DNA of 64,000 nucleotides, from the sequence record LC819005.1; one strand, written 5' to 3'. Shown here piece after piece: positions 1-64,000 of the stretch (within the stretch, counting starts at the first letter, position 1; every line of letters begins with the position of its first letter). The position numbers and the translations under genes were made by a program. The notes beneath the pieces are model-generated. The model saw only the letters and a list, made by a program, of their open reading frames with translations, ran no database searches and had not been told where the DNA came from.

Positions 1-15
1 CTCTATGCCGCTATG

Positions 16-2247
16 TCAGTAATAATCGCTGGCAAGCTCGCTGATCTTGTCATCCAGGCAGTAGTAGCCCAGCGTTTCGAGGATCAGGTAGAACACAGCC
101 GTACAATCGAGCACCGTACGACGCAAATCCATCGCTTGCACGATTTCCGTCGGCACACCGTGGACCGCGAGACGTTGTTGCGGCAGCAGGAAGGTCGAAA
201 TCGTCTTCTTGCCCGTCTCCTTGAAGTATTTGTCAAGTTCGGTCTTGATGTGCTTGTCTTCGATACCGTCAATCCACGCCGTGATCGAACGTTGGTTCGG
301 CAAATGCACCGGCACCTTGAACACAGCGTAAGGCGGCTCGTCCATGTGACCATATTTCTGGGCAAAGATGCGTTCCCAGAGCATGTAGTGCACATACGGC
401 GACTGTTCCGGCTCTTTCGTGTACGAACCCTTCGACTTGATCTGCTGCGAACGGAAGTAAGCGCTACCACCAGCAATCGCTTCGGTGATGATGTTGCGCT
501 CGATGGTCGCGACTTCTTCCAACAGGTCGGCAATCGAGATCTTCTCACCACGCGCAGCCGTGTCCATGATGTTTTGCATCATTTTCTCGGCTTTCTTCAT
601 GATTGCAGCCGGCACATTCGACGACTTCAGGTGCACGCCCTTGATTTCCATGTCGTACTCGATGAAGAGGTTACCTTCCTGACAGCCGATATACGCAAAG
701 TAGTGCTTACCCACCTGCGTCGGCACAAAGACGTCGAACTTGAACTCGTTCTTCATCGCCACCTGGTAGATGCGCTTCGTAATGATACCGAAGTTAGCCG
801 ACATCCGAGCCAGAATGTGCGTAATCGACTCTGCAGCCAGCCAGATCATCGTCGCAGCCACCGCATTCGTCTCATCGTCCACCAGCATCTTGCCCGTTTG
901 CCACTGCACCCAGTCCTGCACGGTGAAAATGGTCGAGTCTGTATCCGACGTCAGTGCTGCACGACGAATCGAAGTCGGGAAGAACGCCAACGAGGCCGGC
1001 ACGTTTTGCGTCACCAGCAGTGTTTCGATCAACGTACGGTGTTCGATCACCACACGGTGGATGTTGACACAGGTCGCAGCGACATGGCTCAGCTTGACAC
1101 GGTCCTTTTCCATGCGAATGGCTTCGGACTGCTTGAATGCGTCGATTTCCGCGTCAGTTGCCTTTTCACGGATCATCTTTTCCAGCATCTTCTCGTCGAG
1201 CTTCTCGGACAGCTTCTTCCAGTCCACGCCCTTCATCACTTCCGGCAGCAACTGCACCGCCAACGGCACGTACTCACCGCGCAGCTTCTTGATGATCTTC
1301 GACGGTTCCTCAAAGTCACCATAACACGGCGTTGCCAGTTCACCGATAAACTTACGCACCACACCGTCGTTGTACATCGCGACGTGGAACAAGTCACCGA
1401 TATAGACGAATGCTGCCCGCTCGATCGGGGTGAGCTTATCCAGCAATTCCGCAATGATGCGTTCTTGCTTGGCACTCTTCCAGTAGAAGCGCGTCGAGAA
1501 CATCACGCACTGCATCGCTTCGTCGGTCGTCGGATAATGCAGCTTGTACTCGTCCATCAGCTTCTGCATCTGGGCGAGATCCGTGCGGTTAGCGATCGAC
1601 ACGATGTTGTTGATCACAATCGACGGATGGTGATAGTGCCGGTTACCCGACAGCATCTTCTCGTTGTTCGCGTTGCCGTACCCCGAGGTCGAGCGACAGT
1701 TCGAAGTCAGCGTCGAGTGCGAGGTTTTGTTGTGCAGCGGAGTGGAAGTCGAGACATGCCCGCCCGAGATGGCGTTGTTCGAGATCTTGGCGTTCGATTG
1801 TTCGGAATTCTTGAACGTTTCCAGATCCTTGTCACCCGCCATCTTCGCGGCGAACATGGCGTGCTTCGCTTTCGAGCGGATTGCCACGTTCTCGTCGACG
1901 AATTCCACGAGAATCGATTGCTTTTCGTCCGGATGCACGTACGTGGTAAGTGTCGGTGCGATCAGTTCACGGTTCTTCAAGGAATCGGTGAGGTAACCGA
2001 GGAGCGTGCCTTCCTTCTCGACTCGGTCTTCGTAGTTCTCCCGCTCCAGGTACGTCACTTTCGGGTCTTTGAACTCAAAGAGTCCACCCGGCTTCAGGTT
2101 AGCCTTGACGAATTCAGCGCACTTCTCGACTGGATCACCCGTCATGATCGACAGGAATTTCGAAACGTCTTCTACATAGTGCTTCAGCGGATTGATGTCG
2201 CGCTGATAGTCCGAACTCTCAAGAACGAATGGATTTTCGACTGTCAT
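16..2247 (-). CDS. Divergent family-B DNA polymerase, catalytic subunit (phiKZ gp50-like split polymerase)
   Basis: Motif B-like KISNNAISG and motif C ALTSDTDSTIF; N-terminus MTVENPFVLESSDYQRDINP is phiKZ-like. Start moved to ATG at 2247 because the ORF-track extension runs across a terminator. Confidence 0.88.
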   Translation of the reverse strand: MTVENPFVLESSDYQRDINPLKHYVEDVSKFLSIMTGDPVEKCAEFVKANLKPGGLFEFKDPKVTYLERENYEDRVEKEGTLLGYLTDSLKNRELIAPTLTTYVHPDEKQSILVEFVDENVAIRSKAKHAMFAAKMAGDKDLETFKNSEQSNAKISNNAISGGHVSTSTPLHNKTSHSTLTSNCRSTSGYGNANNEKMLSGNRHYHHPSIVINNIVSIANRTDLAQMQKLMDEYKLHYPTTDEAMQCVMFSTRFYWKSAKQERIIAELLDKLTPIERAAFVYIGDLFHVAMYNDGVVRKFIGELATPCYGDFEEPSKIIKKLRGEYVPLAVQLLPEVMKGVDWKKLSEKLDEKMLEKMIREKATDAEIDAFKQSEAIRMEKDRVKLSHVAATCVNIHRVVIEHRTLIETLLVTQNVPASLAFFPTSIRRAALTSDTDSTIFTVQDWVQWQTGKMLVDDETNAVAATMIWLAAESITHILARMSANFGIITKRIYQVAMKNEFKFDVFVPTQVGKHYFAYIGCQEGNLFIEYDMEIKGVHLKSSNVPAAIMKKAEKMMQNIMDTAARGEKISIADLLEEVATIERNIITEAIAGGSAYFRSQQIKSKGSYTKEPEQSPYVHYMLWERIFAQKYGHMDEPPYAVFKVPVHLPNQRSITAWIDGIEDKHIKTELDKYFKETGKKTISTFLLPQQRLAVHGVPTEIVQAMDLRRTVLDCTAVFYLILETLGYYCLDDKISELASDYY

Positions 2248-2310
2248 TGTTGTTGCGTGTTGGTAAGTGGGTGGCACGGCTCGGTGCCTAGCAAAGTATG
2301 GGGACGAAAA

Positions 2311-2360
2311 ATAAAAAAGGCATAAAGGCCGTGGCAGGCGACCGAAGTCGCCCACCACAG
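2311..2360 (-). terminator. Intrinsic terminator hairpin followed by a TTTATGCC late-promoter-like motif
   Basis: GC hairpin GTGG..GGCGACCGAAGTCGCC..CCAC at 2331-2358, then a T-rich tract on the minus strand containing TATG. Confidence 0.7.
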
Positions 2361-2364
2361 ACCC

Positions 2365-2577
2365 TTAAACTTCCATGCCTTCTGAACGCATACTGTCTTC
2401 CACTTGCCAGCCGAGATTCCAGGCGGTTGCCTTGGCTTCCCAGTCAGTGCAGGTTTCTCCTGTAGCGGCCGGCATCATTTCCGGCTTGTAGTAAGGGTTG
2501 TCAATGAAACCACGTCCGAGCGCTCGTGCATTGGCGCCTTGCTTCTGGATATCGGGATGCTGCATAACCTCACTCAT
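2365..2577 (-). CDS. CrpP-related (Rmf/CrpP-like) small protein
   Basis: Pattern G-A-x-A...(D/N)PY...MP-x-x-TGE...W..K..AW..GW matches the CrpP-related family; 70 aa; overlaps the upstream stop. Confidence 0.75.
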   Translation of the reverse strand: MSEVMQHPDIQKQGANARALGRGFIDNPYYKPEMMPAATGETCTDWEAKATAWNLGWQVEDSMRSEGMEV

Positions 2578-3034
2578 TCGGTAATCGTTTCGGCAGCAGT
2601 AGTTGCCACCGGTCCTTGAGATAAACTAGAAGTGCCCGAAGCTTGGCCTGGAATCGGCCGTGTCGGAAGCGCTTCCGGATGTAGTGCGGGTGAACACGCA
2701 CGCTCTCCAGATTCATCCACCGAAGAATGTCAACGAGATCGTCCTGAGGATCTTCCGAACCACCGTTGGTGAATTTGATACGCAGACCGTACAGCAAATC
2801 ATCGCCCGCACATGAATAACGGATCTGTAGCCGCGCCTCGTTCGTCTGAGTGTCGTATTCGACGAGCGCTACGTGGATAAAGTCCTTGTCCACTGGGTAG
2901 ATGTAGAAGTAGTCTTTGTTGACGTCGTACTGTTGGAACTCCTTGCGTAAGTGATGGAGTACAACCGGATGGCTGATCCGGAAGAAGCCTTTCTCGCGTA
3001 GAATCGCGCGAACCTTTTCAATCGTGAGAGACAT
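2570..3034 (-). CDS. Hypothetical protein (154 aa)
   Basis: Protein-like ORF co-oriented with neighbours, downstream of a TATG motif. Confidence 0.75.
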   Translation of the reverse strand: MSLTIEKVRAILREKGFFRISHPVVLHHLRKEFQQYDVNKDYFYIYPVDKDFIHVALVEYDTQTNEARLQIRYSCAGDDLLYGLRIKFTNGGSEDPQDDLVDILRWMNLESVRVHPHYIRKRFRHGRFQAKLRALLVYLKDRWQLLLPKRLPNE

Positions 3035-3055
3035 GGGTTAGTCCTTTATTAACGG

Positions 3056-3430
3056 CGGCATAAACCAGAGACAAACCCCGATGCACGCGAGGTCTATCCC
3101 TGGTTCAGAGGCTCCACAAGTACCACTCAACAATCGTTGTCGATAAATCTGTCATGCGCCCGCTTCGGAGAGTGCGAGACTCCGCGCTGGCTTTACATGG
3201 ATCTACCTAATCCCACACGGGACTTTTCCCTACGTGCTTCACCGCTCGTAGAGGTCAGCAGAGTATCTGAACGATCGTTAGTCCTAGGCTCCACCACAGA
3301 GCCGCTCGCTGCTATCTAAAGGAAGAAAACTTCACAGCGGGATCGAGGATGACCAGTTCCTCGGTCTTTGCATCAAATAGTATCTCGCCGTAAAAAATAA
3401 CCACGAGATACTATCCTTGCTCATTGCTAC
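3056..3430 (-). ncRNA. Candidate structured non-coding RNA (~370 nt), family unassigned
   Basis: No credible minus-strand ORF; many nested stems by eye; promoter-like CACATTAC at 3435-3442 and a terminal hairpin at 3064-3104. Confidence 0.4.
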
Positions 3431-3460
3431 TAGGGTAATGTGTTGCTGAAAAGAACTACA

Positions 3461-5284
3461 TCAGAGCGAAGCGATCGATTGATCCACGTACTTGAACGCC
3501 GAGTACATCACGTCGCTCGCACGGTCTTCAATCCGCGAGAAGATCGTGGCGGACGTATCCTCGTGTGCATAGATCATGCTGATCGCGTTCTGCTGCTCTT
3601 CGCTCATCATGTCCCACAGGTGACGCACCGGACGATCCCACTCGAACCAGGCGTCGACTTCGCCCAGTTCGTCGTCATTCAGCGCACCCTTCAACATCGG
3701 GAAACTGACGTCGACTTCGATATAGTCAAACAGCACCTTGATGATGTCTTGCAGCTGTTTGACATCACGCGCCTTGGCAACGGCAACCGGAATCGGCTTG
3801 AGATCGTAGTCGATGTCCAGGAATACGTGGCCGCGATGATTCACCTGCTTCGGATGTACCGGGTTACCGCCAATCCAGCCATCGTACTTGCCCGCTTCCT
3901 TCTCCATGAACTCCACGAAGCCATTGCTGTCACGTACTCGTTCGGCATTGGCAACCAGTGGCTTCATAGCGTCGTCTAGAACCTCCTGGGGCAGATTGCC
4001 TTCGCGATCCATGGCGGCAGTCACAGTGCGCTCGAACTTCTGCACCAGTGGGCCAGCAAGCCGCGCAAAGGCCTTGGCGTTCTTCGCCATTCGCTGGTTC
4101 ACACCCGAGGCTTCCTTGAACATCTTGGCAAGCGCCGAAGCGATCTCTTCTGGCCGTGGACTATGTCCGTTGATCGAGAGCTTCAGCCCGGAATCAGGCG
4201 TGAAGTCCTTCATCGTCAACTGGAATTGACTCGGATCAGCCATGAACTTGCTGCAGCGTTTCCAGGCCGACTGGATGTCAAAGCGTTCAATCGGTTGTGC
4301 CGTAGGGCCGGTCTTTACCTTGCTGCGGAAGTAGTCTAGGACACCTTCGTTTGCTGGTTGACGCGCCACGAGCTTCTTGTCGAACATCGCGATGTACATA
4401 CCGCAAATGATCGGACCGAGGTCGGTAGTGATCATTTGCGCCAGATCGAATACGTTGTCGTCGTTCTGGCTGGAGAACAATTGACGGAAGATCTCGTCGC
4501 CATTCTTCAGATTGTCGTACTCGATAGCGTCATCTAGACTGTCCCAGTACGGAATGTAGTTATCGCGCGCCAGCTTCTCAGCTTTCTGGGCAACTCCCAG
4601 CAACACACGAATTGCGTCGGCGAATTGCGTCGCTGTCGATTGAGTCGGTGCTTCGAATTCACCAGAGGTTTCGGTACGTGCAAACAACGAGAAAGAACTG
4701 TCCTTCGGCTCGCTGAAATTCACCGGCCACGTATTCTTCTTGCTGTCGAAACCCAATGCCGGGAATGGACGCTTGTACTTCTTACGGGCTCGGTCGACGG
4801 CCGACTCTTTCAGTTGATCTTCGTGCTTGTCCCAAAAACTATCGAGCTCCGCATTGTTCTTGATCGCTTCGGCCTGCTTGCACAGACGACGGCGCAGGTC
4901 TGTGTGAGGGCGCTCCGAGTGTGCGATATCTTCAACGACCGAGAGCATTGCTTCGGCGGCGCGCACGATATCCTGCGGTCGCTTGAGCGCTTGACCGTTC
5001 ACGTTGGCATACTTCAGGCCAGGTACGTGGATATTCTCAGCGCTCTCTTCCAGATTGTTCTTGACCCAGCCCGGATTCTCGTAAGTGTTCTTGAGATCGT
5101 GGTCCAGGTCTTTGGCCACCAGGTCGATTTCATGCCAATCTTTGCCGTGGATCAGGGCCGCGCGTTCTTGTTGTCTGCTCTTATGGGCAAAGAGCTTCTT
5201 GATCGTGTCAACGAAACCTTCGCAGGCGGGTCCGTACTCGCCGAGGTCGACTTCGTGATCTTCTCGCAGTTGCAGAATTTTCAT
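3461..5284 (-). CDS. Probable virion head/inner-body-type protein with cleavable propeptide (607 aa)
   Basis: ATG at 5284 sits just after the upstream stop; N-terminal PACE/GFVDTIKKLF resembles the (S/A/G)-x-E prohead protease site followed by an amphipathic helix, as in phiKZ head proteins. Confidence 0.55.
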   Translation of the reverse strand: MKILQLREDHEVDLGEYGPACEGFVDTIKKLFAHKSRQQERAALIHGKDWHEIDLVAKDLDHDLKNTYENPGWVKNNLEESAENIHVPGLKYANVNGQALKRPQDIVRAAEAMLSVVEDIAHSERPHTDLRRRLCKQAEAIKNNAELDSFWDKHEDQLKESAVDRARKKYKRPFPALGFDSKKNTWPVNFSEPKDSSFSLFARTETSGEFEAPTQSTATQFADAIRVLLGVAQKAEKLARDNYIPYWDSLDDAIEYDNLKNGDEIFRQLFSSQNDDNVFDLAQMITTDLGPIICGMYIAMFDKKLVARQPANEGVLDYFRSKVKTGPTAQPIERFDIQSAWKRCSKFMADPSQFQLTMKDFTPDSGLKLSINGHSPRPEEIASALAKMFKEASGVNQRMAKNAKAFARLAGPLVQKFERTVTAAMDREGNLPQEVLDDAMKPLVANAERVRDSNGFVEFMEKEAGKYDGWIGGNPVHPKQVNHRGHVFLDIDYDLKPIPVAVAKARDVKQLQDIIKVLFDYIEVDVSFPMLKGALNDDELGEVDAWFEWDRPVRHLWDMMSEEQQNAISMIYAHEDTSATIFSRIEDRASDVMYSAFKYVDQSIASL

Positions 5285-5286
5285 GA

Positions 5287-5688
5287 TCAGCTGATCAATT
5301 GCAGGTCGATGTTGTTGTAACCGTTCTGCGTGAGGCACACGCGGATACGTTCCAGGTCTGCCGAACCCACACCGTCGATGATGGCTTGTACCTTGAGGGA
5401 CTCCACCAGTTCGACAGTCTCGTCGATGATCCAGGGCACCCCGACCACGGTCTGATCGCCACTGTCGGTGCGAATCAGCAGGTAGTCGAAGTCCTGGGGA
5501 CGGTTGGGCGTACCCGCGGGCAGATACGGGTAGACGTTGATGTGCAGCGCTTCGATATCAGCAAAGCCCAGGGCCGTGTTGTAATCGAGCTGTGCGAGCA
5601 CGGTAACTTTCTTGAACGACGTGCCGATAATGGCGCTCGGGTACACGTCGAACGAATAAACCTTGCGGTTGACGAATGCAGTAGTCAT
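5287..5688 (-). CDS. Conserved phiKZ-like hypothetical protein (133 aa, beta-rich)
   Basis: YSFDVYPSAIIG...LHINVYPYLP...YLLIR...VGVPWI is a pattern recalled from phiKZ-like phages near the DNA polymerase. Confidence 0.7.
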   Translation of the reverse strand: MTTAFVNRKVYSFDVYPSAIIGTSFKKVTVLAQLDYNTALGFADIEALHINVYPYLPAGTPNRPQDFDYLLIRTDSGDQTVVGVPWIIDETVELVESLKVQAIIDGVGSADLERIRVCLTQNGYNNIDLQLIS

Positions 5689-5756
5689 AGCGAAATGAGG
5701 GTCCGTGAGGGAAACATAAAATTACCCCACACTGCTACGACAAAAAAAATAAAAGG

Positions 5757-5800
5757 CGACATAGAGCGAGCGGGGCTTTCGCCTCGCTCGCCTTATGCCG
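5757..5800. terminator. Bidirectional hairpin terminator flanked by TATG motifs
   Basis: GACATA-GAGCGAGCGGGGCTTTCGCCTCGCTC-GCCTTATGCCG; A-tract upstream. Confidence 0.7.
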
Positions 5801-6181
5801 TCAGAAAAACAAAGCGCTTTCACGATTCACAGTCACCCGTTCATAGCGTCGCTCGTAGAACACGTCGTAAATGCCACGGTCCATGAGGTATGCGTTGAAA
5901 TCTCTTGCGAGATCTTCGAACACCTTGGCGATGTACTTTCTCGTAAAGGTGTCGTGGATATGTAACTCGTCGAGCAGGTCGTCACTGGGGAAGACCGATT
6001 CTTCGTTATCGAAGTACGTCAATTGCCGCCAGTGCTCGAACATCCCCTCAACTATGCGGTTGAAGCATGATGCACTGATCGGCTTGGGCAGAATAATCCG
6101 CTCGATCGCGAGCTTGCACTTCCGGATAGGTATATGCAGGCCGAGCGACAGCGGTGTGGCGGATGGTTGATAGGTTAGCAT
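5801..6181 (-). CDS. Hypothetical protein (~126 aa; start uncertain, alternative 6043)
   Basis: ORF track; member of a dense minus-strand cluster. Confidence 0.55.
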   Translation of the reverse strand: MLTYQPSATPLSLGLHIPIRKCKLAIERIILPKPISASCFNRIVEGMFEHWRQLTYFDNEESVFPSDDLLDELHIHDTFTRKYIAKVFEDLARDFNAYLMDRGIYDVFYERRYERVTVNRESALFF

Positions 6182-6728
6182 CGAAGACAAGTTTTGACAT
6201 GAACAAGTATCTGCCTTGGTGCAGGCAGTAGAACTCGTAAGGGAAGAGCTCTGCACTTGATTTCGTGTGAGTGTCAAAATATGCCAACAGGTGGTCGCAG
6301 ATACACTGAATGCCCTTGATCAGTGCATTGACCTCCCGGGTGCCGCTTTCAAGCGTGAAGGAGGTGTCGTCCAACGTCTGGGCGACCAGTTCCATACGGA
6401 ACGCTTCACGGTTCAGATCGTAATTGCTGCGCGAGGAGATCAACTCCAGCGCTTTCTGAATACACAACTCGTGGGGCGCTGCCAGTACACTCAACGTGTT
6501 GGTGTACATGTTCAGCCGCTGCAAGGGTTCCAGTAGATCCAAACTCACAACGTTTGGGAGGACTGGGTTCGGGCAGTACCCGCCTACGAGGTCATCGCTT
6601 GCATTCAAGAGTGACTGCATGTCAAACGCCTCTTCTCGGTAATCATAGACTCCGGAGATAAATAACTCGGCCGTCAAAAGAGTGGAATTCATAGGGAAAC
6701 TTCCCGTCTGCGTCGTAACGACCTCCAT
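6048..6728 (-). CDS. Hypothetical protein with FPYEF motif (start 6728 or 6692)
   Basis: ORF track; C-terminal LFPYEFYCLHQGRYLF is similar to the neighbouring gene. Confidence 0.65.
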   Translation of the reverse strand: MEVVTTQTGSFPMNSTLLTAELFISGVYDYREEAFDMQSLLNASDDLVGGYCPNPVLPNVVSLDLLEPLQRLNMYTNTLSVLAAPHELCIQKALELISSRSNYDLNREAFRMELVAQTLDDTSFTLESGTREVNALIKGIQCICDHLLAYFDTHTKSSAELFPYEFYCLHQGRYLFMSKLVFDANLSTIRHTAVARPAYTYPEVQARDRADYSAQADQCIMLQPHS

Positions 6729-7026
6729 TCTGGAGCGTCGTGTGTAGGTATTCTGCAACGTTTTTTGTTCTTTCCGCGATTTCGTACATGACTTCGTTGG
6801 CTTCGATATTCTTCTCGGCCAGGCAGTGCTGATAATACTCGCCCTCGGTCATGTCAAATAACAGATCGTTCAGATCCACAGAAAAAGCTTCATCGTACTT
6901 CAACGTGCCCACTAGATCGCTCATGAAGTAAAACTCAGGAGCTCCCACAGAATCTAGTAGTTCCATCAGTTTCTTTAATTCAGGTGCTCTCGGACCTGCA
7001 TGAATGATGGCGTAATGTGGACCCAT
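6643..7026 (-). CDS. Hypothetical protein with FPYEF motif (127 aa)
   Basis: C-terminal KFPYEFHSFDGRVIYL. Confidence 0.7.
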   Translation of the reverse strand: MGPHYAIIHAGPRAPELKKLMELLDSVGAPEFYFMSDLVGTLKYDEAFSVDLNDLLFDMTEGEYYQHCLAEKNIEANEVMYEIAERTKNVAEYLHTTLQNGGRYDADGKFPYEFHSFDGRVIYLRSL

Positions 7027-7035
7027 CTCACACCC

Positions 7036-7467
7036 CTACTTGAGAAGGAACGACCCTGAATCAAACCGGTTGTTCACCGCAATGCACTTGACGTGCTGCA
7101 ACCCGGTATCCTCACCAAGGCGCTTAAGCGAAGTCTTAGCGAATCGGTAGATGTCAAAGGTCCGCCGATAGAACTCGCGCTGTTCACGCTGATACATGTC
7201 CATCGTGGCTGTGTTCTCATCCAGCCGAATGCGGTAATAACTCTCAAACATCTCACCGACTTGCTCCTGGAAGCTCGTCAGATCGCCGTCCAGGACGTTC
7301 TGAAGTGCTACCCCGAAGACTGTACTCGCTCCACCATCAAAGCGACTGAAGAAGTCCCGTTGGTCACGCAGCGTGTAACGCCCCGCGTCACCGACCTGAT
7401 TCGGGTAATTGACGACAATGGCGTTATGGGTAACCATGAATGTGGACCTCAAGAATGTTATCGGCAT
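7036..7467 (-). CDS. Hypothetical protein (143 aa)
   Basis: ORF track; operon-like spacing. Confidence 0.65.
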   Translation of the reverse strand: MPITFLRSTFMVTHNAIVVNYPNQVGDAGRYTLRDQRDFFSRFDGGASTVFGVALQNVLDGDLTSFQEQVGEMFESYYRIRLDENTATMDMYQREQREFYRRTFDIYRFAKTSLKRLGEDTGLQHVKCIAVNNRFDSGSFLLK

Positions 7468-7516
7468 AAAGAGGAGGCTCGGAGTAAAATCACTCCGAGC
7501 GATCCTGGATTGTTGC

Positions 7517-7939
7517 TTAGCCGAACACGCGACCGAACCAATTGATCCAGCGCGGCACCGGCTTGACCACCGACCGGCGATTCAGATTCGTACGGTTGAC
7601 GATCAGGTTCAACTGGTCCAGCTTCTCCACTGGAATGCTGTTGTAGCTGATCTTGAACATCCCCGTTTGCTTGTCGATACCCATGGAAAGGAACTGACCC
7701 TTCCAATTGCACACGGTGAGTTGCGGCTGACCCGTCGGGAAAATCGACTGCTCGTAGTGCGGGAAGAAGCCCGCCAAACGCATCATCCACGGCGACGCAA
7801 ATTGCACGCTGTGGATCGAATCGGTCATGTCGAAGCGCTCGTGATCGTTCGCCTGCTGCTCGGTCAACGCCAGCAGGTTGCCCTCATACAGCTGCGAGCT
7901 GATGAGGTTGATCTTGATTTTAGTTTTAGAGGTGATCAT
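7517..7939 (-). CDS. Hypothetical protein (140 aa) with amphipathic C-terminal helix
   Basis: ORF track; ends PRWINWFGRVFG. Confidence 0.65.
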   Translation of the reverse strand: MITSKTKIKINLISSQLYEGNLLALTEQQANDHERFDMTDSIHSVQFASPWMMRLAGFFPHYEQSIFPTGQPQLTVCNWKGQFLSMGIDKQTGMFKISYNSIPVEKLDQLNLIVNRTNLNRRSVVKPVPRWINWFGRVFG

Positions 7940-7942
7940 ACT

Positions 7943-8470
7943 TCAGGATGGAAAAAGGGTGGCCAGATGCTGCGGCAGAAAGCCGATGCAGCCGGTGATC
8001 ACTGCCCGCCCATCCAACGGAACGAAGCCTGGGTAGACGACGCCTTGGAGGACCGGGGTGTAGACCACCAGTTCGCGGGTTGCGGGATAGAACTTGTACA
8101 AACACTCGTGCGGCCGATGACTGTACTGCTGGTTATCGGGCAACACGATCGACAGCGCACGGTGCGTGATCGTATCCGCCATCGACCAGAAGATCTCGCC
8201 CAGCGCGTCAATTGCGTGAGAGAGCTCCAGCGGTCCCAGCGGAGCTTGTCCGCCGTTGGCGTTCTGAAACACCAACGTACGATCATGTTCCGTATAATGC
8301 GGCTTGGGTGTGAGGGCCAATTCACCGTAGAAGTAATCGGCCAGCATCAACCGCACCGTTTCAGCAACATCGACCACCGTAGCGTCACCAATAAACTCAG
8401 CGAACTGGTGGTCGAGTTCTTGAAGCGTTAAGCGCTTCTCATGGTACTGCGGAATGGCACTCGTGCTCAT
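7943..8470 (-). CDS. Hypothetical protein (175 aa)
   Basis: ATG at 8470 overlaps the upstream TGA (ATGA coupling). Confidence 0.7.
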   Translation of the reverse strand: MSTSAIPQYHEKRLTLQELDHQFAEFIGDATVVDVAETVRLMLADYFYGELALTPKPHYTEHDRTLVFQNANGGQAPLGPLELSHAIDALGEIFWSMADTITHRALSIVLPDNQQYSHRPHECLYKFYPATRELVVYTPVLQGVVYPGFVPLDGRAVITGCIGFLPQHLATLFPS

Positions 8471-9417
8471 TGACTCGCTTCCTGATTGAGCTCCCACTGC
8501 ATGATGCGGTAGTCGCCCAGATGAAAGATGGAAACGCCCGGTCCGTGCGTGGGGAACGCGTAATACATATCGTAACCCCGTGACGGATGCAGCGAACGTT
8601 CAGCCAGATCGCGCGTTTGCGGGAAGTGCGCCGTCATGATCCGCTCCAGGTGCATCGCCAGTTCGTTCAGAATACCCTGAACCGGCTTCTTGTCCCAGAA
8701 CTCCTGACGGATGCGATTCTCACCTTCGATCGCACGCGCGTCGTAGCCCGCCATACCGTATTCGCGCGGCACGTCTTTGCCCTGCAGACGATACCGGGTC
8801 TGCTCGCCACCCACGTCTTCGTACATCAGACGCAGATCGCCCGACAATTCTGGCAGTTCTTGCGCCACCAGCTTGTCCAGATCCAGATACTTCTGCAGGA
8901 AATGCTGCGTCGCCGGACGGTACAGCGTCGTCCACGACTGATCGACGTTCAGCGACCACGTGAAGAAGTCCGCCACCAGATCACACAGGGCCGGGTTCGT
9001 CATGAAGTCGTACACGCGATCATTCCACACGTGCGAGATCTGCGGGTCACTGAAGAGCGGATAGGTCCCGCCCACGCGATGGATGTCACCCGAGGGCAGA
9101 TCTTCACCTGCAAACGGATTGAACGGCAGGATCGTGCCGTCGTGCACTGCCATGTACTGCCAGTCGTCACGGAAGAGCAAAGCGCCGCTCGGCGTCTTGA
9201 TCACTTCCAGTCGCGGGTTGAAGGCCAGCACGTTTTCCAAACACGTGGCGATCGGGTCAGCGACATTCATGAGGGAGGTGTAAGCTAGATTCGATCCGAA
9301 CTTGTGCAACGCGCTAGCGCGGTGACAGTAGTATGCGATATCGATGAAGCTCAAGTCTCGATTCGAAAGCAAGGTCTGCGGAACCGAGGTAGGGGAAGAG
9401 TTTGTTTGATCCGACAT
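8467..9417 (-). CDS. Hypothetical protein (~316 aa; start uncertain)
   Basis: ORF track with biased codon usage; start placed at MSDQTN. Confidence 0.7.
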   Translation of the reverse strand: MSDQTNSSPTSVPQTLLSNRDLSFIDIAYYCHRASALHKFGSNLAYTSLMNVADPIATCLENVLAFNPRLEVIKTPSGALLFRDDWQYMAVHDGTILPFNPFAGEDLPSGDIHRVGGTYPLFSDPQISHVWNDRVYDFMTNPALCDLVADFFTWSLNVDQSWTTLYRPATQHFLQKYLDLDKLVAQELPELSGDLRLMYEDVGGEQTRYRLQGKDVPREYGMAGYDARAIEGENRIRQEFWDKKPVQGILNELAMHLERIMTAHFPQTRDLAERSLHPSRGYDMYYAFPTHGPGVSIFHLGDYRIMQWELNQEASQ

Positions 9418-9673
9418 CTTCTTGAAGTGTGTAGGTTTCCTCGCCCTCAATGCGGCGATAGTTCGAGCGCACAAGTGTCGCAAGCGGTTCCATCCTCGGA
9501 TCATACGGAGGGTCAAGGTCCACCAGCATCACATCTTCTATCGCTCGGGCGATGATATATGTCAGCCACTGTTCAAGTGGGATCGTGCTCGTATCCACAC
9601 TGAAAAGAGATAGGTCTCGACAGATCTGCTCGATGATCTCTTTTGCAGTAAAGGCTATTCGGAGCTGAGACAT
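9314..9673 (-). CDS. Hypothetical protein (119 aa)
   Basis: Start MSQLRI preceded by the purine-rich AAAGGGAGAG; first gene after the phuZ terminator. Confidence 0.65.
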   Translation of the reverse strand: MSQLRIAFTAKEIIEQICRDLSLFSVDTSTIPLEQWLTYIIARAIEDVMLVDLDPPYDPRMEPLATLVRSNYRRIEGEETYTLQEDVGSNKLFPYLGSADLAFESRLELHRYRILLSPR

Positions 9674-9796
9674 CAGGGCTCTCCCTTTAGTCGTACATAC
9701 AAAAGCCACGGCGATAAAAAACAACTTGCGGCATAGCGACCCCTCCCCGGACCGCGCGAGCGGCCTGGAGAGGGGTTTAAAGCCGCCTGAGGGCTA

Positions 9797-10816
9797 TTAC
9801 TCGGCGAGGAACCCACCAACGAGTTCTTCGTCACCGTCCAGCACTTCGCTCTGGGTGGTGAAAGCCGCCGCCGTCTTTTCCATTTCGGCGAGGATACCCT
9901 TCAGTCGCGCCGAGATGCCGTTGAACGGGAACGCCTTCGTCACCAGATGGATCGGAGCCTGTTCCGTGATTTCCGTTTCGATGCCAGACGGCAGCACGCC
10001 GTAGCAGGTGTACGGAATCACGAAGTCGATGCCGCGCGCGTCCTTGTTCACGACCGCCGACGCTGCGGTGATCGTGTCCTTGTGCTCTTCGGCATCGAGC
10101 TTGCCCGCGAACGCTTCCAGACCGGCTGCATGTGCCTTGAACGAGGTCATGCGGTCGAAGTTCAGGAAGTTGTACATGTCGCGGGTGTCCAGGCCTTCGT
10201 TCTGGCGCGAGAACAGCACGGAGATCGCAACCACCAGTTCGTTGATCTTCTGATCGACGGTCGACGGCGGCGTTTCCTTGTTGTTTTCGAAGTACGCGAC
10301 CGAGATCGACTTCTTGTTCGCAGCGACCAGACCTTCGAACGTCTTGAACGTGGCGAGCGTGTTCTTGATCTCGGTGCCCGAGTCCAGCACGCCGACGGTG
10401 ATGGCGATCACCAGTTCGTCTTGCGCGAGCAGTTCGTTGATCACCGCAGCTGCCATCGGCGAACCTGTGCCGCCCGAGGCCGATGCGAGCACGATGTTGA
10501 TGTAGCCGGGCTTGTGCTTTTGCAGCATGTCCTTCGCGTGCTTGAGCATCGCTTGCGAAAGGTGTTTGCGTTCCTTGCCCGCGCCGTCCGGCTCTTTGCC
10601 CGCCGGATCGGTCTTCGGCAGACGGTAGATCTTCTCAGCCGGCAGACTCGGCTTCAGGTTCGAGCCCGACGAGTCCATGTAGACGACGTCGATCGTCGCC
10701 ATGCCCGGTTCGACGTGGGTGCGATAGTTCTCGAAGTTCGAGCCGATGTTGATACCGGCACCACCGCAGGCATACAGCTTGATGCTGCCCAGTTCGGGGG
10801 CTTTGACTTGTTCCAT
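9797..10816 (-). CDS. phuZ: PhuZ tubulin-like spindle protein
   Basis: LYACGGAGINIG T1 loop, ASGGTGSP tubulin signature, LDTRDMYNFL T7-like loop, acidic C-terminal tail; 339 aa. Confidence 0.93.
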   Translation of the reverse strand: MEQVKAPELGSIKLYACGGAGINIGSNFENYRTHVEPGMATIDVVYMDSSGSNLKPSLPAEKIYRLPKTDPAGKEPDGAGKERKHLSQAMLKHAKDMLQKHKPGYINIVLASASGGTGSPMAAAVINELLAQDELVIAITVGVLDSGTEIKNTLATFKTFEGLVAANKKSISVAYFENNKETPPSTVDQKINELVVAISVLFSRQNEGLDTRDMYNFLNFDRMTSFKAHAAGLEAFAGKLDAEEHKDTITAASAVVNKDARGIDFVIPYTCYGVLPSGIETEITEQAPIHLVTKAFPFNGISARLKGILAEMEKTAAAFTTQSEVLDGDEELVGGFLAE

Positions 10817-10902
10817 GATGTTTTCCCTTTAAAGCGTGGTTATAAAAAAGAAAAATGCCCGACTGCTCTCGTAACACACAAGAACATGCCGGGCTGTAAA
10901 AG

Positions 10903-11838
10903 TTAATCGACTTTCGATGCAGGTGTATCGACTTCAGCCGGCTTGTCGTCGATACGCACGACACCGAGTTCAGCGAGTTGTGCTCCACGACTCAAATCCA
11001 TCGGATCGCTCATGGACTTATCGGGTGCGACACGAACCACCACACCCTTCGAGCCATCCGTGGAATGCAGCACCAGCGGAGCCGGTTTAGCGTCACCCAG
11101 TTCGCTGGCGGTTACTTCCGGAGCCAGGTCGAGCGGCTGAATAGCCGTTGCTTCATCCCACACAGCTTTAGCAGCTGCGTCGCCGGCGCGGATCTTCATT
11201 TCCGCGTCAAGCAGAACTTCGTCGAACTTGTGGTTCGGACGCTCGACCACACCGCTGAACATCTGGAAGCGTGAGCGCATTTCACCGCCGGAACCGGCGA
11301 ACGGATCAAGCGCCAGATCCATCAGACGCGGATCAGACTTGACACCCGCTTCGCGACAATTCTTCGTCAGCTCCGCATGCTTGGCTGTGACTTCTTCTGC
11401 GCTACCGGCCAGAGGAACCGGCGGAATCACACCGAAATGAAGATCGCTCGATACGCTAAGCGACGCGATGTGTTCGTGGTGCATAGCTTCGCGAAGATCT
11501 TCGTCGTGAATCAGTTCATGACCTGCCGGAACTGCGCTGCCGAACAGACCCATCAACGCCGATACGCCTTCATTCACAACTTCCGGTGCTTGCGCTGCCT
11601 TCGTCACCGTTTCGGTAACTTCTGCGACAGCCGCGTCACGCATCTGTTGCGAGCGCTTGTTGACCAGCTTGAAGTGAGCTTCACGGCGTTCTTGTTCGCG
11701 CCGCACCTTGGCAGCTTCCTTCAGTCGACGCTTCTGCACGCCCTTGTTCGTGAACTTGGCATGGGTCGCGCCAGCTGCGATAGCTTCGTCGATTTGACCC
11801 TTCGTGATCTTGACATTCAGGAGTTTAGCTTGCGTCAT
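10903..11838 (-). CDS. Hypothetical protein (311 aa), basic N-terminus and low-complexity C-terminus; probable early gene
   Basis: SD AAGGAA before ATG; upstream CATATTAC motif at 11931-11938. Confidence 0.75.
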   Translation of the reverse strand: MTQAKLLNVKITKGQIDEAIAAGATHAKFTNKGVQKRRLKEAAKVRREQERREAHFKLVNKRSQQMRDAAVAEVTETVTKAAQAPEVVNEGVSALMGLFGSAVPAGHELIHDEDLREAMHHEHIASLSVSSDLHFGVIPPVPLAGSAEEVTAKHAELTKNCREAGVKSDPRLMDLALDPFAGSGGEMRSRFQMFSGVVERPNHKFDEVLLDAEMKIRAGDAAAKAVWDEATAIQPLDLAPEVTASELGDAKPAPLVLHSTDGSKGVVVRVAPDKSMSDPMDLSRGAQLAELGVVRIDDKPAEVDTPASKVD

Positions 11839-11930
11839 GATTTATTCCTTTTCGTGGTGATTGGGATTGACCCGATAAGATTGCGGTAATGTTGTAGAAA
11901 ACAACCCACACGTTGCTTAGGTTCAGATAA

Positions 11931-11938
11931 GTAATATG
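11931..11938 (-). promoter_or_regulatory. TATTAC-type early promoter-like motif
   Basis: CATATTAC on the minus strand; the same 8-mer recurs upstream of minus-strand genes at 35361, 38437 and 62112; phiKZ early consensus is TATTAC. Confidence 0.5.
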
Positions 11939-12214
11939 TGGATAACATCAGCTTCATTTGAGCGATGGTTTTCTCTGAGCGTCGCGATCTCTATGGTCAC
12001 GGCAGGTTACCAAAGTGATGCCTGGATGGCACCGATTAACTTTTGGTTTATGAAACTCACAACACTGCACGCCTATGGCTACCGTGTGTGAGTGAACCGG
12101 TTATCTGAAAGAAGTGATTGCCGAGTGAGTTCGCTCTCCTCGGAATCGCAATCTCCTTTCCTTCTCTGACCTGTTTGCTCCTCACGAGCACTACAACGCG
12201 AAAAGAGATTGAAC

Positions 12215-13024
12215 ATGAATGCCCTTCGCAAAGCGCTGGACGAAATCAAATTCGTTATCCCGCGCTCGATCCTCGATACTGTTTTCATCAAGCGCCACAC
12301 CAACTTCCGGGTGGCTTTGGCACCGACGAGTCTGGATGACCAGATCCTCTCTGCCGTGATTCGTCCACGTGTCTATATCGACACCAACCTCGTGGGCGGT
12401 GCTGAAATCCTCGTCTCTCTGGAAGGTCTGGACGGCGATGAAGTCAACACCACCGACATGGTGTACCGTATCCCGAAGAACCGTACGCAGAATCGCTCCA
12501 TCATGAGCGTGCTCAACGTGACCTACGTCGACGCACAATCGATGGCGGCCGCTGGGCAGTACGCGTCCTGCGGGGTATCGGCTGAGCAAAGCGTAGCACA
12601 GCAGCTGCTTGACGCTGTCTCGCCCCTGCCACTGATCTCCACCGGCCGTATCACCTTGATCGGTGAGAACGTCGTGTTGATCCGTGACTCGATCCGTATT
12701 CCTTCCAACAGCTATCTGCGTTGTATCATTGCGCACGATGAGGCGATGAGCCACATCCAGCCGCGAAGCTACAAGGCGTTCTGCAAGCTGGTGGAATACG
12801 CGGTCAAGTCCTACATCTACAACGAGTACATCGTTGAGATGGACATGGGTGAGCTGCGTGGTGGTCACAACCTCGGCAAGTTCAAGGACATCATCGAAGG
12901 TTACTCGGACGCCGAGGAACTCTACGAGACGTACCTGGCTGAGAAGTGGCAGAAGATCGCCTTCCAGAATGACCGCGAGTCGCATGGTCGCTGGATGAAG
13001 CTGATCATCGGTGGCCCGCGCTAA
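12215..13024 (+). CDS. Conserved phiKZ-like virion structural/morphogenesis protein (269 aa)
   Basis: MNALRKALDEIKFVIPRSIL...GGHNLGKFKDIIEGYSDAEELY pattern recalled from phiKZ-like phages; ATG at 12215. Confidence 0.7.
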   Translation: MNALRKALDEIKFVIPRSILDTVFIKRHTNFRVALAPTSLDDQILSAVIRPRVYIDTNLVGGAEILVSLEGLDGDEVNTTDMVYRIPKNRTQNRSIMSVLNVTYVDAQSMAAAGQYASCGVSAEQSVAQQLLDAVSPLPLISTGRITLIGENVVLIRDSIRIPSNSYLRCIIAHDEAMSHIQPRSYKAFCKLVEYAVKSYIYNEYIVEMDMGELRGGHNLGKFKDIIEGYSDAEELYETYLAEKWQKIAFQNDRESHGRWMKLIIGGPR

Positions 13025-13025
13025 G

Positions 13026-13086
13026 CAAAAAAAAAGAAGCAACATAGAAGCGGAGTGGGCGCAAGCCCACTCCGCTCTTTATGCCG
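13026..13086. terminator. Bidirectional terminator with flanking TATG motifs
   Basis: A-tract, AACATAG, 12-bp stem AGCGGAGTGGGC-GCAA-GCCCACTCCGCT, then CTTTATGCCG; lies between convergent genes. Confidence 0.85.
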
Positions 13087-13088
13087 TA

Positions 13089-13295
13089 TTACCACTGGTC
13101 TCGATAAACCCGACCGATATAACGATGAAACACGGATCGCGCATGAGCCGGCCAGTTGTTCCGGTAACCCCACCAACTATCGGTATAAAGCGCGAGGAGA
13201 AGGCGCTCGTGTTCGACAGAATCAATCCGGGAGTGATGTTCTTCTCCGTACTCATCAATGATGGTCACCATAGACGGCTCAAACACGATATGCAT
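13089..13295 (-). CDS. Small hypothetical protein (68 aa)
   Basis: Fills the gap between the 13306 gene and the terminator; Trp/Arg-rich C-terminus. Confidence 0.5.
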   Translation of the reverse strand: MHIVFEPSMVTIIDEYGEEHHSRIDSVEHERLLLALYTDSWWGYRNNWPAHARSVFHRYIGRVYRDQW

Positions 13296-13305
13296 ATCGT
13301 ACTCC

Positions 13306-13878
13306 TTAGAGCTCTTCGACGGTTTCGTCTGCCATCAACCACGGCGGCAGCTTACCCAGGACGGCATGTTCTTCGAACTTGAACATGATGTACCCTTCCT
13401 GACTGGCGACCACGATCGTCACCGCACGATCCTTGCCGTAATACTTGCGCAAGTGCTGCACGTTAATAAACGCCTGGTGCGGGCCACCTTCTGCACCACC
13501 CGACACACGTGCATCGGGAGTAGCCATCACCAGGGCTTTCTCGGTGCGCAGCGAACGATACTGCGTAAGCAGTTCCAGCAGGTTCTTGGTGCCCGCGCAG
13601 TAGATCTGGTTCTCGTCGTGCGTACGGAACTGCGCGTGACCCAGACTGATGGCCGATTCATTGATCTCGTCGAGCGTGCTCTGCTTGACGAAGGACATGA
13701 TCTGGCCATGTACGGCGTAGAACACTCGGGCACTGAGGATGTCCGAGTGGGTTTCAGTCATGCGGTGAAAGGGCTTCAACCGCTTGGTCAGATCGGTAAC
13801 GATCTCGTTGGCCTGGTCATCCAGTTGGGAAGTGATGGGGTCAAGCGCCTGGGCTAGACGCTTCTGAATCGGTGTCAT
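13306..13878 (-). CDS. Hypothetical protein (190 aa)
   Basis: ORF track; start overlaps the upstream stop. Confidence 0.7.
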   Translation of the reverse strand: MTPIQKRLAQALDPITSQLDDQANEIVTDLTKRLKPFHRMTETHSDILSARVFYAVHGQIMSFVKQSTLDEINESAISLGHAQFRTHDENQIYCAGTKNLLELLTQYRSLRTEKALVMATPDARVSGGAEGGPHQAFINVQHLRKYYGKDRAVTIVVASQEGYIMFKFEEHAVLGKLPPWLMADETVEEL

Positions 13879-14420
13879 GGTTTGTCTGTCTTAATCGAGA
13901 AGTAGCTTGTGACAACACAGTGAGGATCGCCCACTGGTCCAAACTCGTGTACGACAGCCAGCGAATGCGTGGTGGTCCCCTCGCAGGTGCATGGGCTGTA
14001 GTAGTACGAAATCTTGTCTGCCTTGATTCCACCTAAGGTGGAGAGAAGATCGAGCACCGTGTGCTCGCCGCCTTCGTCAAACGAGGCGTCCCGGACAGCC
14101 GGGAGAATCTCCTTCAAGGTAGTCTCCTTGTCACGCGTGCAGTGTGCGTGAACAAAGCGAAGACAAGGCTTTTCGTCCTTCGGGCTTTTGGAGTACGCGA
14201 TCAGTCGCACATCACACGTGGACTGACGCTTACCCTTACCCATGTACACCTTCTTCGACTTGTACCGCACGATCGGAAGCATGAATGGTTCAGACGGATC
14301 ATTCAACACTTCCGGGGGTGGCTGCTCGTATGACTTGAAAACCTCCTTGAGAGAGACTGCGATGGCGGTGAAGCCTTTGTTGGCCTCCTTGGGAAAATCC
14401 TTGCTGATGGAAACTTTCAT
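13875..14420 (-). CDS. Hypothetical protein (181 aa), Cys/His-containing
   Basis: Start MKVSISK follows a terminator hairpin at ~14430-14470. Confidence 0.65.
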   Translation of the reverse strand: MKVSISKDFPKEANKGFTAIAVSLKEVFKSYEQPPPEVLNDPSEPFMLPIVRYKSKKVYMGKGKRQSTCDVRLIAYSKSPKDEKPCLRFVHAHCTRDKETTLKEILPAVRDASFDEGGEHTVLDLLSTLGGIKADKISYYYSPCTCEGTTTHSLAVVHEFGPVGDPHCVVTSYFSIKTDKP

Positions 14421-14488
14421 GACAAAAATAAAAGAGGCAGGCCACAGCCAGCACACTCCCGAAGGAGTGGCTGGCATATGTTCAATTG

Positions 14489-15031
14489 TTATTTGAACAA
14501 GGAATTGATACCAGTCTTGGGTTTGACCAGGTCAACATCGTCAATCGTGATTTCCCAGCACAGCTGGTCTTCCACATCGACGTCCTTGAGCTTCACATAG
14601 ATGCCGAACACGTTCGTACCGCTGTTGTGGTTGCGGTAGATACCCGCGAACGTTTCAAGCGACTCCATGTGCTTGACGATAAAGTCGAGGATGGGCTTCA
14701 TGAAGTCCTTGGTGAGGACTACCACGTCGCCATGCGCCCAAGCCTTACCGCCGACAAAGCTTTGCTTCAGCATCGAAGCGAGTTGTGTCGCACGAACTTC
14801 ACGCAGGGGTTCCTTGTTACGCAAGGTTTTGCCCTGCACCATTTCCGAGAGAGGAATGAAGTCCAGGTTGTAATTCAGATAGCCGTTGCGCGAGAAGAGC
14901 GCTTGGCGCTTGCTGTCCGCAAAGCCTTGTTCAAAACGGAAGTGTTCGCCGAACAGGTTCGCAGCTGCATACGCTGCGTGGTTAGCTTCCTTCGTAACGG
15001 CTTTGATTGCGGAGCGGGAAATTGTCTTCAT
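14489..15031 (-). CDS. Hypothetical protein (180 aa)
   Basis: Start at MKTISRS. Confidence 0.7.
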   Translation of the reverse strand: MKTISRSAIKAVTKEANHAAYAAANLFGEHFRFEQGFADSKRQALFSRNGYLNYNLDFIPLSEMVQGKTLRNKEPLREVRATQLASMLKQSFVGGKAWAHGDVVVLTKDFMKPILDFIVKHMESLETFAGIYRNHNSGTNVFGIYVKLKDVDVEDQLCWEITIDDVDLVKPKTGINSLFK

Positions 15032-15278
15032 CTCGTTGCTTAATTTAGAGTTAGTGTACAGTGAGTCTATGCGTAGCATAGCTCAGATCGGTCATATGTG
15101 GTTGAAACTTTTTTCACTTCACAACGACAAGGTACGGCCTACTGACTCTCAGATCAATCTGCAACAAAATAAAAAAAGCCTTAGCGGCACAAAAAAAAAA
15201 TACTCCGACACTGGCGTCTTTCGACGCCGAGTGTCGAGAGCTAAGGTACTACCTACAGCGAACGGGGGGGAGTACGTG

Positions 15279-15788
15279 CTATTCTTCAGTAAAGGTCAAG
15301 ATGCAATTGAGCTTCACCGAGTTGAACTCGTCCATCACCGTGATGGCGCGCGTACCGTCGATGCCCACGTAATGGTAGTAACGTGTGTACGGCGGCAGGG
15401 TCGCTGCAAAGTTCGCAATCGCTCGGAGACGCCACGAGATCAACGGGCTTCCTTCGCTATTGGCCAACTGTTGCAGTTGCAGGATCGTAATCTCGCAGGC
15501 AGGATTCGAATCAGCTGCAAACCACGGGTAGTCCAGGCAACCCACCGAAACGTCCAGCACCGATTGGCCTCGGTAGATGAACTTTTCATGGATGCCTTCT
15601 CCGTTGTAGGAGTCGACTGCGTTATTGAAAACGCGATAGAAGATCTCGGGGCTGTTCGCGTCGATCAGGCCCAAGGCCATGTCACGATAGCGCGTGTACA
15701 TGGAGAACGAGGTTTCCGGATTCACGCGCTGCGAGAATTGCGCGTTAGGGAACGGATTGAAAGCATTTGGAACTGTAGCGGTCAACAT
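15279..15788 (-). CDS. Hypothetical protein (169 aa)
   Basis: SD GAGGAA before MLTATVP; terminator hairpin at ~15203-15240 downstream. Confidence 0.7.
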   Translation of the reverse strand: MLTATVPNAFNPFPNAQFSQRVNPETSFSMYTRYRDMALGLIDANSPEIFYRVFNNAVDSYNGEGIHEKFIYRGQSVLDVSVGCLDYPWFAADSNPACEITILQLQQLANSEGSPLISWRLRAIANFAATLPPYTRYYHYVGIDGTRAITVMDEFNSVKLNCILTFTEE

Positions 15789-16459
15789 GGTATTCCTCAC
15801 CTGTGGTCGGTATGGTCAAGCGGTTTAAGGCTTTAGCCTCTTATTCCTGCTGCGCTATGGCCACGCACGCAGCTTCGCGGTCCTGACATACTTGCACTTC
15901 AAAGAACCCCAATTTCCCGTACTCTACAATGAACCTGTGTGTTTAGGCACACGGCACTACGTCCTGGGTGGGCTAGCTGCTCCCGTAAGGTCTCGTACCA
16001 GGGTATCGTGCATTCACTGTCTTTCACCACTTTTATTGTCCAGCTTTATTGCTGACCTATGGTGTTACAAGAGCGGTACACTGTGCGAAGCTTAATTCTT
16101 CGCATTTGGGAGAATCGAAGGATGGTTTCAATAGAGCGGTCTTATTGGTAAAATGTAATCATCGTAGCTCATCCTCAACTAGGTGAATCTACTGCGCTTT
16201 AGGGTTGGTTAGGGTTAAGGGAAGGTTCGTACTGTTTCGTGAAGGGCCCCAGGTGAAAGGTTAGACGGAAATTTTGCGCATAAAGCGAGGAAAAAGAGTG
16301 GTATCCATGAAGACACGCTACAAGGAAGAGCGGAGTTAATGGATACCACGAAGCCTGTTTGTCTTACTCAACATCGCAAAGCCAGCACCTCGCTTCATGC
16401 TCTGCAATGGATACATGGATGTAGTAAAAAAACTCTATTCGCCATGTCTACCGAGTATT

Positions 16460-17077
16460 TCAAACGATCACCCAGTCCAGACGGGTGTAATACGAGAGCA
16501 CGCTCGGCGTAATCAACGCGAGCGAAATCACGATCCCACTCGGACCATGAGAGCATGCAAAGGTATGCACGCGCACTGTGTTCTTGACGGCCTTCAGGAA
16601 AGCGATGATTTCAAGCAGCACGGGCAGTGCATCCTGGCCAGACTTGAGTTTGGCACCTGCCCACTTGTGATTCTCGTTTTCCAGAGAGTCTTCCAGATAT
16701 GCCACAACGTTTGCAACAGGCTGCGTGGTGTTGCTCGCTTCGTCCTGGAAACATTGCTGGAAGATCTTGCGCTCGTCAGCCGTGGTCGGCTGAACCGCGA
16801 AGTTAAAGCCCTGATCATCGTCGATGTCGCGCAGGCTTTCCTGAATGACGTAACGGTTGTTGGCTTTGCGCGTGTAGTGCGTCAGGTGGTATTCAAACAC
16901 CCCTGGGTCACACAGCCGCGTAATCTTGGCGCAAGCACGATGCAATTGCTTCGTAAGCTCCGCCATTGCCTTGGGATAAAAGCGTCGACCATAGCGCTCT
17001 ACAAACGCTACATCCGAGTCTTCCATGACGCCACCGTATGGTTTAAACCACAGGTGCAAGGTATCATTCTCAGTCAT
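16460..17077 (-). CDS. Hypothetical protein (205 aa)
   Basis: ORF track; start at MTENDT. Confidence 0.65.
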   Translation of the reverse strand: MTENDTLHLWFKPYGGVMEDSDVAFVERYGRRFYPKAMAELTKQLHRACAKITRLCDPGVFEYHLTHYTRKANNRYVIQESLRDIDDDQGFNFAVQPTTADERKIFQQCFQDEASNTTQPVANVVAYLEDSLENENHKWAGAKLKSGQDALPVLLEIIAFLKAVKNTVRVHTFACSHGPSGIVISLALITPSVLSYYTRLDWVIV

Positions 17078-17673
17078 GATGTGTTGTTTCCAAAAAGTCG
17101 ATTTCAATCTGGCACAAGCTGCCTCTCGCTTGCGGCTGATATTGTTTTCATAGTACCGAACGACCCTTATACTTGTTACCGTCGAAGTCCGTGCTAATGG
17201 ACAGAAAAGACTCCTGCCTCATAGAAGAACCGTAAAACACGTCGTAACGGCATAAAGGGGAGGTCTAGCCTCCCCAGAGTGTAGGTTAGATCAGCTAGAG
17301 TAGTTTTATACCCTATCTATTGATCTTGTGTATGCTAAAACGCTACTTGTAAGCTTGGTGGGCCTTCGGCCCCACCTGCGCCTATGCTGGTATGTTGGAT
17401 CACCTTCGATGATGAGACTATCATCATGCTCACAGTCTGACGCACGTTGGCGTCAGCCTGGAATAGATAGTCACCTAACACTAAGTTATTTCCTCAACCC
17501 TAGCGCAGCTCACTTCTATCCCCTCAATCAGTGTATTCACTCCTGACCACACTGATCAAAACATAGGGGTCAGACTGTAAAAAAGTTAAAAGCCTTGAGT
17601 GAATCGTATGTCTGAGTCTTTTCCTTATGAGAGCGAGAAGCTCAATCGTACAACCAACTTGTGGTGAGTCATC

Positions 17674-18291
17674 ATGAAGAGTTTCATGTCTGCAGCTTTG
17701 CAGAACACCGAACCGACCCAGAGTGTGAAGAACGCTCCTGCTGCTGAATGCAGCGACTGTGGTAACACCAAAGCCACTGCCACCGCAGGGGGTCTGGAGT
17801 CGACCGAACAACAACCGGCTCAGCCGGATCAACAACAGCAGCAACAGAGTCAGGAGAATGCCGTCGTGGTCATGCAAGGTCCCCTGGGCACCGCTATCAC
17901 GGAAGCCCTGAACAAGTCCCTCTCGAAGAAGAACATCGCGCAACCGGTACAAGTGCCGGGCGTGGGTACGGAGTCGCTCACGACCGAGTACGTGCAGGCC
18001 AATGGCCAGATCAACAACCCGACGCAGCTCTTCTCGAAGATCAGCAAAGCTGTTGGCCTCGTGCCCGCCGTGGACAGCAAGCCCACCGCGATCAACACGA
18101 TGCTCGATGCAGCCAGCAAGGTCGACGACATCGACTTCATCATGGTCGAGCGCGTCGATGACGCCAGCCCCTCGTCCGCAGTCGTGCCGCAAAAGAGCGA
18201 AATGCAGATCATGTACCCGGGCAACGACGCATGCGAAGGCATTGCGATCGAGTCGGTGCAAATGGTCATCACGTATCGCCGCAAGGGATAA
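17674..18291 (+). CDS. phiKZ-like virion (head-associated) protein with low-complexity N-terminus
   Basis: VVMQGPLGTAITEALNK core recalled from phiKZ-like structural proteins; poly-Gln linker; G-L-E and A-I-E protease-like sites. Confidence 0.6.
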   Translation: MKSFMSAALQNTEPTQSVKNAPAAECSDCGNTKATATAGGLESTEQQPAQPDQQQQQQSQENAVVVMQGPLGTAITEALNKSLSKKNIAQPVQVPGVGTESLTTEYVQANGQINNPTQLFSKISKAVGLVPAVDSKPTAINTMLDAASKVDDIDFIMVERVDDASPSSAVVPQKSEMQIMYPGNDACEGIAIESVQMVITYRRKG

Positions 18292-18417
18292 CCTTGTAAG
18301 GCGTTTAGAGGCCCGCTACGCGCTTTCATCTAGATGGGGCAGCAATGTCCCGTCTATATGTCCGTGAAGCTGTTACAGGGCTTCTGAAGCCTTCCTACCT
18401 TACAAGGAAACTGATCC

Positions 18418-19653
18418 ATGGACAAATACCGTAACGTACGGGACGTGTTCGAATCCGAAGCGAAGGATCTCGAATTCGACAAACGCTTGGCTGATGCGAT
18501 TCATCGCTACAAGCAAGGCTTTATCAACCGCAACAAAGAACACGCTGCGTTCTTCGGAGGCAACCTGTTGGGTGCCAACGTGGTGCGCTTTGTGGACTCG
18601 GACAAAGACAACTGGTTCGATAACATCATCCAGGCTGACGAAGAGCTGTTGCGCGAACACCTGCACAACCTCGACGGCATCAACCCGGAATGGCACGTGT
18701 CGTCCAACGTGATGAACCTGTCGTGCGCTTACCTGGTGCACAAGTTCTTTCACTCGCCGTTGCCTGCTGCTGCCAAGATGCAGGCGATGACCGACGTGTT
18801 GCTGGTGCTGCAGTTCAAGTACATCTCCTCGATCCTGTACCGGTTCTTCCCGTATCCGGCGCCGCGTGAAGTGGCAGAGGCGACGTACGCTGCACTGAAC
18901 ATGAAGTTCATCCTGAAGGAGAAAGGATCGTGGCTTGGTTTGCTGCAACATCGCTGCGAAGAAATCCTCTCACGTCACTCGCCGCACTACAACGCTATCT
19001 CCTCGATGAATTCCGACAAGGAAGTCGTCGATATGCTCAACGCGATTCACGGGGCACTCAAGGGCTACGTGAAGAACATGCGCGAAGTGATGGAGCGCAT
19101 TCGCTTGACGGGTGGCAAGGTCAGCTCGGTATCCTCAGTAGCTGGTGTGGATGGTGAAGAGATCCTGAAGGACAAGACGCGTGGTCCGATCGTCTACACC
19201 AACTACCTGAAGTCGATCCTCTCGGATAAGAACTCCTTTATCCGGGAAGAGCTATTGCTGGTGGTGACCAAGATCATGCCGTCGGCGAGCTACCGGCATC
19301 TGAAGTCGGCACTCGAACATATCTCGGGCAACTACTTCAAGAGCGATCACCAGAAGATCGAGAAGATCGTGAATCTGGCGATGGTGCACGCTTTTGCGTA
19401 TCTGTCGGATAACCGTATCAGCCTGCGTTCGAATGTGGACTTGTCGGCGATGCTGATTCGACTGAAGGGCGCCTACACCTCCTCGCGTTCCACCGATCCG
19501 GATCTGCTGGATCTGCGTACATTGGTGGAAGAAGTGATCACACCGGCTGTGGATTCGCGGACTCCGGCTGTGGTGGCTTCGGTGCGTACGGGCGTGCTGT
19601 TGTATCTCGTCTCGCGTGCGTACACCATGTCGTACTACTCGGGTAATCGCTAA
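18418..19653 (+). CDS. Conserved phiKZ-like protein adjacent to terminase (411 aa; gp32-like by recollection)
   Basis: HAAFFGGNLLGANVVRF motif; SD AAGGAA; convergent with terminase. Confidence 0.75.
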   Translation: MDKYRNVRDVFESEAKDLEFDKRLADAIHRYKQGFINRNKEHAAFFGGNLLGANVVRFVDSDKDNWFDNIIQADEELLREHLHNLDGINPEWHVSSNVMNLSCAYLVHKFFHSPLPAAAKMQAMTDVLLVLQFKYISSILYRFFPYPAPREVAEATYAALNMKFILKEKGSWLGLLQHRCEEILSRHSPHYNAISSMNSDKEVVDMLNAIHGALKGYVKNMREVMERIRLTGGKVSSVSSVAGVDGEEILKDKTRGPIVYTNYLKSILSDKNSFIREELLLVVTKIMPSASYRHLKSALEHISGNYFKSDHQKIEKIVNLAMVHAFAYLSDNRISLRSNVDLSAMLIRLKGAYTSSRSTDPDLLDLRTLVEEVITPAVDSRTPAVVASVRTGVLLYLVSRAYTMSYYSGNR

Positions 19654-19654
19654 G

Positions 19655-19693
19655 CGACATAGAGGCCGGGGTTTCCCCCGGCCTTTTATGCCG
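19655..19693. terminator. Bidirectional terminator with flanking TATG motifs
   Basis: CGACATAG-AGGCCGGGG-TTTC-CCCCGGCCT-TTTATGCCG between convergent genes. Confidence 0.85.
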
Positions 19694-21937
19694 TTACATG
19701 CCGCCCCAGCGCCGCGGTGCGGAACCGTGACCATTCCAACTGCCACCTGCATTGCGGTTGTTCCAGCCATGACCCGTACTGCCCGAGACTTTCTCGGTGC
19801 GCTTCTTTTCCTTCGCTTCCTTGATCAGGTTATCGACGTTGAACATCTCCGCCTCTTCAACGATCACCTTGCTCGACAGGGCACGGATCTCTTGCTCAAT
19901 CCGTGAAATGACAAACAGGTCACGCGAAGCCGTGATCTTCTCAGCCAACTCCTTGATGCGTTCACGAATCATGCGTTGCTCGCGCTTCTCTTCAGCCAGC
20001 TGCGGATCATTACCACCGCCCGCGTCTTGCAAGAGGCTGCCGACCAACGATGGGTCGATACCGTAGTAGCGCAGGTTCTTCGCTTTCGTGATCATCCAGT
20101 GCGCCAAGAGCCACGCAATACACATGTCGTCGTGCTCACCCGGGGCATGGTCAATCCGACCGTTCTTGGTAATCAGGCCATTGATCTGGTCAGCCAGCAC
20201 CTTGTCGTAGACACGATCGCAGGCACGTTTGCCCGCCAACATCAGCGAGTCACTGTAGAGCGCACTCCGCGAAGTCGTACCGCCGCCCGAGGTCGTGAAG
20301 CCAAAGCACTTCTTAAAGCGTGTGTACTGTTCGTGGTTGTTGCTCCGAACCATCCGTTGCATTTCCTCGAACTGCACTTCATTGGCTTGCTTGTCCTGCA
20401 CCACGGTGTTGTAGATGCGCTTGAACGGATTGATGCCCGCTGCCGACAACTCGATCATCAGGTAGTCGATAATGCCTTGACCCGACGAACGGTTTTCAGG
20501 AATGAACGTCACCGTCGGCCACTTGATCAGGAACGCCGCAATCCACTTGGATAAGTGAATCAGGTTGGTTTCATTGATCGTTGCACACGCCACCGTTTCC
20601 AGGGTTTGCGTATCCAGCACGTAGAAGCCGCAATCGTCCCCACCCGACGCATTGGACGAGTCCATGCCCATCACATAGGTCGACTCGTACATCCGTCGAT
20701 CGATGTCCGCTTCGCTCAGATACCAGCGCATCGTGTACGAACCAATCCGACTGATGTCAGTGTGGTCGGCACCACGCACCGAATTCCGAATCGCATCCAG
20801 GATCGTCGTCGGCAACGGGTTGGTCTGGCTACCCGACGTCCACATGTTAAAGTAGTCGCGGTTTGCGTCGTCGCCCGTCTGAACGGACTCTTCCAGTTTC
20901 TCCATCAGCCATTCGTCGGTCTTACCCAACTGGCGGTGGTTCAACGTGATGTTTACCCGCAGCTTACCACCGGACTTGCCGTTCTTGAGAATCTTGTTCC
21001 CACCCGGGCTCGCCTTACGGATGATCTCGTAGAGGTGTGTCTCGTCCACTGCGTCAAAGAACTTCTCGTTCCAGATGGCCGACTCGCTGACCATTTTGTA
21101 AATGAACGCGCCATCCTTGTCGTCCTTCTTGCCTGCGGTCGTTGTCAGGATCGTACCGTAGTAGGAGCCTGCCTTCTTTGCACGGTCCACCGCTGCACCG
21201 GTAGCAGCAAGTGCTGCCGGAAGAGCAATAGCGATGTTCGGCTGGAAAGGACCTTCGTCGATGTGGAAGATACCCGAGGTCAAACCCCGGCCCAGGTTCA
21301 GTGCACGCTTCGGGGACGCCTGCGGCACGTGCGTCTTGTAGCGGTTCTTCAAACGCACACGGGTGATTTCTTCCGTGTTGTTGGCGTCGTCCCGCGACTG
21401 CTGGTTCAGGTAACCCGGCAGTTCAGAAGCGATGTCCTTCAGTCGGTTGATGTTACCCCGACGCAGTGTGTCGTCCTTCGTGAGCAAGTTGATTTCCGTA
21501 TCACGGCAACCAATGTTCATCAGGTACGTCATCAACGAGTCAGTGGAGAACGACTTACCCGTCTGACGGATCTGGATCAGGAAAGTCATCACGTGGTTGA
21601 AGAACAACCAGTACAAGGCAATGTTGCCTCGGTTCGCTTCCTGCATCACCGCGTCACCACCACCGATTGCTGGCGCCTTCGCCACTTCACGGAAGTAGTA
21701 CCACGGGTTCACGGCACACTCCAGCGCAATCAGCGCCTTCTGGTTTTCCGTGAGATATTTCGAGTGGGGGTCAACCCCCTTCAACGCCGGATTGACCAGC
21801 GCCAGAATAAAGGCGTGATTCTTCACACCGAGTGATCGGTACAGCAAAGCCAATCGGACGAACGACTTGTTCTTCGTGTCGATGTCAACGATGGCGGTCG
21901 GGTACTTAGCCCAGTCTTTCTGAAACAAGATTGGCAT
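19694..21937 (-). CDS. terL: Terminase large subunit (phiKZ gp25-like)
   Basis: Walker A IRQTGKS, Walker B FHIDEGPF, TTTAG motif, nuclease motifs MGMDSS and HDDMCIAW; start MPILFQ at 21937. Confidence 0.93.
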   Translation of the reverse strand: MPILFQKDWAKYPTAIVDIDTKNKSFVRLALLYRSLGVKNHAFILALVNPALKGVDPHSKYLTENQKALIALECAVNPWYYFREVAKAPAIGGGDAVMQEANRGNIALYWLFFNHVMTFLIQIRQTGKSFSTDSLMTYLMNIGCRDTEINLLTKDDTLRRGNINRLKDIASELPGYLNQQSRDDANNTEEITRVRLKNRYKTHVPQASPKRALNLGRGLTSGIFHIDEGPFQPNIAIALPAALAATGAAVDRAKKAGSYYGTILTTTAGKKDDKDGAFIYKMVSESAIWNEKFFDAVDETHLYEIIRKASPGGNKILKNGKSGGKLRVNITLNHRQLGKTDEWLMEKLEESVQTGDDANRDYFNMWTSGSQTNPLPTTILDAIRNSVRGADHTDISRIGSYTMRWYLSEADIDRRMYESTYVMGMDSSNASGGDDCGFYVLDTQTLETVACATINETNLIHLSKWIAAFLIKWPTVTFIPENRSSGQGIIDYLMIELSAAGINPFKRIYNTVVQDKQANEVQFEEMQRMVRSNNHEQYTRFKKCFGFTTSGGGTTSRSALYSDSLMLAGKRACDRVYDKVLADQINGLITKNGRIDHAPGEHDDMCIAWLLAHWMITKAKNLRYYGIDPSLVGSLLQDAGGGNDPQLAEEKREQRMIRERIKELAEKITASRDLFVISRIEQEIRALSSKVIVEEAEMFNVDNLIKEAKEKKRTEKVSGSTGHGWNNRNAGGSWNGHGSAPRRWGGM

Positions 21938-22200
21938 GATAGGTCCTGCGTGTGTCCTTAGGCTCTCCACAGCGGCTTACACTAACGAGTAGTGTAAGGG
22001 TCGCCACGAGCGTGAGAGGCGGTCCACATTAATAACGGCATAAATCCTTACCTCAGCTTACTTCTTATCTCTTATTCCATAAGAAGCAGAAGTCGACGTC
22101 GCGTAAATTCCCTGCCAATCATGAACAATTGATAAACGATTCACCCAGTAAAGACGACGATCCAACAACACTCTCTCTATACACACTTACGCACGCAATT

Positions 22201-22244
22201 ACGGCATAAAAAGCGAGGGGATTACTCCCCTCGCCCTTATGTCG
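22201..22244. terminator. Hairpin terminator flanked by TATG motifs
   Basis: CGGCATAAAAA-GCGAGGGG-ATTACT-CCCCTCGC-CCTTATGTCG. Confidence 0.8.
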
Positions 22245-22252
22245 CTGCAGAT

Positions 22253-23968
22253 TTACGGCAATGCTACCCCACCGTTGTCCCACAGAATCATGCCCGACGT
22301 ACCCAGCTCCAGATCGGTATCCGGCGTCTTGCGAATCCACTCGATGTAGACGTTGCCGTTGATCACCAATCCGTTCAGGATCGAGAACACCTGGTTGAAG
22401 GTGTTGACGTCTTGCTCCAGCACCTGGCTCGTACCCACCCGGATGCGGAAGTGCGTCGGCACCAGCGGACCGGTTTCCTTCAGCTCGTCGTAGATCGGAC
22501 GCATCGGCGTGTACAGCTTCGCAAACCAGTCTTCCACCGTAGCACAACCGGCATCGACCTTCAGCTTGTAGAAGTTGTAGTTGATGAATTCCAGCACGCC
22601 ATGCGAGCCGTTCACACCGTAAGCCGGGTTCTGGCCCTGCTCGAACACCACCTGCCAGTTGGTATCGGTGCGTTCCGTACCGTCGCGCCACAACACCACT
22701 TGCACGGTCTGTGCATGCCGGAAGTCTTCGTACAGCGGGTTGACATCCTTCAGGTTGACCGAGACGTTGAGCAGCTGATTCACGCCATACAGCTTCGGCT
22801 GGAAGGCCGGGCTGTTGACCGAGAACTGCACGTACTGCGTGACGTCGTAACGAGCATTCCGCTCGGACGTGTAGAGGAACCAGCGCAACGAGTAACCGTT
22901 GAGCGGACCCACCCATTCCGGGAATGCGGTCAGGCGCACGTTGTACGCACCCTTGGCTTCCATCGTCTTGATGGTGTACGGTTGCGTGACGAAGATCAAC
23001 TCGCCGCGCGTCGCACCATAAACCACTTCGTCCGAAGTCGGAGTGTAGCGCAGCACGACCGGGATCTTCTGGTTGACCATCGTTGCCAGATAGCTTTCCA
23101 TCCCGAGCATCGTGAAGCGCGTACCGTCGACCGGCAGTTCCTTGAACGAGCCATCGCTGTAGTGCACGCGACCCTTCAGGTACAGGCCCTGCAGTGGCAC
23201 GTTCACCGGCAGCTGGACCAGCGTCGGATCGGTGTCGCTCATGAACGGCGAGACGAGCGAGATACCCGTCACGTAGCGCACGGCGTTGTTCATGTGGCGG
23301 ATGAACGAGGTGTTCTGCACGATCAGTTGCGTGATCGAGGCCGGATGACCTTCGTCGGTGTAGGCGATACAGCTCACCACTTCACCGTCGGGCAGGTCTT
23401 CCATGGTGTAGCACACCGGCACCGCGTATTCGCTCTTGTTCGTTTGCGCATTCACGCCCACCAGTTCGAGTGCGATCTCGTTGGTGATCAGGTTGCCCTG
23501 ATTGTCGTAGTAACCCGACACAGCCTTGAGATCCGTCGGACCCGTGTTCTGTTTCCAGATCTTGGCCTTGCGGCAGGTTGTGCCTTTGTACGACAGACGG
23601 TTCTCCACAGCCAGTACGTACGGCGTGACCGACTTGTCGAGGTAAGCGCGATAAGTCGCGTTGTTGGTAGTGCGACCCGGACCCGTGAGCACGTCGTCGG
23701 TATTGATCACCGAAGTCGGCACACCGCCCCAGGGTTGCAGCGTCGGCACGAGATCGACGTCCAATGCCGTGACGATCCACCAGGCACTGACCGTCTTGTT
23801 CTGACGATCCGCTGCGAGGTCGCCCACGTTGGGGACGAACCGGCCCGTACCGACCGTATTGTCCCAGAGCTCATCGAGCCCGTAGATGGCCATGCGGCCT
23901 TCCGGGTTGATGATGGGCTGTACGCCATCGGTCCCGGTTACTGCTGACTGATTGGTAATCGTTGTCAT
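22253..23968 (-). CDS. Virion structural protein (phiKZ gp26-like, beta-rich)
   Basis: 571 aa; synteny terminase-gp26-gp27-gp28, divergent from sheath/tube, as in phiKZ. Confidence 0.8.
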   Translation of the reverse strand: MTTITNQSAVTGTDGVQPIINPEGRMAIYGLDELWDNTVGTGRFVPNVGDLAADRQNKTVSAWWIVTALDVDLVPTLQPWGGVPTSVINTDDVLTGPGRTTNNATYRAYLDKSVTPYVLAVENRLSYKGTTCRKAKIWKQNTGPTDLKAVSGYYDNQGNLITNEIALELVGVNAQTNKSEYAVPVCYTMEDLPDGEVVSCIAYTDEGHPASITQLIVQNTSFIRHMNNAVRYVTGISLVSPFMSDTDPTLVQLPVNVPLQGLYLKGRVHYSDGSFKELPVDGTRFTMLGMESYLATMVNQKIPVVLRYTPTSDEVVYGATRGELIFVTQPYTIKTMEAKGAYNVRLTAFPEWVGPLNGYSLRWFLYTSERNARYDVTQYVQFSVNSPAFQPKLYGVNQLLNVSVNLKDVNPLYEDFRHAQTVQVVLWRDGTERTDTNWQVVFEQGQNPAYGVNGSHGVLEFINYNFYKLKVDAGCATVEDWFAKLYTPMRPIYDELKETGPLVPTHFRIRVGTSQVLEQDVNTFNQVFSILNGLVINGNVYIEWIRKTPDTDLELGTSGMILWDNGGVALP

Positions 23969-24017
23969 GGGTGAAATCCTTGAAAGCAGCCGGAGGTCAC
24001 CCTCCGGCCACTATGCC

Positions 24018-26615
24018 TTAGAACGGAAGCACGTTGATCATCGACGAAATGTCCAGACCCGGCGCGTAGATCGCGACCGTGCGCAGCATCACGCGATACT
24101 TGTACATGTCAAGCGACACGTACGTGTCGTACGGATGGGGATGCACCACCACGTAACGACTATCGGGAATGTTGCCGCCACCAATCGGATCAAACGGCAA
24201 ATACTTCTCGTACGCACTCAAACGCGTACGTAGCCAGTCATCACCGAACTGCTCGTAGAACTTGTTGTCCCAGAGCACACCCGTTTGCAAGTCGTCGAGA
24301 ATGCGCGACAGGAACGGGCTGTAGAGTTGGTAGCGCGCCGGAATCGCATTGGGCTGATCCGTCGGATCTTGCGGAATGAACCGCGTGAGGTAATCGCTCA
24401 CCTCTTGATCGATCGCCTGCGACGCAGCCCGGAACGTGTAGGTCTTATCCGTCACGCCATCTGCGTCGATGAGGTAGTTGTTCATAGGAACGACGATATC
24501 CCGGATCGCATACGGCGCACCGTTCAACGCATTCACCAGTCCCACATCCACGCCGTTTTCAGCGAAGCGCAGGTCTTCCCGCAGACGTACCTTGCCACCG
24601 CAGACAATGCGCAGCACCTTGTCGTCACGGATATCGAAGCGGTTGTTGGCCGACAGATCGCCGTGATACACAAAGCCTACGTCCGGCGCATCCGTGCGGG
24701 ACATGTCCTTGTTGCAGAAACCCGTGAAGCGAATCGTGAAGTTCTGCTGGGTCAGCGAGTCGTTCATGTACGCCTTGGTCGTCACGACCACCCGCGAGCC
24801 ATTCACCCGATAGTCCAGCTTCTCGATACACGAGTTACCGTTCATGAACACGTCCAACTCACCGAGCGGCATGTCCAGCTTCTGGTAGATCCCGTCCTTG
24901 AACCAGGTGATGTCGAACTCAAACACCCCAGCAATCGGCGCCATCGAGAACGAGTACGCCAGATGCTTCTTGTTGGAAAGCACGCGGTTAAACGCTGCAG
25001 CCGAGCGCACCCAGGTGTAGGTCGAACCTTGCACCAGGTACACCGGGTCGCCGGTACGATCCGCCCAGTCACCCGTCTTCACGCCAGCCGTGGAAGGCGC
25101 CACGTAGAAGCGATAGTTCGCCGTCGGATCGATGGTCCCGGTATCGGTGTTGTCGATCACATCCAGCGATGTACCGCCCAGACCGTGAATGATTTCCACG
25201 AACGCTGCGTCCGCCGCCTGGCAGGTGTAGGTGTTATCCACCGTACTGGTTGCATAGAACAGCAACTTGCCCGCTGCGCTGTATTCGTAGACGGTGCAGT
25301 TACCGCGCAGTCCTTCCGGAATCGTCACGAGCTTCTGGCCGCTGGTCAACACCACCTTGGTCGGCGTATCACCCAGCAACTTCGACATGGCGTTGTAACC
25401 ATAGGCCGATTGCACCATGTCCCGCGTGATCGTGCCTTGCGGCGCGCGCATGATCGCAGCGTAGGCATTGGCTTCGAGGTTCGCTGCCTGCCACACCGAG
25501 ACTAGGGCGTCCTGACCCACCATGGCACCCGCGATCTTGTCCTCGGGCAGCTTGTACAACTCGAACAAGCGTGCGTTCTCGAACACGAGCGGGCGCTGGT
25601 AACCCGAATTGCGCACAGTCAGCCGCAGCTCCAGATCCTTACCACCCAGGAACGTATTGGCCGCCTGCGTGCCGTCGATCCGAATCGTCGGGACCGAATA
25701 GTCGCGGTGCGTGACCATGCGCATTGTGCGGCTGTCGTTCTTGTGCAGATAGACGCCCTTCCAGCGATTGGTGTTCCAGGTGTAGCCCAGATACATGTCG
25801 ACGTCGTCCTGATAGTCGATCATGTCATCCGGACCGGCATAATGCAGCAGGTACTTGTGCAGGCTGTCGAGCGTGGACTCGAATGGTGCCAGATCCCGTA
25901 CCTTGAACACGACTTCGCGCTTGATCGACGCATCGAACACGTATTCGAGATAGTCACCCGCCTTGGCCGACACCAGATCGATCTTGTCCACCCGACAACC
26001 ATTGACCCAGAAGAACGTGCCGCCCCAGCTCGGGAGCAAAGCGATCTCGGCCTGGAAGTTGTTGATGGCGGTGATGTTGTCTGCCTTGATCGAATTGATC
26101 TTGATGCAGGGCTCGGCGTAGGTATCGCGATAGCTGTTGAAGTACGCGTTGGAGTACAACCGCAAGAAAATCGGTTCGTTCTCCAGATCACAGTCGATCA
26201 GCTTGGCAGGTGCCGCACTCGGCTTCAGCACAGCCACGATCAGGTTGTTGTCGCCCGTGACCAGATACCACACGAGGCTGCGGGGGATCATCACGCCCTT
26301 GCCGACGTAGACGTCCAGCACACAGCACTCTTCTTGCATCGCGTCCGGTGCCGAGATCCAGACACCCGGCTTATCCAGCAAACCCAGCAAGGCAGGATGG
26401 ACCTGACCGATCTGATAGACGTGAAAGCGATTGGCCGCACCCGACAGCGGCAACTGGATCTTGCGCCACTGATACGAGAACGAGGACCAGACTCCGTTCT
26501 CCGGCGTAATGCGAGCAGGCTGGATGATCGCCTGCTTGTCCTGCTCGGGGGTGCACCACACTTTGGTGTAGGCATCATTGAGCAGGAAGTCTTCTGAAAC
26601 GAGGTAGCCGCTCAT
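24018..26615 (-). CDS. Virion structural protein (phiKZ gp27-like, probably baseplate)
   Basis: 865 aa from MSGYLVSED; N-terminal VWCTPEQDKQAIIQPARIT; synteny. Confidence 0.8.
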   Translation of the reverse strand: MSGYLVSEDFLLNDAYTKVWCTPEQDKQAIIQPARITPENGVWSSFSYQWRKIQLPLSGAANRFHVYQIGQVHPALLGLLDKPGVWISAPDAMQEECCVLDVYVGKGVMIPRSLVWYLVTGDNNLIVAVLKPSAAPAKLIDCDLENEPIFLRLYSNAYFNSYRDTYAEPCIKINSIKADNITAINNFQAEIALLPSWGGTFFWVNGCRVDKIDLVSAKAGDYLEYVFDASIKREVVFKVRDLAPFESTLDSLHKYLLHYAGPDDMIDYQDDVDMYLGYTWNTNRWKGVYLHKNDSRTMRMVTHRDYSVPTIRIDGTQAANTFLGGKDLELRLTVRNSGYQRPLVFENARLFELYKLPEDKIAGAMVGQDALVSVWQAANLEANAYAAIMRAPQGTITRDMVQSAYGYNAMSKLLGDTPTKVVLTSGQKLVTIPEGLRGNCTVYEYSAAGKLLFYATSTVDNTYTCQAADAAFVEIIHGLGGTSLDVIDNTDTGTIDPTANYRFYVAPSTAGVKTGDWADRTGDPVYLVQGSTYTWVRSAAAFNRVLSNKKHLAYSFSMAPIAGVFEFDITWFKDGIYQKLDMPLGELDVFMNGNSCIEKLDYRVNGSRVVVTTKAYMNDSLTQQNFTIRFTGFCNKDMSRTDAPDVGFVYHGDLSANNRFDIRDDKVLRIVCGGKVRLREDLRFAENGVDVGLVNALNGAPYAIRDIVVPMNNYLIDADGVTDKTYTFRAASQAIDQEVSDYLTRFIPQDPTDQPNAIPARYQLYSPFLSRILDDLQTGVLWDNKFYEQFGDDWLRTRLSAYEKYLPFDPIGGGNIPDSRYVVVHPHPYDTYVSLDMYKYRVMLRTVAIYAPGLDISSMINVLPF

Positions 26616-26695
26616 AGGAGCCCTTCCTTGCATGTGTGAATAAAAAGCGCTACCCACCGAAGTGAGTAGCGCTTTTACGAACAGGGTCGGCGCGC

Positions 26696-27616
26696 TTACC
26701 AGCTACGGGTGTTTTCGTCGGGCTGACCCAGGAAGGCCATGCTGCGTACGAAGTTCTCGTGATACTTCTTGTAGCTGTTGCGTTCGATGATCTGCGTGAG
26801 GTTGGCCTTCTTGAAGCCGCGGTTGGTCACGGCCTGGAAGAGCAGCGTCAGCCACACCGGCGGATATTCCAGCGCGATCGTGACGAGTTCCTTGCCGGCA
26901 TTACCGAACCAGGAACCGCTGACCGTACCGAAGAGCGTCGCCGGGTTGAAGTCTTCCAGTCGCACCGATTGCGTGAAGGACTTGATCGCATCGCACAGTT
27001 CTTCGACGTCACGGATGATCGGATGCGTTTCCACCACATCCACCACGTCCGAGTGACGGTAGCCACAAGTCCGCGTGATCGCCGAGAGCAGGTAAGCGGT
27101 GTCTTCCGACGACGCTTCGGTCTTGTCCCAGAAGTTGTTCAGATAGAAGATCGCTGCGAACACCGAGACTTGCAGTTGCTGGCGCGCATCGATCGCAAAG
27201 CGACGGGCGATCGTCTCACCCATCCAGTGCGAGAAGAGCATCAGCGGCAGAGGCGACATATCGCGCACTCGTGCCTGATAACCGTGGTGCCAGTCGAGCG
27301 CGAGCTGGGCTTGCACCGTGCGGGCTTGCAGTTCGATCTCATCGCGAACGCGCATGCCGCCCATCGAATCGGTGCCGACAAACGAGCGGGCATCGAAGAA
27401 AGCGACGTCTTCGTCCTTCATCTTGACGACCAGCGGGAAGTTGAAAGCCGGCACGCCAGCGACGCCGCCGTTCAGTCCTTCACGCACCATATGCACGTTT
27501 TCGCGCACTTGTTGTGTAGCGTTGTGGTAATAAGCCTCGGTAAGCGCGTGCTCCAATTTGCTGGTGTTATAGCCGTGCGTCGCAGTGGTTGCGAAGGCCG
27601 AGTTGAAAATGGTCAT
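26696..27616 (-). CDS. Virion structural protein (phiKZ gp28-like)
   Basis: 306 aa; ALEYPPVW motif; synteny. Confidence 0.78.
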   Translation of the reverse strand: MTIFNSAFATTATHGYNTSKLEHALTEAYYHNATQQVRENVHMVREGLNGGVAGVPAFNFPLVVKMKDEDVAFFDARSFVGTDSMGGMRVRDEIELQARTVQAQLALDWHHGYQARVRDMSPLPLMLFSHWMGETIARRFAIDARQQLQVSVFAAIFYLNNFWDKTEASSEDTAYLLSAITRTCGYRHSDVVDVVETHPIIRDVEELCDAIKSFTQSVRLEDFNPATLFGTVSGSWFGNAGKELVTIALEYPPVWLTLLFQAVTNRGFKKANLTQIIERNSYKKYHENFVRSMAFLGQPDENTRSW

Positions 27617-28067
27617 GTTGGTGCTTCCGTCAAGTAAGAAAAATACCTGTTGATCTATGGCTGCGCAAGCATCATTTATTATGAGCGCGAGCCATTCCGT
27701 TATTGGCTTGCTTTTTTATTTCATCGCGACTGAGCATGTAAAAACTTACTCGGTCTAGTCCGTCAAAGGAAAAGCGACGAAATGAAACCTGAAGAATCCT
27801 CCAGGATGTCATAAAACTACTGTGCTCTCACGGCTGTGCTCGCGCAGCGTCACATATGAAAATGGAGCAAAGTCCTCACCAAGGCTTTGGCGTGTGATTG
27901 AGATGCATATGCAAACACTACATGTCCACCGTCCGACCGTGGTGTCGGGCAAATGATCGACGGGTCGTTCGGGCATGCAGGCAACTATTCAAGGGACTGA
28001 CAGAACGTAGCGAATCCATAAGCCGCGACCTCGATGTTCATCGTTTCAATTCAATCGGAATCTCATC

Positions 28068-30155
28068 ATGGTGACTATCACTTCGGGTACGCCACGAATC
28101 TACCAGAACGGCATCACGGACAAGAGCCGTAAAACCGTTACGGCTGAGCGCGAGCAGATCCCCACCTTCTTGGCAAAAGTCTTCGGCTTCGCCAAGTCGG
28201 GTCCGACCGACCCGCAGCTGGTCGTGGGCAATTCCCGTACGCTCTTGTACGGTGCTGAATCGTTCGACGAGCGCGGCAAGTACGCCACGCACGCCACCGT
28301 GCTGTCCAACGCGCTCAACGCGAAGGCCAACACACAGATGTTCCAACGCGTGGTTCCCGACGACGCAGGTCCGAAGGCCACGATCCGTTTGTCGTTCGAT
28401 TTGCTGCCCACGCAAGTGCCGCAGTACGAACGTATGAGCGATGGCTCGATCGTCAAGACCGACGACGGCCTGCCGAAGCCGGTGACCGGCAACACGATGA
28501 TCGCTGGTATCAAGGGTCGCTGGGTGGTCACGCAAGTCGCGGACGGCACGTTCGGCACAGCCACGAAGAAGCCGGGTTCGATGACCGACGGCGCGACGCA
28601 ATCGCAGCTGTACCCGATCGGCGACTTCGAAGTCCCGTACTTCGGCGAAGACGGCAACAACGCAGGTCTGCGTCTGTGGGCACAATCGGCGCTCGGCCTG
28701 TCGCCCCTCGATGAGCGTCTGCTCACCGAAGGCAGGGTCTACCCGTTCCGCATGGCCTGCCTGAAGCGCGACGACGCGCTCTCGACCGGCCAGATCGTGC
28801 GCACGCAGACGGATGAAACGTCGGTGCAGGTCACCTTCAAGCAAGGCGCGATCGACCGCAACACCGAAGCGCTGCTTGGCATCGACGACGTGTTCATCCC
28901 GTCGTATCGCAACGTCGACGATCTGACGCTGCCCCCGATCGAAGGTCCGTTCGGCACGGCGTTCATCTACGACAACTACGTCTCGGAAGTCCTGAAGGCG
29001 GTGTACGCTGCGGAAACGCCGTTCATCGACCAGTTCTCGGACATCACCGGTACGGACGCCGACGGCGAGCAATACCTGATCAACCTGATCGGTGGCTTCA
29101 GCTCGCAGAACGTGCCTTACCAGTCGCTCATCCTCGACACGACCGGCCCGAATACGGTGCGTCTGTCGGAAAACAGCGTGTTCTACGCTGTGGGTGGCTC
29201 GGACGGTACGATGAACGAAACGACGTTCGCCAAGCTCGTGGAAACGCAGATGGCCGGCTACGCCGACCCGTCGAGCGAGCTGATGAACTCGATCGTGAAC
29301 TGTGAATCGATCGTGATCGACTCGGGCTTCCCGCTCGAAACGAAATACGCGCTGATCAACGCCATCGCCATCCGTAAGGACATGGCGGTGCTGCTCTCGA
29401 CGCACGACGTGCTGGGCGAAACCCTCACGGCTGGCGAAGAAAGCTCGATCGCTATCGCGCTGCGTACGCGTCTGCAACTGTTCCCGGAATCGGACATCAA
29501 TGGCACGTCCGTGTGCCGTGGTATGGTGGTCGGTCATTCGGGCACGTTCCTCGACTCGACGTACTCGAAGCGTCTGCCGCTCACGCTCGAAATCGCGAAG
29601 AAGGCCGCCGACTACATGGGTGCCGCTAACGGCGCCTGGAAGGCCGGTCTGTCGTTCGACAGCGCGCCGCTGTCCGAAGTCACCAGCTTCAAGGACGTGA
29701 ACGCCACGTTCAAGCCGGATACGGTCCGCAACACGGACTGGAAGAACTGCCTGGTGTGGGTGCAGTCGTTCAAGCGCCGCTCGGTGTTCTTCCCGGCACT
29801 GAAGACGGTGTACGACGACGACACGTCGGTGCTGAACAGCTTCTTCACGATGATGGCCTGCGTGGAGCTGGAGAAGGTCGGCTACCGTGCGTGGCAGAAC
29901 TTCACCGGTTCGGATCGTCGGACCAACGCCGTCCTGAAGAAGGACGTCGAGAAGTTCATCAACGACGACGTGAAGGACCGTTTCGACGGCCGCTTCGTGA
30001 TCATCCCCGAAGTGTACTTCACCCAGGCGGACACGGATCGTGGTTACAGCTGGTCGACGCGCATCAAGTTGGGCGCAGCGAATATGAAGACGGTCAACAC
30101 GTTTGACCTGGAAGCATATCGCATCGACGACCTGGTCGCAGCCACGGGCAACTAA
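28068..30155 (+). CDS. Contractile tail sheath protein (phiKZ gp29-like)
   Basis: 695 aa; strong codon bias; DSGFPLETK and FFPALKTVYDDDTSVLNS motifs. Confidence 0.92.
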   Translation: MVTITSGTPRIYQNGITDKSRKTVTAEREQIPTFLAKVFGFAKSGPTDPQLVVGNSRTLLYGAESFDERGKYATHATVLSNALNAKANTQMFQRVVPDDAGPKATIRLSFDLLPTQVPQYERMSDGSIVKTDDGLPKPVTGNTMIAGIKGRWVVTQVADGTFGTATKKPGSMTDGATQSQLYPIGDFEVPYFGEDGNNAGLRLWAQSALGLSPLDERLLTEGRVYPFRMACLKRDDALSTGQIVRTQTDETSVQVTFKQGAIDRNTEALLGIDDVFIPSYRNVDDLTLPPIEGPFGTAFIYDNYVSEVLKAVYAAETPFIDQFSDITGTDADGEQYLINLIGGFSSQNVPYQSLILDTTGPNTVRLSENSVFYAVGGSDGTMNETTFAKLVETQMAGYADPSSELMNSIVNCESIVIDSGFPLETKYALINAIAIRKDMAVLLSTHDVLGETLTAGEESSIAIALRTRLQLFPESDINGTSVCRGMVVGHSGTFLDSTYSKRLPLTLEIAKKAADYMGAANGAWKAGLSFDSAPLSEVTSFKDVNATFKPDTVRNTDWKNCLVWVQSFKRRSVFFPALKTVYDDDTSVLNSFFTMMACVELEKVGYRAWQNFTGSDRRTNAVLKKDVEKFINDDVKDRFDGRFVIIPEVYFTQADTDRGYSWSTRIKLGAANMKTVNTFDLEAYRIDDLVAATGN

Positions 30156-30228
30156 AACTGGCTACGGGAGGGATGCGTCGGCTTCGGTCGACGCGTCTCT
30201 TACAATCGTCATCTGAAAGAGAACCACT

Positions 30229-31149
30229 ATGACACAACGCCTTACCGATGCGATCCTGGGCAAAGATATTGCTTACGCACAGGGTCGCCAGAACGCGATG
30301 CTGGATCTGCGCTACGGCGGCCAGATGGGCTACGCGCCGCAGCTCAACCAGATCATCTCCAACCAGCCGTATATCAGCCGTCCGCTGATCGCCTTGCTCA
30401 TCGAAGCGCCGCTTGGCTTCAATGACCTGCCGAATCCGGATTACTGGCTCGAATCGCTGCGCTCGCTCGTCGAGCTCCGCGCGCTGAAGATCACCGGTCT
30501 CGAATCGACGCTCGAAGTTGCAGTCGAAGATACGTCGCCGGTCGGCGGTGCAGGCGAAATGCACCAGGACTTCACGAACGTGACGCGCGCACGTTCCAAC
30601 CCGCAGTTCACCTGGCAGGAGATGTATGGCCTGCCTGTGAAGTCGTTCCTCGAAGGCTGGGTCACTAACCTGATGATGGACCCGAACTCGAAGGTTGCGA
30701 ACGTCGCGACGCTGGTGGACGCCGGTGCGCGCCCGAATGCAATGCTCGCCGACTACTACGGTATGTCGGTGGCGTTCATCGAGCCGGACCCGACGCACAC
30801 GCACGTGGTGCGCTCGTGGCTGTGCACGAACATGTTCCCGACTAGCCGTATCGCTCAGTCGGAAGGTTCGCGCGATCTGACGCAAGCCGGTCAGCAACTG
30901 CAGTACGACGTCACGTTCTCGGCCATCACGCAAGTGGGCATGGGCGTCGACTACTACTGCCAGCAGCTGCTGAGCAACATCAACATCCTGGGTGCCAACC
31001 CGCTCGCGCGTCAGGCATTCACGCAGTACGACACGAACAACGGTGGCCTGGGCAACGGCACGCTGGTCGAGCCGCGTCTGCAGGACGTTGGTTTCGGTTA
31101 CAAGGATCTCACCGAGAGCCTGCCGAACAGCAACATCCAGCTGGGCTAA
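30229..31149 (+). CDS. Tail tube protein (phiKZ gp30-like)
   Basis: 306 aa directly after the sheath; PYISRPLIALLIEAP and SWLCTNMFP motifs. Confidence 0.88.
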   Translation: MTQRLTDAILGKDIAYAQGRQNAMLDLRYGGQMGYAPQLNQIISNQPYISRPLIALLIEAPLGFNDLPNPDYWLESLRSLVELRALKITGLESTLEVAVEDTSPVGGAGEMHQDFTNVTRARSNPQFTWQEMYGLPVKSFLEGWVTNLMMDPNSKVANVATLVDAGARPNAMLADYYGMSVAFIEPDPTHTHVVRSWLCTNMFPTSRIAQSEGSRDLTQAGQQLQYDVTFSAITQVGMGVDYYCQQLLSNINILGANPLARQAFTQYDTNNGGLGNGTLVEPRLQDVGFGYKDLTESLPNSNIQLG

Positions 31150-31168
31150 CCACTTCGGTGGTATTGAA

Positions 31169-31200
31169 AGTCGGGGCCTTCGGGCTCCGGCTTTTTCCTT
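31169..31200 (+). terminator. Rho-independent terminator of the sheath/tube operon
   Basis: AGTCGGGGCC-TTCG-GGCTCCGGCT followed by TTTT. Confidence 0.85.
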
Positions 31201-31267
31201 TATTTATTTTGGGTTTCCCATTTTCTGAAGGAAACCACGAATAAAACTTGTTGCTCCCGGGGGAGAC

Positions 31268-31423
31268 ATGTATCACTTTAACAACATGCTGGCTCACGCT
31301 GTAACGTGGATGTGGTGGGGCTGTGGTCTGCGTATGCCGACCTATCAGGATTATTGGCAAGCGGGCTGTGAGCATCAGCTGAAACAGCACGGTCACATAC
31401 TGCCCAACATTCCGGGTTGTTGA
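31268..31423 (+). CDS. Candidate 51-aa small protein (below the ORF-track cutoff)
   Basis: GGGGGAG SD before ATG; MYHFNNMLAHAVTWMWWGCGLRMPTYQDYWQAGCEHQLKQHGHILPNIPGC; followed by a terminator. Confidence 0.4.
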   Translation: MYHFNNMLAHAVTWMWWGCGLRMPTYQDYWQAGCEHQLKQHGHILPNIPGC

Positions 31424-31444
31424 AACAAAAAAATAAAGGAAAGA

Positions 31445-31485
31445 GCATAGAGACGGGGTCCGAAGACCCCGTCTCTTTTATGCCG
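31445..31485. terminator. Bidirectional terminator with flanking TATG motifs
   Basis: GCATAG-AGACGGGGTC-CGAA-GACCCCGTCT-CTTTTATGCCG. Confidence 0.85.
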
Positions 31486-31494
31486 TTATGTTAC

Positions 31495-33345
31495 TTACGG
31501 CGCTTGCGTGTAGCCAAGCGTTGTCATTGCCGCGCGGGTCGCAGTCGCAACCGTATCGGTCACTGAGAGATCCGAGAACAGCAAAGTCGTTGTAACCGGA
31601 GCCGGGCGCAGATAACCAGTCACCAAGCGATTAGCCTTCAGCGCGACAATCAATGACCAGCCGTTACCTGCTGCTGTTGCGATACCGCCAGCCAGCACAC
31701 GAGTATCAGGAACCTTCGGAACGAGAACCGACGGAATACCGATCACCATGACCTGAGGATTGCGTGGGGAAATCGACCACGTTCCCGATACCGGGAAAGT
31801 CGCAGGACCACTATATGCACCGCAGCCGGATTTGTTGGTCTTTTGGAACAACACCACGTTATTGGCCTTGATGCTCATGATGAAACAGCCCATCATGTCA
31901 GTGACAATATCGCTGCCAACCGCATCCAGTACACTGGTGCGATTCACACCCGAAGTACCGACGATGGTAAAGGAGTGATTGTCGATGAATTCACCGGAAT
32001 ACGAGATCGCGTTGTTGATCCACGAATAGCCAATCCCCGAAGGCGCAATCAGCAGATCATCTTTGCTACGCGTAACCGTTTGCAGATATGCCGTTGTGCC
32101 CTGCGGAAGCGCGCCGCGAACGTAGTCAGCATAACCCGCACCACCAGGCGAACCAACAATGGAGAGCGCCAAGCCCGAAGCATCCAGACTACGGTAGCCG
32201 ACAACGACATGATCGTTGGTGACTACATCGTTACCCTCCAGCGTACTACCCACCGAGGTCAGATTCGTATAGCTCGGACGTAACTGCATGGCGTTCTTGA
32301 AATCCGACCACGATCCGTCGTCTTTCATCAGGTAACCGCCACCACCAAAAGTCGTGACCGTCAGAAGACCATACCACGGATCTCCATCCATCGGAACGAC
32401 CATCGCCATCGGCGGAGCTACTGCCGACCATGCGCTGTTGGTTTGCATTTCCAGCGACGGAGTAAGCGTCTTGAAGGATGTGGGACCACACAGCGCCGAC
32501 CAGAGCAAACCAAAGGTTTCGCGATACGGGCGGTACTTCATGTCCTGCGGACCGCTATTGGAATCTGCTGTGTAACCAGCTTCTCCCGCGAACGCATAGA
32601 GCTTTTCAGGAACGTCTGTCGTCGCATTCACGACCGTGCTGTAGGCCGGCGTGTTGAGCTGGGCAATGAAGTCAGGTGTCTGCACCGAAACGAAGTTCGG
32701 AGTTTGCGCACTGTAGGCAACGCCCTTAGCCGCGAATGCGTTCAGCACGAGCTGTGCCTGTTTCATCGAGGTCACGCCACCCGTCTTTTGCAGCTGCGAG
32801 ACGATGGTAGCGCCGGCTGAGGCTGCGACCGAATCATACGGCGATGTGCCGGTGTTCGGATCGTAATAACCTTGGTACTCGCCGTTCAGGTTGAAGTTGG
32901 GCGTAACTGCGAGCGCCCGCGCTGCCGTCGAAGCATCGTCGATCGATTTCCCGATCTTGACTTGTGCCACGATCACCGAAGTGAACGGCGTGATGTATTG
33001 ACGCGCGCCAGTGACAAACGCCGAATACGGAATCGTCACCGAGTAGTTGTTGCCACGACCATCACCCACCGTCGACTGCACGATAGCATTGATCTGTTTG
33101 CCACCCACGTCACTTGTGAGAGTGAGTGAATAAGCGCCAGACGCGTCGGTTTGGGTGGACGGAAGCGACGCATCGCAACCGCCTGCACCGTTATCGAAAC
33201 AGATGGTAGCGCTGGTAAAGCCACTTCCGTTCTGGATGAGACGACCCGACAACGACGTATTGACCACAGGGTTAGTTGTGGCCCAGGCCGGAACAGCCGC
33301 AACAAGTGCAACTGCCACCAGCCATTTTTTCAAAGACTTCAGCAT
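31495..33345 (-). CDS. Secreted beta-rich protein (Sec signal peptide; carboxypeptidase-regulatory/transthyretin-like N-domain), paralog of 33620-35299
   Basis: MLKSLKKWLVAVALVAAVPAWA signal peptide; SATICFD..GCD..P..QTDASGAYS motif; SD GGAG. Confidence 0.75.
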   Translation of the reverse strand: MLKSLKKWLVAVALVAAVPAWATTNPVVNTSLSGRLIQNGSGFTSATICFDNGAGGCDASLPSTQTDASGAYSLTLTSDVGGKQINAIVQSTVGDGRGNNYSVTIPYSAFVTGARQYITPFTSVIVAQVKIGKSIDDASTAARALAVTPNFNLNGEYQGYYDPNTGTSPYDSVAASAGATIVSQLQKTGGVTSMKQAQLVLNAFAAKGVAYSAQTPNFVSVQTPDFIAQLNTPAYSTVVNATTDVPEKLYAFAGEAGYTADSNSGPQDMKYRPYRETFGLLWSALCGPTSFKTLTPSLEMQTNSAWSAVAPPMAMVVPMDGDPWYGLLTVTTFGGGGYLMKDDGSWSDFKNAMQLRPSYTNLTSVGSTLEGNDVVTNDHVVVGYRSLDASGLALSIVGSPGGAGYADYVRGALPQGTTAYLQTVTRSKDDLLIAPSGIGYSWINNAISYSGEFIDNHSFTIVGTSGVNRTSVLDAVGSDIVTDMMGCFIMSIKANNVVLFQKTNKSGCGAYSGPATFPVSGTWSISPRNPQVMVIGIPSVLVPKVPDTRVLAGGIATAAGNGWSLIVALKANRLVTGYLRPAPVTTTLLFSDLSVTDTVATATRAAMTTLGYTQAP

Positions 33346-33379
33346 TACTACTCCTTCTTTTTGTTGAGATACGATGCTG

Positions 33380-33615
33380 GGGTAAAACAGGGAACCCCCG
33401 GGCTCCCTATAAGATTTCTTTCGTTTTGTAATAAAAAAATAAAGCGGTTATGGCATCGCCGCGTACCCCGGAGGGTACGCGGCTTATGCCGGTGTAAAAA
33501 GAGAGGATCGCTAAAATCCCGGTATGTCGCAATCCTCCAGAATAAAAAGCGGGTAGGACCCCAGGCCTACCCAAAACCTCCACGACGACCGTGTGGAGGA
33601 TCTCCTCGGAGAGAA
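33380..33615 (-). terminator. Cluster of about five tandem hairpins/terminators
   Basis: CCTCCAC/GTGGAGG, GGGTAGG/CCTACCC, GAGGAT/ATCCTC, GCCGCGTACCC/GGGTACGCGGC and GGGAAC/GCTCCC, several with T-tracts. Confidence 0.65.
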
Positions 33616-33619
33616 GAGT

Positions 33620-35299
33620 TCAGTACTGCACGTTCTGCTCAGCCGCGAACAGGTCGTTGAAACCTGCCTGATCGAAATTGAGCACCGACTTGAGCGCCGG
33701 CGCCGCTTCGATGTGGATCTGCTCGATGTGACCACCGTGCAGCGCCAGGCCCAGCTTGTGACCGTGGTAGACTTCGTTCGAGTACGGCACCGCAGCCGTG
33801 AGGAGCAGCTCGTTCGCGACGTTGAAGATGATCACGTTCGGGTTCTTCGCATGACGCGTCCAGGTGAACTGGCCCGGGCCTGCGATAACCTTGTTCGAGA
33901 ACTTGTCGACCATCGTACCCGTGCCGTCTACGTTGAGCGTCGTACGGACTTGACCGTTCAGGTCCACCGGCGTACCGATGATCTGATTGATTGACGTGTA
34001 GGTCGTGTCGTGATCGCCCACCCAGTTGCAGTGGGTGATGCCGTCTTCGGTCACCGTGAGAGTCGGGTTGGTGGTGAAGCAATTCCACTGGTCCAGATGC
34101 ACCAGGTCATCGCTGCGCGTGCTGATCGTGACGTAGCCGACTTGGCCAGCCTTGAAACCTCCTTGCAGTTGCGTGCGGACATAGTCCTCGATCCAGCCCG
34201 TCATCGCATCGACGAACGTCTTGCCACCGACCACCACCTTGCGGAGTTCGATCTTGGTCGTGCCGCCCGTGATTGCGTCGGTCAACGTCACCGTGTTACC
34301 CACAGCCGATTGCACCGTGGAGAACTTCTGCTGGTCAGCCACCGAAATCAGGTTCGACCAGTTGCCGTCAGCCTTCAGCTGATAGTTGCCGATGTAGCTG
34401 CCGTAGCTGTTCGTATCCGGTTCCGTCCACTGACCGTTGACGTTGGCTTCGAGGGCATTGCGCACGCCGTCACCCGTCTGGATGAAGTGCTCGCGCATCA
34501 GCACACGTTGCATGTTCATCGACAGGTATTCGTGGTGAGCGTAGAGGCCGCTTGCGAGCACCGTCTTGGCATCCACGTCGGTCGAGAGCACCGGCTTGGC
34601 AGCCAGCGCATCCACGTCAGCTTGCGTGACGTTGTCGATCCCGCCCTTGATCACCACAGCGTTCATCACGCCACGGACCACGTCAGCGTCGGCGTTGCCG
34701 TTCTTGGCGAACTCGGCAACCTTGTCGACCACCTTGGCCGCGAAGGCCGTGGTGTTGCTGTCGCCGTTGGCCACGTAGTCATCACGCAGATTCACCGAAC
34801 CACCCACGAACGAGACGACGGCAGCCGTCGCATCGTCCTTCGAGTAGCCGTTTTCCATCAGCGATTGCTGCATAGTGGTGAGCGGCGTGACGTTCTGCGC
34901 CGTGTCGCCGTCGACCGAAGCGGTCAGGGCAAACGTGGCCGGGAACACGTAGTTCGGACGGTTCTGGTCGCGGGTGTTCGGATCGATCACGACGAGCAGC
35001 TTCTTGCCGGTCAGATCACCGCTGTACGCGATCGAGTAGTTGCCCTTGTCGTCGGTCTTCGCTGCCGGTTCGCCTGCATCGCATGCGCCGTTGTAGTTCA
35101 GGTCGACGCACACGGTGGCGTTCGACAGGTAGCCGTCGATGGCCTTGCCGGAGAGGGTCTTGCCCGTTGCGGGCTGGTCAGGCGCAGCGCCTGCGTTCGT
35201 GGTCGAACCATTCGAGCCACCACCTCCGCCGCCGCAGGCGGAGAGGACGATTGCCAGTGCGAGCGCACCGAACAGGGTTTTGACAGACTTGCGTTGCAT
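33620..35299 (-). CDS. Lipoprotein, Betaproteobacteria-type, carboxypeptidase-regulatory-like domain (559 aa)
   Basis: AGGAG SD; lipobox LSA-C plus Gly6 linker; GYLSNATVCVDLNYNGACD motif; upstream CATATTAC at 35361-35368. Confidence 0.82.
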   Translation of the reverse strand: MQRKSVKTLFGALALAIVLSACGGGGGGSNGSTTNAGAAPDQPATGKTLSGKAIDGYLSNATVCVDLNYNGACDAGEPAAKTDDKGNYSIAYSGDLTGKKLLVVIDPNTRDQNRPNYVFPATFALTASVDGDTAQNVTPLTTMQQSLMENGYSKDDATAAVVSFVGGSVNLRDDYVANGDSNTTAFAAKVVDKVAEFAKNGNADADVVRGVMNAVVIKGGIDNVTQADVDALAAKPVLSTDVDAKTVLASGLYAHHEYLSMNMQRVLMREHFIQTGDGVRNALEANVNGQWTEPDTNSYGSYIGNYQLKADGNWSNLISVADQQKFSTVQSAVGNTVTLTDAITGGTTKIELRKVVVGGKTFVDAMTGWIEDYVRTQLQGGFKAGQVGYVTISTRSDDLVHLDQWNCFTTNPTLTVTEDGITHCNWVGDHDTTYTSINQIIGTPVDLNGQVRTTLNVDGTGTMVDKFSNKVIAGPGQFTWTRHAKNPNVIIFNVANELLLTAAVPYSNEVYHGHKLGLALHGGHIEQIHIEAAPALKSVLNFDQAGFNDLFAAEQNVQY

Positions 35300-35388
35300 G
35301 TACATCTCCTTGATGGAAACAAAGGGGGCGTTCAGTCTAAGGGGTAGACTGCTCAGATTGGTAATATGAAGCTGTGAATCGTTTCGTT

Positions 35389-36144
35389 TCAATAACCGCG
35401 CGTGTAGTACACCTCCCGCGGCGGATAGGGTTGCGGGCGCGCCGGCACGTAGGTGCGATAGCCATTAGCCAGCGGATACTGGCCATAACGGGGATCGTAA
35501 CCAAAGCGTTGCGGCAGCGCCACTCGCGGAGCAACATAAACAGCCGGCGGAGGCGCCGGCTGGTAGTAGTTGGGTTGTTGGACCGAGCGCGAGTAACCCC
35601 CGCACGAGTTGTAGTAGCACGTTTCCTGCGGACGCTGGTAATCGTTCAGACCACGCGTGGGCGGATACGCATTCGTGCGCACGACATCCGGCACCACGTA
35701 CACCTGCGCCGGGCTGTCCTCTTCCGCATACTGCGGCTCGTCGTACTGAGGCTGCGCGTACTGCGGTTGCGACGACGCAGCGTAATACCGGGCCTGCGGA
35801 TTAGCCGGGTAGTATTGCTGCGGCTGGGGTTGCGGAGCACGGGCCGCTTGCTGGACCGTACCGTATTGCTGTTGCAGTTGCTGAGCTTGTGCCTTAGCCG
35901 CACGAGCATCGTCTTCAGCCTTCTGCAAATGCTTACCGCCGATCAAGCCATTGCGATAAGCACGCGCAGTCGTCGACATCGGTGCCTGCGGATCTTCCAG
36001 CACGCCATCAGCATTGACCAAGCCATCTTGCTCGTCTTCGCTGAACGTGGGTTGCTGACCATAAGCGCGCACCGGACCATCGGCCCAGGCAGCGCTCGTG
36101 AGGGAAAGAAGGAATGCTGCGATCAGGATGATTTGCTTTTTCAT
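35389..36144 (-). CDS. Exported P/Q/Y-rich low-complexity protein (251 aa)
   Basis: SD AGGAG; signal peptide MKKQIILIAAFLLSLTSAAWA; repeated PQY/QQY tracts. Confidence 0.72.
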   Translation of the reverse strand: MKKQIILIAAFLLSLTSAAWADGPVRAYGQQPTFSEDEQDGLVNADGVLEDPQAPMSTTARAYRNGLIGGKHLQKAEDDARAAKAQAQQLQQQYGTVQQAARAPQPQPQQYYPANPQARYYAASSQPQYAQPQYDEPQYAEEDSPAQVYVVPDVVRTNAYPPTRGLNDYQRPQETCYYNSCGGYSRSVQQPNYYQPAPPPAVYVAPRVALPQRFGYDPRYGQYPLANGYRTYVPARPQPYPPREVYYTRGY

Positions 36145-36169
36145 GGAGTGGTCTCCTTGCGCGACGGCT

Positions 36170-36913
36170 TTAGCCGCCCTTGTAGCCCATGTAGTCGGCG
36201 TTCCACAGGTTGTATGGAACACCCGGTGCCCAGACGCTGGGCGGTGGTTCTTTGCCCTCCTTGAGAGCTTTCTCGATATCGGGGACTTGTGATGCTACGT
36301 AATCCGACGGATCAAACATGTGTTCCGGAATGAACTCACACCCTCCAATCATGGCCGTGCCATGTTCGTAATACTCGAAATTCATCATCACGTCCGGGAA
36401 CCGTTTGTGCAATTCACTGACGATCTTGAAGGGCGGTGACCAAGCGGTATCGAAATACACCGTCTTGTGGAGCGGGACGTAGATCGAATCGATCGCATTC
36501 CACTTGGTGCCCCAGTTCGCCGTGCACCAGCGGTAGCCAAAGGCGTTGTAACCATCCACCGGCTTATCGCGCTTGTGACCGATAAAGTCGACGAAGGCTT
36601 CCGGGTACTTCTTGCCATACTCTTCCGGCGACATCGTCTCGAAGTCCGCGTCCATTTGCCGGTAGAGCTCCGGATAAGGAATCAGACTGTTGAAATCCAG
36701 TGTGTCGGGCAGTAGGTGACTTTTCGCTTCGTAATAGCGACGGGTTTTGTGCTTGCGATCATCCGCACGCAAGTTCTGCACACGAGCCTGGAAGCGCTCG
36801 TTGGTCTCCCGAATGCAATCCAGGATCTGCTGGATGCGTACCGGCTCAGGGACCGAGTCCTCTTTCCAGTCCGAGACCCAGAAGTGGATCTCGTTGCGAC
36901 AGTAATTCGGCAC
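36170..36913 (-). CDS. YubB ferredoxin-like / DUF1281 (Api92-like) protein
   Basis: GTG start MPNYCRN; LDFNSLIP, NWGTKWN, FDTAWSPP and YYEHG motifs. Confidence 0.75.
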   Translation of the reverse strand: MPNYCRNEIHFWVSDWKEDSVPEPVRIQQILDCIRETNERFQARVQNLRADDRKHKTRRYYEAKSHLLPDTLDFNSLIPYPELYRQMDADFETMSPEEYGKKYPEAFVDFIGHKRDKPVDGYNAFGYRWCTANWGTKWNAIDSIYVPLHKTVYFDTAWSPPFKIVSELHKRFPDVMMNFEYYEHGTAMIGGCEFIPEHMFDPSDYVASQVPDIEKALKEGKEPPPSVWAPGVPYNLWNADYMGYKGG

Positions 36914-37005
36914 TACTCCTCCGAACAAAAAAGAAAGATCAGCATAAAAGCGGGAACCCGCAGGTCCCCGCTTTCGATTGTAGAACCGCCGGCCGGAGCC
37001 AGTGA

Positions 37006-37503
37006 TTACAGTTCAGCTGCTTCGGCGAGCGCCTTCATGTTGTTCTTGATCGCGGCCCATTCGGTCTGGGTGCGCGAGCTGACGACATTGATGCGGCCGA
37101 CGCCGATCGAGCCGACGTAGTTCGAGACTTCGCCGGTGCGCACGTTGCGCGACTGGCCTTGACGCTTGAACACGCCTTCGTACGCGTCCTTCTTGTGGAT
37201 CGGCGCGTGGAAGGTGACCTGCTGCAGGTCCTTGTTGTCCTTGAACAGACCGACCGCGAGTTCCGAACCGAGCTTGGTGAGCGCGTTGGACTGCAGGTCC
37301 ATGAACTTCTTGTGCGCTTCGTACGAGGCTTCCGTGATGCCTTCCGGTGCGTTCTCGAAGATCACGCCAGCCGGCAGCACGAGCGTGCCAGCAGCGGCGT
37401 CCGAGACGACGTGTGCGCGCAGCTTGGTTTCAGCTTCGAGCAGGTCGTCCTTGAACTTGATTTCGACGTCAGCGGATGCGGTGTTGTTGGTAGCTTCGGA
37501 CAT
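37006..37503 (-). CDS. Highly codon-biased hypothetical protein (165 aa) with an HU-arm-like segment
   Basis: SD AAAGGAAA; FKRQGQSRNVRTGEV. Confidence 0.72.
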   Translation of the reverse strand: MSEATNNTASADVEIKFKDDLLEAETKLRAHVVSDAAAGTLVLPAGVIFENAPEGITEASYEAHKKFMDLQSNALTKLGSELAVGLFKDNKDLQQVTFHAPIHKKDAYEGVFKRQGQSRNVRTGEVSNYVGSIGVGRINVVSSRTQTEWAAIKNNMKALAEAAEL

Positions 37504-37655
37504 GATGTTTCCTTTACGGATTGGGTTAGTGATGAAAGGTGCTGCAAAGGGGTACTGCAAAAACTTGTGGCTCAGTTAGAGTCCCAAGCGAAGACTGTTG
37601 AAACGTGTGCTATTCGACATCGAATACTCAGCACGTGGTAAATTCGTGCCGTGTT

Positions 37656-38324
37656 TTACGAGGCCTGGGTTGCGTAACCCTCGACTTCGACGAGGTAAAT
37701 GAAGCCCTCGACGGTCTGGTAAAAGCGCGCGTGCTTGGCGAGCTCGTTGGGCTCGTCGTACAGATAACGCGGCTCGCCGCGCAACTGCGTGATCACGCCC
37801 GGCATCACCTTGTCGGGATTGAAGTGATCGTCAAGCGTTTCAGGCTCGGCGACGGCTTTCAACGCACCTTCGGCGATGTCGTTCTGTTTCATCAGGCGAG
37901 CAAAGGTCTTGCTCACGCCGATCGTGAAGCCCACGAGCATGTAGCCCTTATGGCCTTCCGGCATGCCCTTCGAGAAGAGCACGTCGTTGTAAAGCGGTTG
38001 CGTCGGAATGCGCACACGCACCTTGCACAGAAACTCGTCGGCTTCTGCGGTGACGCGAACCACGTCCACCAGTTCGTAGTGGAAGTGATCGATGATCTCG
38101 ACCAGTCGCTCGAAAGCACCGTGCTGCGAGGACAGGTTGACATATACGCTGCGGGCCTTGCGGCTGCCTTGCTGGCGCAGGATCTTGAAAAGCTGGTCGC
38201 GGTAGAGCCGCGTGAAAGTGTCGAGTTCAGACTGACGACGTTCAAACGCCGTCCTGGGCGTGACGCCCATCGGTGTAAGTCGAGCAGGCGAGTGACTGCC
38301 CACGTAACGAAACTGCTCAATCAT
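37656..38324 (-). CDS. Hypothetical protein (222 aa)
   Basis: SD AGGAGG before MIEQFR; CATATTAC at 38437-38444 upstream. Confidence 0.72.
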   Translation of the reverse strand: MIEQFRYVGSHSPARLTPMGVTPRTAFERRQSELDTFTRLYRDQLFKILRQQGSRKARSVYVNLSSQHGAFERLVEIIDHFHYELVDVVRVTAEADEFLCKVRVRIPTQPLYNDVLFSKGMPEGHKGYMLVGFTIGVSKTFARLMKQNDIAEGALKAVAEPETLDDHFNPDKVMPGVITQLRGEPRYLYDEPNELAKHARFYQTVEGFIYLVEVEGYATQAS

Positions 38325-38480
38325 GAGTGTCCTCCTAAACTGGATGCGCGAGAGCCTCCGTGTGGGAGATCTTCTCATGGAAAATATACGATAAAAGTTA
38401 AATCGTGCTAGCCAACGATGCATCATTCTCACCTTAGTAATATGTATTTGAGATTTCTTTGGATTCAATTCCGCATAACT

Positions 38481-38533
38481 ACGGCATAAGAGGCCACTGG
38501 AAGCCTTCAGAGGGCCTCCAGTGGCTTTATGAC
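38481..38533. terminator. Hairpin terminator flanked by TATG motifs
   Basis: CGGCATAAG-AGGCCACTGGA...TCCAGTGGCT-TTATGAC. Confidence 0.75.
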
Positions 38534-38553
38534 AGCTTGTGGGTGTCTACCCC

Positions 38554-39327
38554 TTACCAGCCAGTCCAGACGGCCTTCGAACGCGCCTTAGCGACCGAGG
38601 GCAATTGCCAGCCGAGCGAGTCCATCAGCTCGTGGACGTTGAGCTGCACGCTCTCGTTGCCCACGCCTGCGGTTTCGATCAGCGTACGCGTACCCGCTTC
38701 GACCTGACCGCGGGTAAAGGACACGTCTTCCAGACCTTCGAGTGCCGGGCTGTTGTACTTCTCAGCCACCGACATGCCCGGTTCGTTCACATAGTCAAAC
38801 GTGACGATGGTCTTGATGTACCGGTTGATCACGCCGTTGACCATCTTGTCATCGGTGAACGAGCGGATCGAGAAGCAGACGTTTTCGGCCGGATTCTGCA
38901 ACTGCTTTTCCAGCACATAGCCCAGCGGGCCATTCGGCGCCACTTCGGCAATGATCGCTACGATCGGGCGGCCTTGGTCGTCCTTGTAGTTATCGAAGTC
39001 GAGCGACACCGAAGCAAAGTGGCAGCACACCTTGTCTTCGTGAATCTGCAGCAGTCGAGCGTAGTAAGCCTGCATCGACATGTTGGCGTCACGGCGGGGA
39101 TGCCCGTATTCGCCACGAAGCGCGCCACGCTTGACGCGGCGCATGAACGAGCTGGATTCCTCGAAGAATTCCCGAGCTGCGTCCGCACGGTAATACATCC
39201 CGGCGCTGTTGAACATGTTCAACGCCCCGATGACCATCACGTAGTAGCCGCGCTCGTTCTTCTTCAGTTCTCCCACCTTGTTCGTCCCGTTGAGCCGGGT
39301 ACAGGTGAAGGAAACGTTGTTGAGCAT
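38554..39327 (-). CDS. Prohead protease (phiKZ gp175-like)
   Basis: Catalytic His in GEYGHP, Ser in FSIRS, Asp in TFDYVNEPG; C-terminal self-cleavage-like PALE. Confidence 0.9.
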   Translation of the reverse strand: MLNNVSFTCTRLNGTNKVGELKKNERGYYVMVIGALNMFNSAGMYYRADAAREFFEESSSFMRRVKRGALRGEYGHPRRDANMSMQAYYARLLQIHEDKVCCHFASVSLDFDNYKDDQGRPIVAIIAEVAPNGPLGYVLEKQLQNPAENVCFSIRSFTDDKMVNGVINRYIKTIVTFDYVNEPGMSVAEKYNSPALEGLEDVSFTRGQVEAGTRTLIETAGVGNESVQLNVHELMDSLGWQLPSVAKARSKAVWTGW

Positions 39328-39333
39328 GATTTC

Positions 39334-40056
39334 TTAGCTGAAGAGAATCTCCTCCAGGCGCTCGGTGCGCTCGGACGGAGAATTGATTGCCGAGACCGTA
39401 CCGTTTCGGAAATACCCACCACCGAGTTTGTTCACGGCGTTGGTCGCGGACAGGGTCACGTCCTTCAGAGACGCGTAGTACGGCGGGTTCGTCGCGATGT
39501 CGTTTTCCGACTCGATCACCTGGCGGTAATACTGCACACGGTTCTTCGGGTTACGGGCCGAGATCGAAATCAAGAGCTCCGTGACTTCCTTGTTACCCCC
39601 GATATTCGCGCCTGCATGCAGACGGGCCGTGTCGAAGATCTTCGCCAGATCGAAATAATTCAGATACCAGGGCACGCGTGCCTTGGCAATGATCTCGTCG
39701 TAGATTTTGTACGTGAGCGTGTCGGTCTTGACCAGCTTCAGGTTCGCAATCACAACACTACCGGGATAGAAGACGAATTCGAGATACTCATCCTCACCCA
39801 CCTGCACCCGGTTAATCTCAGCCGGGTCCAGTCGCATCATGGCGTTGACCATCATGATGCCGTACTGATCCCCCACCACGATCGCGCAGATCCCGATGAT
39901 GTACGTTTCCGCCCCCAGAGAGGCCAGACCTCGCTCTGCAAAACGAGAAGGAACGTACACCTTGCAACCCGTTGAGGTTACCAAGGTGTCGTCCTCCATT
40001 TCGTGCAGCGTAGCGAGGACACTCTTCGGGTTGCGAACCAACTTTGAAGTGTCCAT
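39334..40056 (-). CDS. Virion RNAP beta-prime middle subunit (phiKZ gp176 / SPN3US gp244-like)
   Basis: 240 aa; position between the protease and gp177-like gene; motifs recalled from the family. Confidence 0.65.
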   Translation of the reverse strand: MDTSKLVRNPKSVLATLHEMEDDTLVTSTGCKVYVPSRFAERGLASLGAETYIIGICAIVVGDQYGIMMVNAMMRLDPAEINRVQVGEDEYLEFVFYPGSVVIANLKLVKTDTLTYKIYDEIIAKARVPWYLNYFDLAKIFDTARLHAGANIGGNKEVTELLISISARNPKNRVQYYRQVIESENDIATNPPYYASLKDVTLSATNAVNKLGGGYFRNGTVSAINSPSERTERLEEILFS

Positions 40057-40066
40057 GCGCTACTCC

Positions 40067-41545
40067 TTAGCCGAGCTGGTTGTCTTTGGCCGAGAAGACC
40101 TGAACCTGGTTAGCTGCGACCGGGTCCAGTTGCGCGCCAATCCAGCGGCAGACGTATTCCGTCACCGAGATATTGGCTGCTTCTTGCGCCGAGATGCCGG
40201 GGTTGGTTTCCCGAGCACGTGCCATGCCGCCGAGGATCTGCTTGGCGTCGGTCTTGAAGAAGCGCGCATCACAGGCCAGGCACAGCGCGAGACCGTTGAG
40301 GTCGTCGAAGTCCTTCGGCGTGAGCGTGTTCGACAGACGCAGCACCAGAGCACGCGAGGTTGCCCGTTCTTCGATCGGGAAGTCTTCCGCCGAGTATTCC
40401 TTGGCGAGGTATTCCCATTCGCAGACGACCGCTTCACGCATCTGCAGCAAACGCTTCTGGTCGTAGAACGCCTTGTTCATGGCGTACTGGCGATTCCACG
40501 AAGCTTCGAGCAAATCCTTCTTGGCGATCAGTGCATCCAGGCGCGTTTCCTTCTGCGCTTGCAGCAGGTTGCCGAGCAGCACTTCGTTCGTGCCACCGTT
40601 CTTGAGGAAGTCGCGATACACCGAGGCGTTGACCGTGACCTTGATCTGGCCACCGGGCACTTGTTCCGTACCGATCACGAGAATGCCGGCCTGGCTATCG
40701 CGATCGAGGCGTTCGAGTTCGTGGCACAGACGCAGACCCGCTTGCGAACGCAGCGACACCATCGCGCTTTCGTAGGCAGCCGACGACATGTTCACGCCTT
40801 CGAGCGGCGCATTCCAGATACGTCGCGCGATCAGGAACACCATCAGCGCGCTGTCGACGTTTTCACGTCCAGCGATATAGGCATCGAAACCATCGACCGG
40901 TACAGCAGCCGTAGCAGGCACGCAAAACATCGACTTCCAGCGTGCAGCGAGCCAGCCTTCGGGCTTCTTCGCGAAGTATTCAGTGACAGCCGCGTCGACT
41001 GCAGCCGAACCCGTCGTCATCAACGAACGGATCTGGTTATCGTCGAGTTCCGGGAAACCGGAGAGCAGCTGCACGCGGGTGAACACCGCTTCCTTGTTCA
41101 GCTCGATCGACTGCACGAGGCCGGGTTCCGAGAGCGGACCCGGTTGCGTATGCAGCACGACTTCGACGCCGTTGTCGGGGTTCGAGCCGACCAGCTCCAT
41201 CGCCTGTTGCAGACGGCCTGCATACGCGTCGACAAACGGTGCAACGACCGTGCGGGCATAGAACAGGTGCTTCTGCAGCTTTTCGGCGAGGAAGTCCGAG
41301 ATTTCGTCCATCCGGGCGCTGTGCTCCGAATAACCGGTGGCTTGACAAGCCTGGTCGGTCATCGCGCACATCGCATTCAGATCGTGGTAATACTCACCAC
41401 CTTGCTGCGCCGGATCGTAGTTGATGTAGGTTGCAGCAACCAGAGTGGCAAGCAGACTGCCAGGTTTTGCAACCAGTGCGATACCTTTTTCATCGAGGTT
41501 CTTCGTGGTAACGTAGGTGCTTTCGGCCGCTTGAAGAGACAGCAT
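40067..41545 (-). CDS. Virion protein (phiKZ gp177-like)
   Basis: 492 aa; synteny in the conserved RNAP/protease block. Confidence 0.68.
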   Translation of the reverse strand: MLSLQAAESTYVTTKNLDEKGIALVAKPGSLLATLVAATYINYDPAQQGGEYYHDLNAMCAMTDQACQATGYSEHSARMDEISDFLAEKLQKHLFYARTVVAPFVDAYAGRLQQAMELVGSNPDNGVEVVLHTQPGPLSEPGLVQSIELNKEAVFTRVQLLSGFPELDDNQIRSLMTTGSAAVDAAVTEYFAKKPEGWLAARWKSMFCVPATAAVPVDGFDAYIAGRENVDSALMVFLIARRIWNAPLEGVNMSSAAYESAMVSLRSQAGLRLCHELERLDRDSQAGILVIGTEQVPGGQIKVTVNASVYRDFLKNGGTNEVLLGNLLQAQKETRLDALIAKKDLLEASWNRQYAMNKAFYDQKRLLQMREAVVCEWEYLAKEYSAEDFPIEERATSRALVLRLSNTLTPKDFDDLNGLALCLACDARFFKTDAKQILGGMARARETNPGISAQEAANISVTEYVCRWIGAQLDPVAANQVQVFSAKDNQLG

Positions 41546-41548
41546 GAT

Positions 41549-41803
41549 TTATTGGCCTCCGAGCTTCTTGGTGATTTCCTGCTGGAAGATCACCTGGGCG
41601 GTGTTGTAGGTCGTCGTGCGCGAGAGCTCGGTGCCTTGCAGCGAGCGGCTGATCGCGTCCGTGTTGAGCTTTTCGATCGTCCGGGCAGCGAGCTCGGCCG
41701 CATTGGCGAGCACCGCTCCGGTCATGACTGATTGTCGATTTTTCATAAGACTGTACGTCCGCTGATGTTTGGTGAAGAAAAATCCGCGTATAGCGTGACA
41801 CAT
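41549..41803 (-). CDS. Small conserved hypothetical protein (start uncertain)
   Basis: ORF between vRNAP beta and the gp177-like gene. Confidence 0.55.
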   Translation of the reverse strand: MCHAIRGFFFTKHQRTYSLMKNRQSVMTGAVLANAAELAARTIEKLNTDAISRSLQGTELSRTTTYNTAQVIFQQEITKKLGGQ

Positions 41804-41840
41804 GAAAGAGGCTACGGGGCCGAAACCCCGTAGCCGTCCT

Positions 41841-44800
41841 TTATGCCTTGCCTTCGCGGTAAGCCTTGATCACCCGTTTCGCTGCCACCATCAGCAGCGT
41901 CGTGGTAGTTCCGATGATGTACGGCGAGGTCACAATACGAGCAGCAAGTGAGTTAGCCCCGAAGACCGCGTCGATCTCGACACCGGACTCCGTACGGATG
42001 TTATCGTTAAACACCCGGCCGAACACGGTCTTCAGCTGGTTGCCGAAGACGCCCTTGTCACCCACACCAGCCGACACTCGTGTGCTGATGTACACCCGGA
42101 TACATGCGGTATCCATCAACAACGGGTCGGTGCCGATGCGGAACTCATCCGACACCTGGCCCGTGTAGGCCCGACGTCCGATTGCCACATTGCGCCCAGC
42201 GATCCGCTTGTCCGACCATTGAGCCAGTCCTCGCAGACTGTTCGACATGTCTTCCAGATCGCCGTTGTAGTAGACCTCGATGCGCTCGATCTTGCCCTTG
42301 ACCTTGGCCTGGGGCGTCTGGGCCTGCAGCACGCGCAGGGTGTCCAGCGTTTCCTCGTCCAGGAAGTGATTCCGGGCTGATTGCGCATCTTCAATGATGC
42401 ATAACATACTTTCGGGCTCTACCGCGTCGTGCTCCTTGACCATGCGGTGAATCTCCTGGTCAAAGTTCACCACGATGTCCTTGATCTTCACCTGTTCAGA
42501 GATGAGTTTCTTGGTCAGTCGGGTGGAGATAGCAGACGAGTCTTCCAGCGTGTCAGGCGACTCCATCAGCACCACCTTAGCAAGCGTGGCGGACTTCCAG
42601 ATGATCTGCTTCGGGTTGAGCATGTCGCGCTCGAAGAAGCCGGTGTTGTAAGCGATCGGCTCACCCACTGCAAACACCTGCCCCTCGACCAGGTCCGTCT
42701 TGATGGTGTGCGGAATCGTGAGACCTGCAGCGTTGCCGTAGCGACGACCGAGAATCACACCCTTCTGCTCACCGTCATCGAACTGCACCACGATACCGTC
42801 GGGTTTCACCGACAGCACCTTACCGGGCTTCTTGGCCGTGACCGCAAACATGTCACCCACGCGGTGCGGGATCACTTGTTCATAGCCCGTACGCACCATC
42901 GCTTGGCGGTAACCTTCACAGGACACCACGTGACGATTTTGAATGCCGATAAAGTTCACCCGCTTTGGATCGTCCTTGGTCGAGCCTGGCGACACCAGGG
43001 CCGAGGTCGACAGCAACGAAGTCGGACCGTGCGCTGCCGCATCATACGGACGCGACGTGCCACGCAGCGAATCAAACTGCGGGTTGGCCGAAGTAAAGAC
43101 GTTGATGGCCACGTCCGAGGAGTCCACCGTCGACTCCGAGATCACCCCCATGTCGTTGCGGTGATAGATCCGGGTAGACTTCACCATCGAGCGGGAGTTA
43201 CGACCACCCGTACCCGAATACGTGACTGCCTCGTTTTCCTTCAAGTTCTGGATCGGGTTGATTTCCGAGACCTGATCTTTGGCCGGATCTTGCTGAATCG
43301 CAATCCATACCGCGTACGGATTCACTTCCAGCCCGTAACGATGCTTGCCCGGTCGACCGCTGTGCACCCGTGCCGACTTGACCAGCTCCGCGTACACCGC
43401 ACCCGAGAACCGCTCGTAGCCCTTGATCCGCATATACCGCGTATCCTGGCTGTCCGGGTGTTGGTCGTCCGTGAGCATTTCCGAGGCACGAATCAACAGC
43501 TTCGTGAACACGGTCGGCTCTTTCATCTCGATCAGCAGATCGCGGGTGATCGGGTCGACGAACATCTGCTCCAGCAAGTCGAGCTCGCGCAGATACTTGA
43601 CACCCAGCTTCTTCTCTTCGAACAGATTGAAGTAGACATCTTTCTTGCTGAACTCCTCGGTCGGGAACCGCGAAGTCGTCTCGTAGAAGTCACGCCAGCC
43701 ACCGAGCACCATCGTCGCCAGCTTGTCCTTCCGGGAGAACACGTACGTGCGGTCGTCGAAGTTGATCGACCACTCATCTTCCACCAGATTCGCCCGCTTA
43801 CCCACCGGCAGCACGCGCATCGAGGTCGGCTGCACCAGTTGCAGCACAGCATCCCAACCCAGCAGATAACCCAGCACCACACCCACCGGAATCATCTTGC
43901 CGAAGACTTTCAGCTCCGCAAACTCCAGCGGGGCCTTGCGGCTGTCCAGACCCAGGATCGATTCGATCGACGGTGCAGGCCGCATGCCAGCTTCGTCGTG
44001 GATGTACAGGTTCTCGTCGAACCCAGCCAACAGCTCGCCTTTGCCTTCCACGGCGCGACCCATCACGATAAACCCAGGGCTCATCCGCAGACCGAGAATA
44101 GTCGCCATGTCGAAGTGGCACTTGTACGGCTTGCCCTCGACCATCAGCGTGAATTCACGAAAGCCCATGGCAATCGCCGAGATCAAACGCGGTGTCTTGC
44201 GACCCTTGTCGAATCCCGAGCCCGGCACCATGTTCGTGACCGTCTGATCACTGACGCTCAAACCGCGCGACATGATTGCCTGACGAATCCACTTACCCCA
44301 GTCATTCACCCGACGCTGGCTACGCTCAGCAAACACCTTGCCGTAGTAGCTGGTCAGTGCAACCTGATCCGGTGCGATCTTGCGGATGGGCATGTCGCCA
44401 CGTTGCATCCGCATGCGGTAGTTCACCCCGTTGATCTTGAAGTTACCTTCATCGTCAACCTTCGGGATCTTCATCTTGATCGTCGACGGTGCACCTTCGA
44501 TCGGTTTCAGCTGCACCGTGTACTCGTGGTGCGTACCGGTGATGTCTTCCACTTCTTCGACATCGAAGTTGTTGATCATCACCCCCGCCGACTGCAGCGA
44601 GGAGACCATCGAGGAGATGTCGCGCTGCATGATCTCGCGCGAATAGCGCTCGTTCCAGTTCAGGAGCGTCGACTGCAGCATCGTCTTGTCGATGATCGTC
44701 GGCTGATCCGGAATGGCCGGAGGCGTCTCGATCTTGAGCTTCTCGGGCGGGACCTTGACAAAGTCCTTCATCGTGCCTTCGTGACCCAGCGGTGCAGGCA

Positions 44801-46241
44801 ACGAATTGAAACGCTCACTCGCTTCCAGCAAACGCCGATACTCAGCCGCGGTAATGGCACCCGAGTCAGCCGCTTTGGCCAGTTGATGCTGGAACGCTTC
44901 CTGGTGATCGACCGGGAAGAACTTCGGTTGCTTAGCCGGTGCCGCGGGACCACCTGCTGTAGCCACACCGTCATCCGATACAGCCAGCTCAGGCGTTTCC
45001 GCATGGGCATCTTCCGTCTCGTCGTCATCCGCATCCGGAGGCGGCGGTGCGTCGTCTTCCGACACCGAGGTGATTTCCAGCGCTTCGAGGTCCTTGTCGA
45101 TTTCCGCCATGAAGTTGGCGTGATCGGTTTCGGCATCGTACCCGGCGTAAGCTTGTGCCTCCGTCACTTCGTCATCGTTGGTCGACGACTTGGTGTTGGG
45201 CGAGCCACTGGCTGCGTCCATGCCTTCGGTCTCGGTCGGGTCCACAGCGTCCGGCGTTTCCGGCTGGCCCTTGTCCGGACCTTCCGGCAGATCATCAGTC
45301 ACCGGCTTGCCTTCCTCGTCACCGAGGTTCTCCGGCATATCGACGCTACGGACTTCGGTGACAGCCATCAGCATACGCAGGAACATTTTCTGCATCACCG
45401 ACGGGTCCCACGAACCCTTCTTGAGCGGCTCGATCTCGGGATTCTCCTGCTTCGCTTCTTCGTGCGCCCGGATCGTCGCCTGGTCAGGCTTGCGCCATTC
45501 TTCCAGCAACGCGAGATCCACCACACAGAAGCGATCCGCTTCACGCAGAATCAGCTTGACGTTCGAGACGTCCGGGATGTACTTGTGGATCAGCGACTTC
45601 TCGGCGCGATGCTCGCCCAGCCAGGTCCACAGGTGATGCAAGAGGATCAACTCGTACGAATTGAAGATCCCCATGTTCTTCGTGGTCCAGCCCTGCACCG
45701 AACGATCCAGCACGGTCCGAGCGGGCAACTGTTGTGGCAGCTGCAGCTCGATGTACTGGTGATAACCCGTGTGCACATTCTGGCCAATCGACTGGAACAA
45801 CGTCGCGAAGATGTTGTACCAGCGGTTGTGGAACGTGAACAGGTTGCGCTGGTACTTATAGCGCCCCAGCAGCAGCCCGTAGTTGTGCGTGACGATCACG
45901 CGGTTATCGCGCTTCATCGCCTCGATATCAATCGAAGCCCGGAAACGCGGATGGGCGGTGCGGAACTGACGGATCTTGGTGTTGATATCCCCCGGGATAG
46001 GCCGGGGGTTGCCCTTCATCTCCACCAGCGTCGTGTGATGCGTGATCCGCAACGGCTTGGTATTCTTCTGGTAAAACAGCATGTCTTCGCTCGGCCACGG
46101 GTTGGTGACCGACGGCGAGACATAGTGCACCATCGCCATGGCCGGCAGTTCAAACCGCGTCACCAAGGGCAGAGGTGGCGAAGTGAACTGGCCGGTACGG
46201 CGCAGCACAAAGTTGCGAAAGAAAAACTGGTATTGAATCAT
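41841..46241 (-). CDS. Virion RNA polymerase beta subunit, N-terminal part (phiKZ gp178-like)
   Basis: 1466 aa; beta motifs KDDPKRVNFIGIQNRH, EDSSAIS, VGDKGVFGNQLK; acidic linker at about aa 300-420. Confidence 0.92.
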   Translation of the reverse strand: MIQYQFFFRNFVLRRTGQFTSPPLPLVTRFELPAMAMVHYVSPSVTNPWPSEDMLFYQKNTKPLRITHHTTLVEMKGNPRPIPGDINTKIRQFRTAHPRFRASIDIEAMKRDNRVIVTHNYGLLLGRYKYQRNLFTFHNRWYNIFATLFQSIGQNVHTGYHQYIELQLPQQLPARTVLDRSVQGWTTKNMGIFNSYELILLHHLWTWLGEHRAEKSLIHKYIPDVSNVKLILREADRFCVVDLALLEEWRKPDQATIRAHEEAKQENPEIEPLKKGSWDPSVMQKMFLRMLMAVTEVRSVDMPENLGDEEGKPVTDDLPEGPDKGQPETPDAVDPTETEGMDAASGSPNTKSSTNDDEVTEAQAYAGYDAETDHANFMAEIDKDLEALEITSVSEDDAPPPPDADDDETEDAHAETPELAVSDDGVATAGGPAAPAKQPKFFPVDHQEAFQHQLAKAADSGAITAAEYRRLLEASERFNSLPAPLGHEGTMKDFVKVPPEKLKIETPPAIPDQPTIIDKTMLQSTLLNWNERYSREIMQRDISSMVSSLQSAGVMINNFDVEEVEDITGTHHEYTVQLKPIEGAPSTIKMKIPKVDDEGNFKINGVNYRMRMQRGDMPIRKIAPDQVALTSYYGKVFAERSQRRVNDWGKWIRQAIMSRGLSVSDQTVTNMVPGSGFDKGRKTPRLISAIAMGFREFTLMVEGKPYKCHFDMATILGLRMSPGFIVMGRAVEGKGELLAGFDENLYIHDEAGMRPAPSIESILGLDSRKAPLEFAELKVFGKMIPVGVVLGYLLGWDAVLQLVQPTSMRVLPVGKRANLVEDEWSINFDDRTYVFSRKDKLATMVLGGWRDFYETTSRFPTEEFSKKDVYFNLFEEKKLGVKYLRELDLLEQMFVDPITRDLLIEMKEPTVFTKLLIRASEMLTDDQHPDSQDTRYMRIKGYERFSGAVYAELVKSARVHSGRPGKHRYGLEVNPYAVWIAIQQDPAKDQVSEINPIQNLKENEAVTYSGTGGRNSRSMVKSTRIYHRNDMGVISESTVDSSDVAINVFTSANPQFDSLRGTSRPYDAAAHGPTSLLSTSALVSPGSTKDDPKRVNFIGIQNRHVVSCEGYRQAMVRTGYEQVIPHRVGDMFAVTAKKPGKVLSVKPDGIVVQFDDGEQKGVILGRRYGNAAGLTIPHTIKTDLVEGQVFAVGEPIAYNTGFFERDMLNPKQIIWKSATLAKVVLMESPDTLEDSSAISTRLTKKLISEQVKIKDIVVNFDQEIHRMVKEHDAVEPESMLCIIEDAQSARNHFLDEETLDTLRVLQAQTPQAKVKGKIERIEVYYNGDLEDMSNSLRGLAQWSDKRIAGRNVAIGRRAYTGQVSDEFRIGTDPLLMDTACIRVYISTRVSAGVGDKGVFGNQLKTVFGRVFNDNIRTESGVEIDAVFGANSLAARIVTSPYIIGTTTTLLMVAAKRVIKAYREGKA

Positions 46242-46243
46242 GG

Positions 46244-48268
46244 TTAATCCACTCGTGCGATGTCAAGCATGCTGTGGTCAATGAACTTGACCATCACTTC
46301 CTTTTCACCGCTATCGTAAAGTTTGCGCAAACGATGGTTGCCGTCGAGAATGTAGATCTTCCCCTTCTCGCGAATACCGATCAGCGGCACACTCGGGTCA
46401 GCCTTTTCCAGTCGGTCCTTGTCGAGGTCCTCGTCACCCTTGACGTTCCACGCCACATCCTTCATCTTGACACTCACCGCTTCGATGTTCTCAGCGATGT
46501 CGAAAATGTCGTTGATGTAGTAGTGCACGCCCCAATGGGTGAACGTGTCGGACTTGTGCTCCTGATAGACTTCGACAGCCGCGCCCGTGTCTTCCAGCGC
46601 TGAGGTAAGCGACCACTCTTCCATCGCGGGCTGCTTCACCACGACGGGCTCACCCGTGAGGTTCCAGAGCACCAACTCGACGGTAGCCACTGCACAGCTA
46701 TAGAGCAGCTCACCGTTGGAGCCGATATACGCCTTGCGGGTCTTGAAGAACGCTTCGGCTTCTGCGATCGCTTCGTCCGAGTAGGCGATGTTCGCCGAGG
46801 AGGTGTCACCGTCGAAGTCAGCCGTCAGGCGCTGCAGGTGGCTGGAGTGCGGAATCAGCGAATTCACAAACGCCGAGTCCTGGCGCGGGAACTCATACGC
46901 CACGTACGCGTCACCCGCATCAATCCAGGCATCATCCAGCATGCGCCGCTCGTCGTGCGCCACCGTCACCCGCAGGTGCGTCTTGCTCGGATAGATCGAA
47001 CCGATCCCCGCCACCGGATAGCGCGTCAGGAAGAGCGGGTATTTACCGAAGTGGCGATACACGGACAAATAAAAGAGATCCGTCAGCGTGAGCGGGCGAA
47101 CATGCTCGCGACTGCGCGTCGGCGGCAACTGCGTGATGTCGTTGAAGACCTTGAACGTGCCATCCGGTCCCAGATACAGCAGGCCCAGATAGTAACCGTC
47201 GATCAAGAGCGGCTGGTTGCGGATGTCTTCTTCGCGGAACGAGGCGATGATCTTCTCGATCCCCTCCTGCGTCGCCCACTTGTCATAGTAGCGCACATGC
47301 AGGAAGACGTCGCGAGGACGCCAGGTCTTCGGGTCCACCAAAATAGCGGCCGAGTTGACATCCGGGAACATCTTCGAGAGGAAGTCGCGCACCTGGGCAG
47401 CGGACACCGGCAAAGTCGCCTGGAGATATTGGTATAGACCCAGGATGGTACTATTGAAGTCGGGGGTGCCTTTTTTGCCCAGCACCGTCACGGCCGTGTT
47501 CATAGCCGTGATGACGTTCCGCGTACCATTGAAGATCCGACGCGAGGCAACCTTGCCGAGGAAGAGCTTCTTCTTGCCCTTGATCAGCGCCTCGATCATG
47601 TCGTAGAGCGCGACAAAGTTCAGCTGCATATCGAAACGCGGCTTGTCGATCACTTCGGCGTTCGTGCCGAGGCTCGATTCGACGATCACGTTCGAGAGCG
47701 CAATGAACTTGCGATACAGCGTGTTGATCTCGTCCTCGCTCTTGCGGTTGAGTTCGTCGATCTCGATATCGCGCAGACCCGCAGGCATCACCACGACATA
47801 GCGGGTGAGCGCGGTTTCCTTGTGGGCTTCCACGAGCTTGATGTACTCGGCCCGGATGTTGGAGGTGCCCTGCTCGTAGTTGATCTCTTTCCAGTGTTCG
47901 AGGAAAAAGGCGTAACCGGTACGGGCTCCGTCCGAGGGCTTACCCTTGACGAAGTCTTTTTGGCTGTCGTCCCACAGCGCCCAGGCTTTACCAGCCATGA
48001 TGTCGCCATAGAAGCGCTTGAGCTTCGTGATCGCCATGAAAATGAGCGGGTGGAAGATCGGTGCCTTGATGTCGATATAACCAAACAGCAGGCTACGACG
48101 TTCATCACCCACCCGACCGAAGATGTCTGTGGAGAACAGACCTTCGGGGTGGAAGTTGGTGGTCGCGCCGTCGAAGATATCGAGCGCTTTGACCTGTTTG
48201 ACGCTTTTCAGTTTTTCCGGTGTGAGATTCAGCAGCCCAATGTTAAAGGGCACAGACATTTTTTGCAT
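46244..48268 (-). CDS. Virion RNA polymerase beta-prime catalytic subunit (phiKZ gp180-like) with a C-terminal ParB/Srx-like extension
   Basis: Catalytic ADFDGD at 46805-46819; RRIFNGTRNVI; extension containing YILDGNHR at 46331-46345. Confidence 0.9.
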   Translation of the reverse strand: MQKMSVPFNIGLLNLTPEKLKSVKQVKALDIFDGATTNFHPEGLFSTDIFGRVGDERRSLLFGYIDIKAPIFHPLIFMAITKLKRFYGDIMAGKAWALWDDSQKDFVKGKPSDGARTGYAFFLEHWKEINYEQGTSNIRAEYIKLVEAHKETALTRYVVVMPAGLRDIEIDELNRKSEDEINTLYRKFIALSNVIVESSLGTNAEVIDKPRFDMQLNFVALYDMIEALIKGKKKLFLGKVASRRIFNGTRNVITAMNTAVTVLGKKGTPDFNSTILGLYQYLQATLPVSAAQVRDFLSKMFPDVNSAAILVDPKTWRPRDVFLHVRYYDKWATQEGIEKIIASFREEDIRNQPLLIDGYYLGLLYLGPDGTFKVFNDITQLPPTRSREHVRPLTLTDLFYLSVYRHFGKYPLFLTRYPVAGIGSIYPSKTHLRVTVAHDERRMLDDAWIDAGDAYVAYEFPRQDSAFVNSLIPHSSHLQRLTADFDGDTSSANIAYSDEAIAEAEAFFKTRKAYIGSNGELLYSCAVATVELVLWNLTGEPVVVKQPAMEEWSLTSALEDTGAAVEVYQEHKSDTFTHWGVHYYINDIFDIAENIEAVSVKMKDVAWNVKGDEDLDKDRLEKADPSVPLIGIREKGKIYILDGNHRLRKLYDSGEKEVMVKFIDHSMLDIARVD

Positions 48269-48383
48269 CTTGAACTCGTTTGAATGTTATGCAGTGCGGT
48301 ATGGACTGCTGCATAAATCACGCAGTCGCTGCATCACCAGTGAGGTGGTGCCGGCGGCTGCATGGATTATTAGGAGCTTGTAA

Positions 48384-51300
48384 ATGGCCAGTCTGTTTAA
48401 GGCCAGTGACGTCAACATGAACGACGATCTTGATTTCAATTTCGACGACTTCAATTTTGACGTTCCTGAGCCCAAAGATAATCGCCATCCGATTGTCAAG
48501 GCCTTGGCCCCGATTGGCCGGGGCACCAAGGATTACATTACCAACAGTAGCAACATCGAGAAGTTCCTGAAGGCCGCAATGCCGAAGGGATATGGCCAGG
48601 CTTATGACCTCTTCCAAGAGGGTAAGTCGGAGATGAAGCAGCTATATCATAGCGTTGGGGAGGAGATCAAGCCGGCCAAGGATTCGGCAAAGTCGCTGTT
48701 CCGTAAAACGCTGCCTTCGCTCGATGGCAAGATCCCCAAGGGTCTGCAAAAGAAGCTGGAGGAGATGGTCAAGGAAGAACAGCAATGGCAATCCAGCCAG
48801 GGCGACCATCGCGAAGCACAACTCGGCTCGTTGCTGGAGAGCATCTTCCAGCAGAAAGCCACCGACGAAGTCAAGGCACGCGAAGAGACCAATACGCGTG
48901 AGAAGATCCGGGAAGGCTTTGAGCAGATCCGTCACAAGGACTCGATGAGCCAGCTCGACGCAATTCGCGTCGCAGTGCAGCAGCAGGCGGCTTACCAGAA
49001 CAAGATCGAGTACGCGGTCCAGAAGAAGCAGCTGGAGTTGCAGTACCGGATGTTCTGGGCACTGGCGGATCTGAACAAGGAGCAGAAGAAGAGCAATGCT
49101 TACATTCTCTCCAACCTGAAGGCCATCACGATCAACACCGGGATTCCGGACTTCTCCAAGATCAGCACGCATGAGAGCTTCAAGCAGATCATGCGCAACA
49201 AGTTCCTGGAAAATGCCCGAGAGGGGATGTTCGGTGGGGCGCAGGACTACTTCCGCAAGTTCGCACGCAACATCAAAGACCAGGTTACCAACCGGGTTCG
49301 CGATTATGTCTCGCCACTGGAGACGTTGACGTCGACTGCGGATGGCATGGCAGACACCATGTCGGGCATGGAAGGTGTACCGGGCTTCAGCGCGCGGGAC
49401 GAGATGATCTCGCAAGGGATGTCGCTTCCGCTTGACTGGGTCTCGAACCGTGCCAGCCAGATGCTTGCCAAGCGACTGGCCAAGAACCGCAAGCTGCGTC
49501 GCGGTGGGGTGAAGGCGGAACACTTCGTCAACACCTTTGGCGATCGCGTGCACGAGCAGCTTACCCGTAGCGACAAGAGCTGGGGTAGCCTCGAAGGCAT
49601 TCGTGAATTCCTGGCAAGCGCCGCTCCCTCGAAGCTGCCGGACTCGAAGATGGAAGTCGACCGGCTGGATCGCATGCACGAGCCGAAGCCGTTCTCGCGC
49701 TCGAACAGCAAGAGCCTGGATGAAATCATTCCGGGTTTGCTGGCACGCATCCATCGTGAAATCAAGATCCTGCGCACGGGTGACGAAAGCACCCCGCTCA
49801 CGGTCTATGATTACACGAAGAACAAGTTCTCGACCGAGAAGCAGATGGGCTCGGACCTGCGTAAAGCCATCGCAGGGAACTCCACCAAGCACGCCAACAA
49901 CCAAGCGAACAAGATCATCAACAAGATCGATCGCGGTGGCAAGCTGACCCCGGAGCAACGTGAGAAGCTGCGTCAACAACTGATCAAGCGTGCCGTCAAT
50001 GGCGAGAACGTGGACATCAGCACGGCGCACATGGCTCACCAGTGGGGCGGTGGGGACGACGGTATGGCTATCGCGGGTGCTTTCAGTAAGTACCTGCGGG
50101 CAGACGGTGACGGCAAGCTCGGTAACAACGAGCAAGCCTACAAGCGCCAGATCGAATTGCTGCAGGATCATCGCGGTATCGTGGGTGGGATTGGCGACCC
50201 GCGGGTGCTCTTGCAGATGATGACTAACCAAGGCCAGCTTCAGCAGTTGAAGGAGCTGGGGATTCTGGACGAACGCAACACGGTCAACCGGGATCTCTAC
50301 GCCAAGTGGTTGATGGACCCTGAGTCGGTCGCAGCGCCTGCGGGTGCACCGAGCACGACGGGTGCGACACCACGTGGTCTGCGGGCGAACCAACCGGGCA
50401 AGTTCCGGAAGCGTTCAACAGGCAGCGGTCTTTCCAGTCTTGCTGTGCCGGGTGGTGCAACCGCTTCGTCGGATGTCTCGGCGGAACTGAAAGCCCTCAC
50501 CGATTCGCTCAACAGTCGCCAGTCTTCGGGCAGCACCGTTGAGAAGAACGTACAACACATCGCCGATCTGCTCGAAGGGCTGGATGCGAAGTACATGCAC
50601 GCGACGGACTCCAACCACGCGGTACTGGGTGCGATGCTGCAGCAGTTGCAGGTCATTGCCATGGGCGGTGTGGGTGCGGTGGGCAGCACGTCCCTGGGTG
50701 GTGGCGCACCGGGTGCTTTTGTGGGTCCGATGCCGCAAGGTACGAAGTCCTACACTTCGCTCTGGGAACACGTCAAGGGTGTGGGTGGTGAGCAAGCCTC
50801 GCGGGCTAAGGATGCGGCCAAAGCTGCAGCGTCCAAAGCTCATGGCATCTGGTCGAAGTATGCGCCCAAGGCACGTAACGTGCTGGGTTCGGGTTGGAAC
50901 AAGACCAAGACAGCGACGCTGAACACCGCTGGCAAGCTGAAGGACTACTACGGCGACGTGGTGGTCTCGGGTGAAGTCTTCCCGCGTCTGCGTGCCCAGC
51001 TGTTGAAGGCGGGCGAGTATCGTGACAAGGCCACCGGTCGGGTCATTACCTCGCTGGATGAAATCACGGGTGATGTGGTGGACTCCGCCGGTAACCTGGT
51101 GATTACGCTCGATGAGTTCTACGACTCGTATATCACCGGCAGCATCAACAAGAAGGTCAAGGACCTGTTCGGTGGTCTGGCCGATAAGGTCAAGAACGGG
51201 TATCATCGCTTGGCGAACTGGATGCCGGGGAAGATCTCGGCGCTGAAGAACCTGGTGATGGGCGGGATTGAAAAAGCTCGCAATATGCTGCCGCCCTACG

Positions 51301-54300
51301 ACGTGTATGTCAAGAACGACATGCAGCGTCCGCTGCTCTACGCGAACCTGATGAAGTTCAACGAATACTACTCGGTGAAAACGGACAAGGTGTTGACTCA
51401 CCCCCGCTTTATCGATGGTCCGGTGCGTGACTCCAAGGGTAATATCGTGGTCAGCGAGGATCACCTGAAGATCGGTCTGTGTGACGTTCAGGGTGACCCG
51501 GTGGGTGGGGTGCGTTGGCCGATCAAGACGATCCGCAAGGCGCAAGCCGTGTGGGAGCAGTTGCGTAATGCCACCGCTGGGATCTTTGCTGCAGTAGGCA
51601 AGGGACTGGGTAACGCCAGCGAGTATTTCAAGAACTTCTTCACCCCGTTCGCGGACATGATCACCAACTCCAAAAAGACGGTGAACTTGCTCGAAGAGAT
51701 CCGGGACATTCTTGACGCGCGCATGCCGGGCAAGAAGGTTCGAGGGGATTCCGACGGTGATGGTATCCGTGACGGTTCGCTGGAAGATCAGCATCGTCAC
51801 AAGGCCAAAGACAAGGAAGAGAAGGAACACGAAGAGGAACGCGAAGGTGGCGGTGGTGGCGGTAGGATGAAGTCGCTCCTGGCTGCAATCGGGGGTCTCT
51901 TCGGTGGCAAGAAAAAGAAGGGTGAAGACGACGAGCATGAAGAGCATGAGGATCACGAATCCCTGCTCGACGAAGTCCATGACGCAGCCGACATCTACGA
52001 TGACGTGCGTGGGGGCGGTAGCGACAAGAGCGCCCGTCGTAAGGCCGCTAAGGCGCGTCTGAAGCGTATGAAGGCAGCCAAGGCTAAGCCTGGGTTCCTG
52101 AAGCGCTTGTTCAGCCGTGGTGGTAAAGCAGGCAAGGCCGGTAAGCTCGGTCGTCTGGGTCGCTTTGCACGGGCTGGGATGTTTAACACCAGCGGTGTGC
52201 GTGCAGCAGGTAGTGCAGCCGGTGGGATTGGCTCAGCTGCGCTGCGCGGCGGTCTGTGGGGCGCAGGTAAGGCGGGTAAGGGCGCGTTGGGTCTGGGTCG
52301 CTGGGCAACCGGTGGCTCGAAGCTTGCCAAGCTTGCTCGCTGGGGGATGTTCAATACGGACCTGGTGGGTGGAGCTGCGAAGGGTATCGGCTTCCTCGGT
52401 CGCAATGCTGGTTTGCTGGGTCGCGGTCTGGGCTTGGCAGGCACAGCGATGTCGGCGTACAGCATGGCCAACAACCTGAGTCAAGGTAACTACGGCGCAG
52501 CTGCGGGTGACGCAGCAATGGGTGTGGGTGGCTTGGCCATTTCAGGTCTCGGTGTGGGCGGTACGTTGGGTGCAATTGGTACGGGCTTGGGTGCGGTACT
52601 GGCCTCGCCGTTCCTGTTGCCCGCCCTGGGTGCTGCGGCAGTCGTGGGTGGTCTCGGCATGATGGGCTACGCGGCCTATAAGTACATGAGGAAGACCAAG
52701 CTCACGAACCTCTCGAAACTGCGTCTGGCACAGTACGGTTTCTCGTCGGATGACGAGGATTCGATGGCGAAGATCTTCCAGCTCGAACAGACGCTGGAGC
52801 CGCTTGTGACAATCAAGGAAGATGGCAACATGTACCTTGATGAGAAGAAGCTGGATCTGAAGGGTATCGCTGAGTCGTTCGATATCCACGCCCAGAAGGA
52901 CATGGAACTTTTCAACATGTGGTACAAGCGGCGCTTCGTGCCGGTGTATCGCACCTGGATGCAGGAGATGCGCAAGCGTGCTCCGGACGGCAAGATCGCC
53001 AAGATCGAAGACGTCATCCCGGGTAAGGAGAAGCTGCAGGTAGCGACTTCGGCGGTTGAGAAGAACGTGGACTCGTACTCGCATATGGTCGGCTGGAACA
53101 TGAACCAGCTGCATCTGGCCTACGACTACGACGGCGTGAAGGGCGTGCTGGATTCGATCCGTATGGATCTGGAGAAGGAACGCGAAACCGACGGCGGTGC
53201 CAAGGCCGAAGCCGTGCAACAAGACGGCACGTCGAGCACCCGGAGTGCGGCAGGGCTGGCGGCATTGGCGCTGAAAGACTCGGGTCGTTACGAAGCCAAG
53301 GACAAAGACGGTAACTCAGTCGATGTCACTGGTATGGACGTGGGCGATCTGACCGAGAAGATCAAGAAGGGCGAGATCACGGTAAGCGTAGCAGTGGCGC
53401 TGCCCGCGAGTCTGGTACACACAGACAAGAACCGTGTCGATGCACTGGCCAGTATCCGTTACAAGGCCTACGGTCTGAAGTACATGACCGCCGACAAGGT
53501 GCGCATGCTGGGGTCGCTGGAATTGTACATGGGGGATCACCTCACGGACGATCCGGATAATCCCAAGCTGACCACTACGACGGACCAGGTGATGAAGGCG
53601 GCAGCAGATGTCTTCGGTGTTCCGAACATGACGGGTGAACACGCGCAACGCTGGAAGGTGTGGTTCAACGGTCGTTTCCTGCCAGTGTTCCTGCTTTGGG
53701 CAGGGGCGATGCGCAAGAAGACCGGGAAGACCAAACTCCAGGAAGCGAGTGACGCCTTCAAGATTCAGGACCAGTTGACGACGGCGCGTGCGATTATTGG
53801 CGCGCAAGGGATGGACACGAGCGGCGCGAGAACGTCGATCTGGAACATCACCGCCAATCCGTTCTCGGATACCAGTTTTGAGATGAACACGGACTCGGAC
53901 TCGACAGCAAGCAACCTTGAAGCAATCCGGTTGCTGGCAGATAAGGTCCGGCTGGGTGAAGTCTCGGCCACCACCAAGACCGATTCGAATGGTGCCGCAA
54001 GTAAAGGGTTCTTCAATTCGCTCAAGGACGGCTACAAAGAGGGCGGCTTGATCAGCGCACTCAAGGCTGGTAAAGACTCCATCATGGGTGGTCACACCTC
54101 CGCTACGCAGGCTAATGGCGAGACGGTGCTGAACAAGGATGCCAAGCCGATGACCGGGATGGGTGACCCGGTGAAGATGACGGGAGAGGGCGGCGGTAAC
54201 TACGCTCAGCTTCCGAAGTCTAACGGTAAGGGTTGGGCGGCGAACAAAGATCTTATCCTGGCCGCTGCAAAGATGGCAGGTGTTGATCCGAAGGCGCTGA

Positions 54301-55952
54301 TCACGACCATTGCGATCGAGTCGGGTTTTGATCCGGACGCAGGCGCTGGGACTTCTTCGGCTAAGGGGTTTGGTCAGTTCATCGACTCCACCTGGCTGAG
54401 TACGCTGCAAAGCTACGGGAAGAAGTTCGGCATCCCTAACGGTACGAGCCAAGGTGATCCGCGTGCAAATGCGCTGATGACGGCGATGTACCTGAAGTCC
54501 AACGCGACGGAGCTGCAAAAGAGCATTGGTCGCGCACCCACGATGACCGACCTGTATCTGGCTCACTTCCTGGGTCCGCAAGGTGCGAAGGATTTCTTGA
54601 AGGCTCCTGATTCGGCTGTTGCTGCTGAGCTGTTCCCGAAGGCAGCAAGAGCGAACAAGAACATCTTCTACGACGGCGCTCGCGCACTGACGGTTAAAGA
54701 AATCTACAACAAACTGGCGGGCATGGTTGCCAAGAAGCCGGCTCAGTTTAACATCACTGAGTCGGACATGAAGGGCAGTGACTCAGGTCCGACGCCGGGT
54801 GCGCCCAGCACCGGTGGCGCTAGCAGCGATAGTACGGCGGCTTCTCCGTCGACAGCAGGTGGTGGCGCTGGACAAGCTGCACAGTCCGGCCCGGCTCCGC
54901 GTGGTAGTGGCGGCTTTCCGTCCACGACCTCTGCGAACGGTACACCCACTGCAGGCTCGGCACGGCTGAGCAATCCGGTGGTGATGGAAGACGGCAAGTC
55001 CGCTACGATGGGGACGGGTCCGGCTATCGTCAAGAACCCCAACGCCAAGTACGAACTGATCCTTCAACGGGAAGAATCCGAAGATGACGGTACGTACGGC
55101 ACGTTGAAGCTGCCGGATGGCACGACGTTGAATACGCTGGAGTTGCCGTGGCGTAACAACGACCCGCAGACTTCCTGTATCCCGCCGGGTAGTTACAAGT
55201 GTAAGAAGCGTCCTTCTGAACACTTTGGCGCGGCGTACGAAGTCGGTGGGGTGCAGGGTCGCTCGGCTATCCTGATCCATGCCGGTAACACGGCTGGGTC
55301 GGTGGACAAGGGCATGAAGGCTGACAGCAAGGGTTGTATCTTGCTGGGTATGGATCGAGGTCGTCAGGGTAACCAGAAGGTGATCACCGCATCGAAAGCT
55401 GCGATGAAACTCTTCTACGACAAGATGCAAGACCAAGACTTCACGCTCACGATCCGTCCGGGTAAGGGTGGCTTGGGCACGGATGACAGCAAGTCGGGGG
55501 TGAGTTTCGACCCGGTGCGCGGTCCGAGTGCTGCAGCAACAGCAGCTACCCCTGTCGCGCCTCAGGCAGGTACGGGTTCGTTCACGCCGAGTGGTCTTCG
55601 CGGTAGTGGCGGTGCAGCTCCGGTGGCGTCTTCGTCGGATCTGCCGCGCTACAACACGACGGTCACGGGGATTAACCCGGGTGCTCCGACCAAGGCAGAC
55701 ATGCAAGGTCGGGACGCAGCCATGTCGGACTCGGTAGCGCCGAAGCTGGACAACATCGCTAACACGCTGTTGAAGAGCTTGGATGCACAATCGGGTATGG
55801 CTAACACGCTGACACAGATGTTGAAACTCATGCAGGCCAATGGCGGAAACGTCGCTGCTGCGAGTGACGACAAAGTGAAGCTGGGTAACGCCAAAGTGAA
55901 GCCGGTCTCGGATGTTTCGGTGCCGGTGCCGCAACGTCGCACCACGATGTAA
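48384..55952 (+). CDS. Giant tail-associated lytic transglycosylase / tape-measure-like protein (phiKZ gp181-like)
   Basis: 2522 aa; Gly-rich hydrophobic segment; SLT motif AIESGF...AKGFGQFIDSTW (~54250-54740); additional DUF5675-like domain (~55050-55460). Confidence 0.9.
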   Translation: MASLFKASDVNMNDDLDFNFDDFNFDVPEPKDNRHPIVKALAPIGRGTKDYITNSSNIEKFLKAAMPKGYGQAYDLFQEGKSEMKQLYHSVGEEIKPAKDSAKSLFRKTLPSLDGKIPKGLQKKLEEMVKEEQQWQSSQGDHREAQLGSLLESIFQQKATDEVKAREETNTREKIREGFEQIRHKDSMSQLDAIRVAVQQQAAYQNKIEYAVQKKQLELQYRMFWALADLNKEQKKSNAYILSNLKAITINTGIPDFSKISTHESFKQIMRNKFLENAREGMFGGAQDYFRKFARNIKDQVTNRVRDYVSPLETLTSTADGMADTMSGMEGVPGFSARDEMISQGMSLPLDWVSNRASQMLAKRLAKNRKLRRGGVKAEHFVNTFGDRVHEQLTRSDKSWGSLEGIREFLASAAPSKLPDSKMEVDRLDRMHEPKPFSRSNSKSLDEIIPGLLARIHREIKILRTGDESTPLTVYDYTKNKFSTEKQMGSDLRKAIAGNSTKHANNQANKIINKIDRGGKLTPEQREKLRQQLIKRAVNGENVDISTAHMAHQWGGGDDGMAIAGAFSKYLRADGDGKLGNNEQAYKRQIELLQDHRGIVGGIGDPRVLLQMMTNQGQLQQLKELGILDERNTVNRDLYAKWLMDPESVAAPAGAPSTTGATPRGLRANQPGKFRKRSTGSGLSSLAVPGGATASSDVSAELKALTDSLNSRQSSGSTVEKNVQHIADLLEGLDAKYMHATDSNHAVLGAMLQQLQVIAMGGVGAVGSTSLGGGAPGAFVGPMPQGTKSYTSLWEHVKGVGGEQASRAKDAAKAAASKAHGIWSKYAPKARNVLGSGWNKTKTATLNTAGKLKDYYGDVVVSGEVFPRLRAQLLKAGEYRDKATGRVITSLDEITGDVVDSAGNLVITLDEFYDSYITGSINKKVKDLFGGLADKVKNGYHRLANWMPGKISALKNLVMGGIEKARNMLPPYDVYVKNDMQRPLLYANLMKFNEYYSVKTDKVLTHPRFIDGPVRDSKGNIVVSEDHLKIGLCDVQGDPVGGVRWPIKTIRKAQAVWEQLRNATAGIFAAVGKGLGNASEYFKNFFTPFADMITNSKKTVNLLEEIRDILDARMPGKKVRGDSDGDGIRDGSLEDQHRHKAKDKEEKEHEEEREGGGGGGRMKSLLAAIGGLFGGKKKKGEDDEHEEHEDHESLLDEVHDAADIYDDVRGGGSDKSARRKAAKARLKRMKAAKAKPGFLKRLFSRGGKAGKAGKLGRLGRFARAGMFNTSGVRAAGSAAGGIGSAALRGGLWGAGKAGKGALGLGRWATGGSKLAKLARWGMFNTDLVGGAAKGIGFLGRNAGLLGRGLGLAGTAMSAYSMANNLSQGNYGAAAGDAAMGVGGLAISGLGVGGTLGAIGTGLGAVLASPFLLPALGAAAVVGGLGMMGYAAYKYMRKTKLTNLSKLRLAQYGFSSDDEDSMAKIFQLEQTLEPLVTIKEDGNMYLDEKKLDLKGIAESFDIHAQKDMELFNMWYKRRFVPVYRTWMQEMRKRAPDGKIAKIEDVIPGKEKLQVATSAVEKNVDSYSHMVGWNMNQLHLAYDYDGVKGVLDSIRMDLEKERETDGGAKAEAVQQDGTSSTRSAAGLAALALKDSGRYEAKDKDGNSVDVTGMDVGDLTEKIKKGEITVSVAVALPASLVHTDKNRVDALASIRYKAYGLKYMTADKVRMLGSLELYMGDHLTDDPDNPKLTTTTDQVMKAAADVFGVPNMTGEHAQRWKVWFNGRFLPVFLLWAGAMRKKTGKTKLQEASDAFKIQDQLTTARAIIGAQGMDTSGARTSIWNITANPFSDTSFEMNTDSDSTASNLEAIRLLADKVRLGEVSATTKTDSNGAASKGFFNSLKDGYKEGGLISALKAGKDSIMGGHTSATQANGETVLNKDAKPMTGMGDPVKMTGEGGGNYAQLPKSNGKGWAANKDLILAAAKMAGVDPKALITTIAIESGFDPDAGAGTSSAKGFGQFIDSTWLSTLQSYGKKFGIPNGTSQGDPRANALMTAMYLKSNATELQKSIGRAPTMTDLYLAHFLGPQGAKDFLKAPDSAVAAELFPKAARANKNIFYDGARALTVKEIYNKLAGMVAKKPAQFNITESDMKGSDSGPTPGAPSTGGASSDSTAASPSTAGGGAGQAAQSGPAPRGSGGFPSTTSANGTPTAGSARLSNPVVMEDGKSATMGTGPAIVKNPNAKYELILQREESEDDGTYGTLKLPDGTTLNTLELPWRNNDPQTSCIPPGSYKCKKRPSEHFGAAYEVGGVQGRSAILIHAGNTAGSVDKGMKADSKGCILLGMDRGRQGNQKVITASKAAMKLFYDKMQDQDFTLTIRPGKGGLGTDDSKSGVSFDPVRGPSAAATAATPVAPQAGTGSFTPSGLRGSGGAAPVASSSDLPRYNTTVTGINPGAPTKADMQGRDAAMSDSVAPKLDNIANTLLKSLDAQSGMANTLTQMLKLMQANGGNVAAASDDKVKLGNAKVKPVSDVSVPVPQRRTTM

Positions 55953-55965
55953 AGACTCGTTGCAT

Positions 55966-56008
55966 AGGAGACGGTGGGGGTTGCCCTGCCGTCTCCTTTA
56001 TTTTTTGA
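55966..56008 (+). terminator. Intrinsic terminator
   Basis: AGGAGACGG...CCGTCTCCT followed by TTATTTTTT. Confidence 0.8.
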
Positions 56009-56041
56009 GTCTTTATCCTTTCCTTTCTTTCATCTACGACT

Positions 56042-58177
56042 ATGAGCGATTTGAATCTTAAGCGGCTGACGGATCATGATTGGCTGCGCCAGTCGTTTAT
56101 GATCATGCACGGCACGCAAGCTACAAGCAGCGGCGACCCCTCCGCTGACGACATGAAAGTTCGCGCTCGGTTCTTTACGACCGCTGACTTCAAGTTTGCC
56201 GATACCCGCCTGGGTGGCAACCTCGTGATCAATCCTGCGCCGCAGTTCACCCGCTACGCCGATCCGCGCGTTCGGGGCCTGTATCGCAACAGTAACGGCA
56301 TGGGTCGTTACTACTCGGAAGCCATCGACGACAACAAGCGCGTCATCACGATGACTTTCGGAGTGCCGCAGTTTAACTCTCTAACCACTTTCTATCGGGG
56401 CTTCTACGATCACAACGCAGCGACTGTCGCGCGTACCGGTCGGGCTCCGTCCATCTTCTACACCGCAGGCCAGGTGATTGGCTTTGTGGCTGGTTTCCTC
56501 TCGCCCTGGCTGGTGCTGTATTCGCTGGGTTCCGCGTTTATCAAGAGCGCAATGAACCAGCCGTCGTCCAAGTATTACTTCTTCAAGCCCTCGATGGCAA
56601 CCTACTGGAACGTGACGTCTGGTGTGGCCAACGATCTGGCGGTGAAGACGCAGCTGATCTCACGCTCGTTCGGTGACCCGCAACGTACGCCGGGCGACAC
56701 GCGTGGCTCGCAATTGACGGCTGATGACACGGCGGAGATCAACTCGTATCTGTACGACGTGATCGACAGCTACGACGAAAACACCGGACAAGGTAACGGC
56801 ATCAACGTGTATGCCGTGGCAACGCGTTACACCCGGATTCAGCGAGCGGCTTTCAAGACGCTCGAAGCCTACTACAAGGCGCGCAGCGTGCCGGATGACT
56901 TCTCAGCGACGGTCGACTCGGAAGGCAATGCCCTGATCCAGCAGGTGACGGACGCCATCAACCGACAAGAGTTGCGTCGCCCCAAAACTTCGTTTGCGGA
57001 TTACATGCAGCGTTGGACGGACGGCGGCTCCCCAGGTGCGTTTGCTGGCACAGGCGATAACAAGCTCTCTGACACGCTCACGCTGAGCCCGGATAGCTCA
57101 GGAGTCAATGGCGCTAACACAGGCTCAGCGACCCCTGCAGCGGGCTCTACGACGACGCCTGCGGCTGGTGATGCAGCGGCACCGCAAGGTACAACCGATC
57201 TGTTGACAGAAAAGTCGATTACTGAAGCCAGTTCGTCGGATCAAGACGCCTGGTACAAGTTCCTCGTGGCTGAACTCGATGACGGTGCGCAGTACGTATC
57301 GTTCCGGGTGGAGAACACAGGTACGGCCGATGAATCTTTCAGCAGCACGGTGGGTGAGTCGGAAATCTCCTCGAAGATCAACTCGATCTCGGGCTCGGCT
57401 CGACAGACACGCTTCTCGGCCGCTGACGGTAACATCGGCGGTGGGCTGGCTGGTTCGTTTGTGCAGGGCGTGTTGGGCAGTGTGAAAGACGTGGCGATGG
57501 GCGCGGCAAACTCACTCGGTATCGACGGGATTGCTGCGCTGGGCGGGAATGCGTTTGCCGACATTCCGAAGTTCTGGAACAACTCCAGCGCTTCTGTGCC
57601 GCGGATGAATTACCGGGTCAAGCTGATCTCGCCGTATGGTAACCGCTACTCGCGCTTTATCAACATCTGGTTGCCGTTCTCGATGTTGCTGGCCGGCGCA
57701 CTCCCGCTCTCTGCAGGTCCGCACTCGTACACGTCGCCCTTCCTCTGTCAGCTGTATGACCGGGGTCGTGCACAGACGCGTCTGGGGATGATCACCTCGT
57801 TGTCGGTCACGCGTGGCGGTGGCAACCTGGCGTTCAACAAGATCGGTGAGCCGATGGCGGTGGAAGTCTCGTTCACAGTGGAGGAACTCTCCAACATCGT
57901 GCACATGCCGATCATGAAGTCGTTCAATCCGATTACGTCTTTGTCGGTGTCGTCGATCTTCGATAACGAGTCGCTGTACCACGACTACATGGCTACCCTT
58001 TCGTCGCTCTCGCTGGCTGAGCAGATCTATGTGGGTGAGCGTCTGAAGCTGGGCGTGACCAAGTACCTGAAGAACCTCGATTCGTGGTTCAGTGTCCCGC
58101 ACGCGATGAATGCGCTGGGTGACATGGCGCCGGTGCGTCTGTTCTCGGTATTCTTCGCTGGTGTGGCCAACCGGTAA
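56042..58177 (+). CDS. Baseplate/tail structural protein (phiKZ gp182-like)
   Basis: 711 aa after gp181; GGNLVINPAPQFTRYAD and YTSPFLCQLYDRGRAQ motifs. Confidence 0.8.
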   Translation: MSDLNLKRLTDHDWLRQSFMIMHGTQATSSGDPSADDMKVRARFFTTADFKFADTRLGGNLVINPAPQFTRYADPRVRGLYRNSNGMGRYYSEAIDDNKRVITMTFGVPQFNSLTTFYRGFYDHNAATVARTGRAPSIFYTAGQVIGFVAGFLSPWLVLYSLGSAFIKSAMNQPSSKYYFFKPSMATYWNVTSGVANDLAVKTQLISRSFGDPQRTPGDTRGSQLTADDTAEINSYLYDVIDSYDENTGQGNGINVYAVATRYTRIQRAAFKTLEAYYKARSVPDDFSATVDSEGNALIQQVTDAINRQELRRPKTSFADYMQRWTDGGSPGAFAGTGDNKLSDTLTLSPDSSGVNGANTGSATPAAGSTTTPAAGDAAAPQGTTDLLTEKSITEASSSDQDAWYKFLVAELDDGAQYVSFRVENTGTADESFSSTVGESEISSKINSISGSARQTRFSAADGNIGGGLAGSFVQGVLGSVKDVAMGAANSLGIDGIAALGGNAFADIPKFWNNSSASVPRMNYRVKLISPYGNRYSRFINIWLPFSMLLAGALPLSAGPHSYTSPFLCQLYDRGRAQTRLGMITSLSVTRGGGNLAFNKIGEPMAVEVSFTVEELSNIVHMPIMKSFNPITSLSVSSIFDNESLYHDYMATLSSLSLAEQIYVGERLKLGVTKYLKNLDSWFSVPHAMNALGDMAPVRLFSVFFAGVANR

Positions 58178-58180
58178 AAC

Positions 58181-58235
58181 GACGGCAAAAAAAAAAGAAG
58201 AGAGGGGCCTTGCGGCTCCTCTCCCTTTTATGCCG
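58181..58235. terminator. Bidirectional terminator with TATG motif
   Basis: A-tract, AGAGGGGCC-TTGC-GGCTCCTCT, then TTTTATGCCG; lies between convergent genes. Confidence 0.8.
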
Positions 58236-58244
58236 CTAAGAAAC

Positions 58245-59474
58245 TTACAGTCCGAGCAATGCTGCCAACGAGCCCTTGACCAAACGCGGGTCAATGGTGT
58301 TGTTATTGTTCAGCGACCGTGAGCCAGCCGTGTTACCGTCCGACTTGGGCAGTTGATCGTTGTACTGACTCAACAGCGCCACAGCCGGGAAGTCGCGTTT
58401 GATCGCGTCACCCACCGTTACCTCACGATACACCGAAGCAAGCCCGTAGACGGGCTGTACGCGCACCGGAGGGGTGTTACCGCGCGATTGTTCGGTGGCC
58501 CAGTACTTCACGCCCGTCATCAACAGGTTAGAGAAGTCGTTTGAGCCACCTACCAGCGCCAACAGGTTCACCGCGGAGTTACCATCGCCGCCGCGTTGCA
58601 ACTGATCCCAGGTCGAATCCACATTCTCGAAGGAATGGAAGATGTCCTCGAAGCTGGTGAGTGTCTGACCCCGATCACCCCGATACACGAACGCCTTCGA
58701 GAAGCTTTGCGTGAATCCCGGCGAGAAGACGTTGATCAGTTTGCCCGCGTTAGACGAAGACAGCTCCCGCAACATCTTGGTGTCGCTGTTGCGTAGCGCG
58801 ATCGGCAGCACCGCTCGCGTCACCCGGCCCAGGATACCATTGTCATTCACCGTCTGAGCAATCGAGGTGAAAGCGCCCGAGATCCCCAGATCGGAAGCCG
58901 TGGTGATCACCGAACCAAGCAGACCCGAAATAGCACCGGAGTCCTTGCCGGAGAAGATCGGCGAGCCCGTGTACTTGTTGATGAAGTTGCCCAGCGCCCG
59001 GATGTCACCAATCTTGGCCGAATTGACCATCGAGGTGGTGTCCTTGACGGTACAGATCAGTGATGCCGCTTTCTTCTGCGCGTACGTCTTGAGCATCGCG
59101 CCTTGCTTGAGCTTGTCGTTCAGGCCATTGTACATGTCCCGGAACTCGCTGTTGGTGCCGAGCAAGCGGTCCGTGAGCGTCTTCGCGTCAAATGCCAGAT
59201 CGTTACCGACCTTCTTCAGGAAGTCCGCTGCATCACCCGCAGCCAACTTCACATCCAGGAGCTTTTCGTTGATGGACAGTTCCAGATCCTGGATCGAGGT
59301 GATCACCGTGTCCTGTGCGCCATCAATCGCACTGGTGATCTTGTAAATATCCGCTGCCGCGACATCGTCGCTCGCCCCGCCCGAGAAGGTGCCTTGCGCC
59401 AATGTCGGGATAGTCGGGATGTTCGGTGTCGGGAGATTCGGAATTCCAAACGAGGGAAGCGATGGGAGATCCAT
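58245..59474 (-). CDS. Probable virion structural protein (409 aa)
   Basis: Start MDLPSLPS after an A-tract; Pro-rich N-terminus; position next to the gp182-like gene. Confidence 0.65.
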   Translation of the reverse strand: MDLPSLPSFGIPNLPTPNIPTIPTLAQGTFSGGASDDVAAADIYKITSAIDGAQDTVITSIQDLELSINEKLLDVKLAAGDAADFLKKVGNDLAFDAKTLTDRLLGTNSEFRDMYNGLNDKLKQGAMLKTYAQKKAASLICTVKDTTSMVNSAKIGDIRALGNFINKYTGSPIFSGKDSGAISGLLGSVITTASDLGISGAFTSIAQTVNDNGILGRVTRAVLPIALRNSDTKMLRELSSSNAGKLINVFSPGFTQSFSKAFVYRGDRGQTLTSFEDIFHSFENVDSTWDQLQRGGDGNSAVNLLALVGGSNDFSNLLMTGVKYWATEQSRGNTPPVRVQPVYGLASVYREVTVGDAIKRDFPAVALLSQYNDQLPKSDGNTAGSRSLNNNNTIDPRLVKGSLAALLGL

Positions 59475-59578
59475 AATCAGCCTATGAAAACAAAAAAAAG
59501 AAATGCGGGAATATAAAGACCCTGCCTGCCTCCACCGCCGCGTAGGCAGGGAAGCAGGCAGGGTCTCAGGGCGGGGAG

Positions 59579-60154
59579 TTATTTCTTCAGGTAACGTTTC
59601 TCGGCATCCAACCACACCGAAGGCACCACGCCTTCCTTGAGTGCAGTACGAATGTCTTCGAACCCTTGGATAAGCCAGCCGGCGTCCTTGGGTGTTACAT
59701 GGAGACTGTTGGGGCCGAACGTGTAGTAATGATCAAACGGCAGTTCGGACTCGGTAATCAACTCCAGAATCCGCTCATGCTGAATGATCTTTTGGTAGTT
59801 CGCAGCGACGATGTCCTGTTTGAACTCCTCATACCACTTGTACCCCATCGTACGTCCCACTTGTTTCGCCCGAAAGCCGCTCAGATAACGCAGTCGGTCT
59901 TCGGTGAAGCCCGAGCGCGCCCAATACCATAAACCTTCCATAGAATAGAAAGGTCCGAAGTACGGATGCGTAAAGGGCGAGTGGGCAAAGTGAGACAGCA
60001 ACCGCCCTAGCTCGGTGCGGCCCATCGAATGGATGTTGATGTGATCCACCCCATCCTTATCAACGGAAAAGCCGGCCTCGCTCTTGATGCCTTGATGGTA
60101 CTTCGACTTTGCGTCTTTACGGTTCATGATGGTAAGTCTCTGAGTATGCGTCAT
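59579..60154 (-). CDS. NADAR-like (T4 gp30.3-like) protein
   Basis: GRLLSHFAHSPF...FYSMEGLWYW...LSGFRAKQVG parallels gp30.3 LSNFA.PF...EG...GLSG.AA..G; ATGA-coupled start. Confidence 0.55.
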   Translation of the reverse strand: MTHTQRLTIMNRKDAKSKYHQGIKSEAGFSVDKDGVDHINIHSMGRTELGRLLSHFAHSPFTHPYFGPFYSMEGLWYWARSGFTEDRLRYLSGFRAKQVGRTMGYKWYEEFKQDIVAANYQKIIQHERILELITESELPFDHYYTFGPNSLHVTPKDAGWLIQGFEDIRTALKEGVVPSVWLDAEKRYLKK

Positions 60155-60990
60155 TTGCGGGGAGCAAAGTTGATAGGCGTTTCGCACTCGGAAATGGTGC
60201 CATCTTCCCGATACGCCGTGATGTGGATCGTAAAGTTCGCGACCTGCAGAAACCTCAGCCCCTTGCAAAATACTTTCCACGTCATCTTGGAAAGACGAAA
60301 CTCCTTGTTGAGATTACCCCGCACGCTTTGACGCTTCTCCGCCGTCAGCTGTCCCTCTGTGGCGTCGATAAAAGTCGTCAGCATCTGATTCCACTGGATC
60401 TGCGAAAACCCTTTCCCATCTGTCATGCTCAGGCAGATGAGATTAAAGAGCCGCGCCAGCACACCGCTTGCACCACTGCTGTAAGTGCGATGCGCTGCAC
60501 GTCGACCCTTCGTGTCATTGCGATGGACCGCAGGCCCCATCGGCAACTCTTTCGGGAACAGCGGTTCGAACTTGCTGTTGGGCACAAAGCTCACGCTCGT
60601 GAACGAGTTGAACTCGCGCCCGTCTTTCAGTTCACCGTAGATCGACACCGTGAAGGCTTCGAACTTGAGGAACTTCAGCCCCTTTTCGATCAAGACGTTC
60701 CACGTCATTGACGGCCGACGCAGTTCCTTGTTCACATTCCCGCGAATGCTGGAGCGATCCATCGTGGTGTTGCTCTCGACCACCTTGCGGATGTAGTCGA
60801 TCATCAGTTTGTTCCACTGGATCGGAGAAATTCCACGACCCCCAGTGACGTCCAAACAGATGGTGTTGAAAAGGCGTGTAAGAACACCCTCGACACCGCC
60901 AGCGATGCGAAATCCCTGTGTTATCTGCTTTTCGCTCAACGGCATACCCGGTATGATCCGGACAGCGGTTGAACGTTGCTTCGTTTCCAT
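60151..60990 (-). CDS. Protein made of two tandem copies of a conserved phiKZ-like domain (279 aa)
   Basis: Internal repeat GVL.RLFN.ICL...W..(L/M)...RGN.NKE....MTW.V...KGL.FL. Confidence 0.78.
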   Translation of the reverse strand: METKQRSTAVRIIPGMPLSEKQITQGFRIAGGVEGVLTRLFNTICLDVTGGRGISPIQWNKLMIDYIRKVVESNTTMDRSSIRGNVNKELRRPSMTWNVLIEKGLKFLKFEAFTVSIYGELKDGREFNSFTSVSFVPNSKFEPLFPKELPMGPAVHRNDTKGRRAAHRTYSSGASGVLARLFNLICLSMTDGKGFSQIQWNQMLTTFIDATEGQLTAEKRQSVRGNLNKEFRLSKMTWKVFCKGLRFLQVANFTIHITAYREDGTISECETPINFAPRK

Positions 60991-61058
60991 AGCTCTATTC
61001 CTTTCCGGAAAAGCATGTGATTATCTGACACGGTCTACTCCCCGCGTCTAGTTAAGAG

Positions 61059-61562
61059 TCAGTGACTCGCCGCCTCCACCGCCTTACAGACGTTCTGGAT
61101 GCTGGTGAAACACTTCCCCATCAGGCGAACCGAGTAATCGATTCCCTGAGCCTTGCGCTCCTGCGCGCGAGCGATGGCTGTGAAAAGCCTGCGACACCCT
61201 TCGACGAATTTGTCAAACTCGTCAAGCGGAATGTACATGCCTTCCTCGTCGGTGAAGAACTGGTCCAGCGTGATGTCCTTCACTTCTGCGAAACAGTCCT
61301 TGGGCGCCAGCCCTTCGTCCAGTTCCAGCATGCTCGCGTAATGATTGATGCGCTCGTTAAACGACAACACATCGGTATTCACGCACTGCAGATACACGCC
61401 CGAGGCTCGCACCGGGTTAAAGGGCATGCGGTTATCGATCTTGATCGCGACCTGTTCGACGAGCGCACTCGCCTGATCCTGCTTGGACAGGTTCTCGACC
61501 TTCGCCTGTTCATCGTTGCGGCTCTTGCTTTGCATAAAGCCGCTCAAAAGTTGCCTAAGCAT
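61059..61562 (-). CDS. Hypothetical protein (167 aa)
   Basis: ORF track; protein-like composition. Confidence 0.7.
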   Translation of the reverse strand: MLRQLLSGFMQSKSRNDEQAKVENLSKQDQASALVEQVAIKIDNRMPFNPVRASGVYLQCVNTDVLSFNERINHYASMLELDEGLAPKDCFAEVKDITLDQFFTDEEGMYIPLDEFDKFVEGCRRLFTAIARAQERKAQGIDYSVRLMGKCFTSIQNVCKAVEAASH

Positions 61563-61642
61563 GGGTTAGCCTGAGAGAGTGGTGAGAGAGATTGCGCATA
61601 CCAGTGATATGCAAACGATAATCCCCATAGGTAAATTCTGAC

Positions 61643-62047
61643 TCAGTGATACTCGCCGGAGGGTGTGGGCGGTGTGATGGCTGGATTGAATGCAACGATC
61701 CCGCCGGGCATCGGCACCATGGCTTTCTCGCCATACCGCTCGACGTACTCGTCGGTATCCAGTTCTTCAAGCCGCACAATGGCACCCGCTTTTTCCAGCA
61801 TCCCCATCGCCAGGTTCACTTTGTGATTGACGAGGGTGCGCAGGTACTGGTCGCGCGCTTCGGGTGATTCGCTGTAACGCCGGTTCACCTCGATCAGTGC
61901 TTCACGGATGATGAGCTGTAGCGATTCCATGGGCATGGTGAAATGCTTCATGGCGTAGAACATCATGGAGTCGATTTGTCCGCTCGCGTCGATGGGGTAC
62001 ACGCGGACGAACTCCTCAACAATGGGAAATTGCGTATCGATTGTCAT
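61643..62047 (-). CDS. Hypothetical protein (134 aa)
   Basis: ORF track; CATATTAC at 62112-62119 upstream. Confidence 0.65.
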   Translation of the reverse strand: MTIDTQFPIVEEFVRVYPIDASGQIDSMMFYAMKHFTMPMESLQLIIREALIEVNRRYSESPEARDQYLRTLVNHKVNLAMGMLEKAGAIVRLEELDTDEYVERYGEKAMVPMPGGIVAFNPAITPPTPSGEYH

Positions 62048-62149
62048 AGGCGCATAAAAGGTATTATTTGAAGACTACACACGGGACAGTTCTGAAACTG
62101 CTCTCCTGTAGGTAATATGTGCTCAGCAGATTATACGTTCGAGGCGAAC

Positions 62150-62677
62150 ATGAGTGAGATCCAAACCGTGCCCGATACGGCACAAACGGGGCAACCTGCC
62201 CCGCTGAATGACGATGACGTCCTGGCCTATACCCGAGGTATCCGGGTCAAGATCGTGAAGACGATTACCGAGAATCAGGAAACCAAAGGCATGCCCGTGG
62301 ATAACGGACAAGCCAACCTGCTCGTGAATATGCTCAACGGTTTGGACAGCCAGGCGATGGGCAACAAGAAGCTGGCCCAGGAACAACGCAACAACGACAA
62401 CACTGCAGCAGTGGTGGCCGAGCTCTTGCGCAGTATCGACAAGAATAAGGCCTTCCAGTTGACCCCGGGTTCGAACGATGAGGTTATCGACGTCGAATCC
62501 CGGGTGGTGCCGCTCGATGCGATGCCGGTGACGTCCCTGCCGGGTGAGATGGACGTCGCCCCGCCGCAGCTGGACTACGCGACCTTTGTCCGTTCACAGG
62601 GCAAGGACGTGGATGCACTGGGCCGCAACGCCAAGCACGACGAAGCAGATGACGACGAAGACGACGGCATGCCTTAA
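62150..62677 (+). CDS. Conserved phiKZ-like hypothetical protein (175 aa), acidic tail
   Basis: SD GAGG; VLAYTRGIRVKIV motif. Confidence 0.7.
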   Translation: MSEIQTVPDTAQTGQPAPLNDDDVLAYTRGIRVKIVKTITENQETKGMPVDNGQANLLVNMLNGLDSQAMGNKKLAQEQRNNDNTAAVVAELLRSIDKNKAFQLTPGSNDEVIDVESRVVPLDAMPVTSLPGEMDVAPPQLDYATFVRSQGKDVDALGRNAKHDEADDDEDDGMP

Positions 62678-63606
62678 AGCAAGTCGTAGGCTTCACTCAG
62701 ATCCACTTGAGGCAACGGGTTTTCTCGCACAAGCTCCGCTCCAGGGTGGTGCTTGTCGAGAAACTCTTTTATGTCGCTTTCCGTCACCTCGACCCGTTTG
62801 ACCATCTCGGCCGCCGAGTGCTTGTTGATGGCTTCGTGAATAGAGAACAGTGACACCGGCATGTGTTTCAGCCGGAACAACGACGCGACAGCCTGCTCGG
62901 TCATCCTGAACGGGTTCTGCTTCTTCAGATCCAACTGGTCGATGTCGTCTTGCGTTGGCATCTGCACGAAGATCTCCGGCACCACCAATGTGACAGTGGG
63001 AATGCCGCGCAGCTCGAAGAACGTCTTGTGCTTGTCCAGCCAGTCGATCCATTCATACCGGATCATGATCTGGTAGTTCCGCACGCAGTATTCCGGCGTC
63101 AGCTCTTCAGGCGGAATCGAGACGATCTGCACCGAGGACGTTGAGTATGTGTGAAAGCGGATACAGGCGATCAGCATATCCACCAGCCCGTCGTCCGAGA
63201 AGTCGTACGGCCACACATTGACCGTGAAGCACATCTTCTCGACCTTGTGCTGGATCACTGCCTCCAACAGACTGTCCTTGATCAAACGCCGCATAAAGAA
63301 CACGACGTTGGTCAGCACCGAACGCTTGAGCGTGTCGAGGTTCCGGGCTGCGTAGGCAGCCTTGAACTCTTCCTTGCTCACCCCTTCGAATTCATCGGTG
63401 GGGCGCTTGTGGTACGTGCCTGAGTTCAGTGCGGCCACAGCCAGGTCGCTACTGATACCGCCCAGTGTACCCATGCGGGTGTCGAGGATCGCATCCAGAT
63501 CCAGATAGATGTTATCCGCATCAGCCACCCGGTCATTGGTTTCGCCAATGACGTTCGGATCACTGGCCGGTTTGAACGCGGCGGTTGTTTGCGCGGAGTT
63601 CGTCAT
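62674..63606 (-). CDS. Possible HAD-superfamily-like protein (310 aa)
   Basis: N-terminal IYLDLDAILDTR resembles HAD motif I (DxD). Confidence 0.5.
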   Translation of the reverse strand: MTNSAQTTAAFKPASDPNVIGETNDRVADADNIYLDLDAILDTRMGTLGGISSDLAVAALNSGTYHKRPTDEFEGVSKEEFKAAYAARNLDTLKRSVLTNVVFFMRRLIKDSLLEAVIQHKVEKMCFTVNVWPYDFSDDGLVDMLIACIRFHTYSTSSVQIVSIPPEELTPEYCVRNYQIMIRYEWIDWLDKHKTFFELRGIPTVTLVVPEIFVQMPTQDDIDQLDLKKQNPFRMTEQAVASLFRLKHMPVSLFSIHEAINKHSAAEMVKRVEVTESDIKEFLDKHHPGAELVRENPLPQVDLSEAYDLL

Positions 63607-64000
63607 AGCTGAAAATTCGTCCCCAGAGATTAACGAAAATGAACATGATGAGCCAGTTGTTGGCCAGCAACCACTCGGTCATCTCCTCAGCCGTGAAGCG
63701 ACGCATCGACAGTACGTCCGGCGTCAGATCCTTGTTTTCTTCCGGCTCGGGCACCAGCGACGGCGAGAGGCTTTTGTTCATGTCAATGTTGGGCATCACC
63801 GGCGCACCGGAGAGCGATGTCGCGAGGTTACCGATCATCTCGACCCAGGCTTCGTTGAACTCGCTGAACTGCGAGAAGAACTGCATCTGAATCGTGAACA
63901 AGAACTCGCGCATTGCCGGGTTCTTGAAGACGGTGTCCGAGACTTGTGCCAGACCCACGGTGGTCGCCATCGACTCCAAGGCCGTGTTGCGGATCTCGTC
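63560..64000 (-). CDS. Hypothetical protein, 5-prime truncated by the window edge
   Basis: Frame stays open to 64000 (DEIRNTALESMATT...); hydrophobic C-terminal helix. Confidence 0.6.
   Translation of the reverse strand, partial: DEIRNTALESMATTVGLAQVSDTVFKNPAMREFLFTIQMQFFSQFSEFNEAWVEMIGNLATSLSGAPVMPNIDMNKSLSPSLVPEPEENKDLTPDVLSMRRFTAEEMTEWLLANNWLIMFIFVNLWGRIFSYDELRANNRRVQTGQ

Follow-up and report, generated by a model that had tools for sequence, protein, structure and literature searches.

The phiKZ-like jumbo phages transcribe their genomes with two RNA polymerases of their own, and to our knowledge very little has been established about RNA-based regulation in these nucleus-forming phages. 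In phiKZ, ONT-cappable-seq located 133 termination sites, with 61 predicted intrinsic terminators that have a hairpin followed by TTATKYYGT in common (consensus ...GGBYTTATKYYGT), and placed 42 terminators within 5' UTRs, where they give rise to short abundant RNAs as well as read-through transcripts (PMC10914365). The virion RNA polymerase recognises the early promoters of the phiKZ group, AT-rich words of about 10 nt with their centre near -10, and the late-promoter word of phiKZ is TATG, the G being +1 (PMC7598289). Published early consensuses are TATATTAC for phiKZ, ...TTTRARR.BTATATTAC... for 201phi2-1 and WTTTYAAACCTACATTATY for EL (PMC7058600).

A gene-free gap and its relatives

We analysed a window of 64,000 nt from record LC819005.1, the genome of Ralstonia phage FLC1-1B (a phiKZ-like jumbo phage, 290 kb), in which window and record coordinates coincide. 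All genes from gp15 to gp1 lie on the minus strand. Between gp4 (3461-5284, minus strand) and gp3 (2570..3034, minus strand; 154 aa, phrog_31353) the record leaves a gap of 426 nt (3035-3460) without annotation. We conclude that this gap encodes a folded non-coding RNA of about 365 nt on the minus strand, with predicted ends at ~3426 and ~3058; the features of the RNA given below are all on that strand. The 426-nt query matched FLC1-1B with 100% identity at the same coordinates and FLC4-3B with 99.5%, and the genome papers of FLC1-1B and RP12/RP31 mention no RNA, promoter or terminator at the gp4/gp3 gap. Two genes nearby have Pfam identities: gp1 (PF20286), the divergent DNA polymerase of family B found in phiKZ-like phages, and gp5 (PF20287), the SH3 partner of this polymerase. 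The FLC4-3B genome is otherwise 99% identical to that of FLC1-1B, but its unannotated gp6/gp5 gap (L004:2381-3150, record 5689-6458) measures 770 nt against 112 nt, an insertion of ~660 bp.

A tblastn search with gp4 recovered RP12 and RP31 at 52-54% amino acid identity, each with a 437-nt gap at the equivalent site, and the gp4 search of IMG/VR found one 283-kb contig at 74%. Protein searches and contig look-ups added five further metagenomic lineages (gp4 37-73%), and a search with a signature DNA pattern two further contigs; the comparison set comprises 12 sequences in eight lineages. Nucleotide identity of the RNA across these eight is 54-80%, and the flanking gp4 proteins are 37-74% identical. 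Looser searches were unproductive: a DNA pattern built on a 16-mer around the H9 loop and a loose H4 pattern in viral contigs gave only chance matches, the loose-pattern matches in metagenomes were mostly chance, and seven of seven in bacterial genomes were negative by covariance model.

The order of RNA, gp3 homologue and DNA polymerase gene is kept in all lineages, and gp3 is always the gene that follows the RNA. The first-pass annotation had described a stand-alone non-coding RNA or a leader beside the DNA polymerase operon, and the position directly before gp3 and the polymerase gene agrees with it throughout. The 5' neighbour differs: it may be a full-length gp4 or, in L144, a gp4 together with a half-length paralogue; L155 has just the half-length form, and L145 an HNH endonuclease. 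The upstream junction of the RNA is a rearrangement hot spot (L145:4302-4919; L144:2280-3203; L155:5892-6824). The free-standing HNH endonuclease gene of L145 is inserted directly 5' of the RNA, and the paralogue in L144 and L155, of ~310 aa, corresponds to the C-terminal half of gp4 and replaces the full-length protein in L155. Neither flanking protein offers a hint of function, as gp4 has no Pfam, PDB-sequence, Atlas or Foldseek match (model pLDDT 79) and gp3 has no fold match in the PDB, with only insignificant RAD52-like rows (AlphaFold model pLDDT 79). Two features recur in the homologues of gp3, a C-terminal helix (Y.RKRF.HGR..K.RA) that is basic and invariant, and the motif CAGDDLL.GL.

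With a covariance model of domain B, the 3' domain of the RNA (158 positions, 37 pairs), every member scored 94-146 bits, and a single copy was found both in the complete FLC1-1B genome and in the complete RP12 genome. Three more distant phages, FLC9 of Burkholderia, RSF1 of Ralstonia and PhiPA3 of Pseudomonas, were negative both with this model and with a full-length nhmmer profile. The SH3 and polymerase genes of RSF1 and PhiPA3 are direct neighbours, and the gp4-RNA-gp3 block is therefore a clade-specific insertion at the SH3/polymerase junction. The RNA represents a new structured family that is restricted to Ripduovirus-like jumbo phages. Non-coding or leader RNAs of phages that lie between a promoter and a terminator are a known kind; the fold of this one is new.

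At the equivalent junction between the SH3 gene and the DNA polymerase gene, FLC9 has an unannotated gap of 536 nt (L162:6456-6991; LC667451.1 2709-3244), which folds with a z score of -4.25 and ends at its 3' side in a hairpin+TTTTATGCCG terminator. Similarity between this gap and the FLC1-1B RNA was undetectable, and it may hold an independent, analogous leader RNA.

Start and stop signals

A phiKZ-type early promoter-like motif lies at the 5' end of the RNA (3434..3452, TTTTCAGCAA-CACATTACC), with its core CACATTAC at 3435-3442. The full site reads TTTTCAGCAACACATTACC, follows the pattern TTTYAR..CAYATTACC and resembles the published early promoter consensuses of the phiKZ group (PMC7058600), in agreement with the promoter-like end proposed earlier. 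CATATTAC occurs four times in the window against 0.57 expected, and all six CAYATTAC sites of the window are on the minus strand. The five within the annotation examined are intergenic, either 46-113 nt before start codons or, for the RNA's own site, 400 nt before gp3; the sixth is at 62112. Transcription of the RNA would start at about 3424-3428. A scan for sigma-70 promoters and classic terminators was uninformative, since the phage uses its own signals.

Among the eight lineages, seven carry the promoter motif 137-177 nt upstream of the H4 loop, and it is absent from the L145/L148 lineage. Wherever present, it is the last early-type promoter before the polymerase gene, with the sole exception of a looser TATATCAC match ~1.3 kb downstream in L005 and L139. 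In three lineages (RP12, L002:6355-6420; L146:5320-5385; L155:6835-6905) an extra hairpin followed by TTTTATG(TT/CC)GC stands directly before the RNA body, and its 5' arm shares bases with the early-promoter word CATATTACC. Transcripts arriving from gp4 would meet a complete terminator at this hairpin, while those begun at the embedded promoter would have an incomplete 5' arm and so read past it; FLC1-1B appears to have lost the 5' arm.

The 3' end is formed by a phiKZ-type intrinsic terminator (3057..3105), an 18-bp hairpin (3063-3105) with the tail TTTATGCCG, in which TTATGCC occupies 3057-3063. On the gene strand the hairpin is followed by TTTATGCCGCC, and hairpin+TTATGCCG fits the terminator motif mapped in phiKZ (PMC10914365), as would be expected from the terminator-like end of the first-pass annotation. 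Ten of 17 pairs of the stem show compensatory changes. The start of gp3 lies 20-45 nt past the terminator end in all lineages, and the ribosome-binding site of gp3 is ~10 nt 5' of its ATG. Given the promoter and terminator motif matches, the locus is an element with the family's own start and stop signals and no gene enclosed. The tail also contains TATG, and since this is the late-promoter word of phiKZ, gp3 could also be transcribed from there.

TTATGCC is found 15 times in the window against 4.1 expected, in 13 of the 15 cases directly after a GC hairpin. Other sites include 2319-2325(-), 5793-5799(+), 13079-13085(+), 19686-19692(+), 22203-22209(-) and 38483-38489(-), and one long hairpin+TTATGCC terminator separates gp2 from the DNA polymerase gene. 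At 7463-7469(-), the ATG of one hairpin+TTATGCC element doubles as the annotated start codon of gp9 (7036-7467).

The location also raises the question of an origin-associated transcript, one that primes or opens a replication origin in the manner of ColE1 RNA II or the T4 and T7 origin transcripts. The RNA does adjoin replication genes, a promoter leads into a structured RNA whose hairpin H1 has an A/T-rich tip, and the literature consulted on this point contains no description of replication origins of phiKZ-like phages. We nevertheless consider such a role very improbable, as GC skew does not change near 3 kb, the flanking genes are all co-oriented, the RNA ends at a strong terminator and not at an unwinding region, and the relatives RSF1 and PhiPA3 do without the element altogether.

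A conserved fold

The minus strand of the 426-nt gap folds at -162.3 kcal/mol (z -5.62), and none of 100 shuffles was as good; for the predicted transcript (3058-3426) the score is -5.39, for the plus strand of the gap -2.87, and for the orthologues in RP12 and L145 -5.0 and -3.5, respectively. The highly structured RNA suggested by the first-pass annotation thus folds better than shuffled controls, and its fold is kept with compensatory changes in eight lineages. Standard pairs fill 91% of cells in the sense orientation and 84% in the antisense, the difference being made by G-U pairs. The RNA can be assigned to the minus strand because the sense folds better and G-U pairs turn into A-C on the opposite strand. 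Its lack of a credible reading frame, also claimed before, holds in all members: every frame contains several stops on both strands in eight of eight lineages, and no small open reading frame is conserved across them.

RNAalifold, applied to five and then to eight sequences, predicted many pairs with compensatory changes. We curated a structure of 70 pairs on the 8-sequence full-length alignment (A3), in which 85.2% of cells contain standard pairs; when the partners were slid by 1-3 columns as a control, only 40-53% did. Both sides change in 35 of the 70 pairs, compared with 17.1±3.0 in shuffles, none of 500 of which reached the same number, a sign of covariation. Helix P-c is one column off in the 70-pair count, and the figure given for it below is taken from the covariance-model alignment; P-a is paired in 96% of cells in A3 but in 56% in the MAFFT alignments A4 and A5, where its 3' strand is misaligned. 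Domain B, counted separately on the covariance-model alignment, agrees with the full-length result.

The many inverted repeats of the region, and a plus strand that is also somewhat better than shuffles (z -2.9), could reflect an element that acts as DNA, such as cruciforms or inverted repeats bound by protein, or the decayed remnant of a gene. Nested long-range helices over 140 nt, and the loss of G-U pairs to A-C on the other strand, do not fit the first of these; the second is ruled out by the compensatory changes across eight lineages and the invariant loops, with no open frame in any member. Overall we give explanations of this type hardly any weight.

The 5' domain consists of four hairpins. 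H1 (3370..3420) is long and imperfect, with an A/U-rich tip and a GCA/UGC closure, and appears in the single-sequence folds of every lineage; its tip sequence varies between U-rich and A-rich, and an invariant (A/G)UGC marks its 3' base. H2 (3341..3366) shows both-side changes in 5 of 8 pairs and has a loop, UGGUC (3351-3355), that is invariant in the eight lineages. H3 (3307..3339), a stem with a large pyrimidine-rich loop, has both-side changes in all five pairs, and its loop motif UUUCCUUUA (3317-3324) is likewise invariant in all eight. In H4 (3287..3303) 100% of cells are paired and 2 of 6 pairs are compensatory; its invariant loop UGUGGUG (3292-3298) is the strongest sequence signature of the family. 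The same word as DNA, TGTGGTG, in the gp2-polymerase terminator is FLC-specific and was set aside as a chance occurrence.

Domain B (3128..3280) is enclosed by P-a and P-b, within which lie P-c, P-d, a variable hairpin P-e, and H9. P-a joins 3270-3280 (UAACGAUCGUU) with 3128-3138 (AACGAUUGUUG) over ~140 nt, has compensatory changes in 6 of 11 pairs and is recovered in the minimum free energy fold of each lineage alone. P-b (3264-3267 with 3142-3145) is paired in 96% of cells, P-c (UCUGCU with AGGUAGA) in 97%, and P-d (3228-3253) in 93%, the last with 3 of 9 pairs compensatory. The junction UAGGUAGAUCC (3199..3209), invariant in the eight lineages, provides the 3' strand of P-c and the linker to H9. 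The inner stem-loop of H9 (3167..3183; 92.5% paired, 3 of 4 stem pairs compensatory) has a 9-nt loop (3171-3179) containing the invariant UCGCAC, and in FLC the stem is lengthened to 3153-3199. Between P-a and the terminator, UUGUGGAG (3112..3119) is single-stranded and near-invariant in the eight lineages, and a count of UUGUGGAG/TTGTGGWG over the rest of the window gave no enrichment that would point to dispersed binding sites. GACU, AGAU and UUGUGGA are further words that are invariant across lineages.

Most of the stems listed by the first-pass annotation are backed by the orthologues: the 11-bp repeat (H1, 11-14 bp), CGAGGA/TCCTCG (H2), CGCTG...CAGCG (H3), GGCTC/GAGCC (H4), CTCTACG/CGTAGGG (P-d) and the terminal hairpin. 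In GCGC-[GGAG/CTCC]-GCGC the inner GGAG/CTCC survives as H9, whereas the outer GCGC/GCGC is an FLC-specific extension. GGGA-AAAG-TCCC occurs in FLC only, and the alternative pairing AGCAG/CTGCT is FLC-specific too, neither being conserved; GGAT/ATCC and GACAA/TTGTT gave way, through covariation, to the long-range helices P-c and P-a.

GACUA (3279..3283) is a candidate pseudoknot partner of the H2 loop UGGUC. It is invariant except for GACUG in RP12, where a U-G pair is still possible, and the position flanking UGGUC/GACUA pairs in 5 of 8 lineages with four pair types (G-C, A-U, U-G and U-A). This pseudoknot probably ties the two domains together. For the H3 loop and the purine-rich linker after P-d, 5 of 8 lineages beat shuffles at <=0.04, the sequences being of low complexity; a second tertiary contact between them is a candidate and only suggestive.

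In size and complexity the RNA is similar to known classes that sequence models might miss, such as group I introns, RNase P RNA, riboswitches and GOLLD- or ROOL-like RNAs, and GGGAAAAGUCCC in FLC1-1B superficially resembles the CR-I motif of RNase P. The whole window gave no match to Rfam 15 at gathering thresholds. At E<=10 the only match in a 701-nt region was a chance one to mir-1803 on the terminator hairpin, with 16.6 bits against a threshold of 95 bits, and the earlier statement that no family can be assigned stands. A group I intron can be rejected, since gp4 with its own stop and gp3 with its own ribosome-binding site and ATG are separate genes that leave no exons to join, and RF00028 does not match. 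RNase P RNA was rejected as well: the word like CR-I (GGAAAGUCC) exists only in FLC1-1B and varies in orthologues, and no RNase P model of Rfam matches. ARAGORN predicted no tRNA or tmRNA. A known class in disguise is thus a far-fetched explanation.

Proposed role and known counterparts

The best reading of the locus, about as apt to be right as wrong, is a long 5' leader with regulated read-through and a stable RNA product. The virion RNA polymerase would start at the early promoter (core 3435-3442), the RNA would fold into a 5' domain of four hairpins (H1-H4) and a 3' domain built as a multi-helix junction closed by a long-range helix, and transcription would end at the phiKZ-type terminator, the hairpin at 3063-3105 plus UUUAUGCCG. 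Most transcripts would stop there, so that a stable RNA accumulates, while a share set by regulation would continue into gp3, gp2 and the DNA polymerase gene; the conserved fold would bind a putative protein or small molecule. We infer the transcript ends, the early timing and the attenuation role from sequence features. A leader is the most likely role because gp3, gp2 and the polymerase gene are preceded by no other early-type promoter and the terminator ends 20-45 nt before gp3; action in cis as leader or attenuator is further favoured by a gp3 linkage that survives upstream rearrangements and by the phiKZ precedent for terminators inside 5' UTRs. The layout of a riboswitch or attenuator is there, in the order promoter motif (7 of 8 lineages), RNA, terminator and gp3.

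No antiterminator pairing conserved in all lineages was found among the eight. In 6 of 8 lineages a CCUCU segment 5' of the terminator could form pairs with the purine-rich arm on the 5' side of its hairpin; L141 and L146 lack the segment, and no covariation backs the pairing. The terminator stem, at 18 bp, is long, one lineage (L145/L148) does without the early promoter motif, gp3 and the polymerase gene could be transcribed from the TATG of the tail and thus be uncoupled from the RNA, and the fold is more elaborate than in most attenuators and would suit a trans-acting role equally.

A stand-alone early RNA acting in trans, as a ribonucleoprotein scaffold, a decoy for host or phage proteins or a catalytic RNA, is the main competitor; a purely trans-acting role, tentative as it is, would be nearly as likely as the leader. 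The adjacency to the polymerase would then be incidental, with gp3 and the polymerase gene transcribed from the tail TATG or from other signals. A promoter of its own and a strong 18-bp terminator flank the RNA, and several of its loops and junctions (UGGUC, UGUGGUG, UCGCAC, UAGGUAGAUCC and UUUCCUUUA) are invariant while its stems covary. Such a combination is typical of RNAs with tertiary or protein contacts. In phiKZ, TATG with G as +1 is a late promoter (PMC7598289), which could uncouple gp3 from the RNA here, and abundant small non-coding RNAs are expressed (PMC10914365). The strict gp3 linkage in all lineages despite upstream rearrangements is harder to square with action in trans, as is the lack of any further early-type promoter before the polymerase gene. 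The analysis revealed no target, partner or catalytic motif, and neither gp3 nor gp4 has a fold match. gp3 is a possible candidate for a nucleic-acid-binding partner of the RNA.

A bolder reading, which we hold doubtful, assigns the RNA to a new class in nucleus-forming jumbo phages, that of large RNAs which act as sensors or form RNPs. In one version it is an attenuator, whose elaborate pseudoknotted fold would respond to a metabolite or to a protein of phage or host and so time the expression of the DNA polymerase; in the other it is an early RNA that would itself serve host takeover or replication as a catalyst or scaffold. With its length of ~365 nt, its strong covariation, loops that are better conserved than the neighbouring protein sequences and a fixed place directly before the DNA polymerase genes, the RNA is a tangible candidate, open to experiment, for the control of replication genes by RNA or for a functional RNA of a new kind. 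It also offers a clean case of a promoter and terminator pair for phage polymerases that encloses no protein gene. Culturable carriers are FLC1-1B, FLC4-3B, RP12 and RP31, biocontrol agents of a plant pathogen.

With origin and primer transcripts (ColE1 RNA II, T4 oriF/oriG and the T7 primary origin) the RNA shares a structured transcript beside replication functions, but it differs in ending at a strong terminator. GOLLD, ROOL, raiA and OLE are likewise large multi-helix non-coding RNAs, and the FLC1-1B RNA is phage-borne, with invariant loops and covarying stems; no Rfam match links it to these four, and compared with GOLLD and ROOL it is smaller, is not next to tRNAs and keeps a fixed position in one clade of phiKZ-like jumbo phages. 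Attenuating riboswitches and protein-binding leaders also have a conserved folded domain between a promoter and an intrinsic terminator, upstream of the genes that they regulate; the present RNA exceeds nearly all known aptamers in size, and it would be transcribed by multisubunit polymerases of the phage. The 5'-UTR-derived non-coding RNAs of phiKZ, which arise through premature termination (Putzeys et al. 2024, PMC10914365), come from the same phage group and share the layout of a phage promoter, a structured non-coding stretch, a hairpin+TTAT(G/T)YYGT terminator and then a gene, although no sequence relationship to the FLC1-1B RNA was found. They are shorter than 250 nt (71 and 141 nt, for example) and no elaborate conserved fold has been reported for them (PMC10914365), whereas the predicted FLC1-1B RNA extends over ~365 nt and has at least nine covarying helices and a probable pseudoknot.

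Follow-up and report, generated by a model that had tools for sequence, protein, structure and literature searches.

In-frame fusion of a ParB/sulfiredoxin-type domain to a virion RNA polymerase subunit in Ralstonia phage FLC1-1B

The fused gene and its two modules

The window analysed in this study is a stretch of 64,000 nucleotides with which the sequence of Ralstonia phage FLC1-1B begins; this giant phage has a plant pathogen as its host. The gene of interest, gp43, is a single open reading frame of 674 amino acids plus stop (Table 1); the GenBank CDS, BFM93323.1, starts at 48259, three codons after the start of the open reading frame at 48268. Two bases separate the gp43 stop codon from the start codon of gp42, which encodes a second subunit of the virion RNA polymerase (RNAP), and both the gp42 annotation and the synteny are common to RP12, RP31, FLC9 and RSF1.

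Table 1. Features of the gp43 locus in the 64-kb window
Feature	Position	Strand	Basis
gp43, fused virion-RNAP beta-prime N-terminal subunit and ParB/Srx-like domain	46244..48268	-	ORF, translation, BFM93323.1, PHROG 2986 and PHROG 17560
RNAP beta-prime N-terminal core, residues 1-541	46646..48268	-	PHROG 2986, E 1.5e-205; AF2 model matches
Catalytic metal-binding motif A-D-F-D-G-D, residues 483-488	46805..46822	-	translation
Inter-domain linker, residues 542-566	46571..46645	-	predicted disordered
[A/G]-x-E site A548-M549-E550, candidate prohead-protease cleavage site	46619..46627	-	conserved column, disordered linker
ParB/sulfiredoxin-fold domain (PHROG 17560), residues 567-674	46247..46570	-	PHROG, AF2, Foldseek, BFVD, SbnI profile
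D-G-N-H-R motif, residues 642-646, phosphate-binding loop of the fold	46331..46345	-	invariance and SbnI alignment
gp42, virion-RNAP beta subunit (phiKZ gp178 type)	41841..46241	-	PHROG 3148, E 0
gp38, phiKZ-type head maturation protease	38554..39327	-	PHROG 3014, E 6e-94, full length

The first part of gp43 is a complete polymerase subunit. In a profile search, residues 1-538 matched PHROG 2986 from end to end (positions 1-538 of 539), and D484, D486, G487 and D488 of the catalytic motif were invariant among 75 homologues of the core. The full-length AF2 model (pLDDT 82) has the beta-prime fold and matches the AR9 non-virion RNAP chain as well as bacterial, cyanobacterial and plastid beta-prime/RpoC1 chains, with E-values of 1e-12 to 1e-14; a search of the PDB by sequence alone gave no match. 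Compared with phiKZ gp180 and SPN3US gp240, residues 1-541 represent a full-length member of this type with the D-F-D-G-D loop, and its gene remains syntenic with those of the gp178-type beta subunit and the head protease, but gp43 differs in carrying a further 133 residues, linker plus domain, at its C-terminus. The original prediction had noted this continuation past the usual end of gp180-like proteins, which it placed correctly: unfused homologues stop 0-8 residues past N-[LM]-T-G, and in gp43 the frame runs on from there into a separate family, PHROG 17560. The intervening linker is of low confidence in the model (pLDDT below 50 for residues 539-567; pTM 0.46 for the whole model), shows 50% identity between orthologues and differs in length among them. 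An internal translation start at Met549, before which the original prediction saw no Shine-Dalgarno sequence, was rejected: this residue is I, V, L or N in the orthologues, and a conserved internal start is therefore unlikely. We conclude that gp43 is a natural fusion of a virion RNAP subunit with a ParB/sulfiredoxin (Srx) module.

Residues 566-665 match positions 4-106 of the 119 positions of PHROG 17560 (E = 1e-14 to 7.5e-16), a domain family that is nameless in the Pfam, PHROG and NCBIfam libraries searched. A word-indexed protein search with a 141-residue piece returned only two relatives, whereas an exhaustive search of a representative library returned 392 homologues at E < 1e-3. The ParB/Srx fold that had been proposed for the last ~135 residues was recovered in the structural comparison: pLDDT exceeds 94 across the domain, all of the best 50 Foldseek matches in the PDB belong to the ParB/Srx superfamily (ParB, Noc, KorB, PadC, Srx, SbnI, SerK, 1vk1 and Atu1540) at modest E-values of 2e-3 to 0.14 and probabilities of 0.66-1.00, the matching structures in BFVD bear the names ParB/Sulfiredoxin, and the profile of the domain family matches SbnI with E = 5e-7. 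Pfam ParBc_2 (PF08857) scored 20.5 bits against a gathering threshold of 23.6, and was matched at E < 0.01 by only 2 of the 84 members of an alignment that comprised the domains of the window and of RP12, 81 free-standing homologues and one fragment of a fused gene (alignment A2). A search of NCBIfam with the window domain gave no match, and the NCBIfam SbnI and SerK models reached 12-22 bits on family members against cut-offs of 350-380. A single-sequence phmmer search of the extension against the PDB yielded nothing but designed coiled coils and armadillo repeats, which were judged spurious; the SbnI match required the profile of the family.

The motif hhhDGxHR, named in the original prediction as that of ParB/sulfiredoxin NTP binding, fits the phosphate-binding loop of the fold: the columns of D642, G643, H645 and R646 are invariant in an 83-member family alignment (81 free-standing homologues, the domain of the window and one fragment of a fused gene) and D-G-N-H-R of gp43 is aligned with D-G-V-H-R of SbnI in the HMM alignment. 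The module most likely binds an NTP in the D-G-x-H-R pocket. Of 30 fused copies, 8 have a degenerate form of this motif, so that nucleotide binding would not be kept in every case. The best match by sequence profile is to the SbnI and SerK free serine kinases, which depend on ATP or ADP, have the D-G-x-H-R loop as well and give the lowest rmsd among the Foldseek hits listed (about 2.9-3.1 A over ~80 residues). In contrast to these kinases of ~240-250 residues, gp43 lacks the second C-terminal domain; because it ends 28 residues past the motif, the kinase architecture is incomplete. The N-terminal domains of the ParB-CTPases (ParB, Noc, KorB and PadC), which are the top Foldseek matches (7bm8, 7bnk, 7nfu, 8qa8 and 6ryk), have the same fold with the phosphate-binding loop at the same position, but gp43 has neither a helix-turn-helix DNA-binding domain nor a dimerization domain, and its domain of ~108 residues matched no helix-turn-helix family. 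The catalytic cysteine of sulfiredoxin is also absent, as residues 542-674 contain no cysteine.

Distribution of the fusion and other carriers of the domain

The same in-frame fusion is present in FLC4-3B, RP12 and RP31, with 87% identity in the core and 63-64% in the domain, and, among the 120 best metagenomic protein clusters, in 30, which stem from JGI, ENA and Logan assemblies; with its frame intact the fusion spans 46-89% protein identity. The extension is not universal in gp180 homologues. It is absent from phiKZ-like phages, RSF1/RSL2, FLC9 and most other homologues, and even some homologues that are 83-87% identical in the core lack it, one of them stopping directly after the linker. 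Because such close relatives do without it, the domain is, on this comparison of sequences, dispensable for the polymerase. Recent horizontal acquisition was considered and is unsupported by composition, as the GC3 of the domain (0.74) is similar to that of the carrier gene (0.78). A domain homologue was found in 41 phage records, none of which belongs to the phiKZ group. In one contig (L010) with an interrupted beta-prime gene, the missing downstream piece was not found.

Besides that of gp43, two further virion-RNAP subunits carry the domain, by fusion or by insertion. In the gp80-type beta-prime C subunit it is found both internally and N-terminally (P0028 and P0104), and it is inserted internally in the gp178-type beta subunit (P0105); the internal insertions have no flanking [S/A/G]-x-E sites. 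Outside the polymerase, it is located at the C-terminus of the chimallivirus portal encoded by Xoo-sp14 gene 126, in a second portal family together with a pyrophosphatase domain (P0115), in a fusion with the MuF head protein (P0052) and in ART-PolyVal polyvalent proteins, and members of the family are also fused to LigD-type 3'-phosphoesterase domains. Free-standing members include EL ORF075 and a protein, P0002, that is 59% identical and begins at the domain boundary. In PA5oct gp140 (249 aa), which has been found in virions by mass spectrometry, the domain is C-terminal and no other domain is recognized. With carriers in related phages that include further proteins of the head interior, the domain has the appearance of a cargo module for injection that is new.

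This arrangement follows the logic of the polyvalent proteins of phages and conjugative elements (Iyer et al. 2017, PMC5512222), in which a ParB/Srx domain is likewise part of a protein that travels in the particle and enters the cell with the DNA; examples are the multidomain virion RNAPs of the N4 type and, in phage P1, ParB domains of the DdrB-like kind (PMC5512222). Members of the gp43 domain family co-occur with ART-PolyVal, InPase, MuF and portal domains. The carrier in gp43 is instead a subunit of a multisubunit RNAP, and the domain comes from a different ParB/Srx family, the sub-threshold ParBc_2 match being the sole one among ParB/Srx-type Pfam models. Polyvalent proteins combine several unrelated effector-type domains; gp43 consists of only two modules, one of which is a polymerase subunit. 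The combination of a ParB/Srx domain with a multisubunit virion RNAP was not found in the literature searched, including survey and genome papers, and a survey of ParB-CTPase fusions nowhere mentions RNA polymerase (PMC12704722). Our results extend the ParB/sulfiredoxin fold to multisubunit virion RNA polymerases. They describe a small domain of defined structure that different head-interior carriers have acquired repeatedly, and one class of the fusions has a conserved site of the protease type. This provides a concrete, testable case of cargo loading by fusion, which bears on how phiKZ-like phages pick and load dozens of injected proteins.

The linker site and the head maturation protease

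Two cleavage sites of the phiKZ type, A-M-E and A-L-E, had been proposed between the polymerase and the domain, and only the first is conserved in position. At the A548-M549-E550 column, which lies in the disordered linker, 25 of 31 fused homologues have [A/G]-x-E and 27 have the glutamate, with a variable middle residue. Over the whole linker, at least one motif is present in 28 of 31, compared with 12.2 expected from shuffled sequences, and control tripeptide patterns occur in 0-6 of the linkers. Counted over the whole of gp43, the motif occurs 10 times, no more often than chance would give (7.9 +/- 2.5), and the argument therefore relies on the linker alone. The A-L-E site is retained in only 9 of 31, and this and the third motif copy, A-V-E, were rejected as sites since their positions are not conserved.

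The phiKZ-type protease on which the original prediction relied is encoded by the phage itself, three genes downstream of gp43: the gp38 product matches the family named 'head maturation protease'. As in the substrates of phiKZ gp175 and SPN3US gp245, the [A/G]-x-E motif of gp43 is located in a disordered segment of a head-interior protein, but the known cuts by phiKZ-type proteases remove N-terminal propeptides, whereas a cut in gp43 would free a folded C-terminal domain. In SPN3US, 13 of 14 mapped sites of the protease remove N-terminal propeptides and virion RNAP subunits are absent among its nine substrates, while in 201phi2-1 the propeptide of the virion RNAP beta subunit is a known substrate of the prohead protease. 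Fragments of processed phiKZ head proteins remain in the capsid (PMC11297242). The only published virion proteomics for a gp43 orthologue concern RP31, in which ORF39 was identified in purified virions by LC-MS/MS with 26 peptides at 74 kDa, compared with a theoretical 75.2 kDa (PMC5468394, Table S3). This size indicates that at least a good part of the protein is uncleaved in virions. The same table gives the major capsid and portal proteins, which are processed in all analysed relatives, at their full-length sizes as well (PMC5468394), and it is therefore weak evidence on processing. The protease gene and the conserved A-M-E column speak for the proposed release from a polyprotein, and the reported full length of RP31 ORF39 speaks against it. 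We consider release of the domain by the protease plausible, at about even odds.

Possible roles of the domain

The reading that we prefer, and to which we give an even chance of being correct, is that the ParB/Srx module is a passenger that is delivered by the capsid while riding on the polymerase, possibly cut at the linker, and that acts early. The nucleotide-binding module would enter the phage head with the virion RNAP as its vehicle. In SPN3US the polymerase complex is put together before prohead entry; a domain on any of the polymerase subunits would therefore be packaged and later ejected with the DNA. The module would be tethered by the disordered linker of ~25 residues, in which the conserved [A/G]-x-E matches the specificity of phiKZ-type proteases, and the prohead protease may or may not, with similar chances, cut this linker in at least part of the molecules. 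The products would be a beta-prime N subunit of normal length and a free ParB/Srx protein of ~14 kDa, similar in size to homologues that other giant phages encode as separate proteins. In the cell, the module would act early in infection on a target other than RNA synthesis itself, which parallels what has been proposed for the ParB-type domains of the injected polyvalent proteins; DNA loading, nucleotide signalling and counter-defence are the activities that the original prediction had put forward as possible.

Because three of the partners are subunits of one enzyme, a role together with the polymerase fits the data equally. It is possible, although we tend to doubt it, that the domain is a permanent accessory part of the virion RNAP that remains covalently attached and works in cis, for example by sensing NTPs, as a switch, or by tethering the injected polymerase to phage DNA and so helping it to start there without host factors. 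Three subunits of the enzyme gained the domain independently, two of these gains are internal insertions that a protease could not release, and the RP31 orthologue was reported at full length in virions. In addition, RP12 and RP31, which have the domain, replicate in rifampicin, whereas RSL2 and RSF1, which share this RNAP set but in which no homologue of the domain could be detected, do not, and an unknown factor specific to RP12 and RP31 was proposed by the authors to account for this growth (PMC5468394). However, the replication of phiKZ is also reported to be rifampicin-resistant, and the rifampicin link is weakened because the phage records with a domain homologue include none of the phiKZ group. 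A function in cis would also have to accommodate the domains on portals, MuF and polyvalent proteins and the free-standing ones, the polymerases that are closely related in the core and lack the domain, and the degenerate motifs in 8 of the fusions. The disordered linker and the lack of docking in the AF2 model argue against a permanent part of the enzyme as well, and the conserved [A/G]-x-E site would be left unexplained.

Alternatively, the domain may mainly be a head-targeting or assembly handle for its carrier, akin to a propeptide, that is removed or loses its relevance once the prohead has matured and does nothing in the host cell. The carriers identified in phiKZ-related (chimallivirus) phages are all prohead-incorporated proteins, a protease-type site is conserved in the linker, and the domain is still kept in the quarter of fusions in which its active-site motif has decayed, all of which would suit a handle. 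We nevertheless regard this as quite unlikely, as most relatives package unfused polymerases normally, the propeptides known from these phages are N-terminal, and the invariant D, G, H and R of the family alignment argue for a ligand-binding function.

Patchy occurrence among close relatives, several different insertion points and degenerate motifs in some copies would also be compatible with a selfish or decaying insertion, in which conserved virion genes have received, in frame, a mobile module of the ParB-like nuclease type that has no effect or is on its way to being lost; a homing-endonuclease ORF adjoins one such domain-bearing locus. This is very unlikely. The domain stays in frame over the whole range of protein identity with the family residues invariant in most copies, its GC3 resembles that of the carrier gene, and intein or intron hallmarks are absent around the gp43 domain. 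Domain proteins without an RNAP or portal partner also exist, and one of them, PA5oct gp140, is a virion component. Finally, an assembly or annotation artefact, with two adjacent genes falsely joined by a sequencing error, is practically inconceivable and was rejected, as the frame is continuous in four independently sequenced isolates and in the 30 metagenomic clusters with linkers of differing lengths, and nothing was found in its favour.

The preferred reading of an injected passenger can be taken further, to a generalization that we think unlikely in its full form. PHROG 17560 could represent factors, unrecognized as a family, that giant phages inject and that act in early infection in an NTP-dependent manner. 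They would be loaded as parts of a polyprotein, joined to any available prohead protein (polymerase subunits, portal or MuF), and the prohead protease would set them free. In the group of RP12 and FLC1-1B, the module could be the 'missing factor' for early transcription that is independent of the host polymerase, or it could be an SbnI/SerK-type phosphotransfer enzyme acting on the ends of nucleic acids, an idea that derives from the fusion of the family to LigD-type 3'-phosphoesterase domains.

Two annotations are corrected by these comparisons. The gp38 product, annotated only as a virion structural protein, is the head protease, and the ParB-like protein of 249 residues that at least one PA5oct-like record labels 'RNA polymerase beta prime subunit' is a ParB-like protein.

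An added domain on a complete polymerase subunit

The window is bases 1-64000 of the 290-kb Ralstonia jumbo phage FLC1-1B (LC819005.1), numbered alike in both, and gp43 is read there as a single open reading frame (ORF), confirmed in the ORF list and by translation. The next polymerase subunit gene begins three bases past the last base of its stop codon. Residues 1-538 match PHROG 2986, the N-terminal subunit of giant-phage RNA polymerase beta-prime, along its whole length, and homologues lacking the extension terminate 0-8 residues from a shared N-[LM]-T-G position. The extension is thus an addition to a complete subunit, and it lies where the original prediction had placed it. The full-length AlphaFold model (mean pLDDT 82) matches the AR9 phage polymerase and the beta-prime/RpoC1 chains of bacteria, cyanobacteria and plastids at E 1e-12 to 1e-14. 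FLC1-1B shares with phages RP12, RP31, FLC9 and RSF1 a gene order of a very large, divergently transcribed virion-protein gene, gp43 or its homologue and a gp178-type beta subunit, and ORF39, the RP31 orthologue of gp43, has been identified in purified virions (PMC5468394). The beta subunit gene is overlain by a long antisense ORF, as are many more of the genes in this window, whose GC content is 56%; we take these ORFs to be composition artefacts, not genes.

Coordinates of the features discussed, in nucleotides of the named record or contig, or in gp43 residues where stated
Feature	Position	Strand	Remark
gp43 ORF, FLC1-1B	48268 to stop 46244-46246	minus	674 residues
gp43 start in GenBank	48259	minus	three codons inside the ORF's own start
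Catalytic loop A-D-F-D-G-D	gp43 residues 483-488		invariant in 75 homologues
gp38, FLC1-1B	38554-39327	minus	phiKZ-type head maturation protease, three genes downstream of gp43
Antisense ORF, FLC1-1B	42429-46247	plus	1272 codons, antisense to the beta subunit gene
Xanthomonas phage Xoo-sp14 carrier (L012)	190-3324		1044 residues, domain at C-terminus
Free-standing copy, Logan SRR10769897 contig (L016)	2930-3382		150 residues, 59% identical to gp43 domain
Pseudomonas phage vB_Pa-PAC2, PP408249.1 (H49)	59709-60032		label probably transferred from RP12-type fusion
Interrupted beta-prime N gene, Logan DRR438482 contig (L010)	2258-9359		25% GC; one insertion
gp279-gp280, FLC1-1B (L009)	257447-259411	opposite strands	gp80-type beta-prime C subunit; 'putative RNA ligase'

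In a profile search, gp43 residues 566-665 matched a second, unnamed family, PHROG 17560, and an exhaustive profile-free search returned 392 relatives of the extension at E<=0.001, mostly free-standing proteins 105-150 residues long. Aligned over 83 relatives, the family shows one invariant proline and an invariant D, G, H and R in a D-G-x-H-R loop. AlphaFold run on this alignment gave pLDDT >94 for residues ~574-674, the preceding ~40 residues being of low confidence and without secondary structure. The best 50 Foldseek matches in the PDB are all members of the ParB/sulfiredoxin superfamily (ParB, Noc, KorB, PadC, sulfiredoxin, SbnI, SerK, 1vk1 and Atu1540), with modest E-values and probabilities of 0.66-1.00, and a viral structure library returned the orthologue from RP31 together with phage proteins that bear the name ParB/Sulfiredoxin. 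The family profile also matched SbnI at E 5e-7, with the two loops aligned. The predicted ParB/sulfiredoxin fold is therefore borne out.

None of the narrower identities holds. The canonical ParB clamp is rejected because the extension has neither an HTH nor a dimerisation domain, sulfiredoxin because it contains no cysteine, and the SbnI/SerK kinases because their second domain is missing; the Pfam ParBc_2 score also falls under threshold. As all these families fail, the extension is a distinct, unnamed family within the superfamily. The searches also returned large proteins of 650-2580 residues (P0007, P0009, P0010, P0025, P0029 and others) with 5-10 matches each, which are confined to residues ~97-125 of the 141-residue query and lack D-G-x-H-R; they probably contain a short repeat of other origin that resembles the strand-loop-helix at the motif.

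Distribution and carriers of the domain

In the 325 phage records that contain a homologue of the subunit, the extension is confined to FLC1-1B, FLC4-3B, RP12 (two records) and RP31. The fusion is commoner in metagenomic protein clusters, where, among the best 120 matches (each a 90%-identity representative), 30 have the domain and 78 show the usual length. The extension is accordingly not universal. The 30 fused proteins have 654-718 residues and are 46-89% identical to gp43. Proteins whose core is 83-87% identical to that of gp43 have a short tail in place of the domain, and one of them stops at the end of the linker, the beta gene being immediately next; the 6.7-kb locus retrieved around this gene holds no copy of the domain. 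Compared with RP12 and RP31, the domain is 63-64% identical and the core 87%, so the domain evolves faster than the core. Of the 30 fusions, 8 have a degenerate D-G-x-H-R loop. Given this patchy presence, faster evolution and loop degeneration, the domain is an accessory and does not belong to the polymerase machinery proper.

The recurrence of the domain on other carriers is the most informative result of this analysis. It is inserted internally in a gp80-type beta-prime C subunit (P0028) and in the middle of a gp178-type beta subunit (P0105), and in P0104 it sits at the N-terminus, ahead of a complete gp80-type subunit. In Xoo-sp14 it ends a protein whose first 927 residues are PHROG 3004, annotated as portal in OBP and Proteus phage 7. 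Outside the phiKZ-related chimalliviruses, its fusion partners are a Phage_portal_3 portal with a pyrophosphatase domain, a MuF head protein, and ART-PolyVal and LigD-type phosphoesterase domains. Identifiable carriers are thus mostly proteins that end up inside the head. In SPN3US all five polymerase subunits must assemble before any enters the prohead (PMC5694885), so any one of them is as good a vehicle as another, and the use of three different subunits would be accounted for. Free-standing members include EL ORF075 and P0002, which is 59% identical and starts at the domain boundary. PA5oct gp140 (249 residues) has the domain at its C-terminus, and its record marks detection by virion mass spectrometry.

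Several observations accompany these carriers. The Xoo-sp14 domain follows a long glutamate-rich tail, and its loop reads D-G-M-K-R, not D-G-x-H-R. The contig with the 150-residue copy encodes a DnaB-type helicase nearest to that of Bacillus phage AgentSmith, which suggests that the domain has passed between distant giant phages. The label of the vB_Pa-PAC2 protein was probably transferred from an RP12-type fusion via the shared domain.

The linker and the proposed release of the domain

The original prediction proposed that a phiKZ-type protease cuts the linker at two sites, A548-M-E550 and A557-L-E559, and so frees the domain. The protease is encoded: gp38, annotated only as a 'putative virion structural protein', matches PHROG 3014 head maturation proteases over its full length (E 6e-94). 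Protease, head proteins, beta subunit and beta-prime N subunit form a conserved block of the phiKZ-like kind. In the full-length model, residues 539-567 have pLDDT <50, and core and domain show no predicted docking (pTM 0.46). The SPN3US protease is reported to cut after A-x-E (PMC10052503), and an S-x-E type site is cited for phiKZ (PMC5694885). The whole of gp43 contains 10 [S/A/G]-x-E motifs, a number at chance level (7.9 +/- 2.5). The linker differs: between core and domain, at least one motif occurs in 28 of 31 fused homologues, where shuffles that preserve composition predict 12.2, a test that overstates independence because the sequences are related; control patterns occur in the linkers of 0 to 6 of the 31. 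The column of A548-M549-E550 reads [A/G]-x-E in 25 of the 31, its middle residue varying freely, and this variation together with the near absence of control motifs is a stronger argument than the shuffles. Such conservation is the pattern expected of a protease recognition site, so that the first site stands as a candidate; the second is kept in only 9 of 31 sequences, and a third motif, A564-V-E566, in 6.

Other observations weigh against cleavage. A complete cut at the conserved site predicts about 62 + 14.5 kDa, and the virion entry of RP31 ORF39 (26 unique peptides, 41% coverage) puts the observed mass at 74 kDa and the theoretical one at 75.2 kDa (Table S3, PMC5468394), so at least a substantial part of ORF39 is full length. 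However, two more RP31 proteins stand at unprocessed size in the same table, namely the major capsid protein (76.8 to 75 kDa) and ORF85, the portal homologue (102.7 to 100 kDa), although the head protease processes both proteins in all analysed relatives (phiKZ, 201phi2-1 and SPN3US). Either the RP31 group differs in processing or the observed masses are unreliable for judging it, and we therefore treat the table as weak evidence on ORF39. Also against cleavage, 13 of 14 sites mapped in SPN3US take off N-terminal propeptides, and no polymerase subunit is among the nine protease substrates of that phage. No motif flanks the insertions in P0028 and P0105, so there the domain must stay attached. 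Cleavage does have precedents: the virion polymerase beta subunit of 201phi2-1 is processed, and phiKZ retains pieces of its processed head proteins in the capsid (PMC11297242). Of the proposed polyprotein, then, the conserved site and the protease stand, and we regard substantial cleavage in FLC1-1B as about an even prospect.

A probable passenger on the virion polymerase

The best supported reading is that the domain is a passenger. It would need a place inside the head, with a polymerase subunit serving as its carrier, would probably bind a nucleoside triphosphate in its loop, and would probably be needed in the host cell, too, just as the DNA enters. Ejection is not expected of a portal such as the Xoo-sp14 carrier.

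The main alternative, a permanent polymerase accessory, is favoured by the gel mass of ORF39 and by the growth of RP12 and RP31, but not of RSL2 and RSF1, in rifampicin (PMC5468394), the latter two lacking any domain homologue. It also draws on the three polymerase subunits used as carriers. Against a permanent accessory, the domain is also fused to portal and MuF proteins, is lost in close relatives and has homologues in 41 phage records, none from the phiKZ group; the conserved [A/G]-x-E site would also be left unexplained. A packaging handle and a selfish or decaying insertion are minor alternatives, and an assembly artefact is excluded because independent sequences carry the same fusion.

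That an effector-like domain may be fused to a delivered protein is a known principle: ParB/sulfiredoxin-type domains in packaged, injected 'polyvalent' proteins and multidomain single-subunit N4-type virion polymerases have been described (PMC5512222). A 2025 survey of ParB-CTPase fusions relied on PF02195, which fails to detect the PHROG 17560-type family, and did not mention RNA polymerase (PMC12704722). ParB is likewise absent from the RP12/RP31 paper (PMC5468394) and from the FLC1-1B paper, where RNA polymerase occurs in the reference list only, and no paper joining ParB, virion polymerase and jumbo phages was found in the literature searched. What is new here is the domain family, the multisubunit virion polymerase as carrier and the conserved protease-type junction.

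Two loci deserve mention. The uncultured phage with the domain inserted in its beta subunit (L010) has a beta-prime N gene interrupted once, by an insertion that includes an ORF with weak or faint HNH_3/NUMOD1 (homing-endonuclease type) matches; the downstream piece of the gene was not found on the contig. In FLC1-1B itself, gp280, the putative RNA ligase beside gp279, may be of interest given the LigD-type 3'-phosphoesterase fusions of the domain family.
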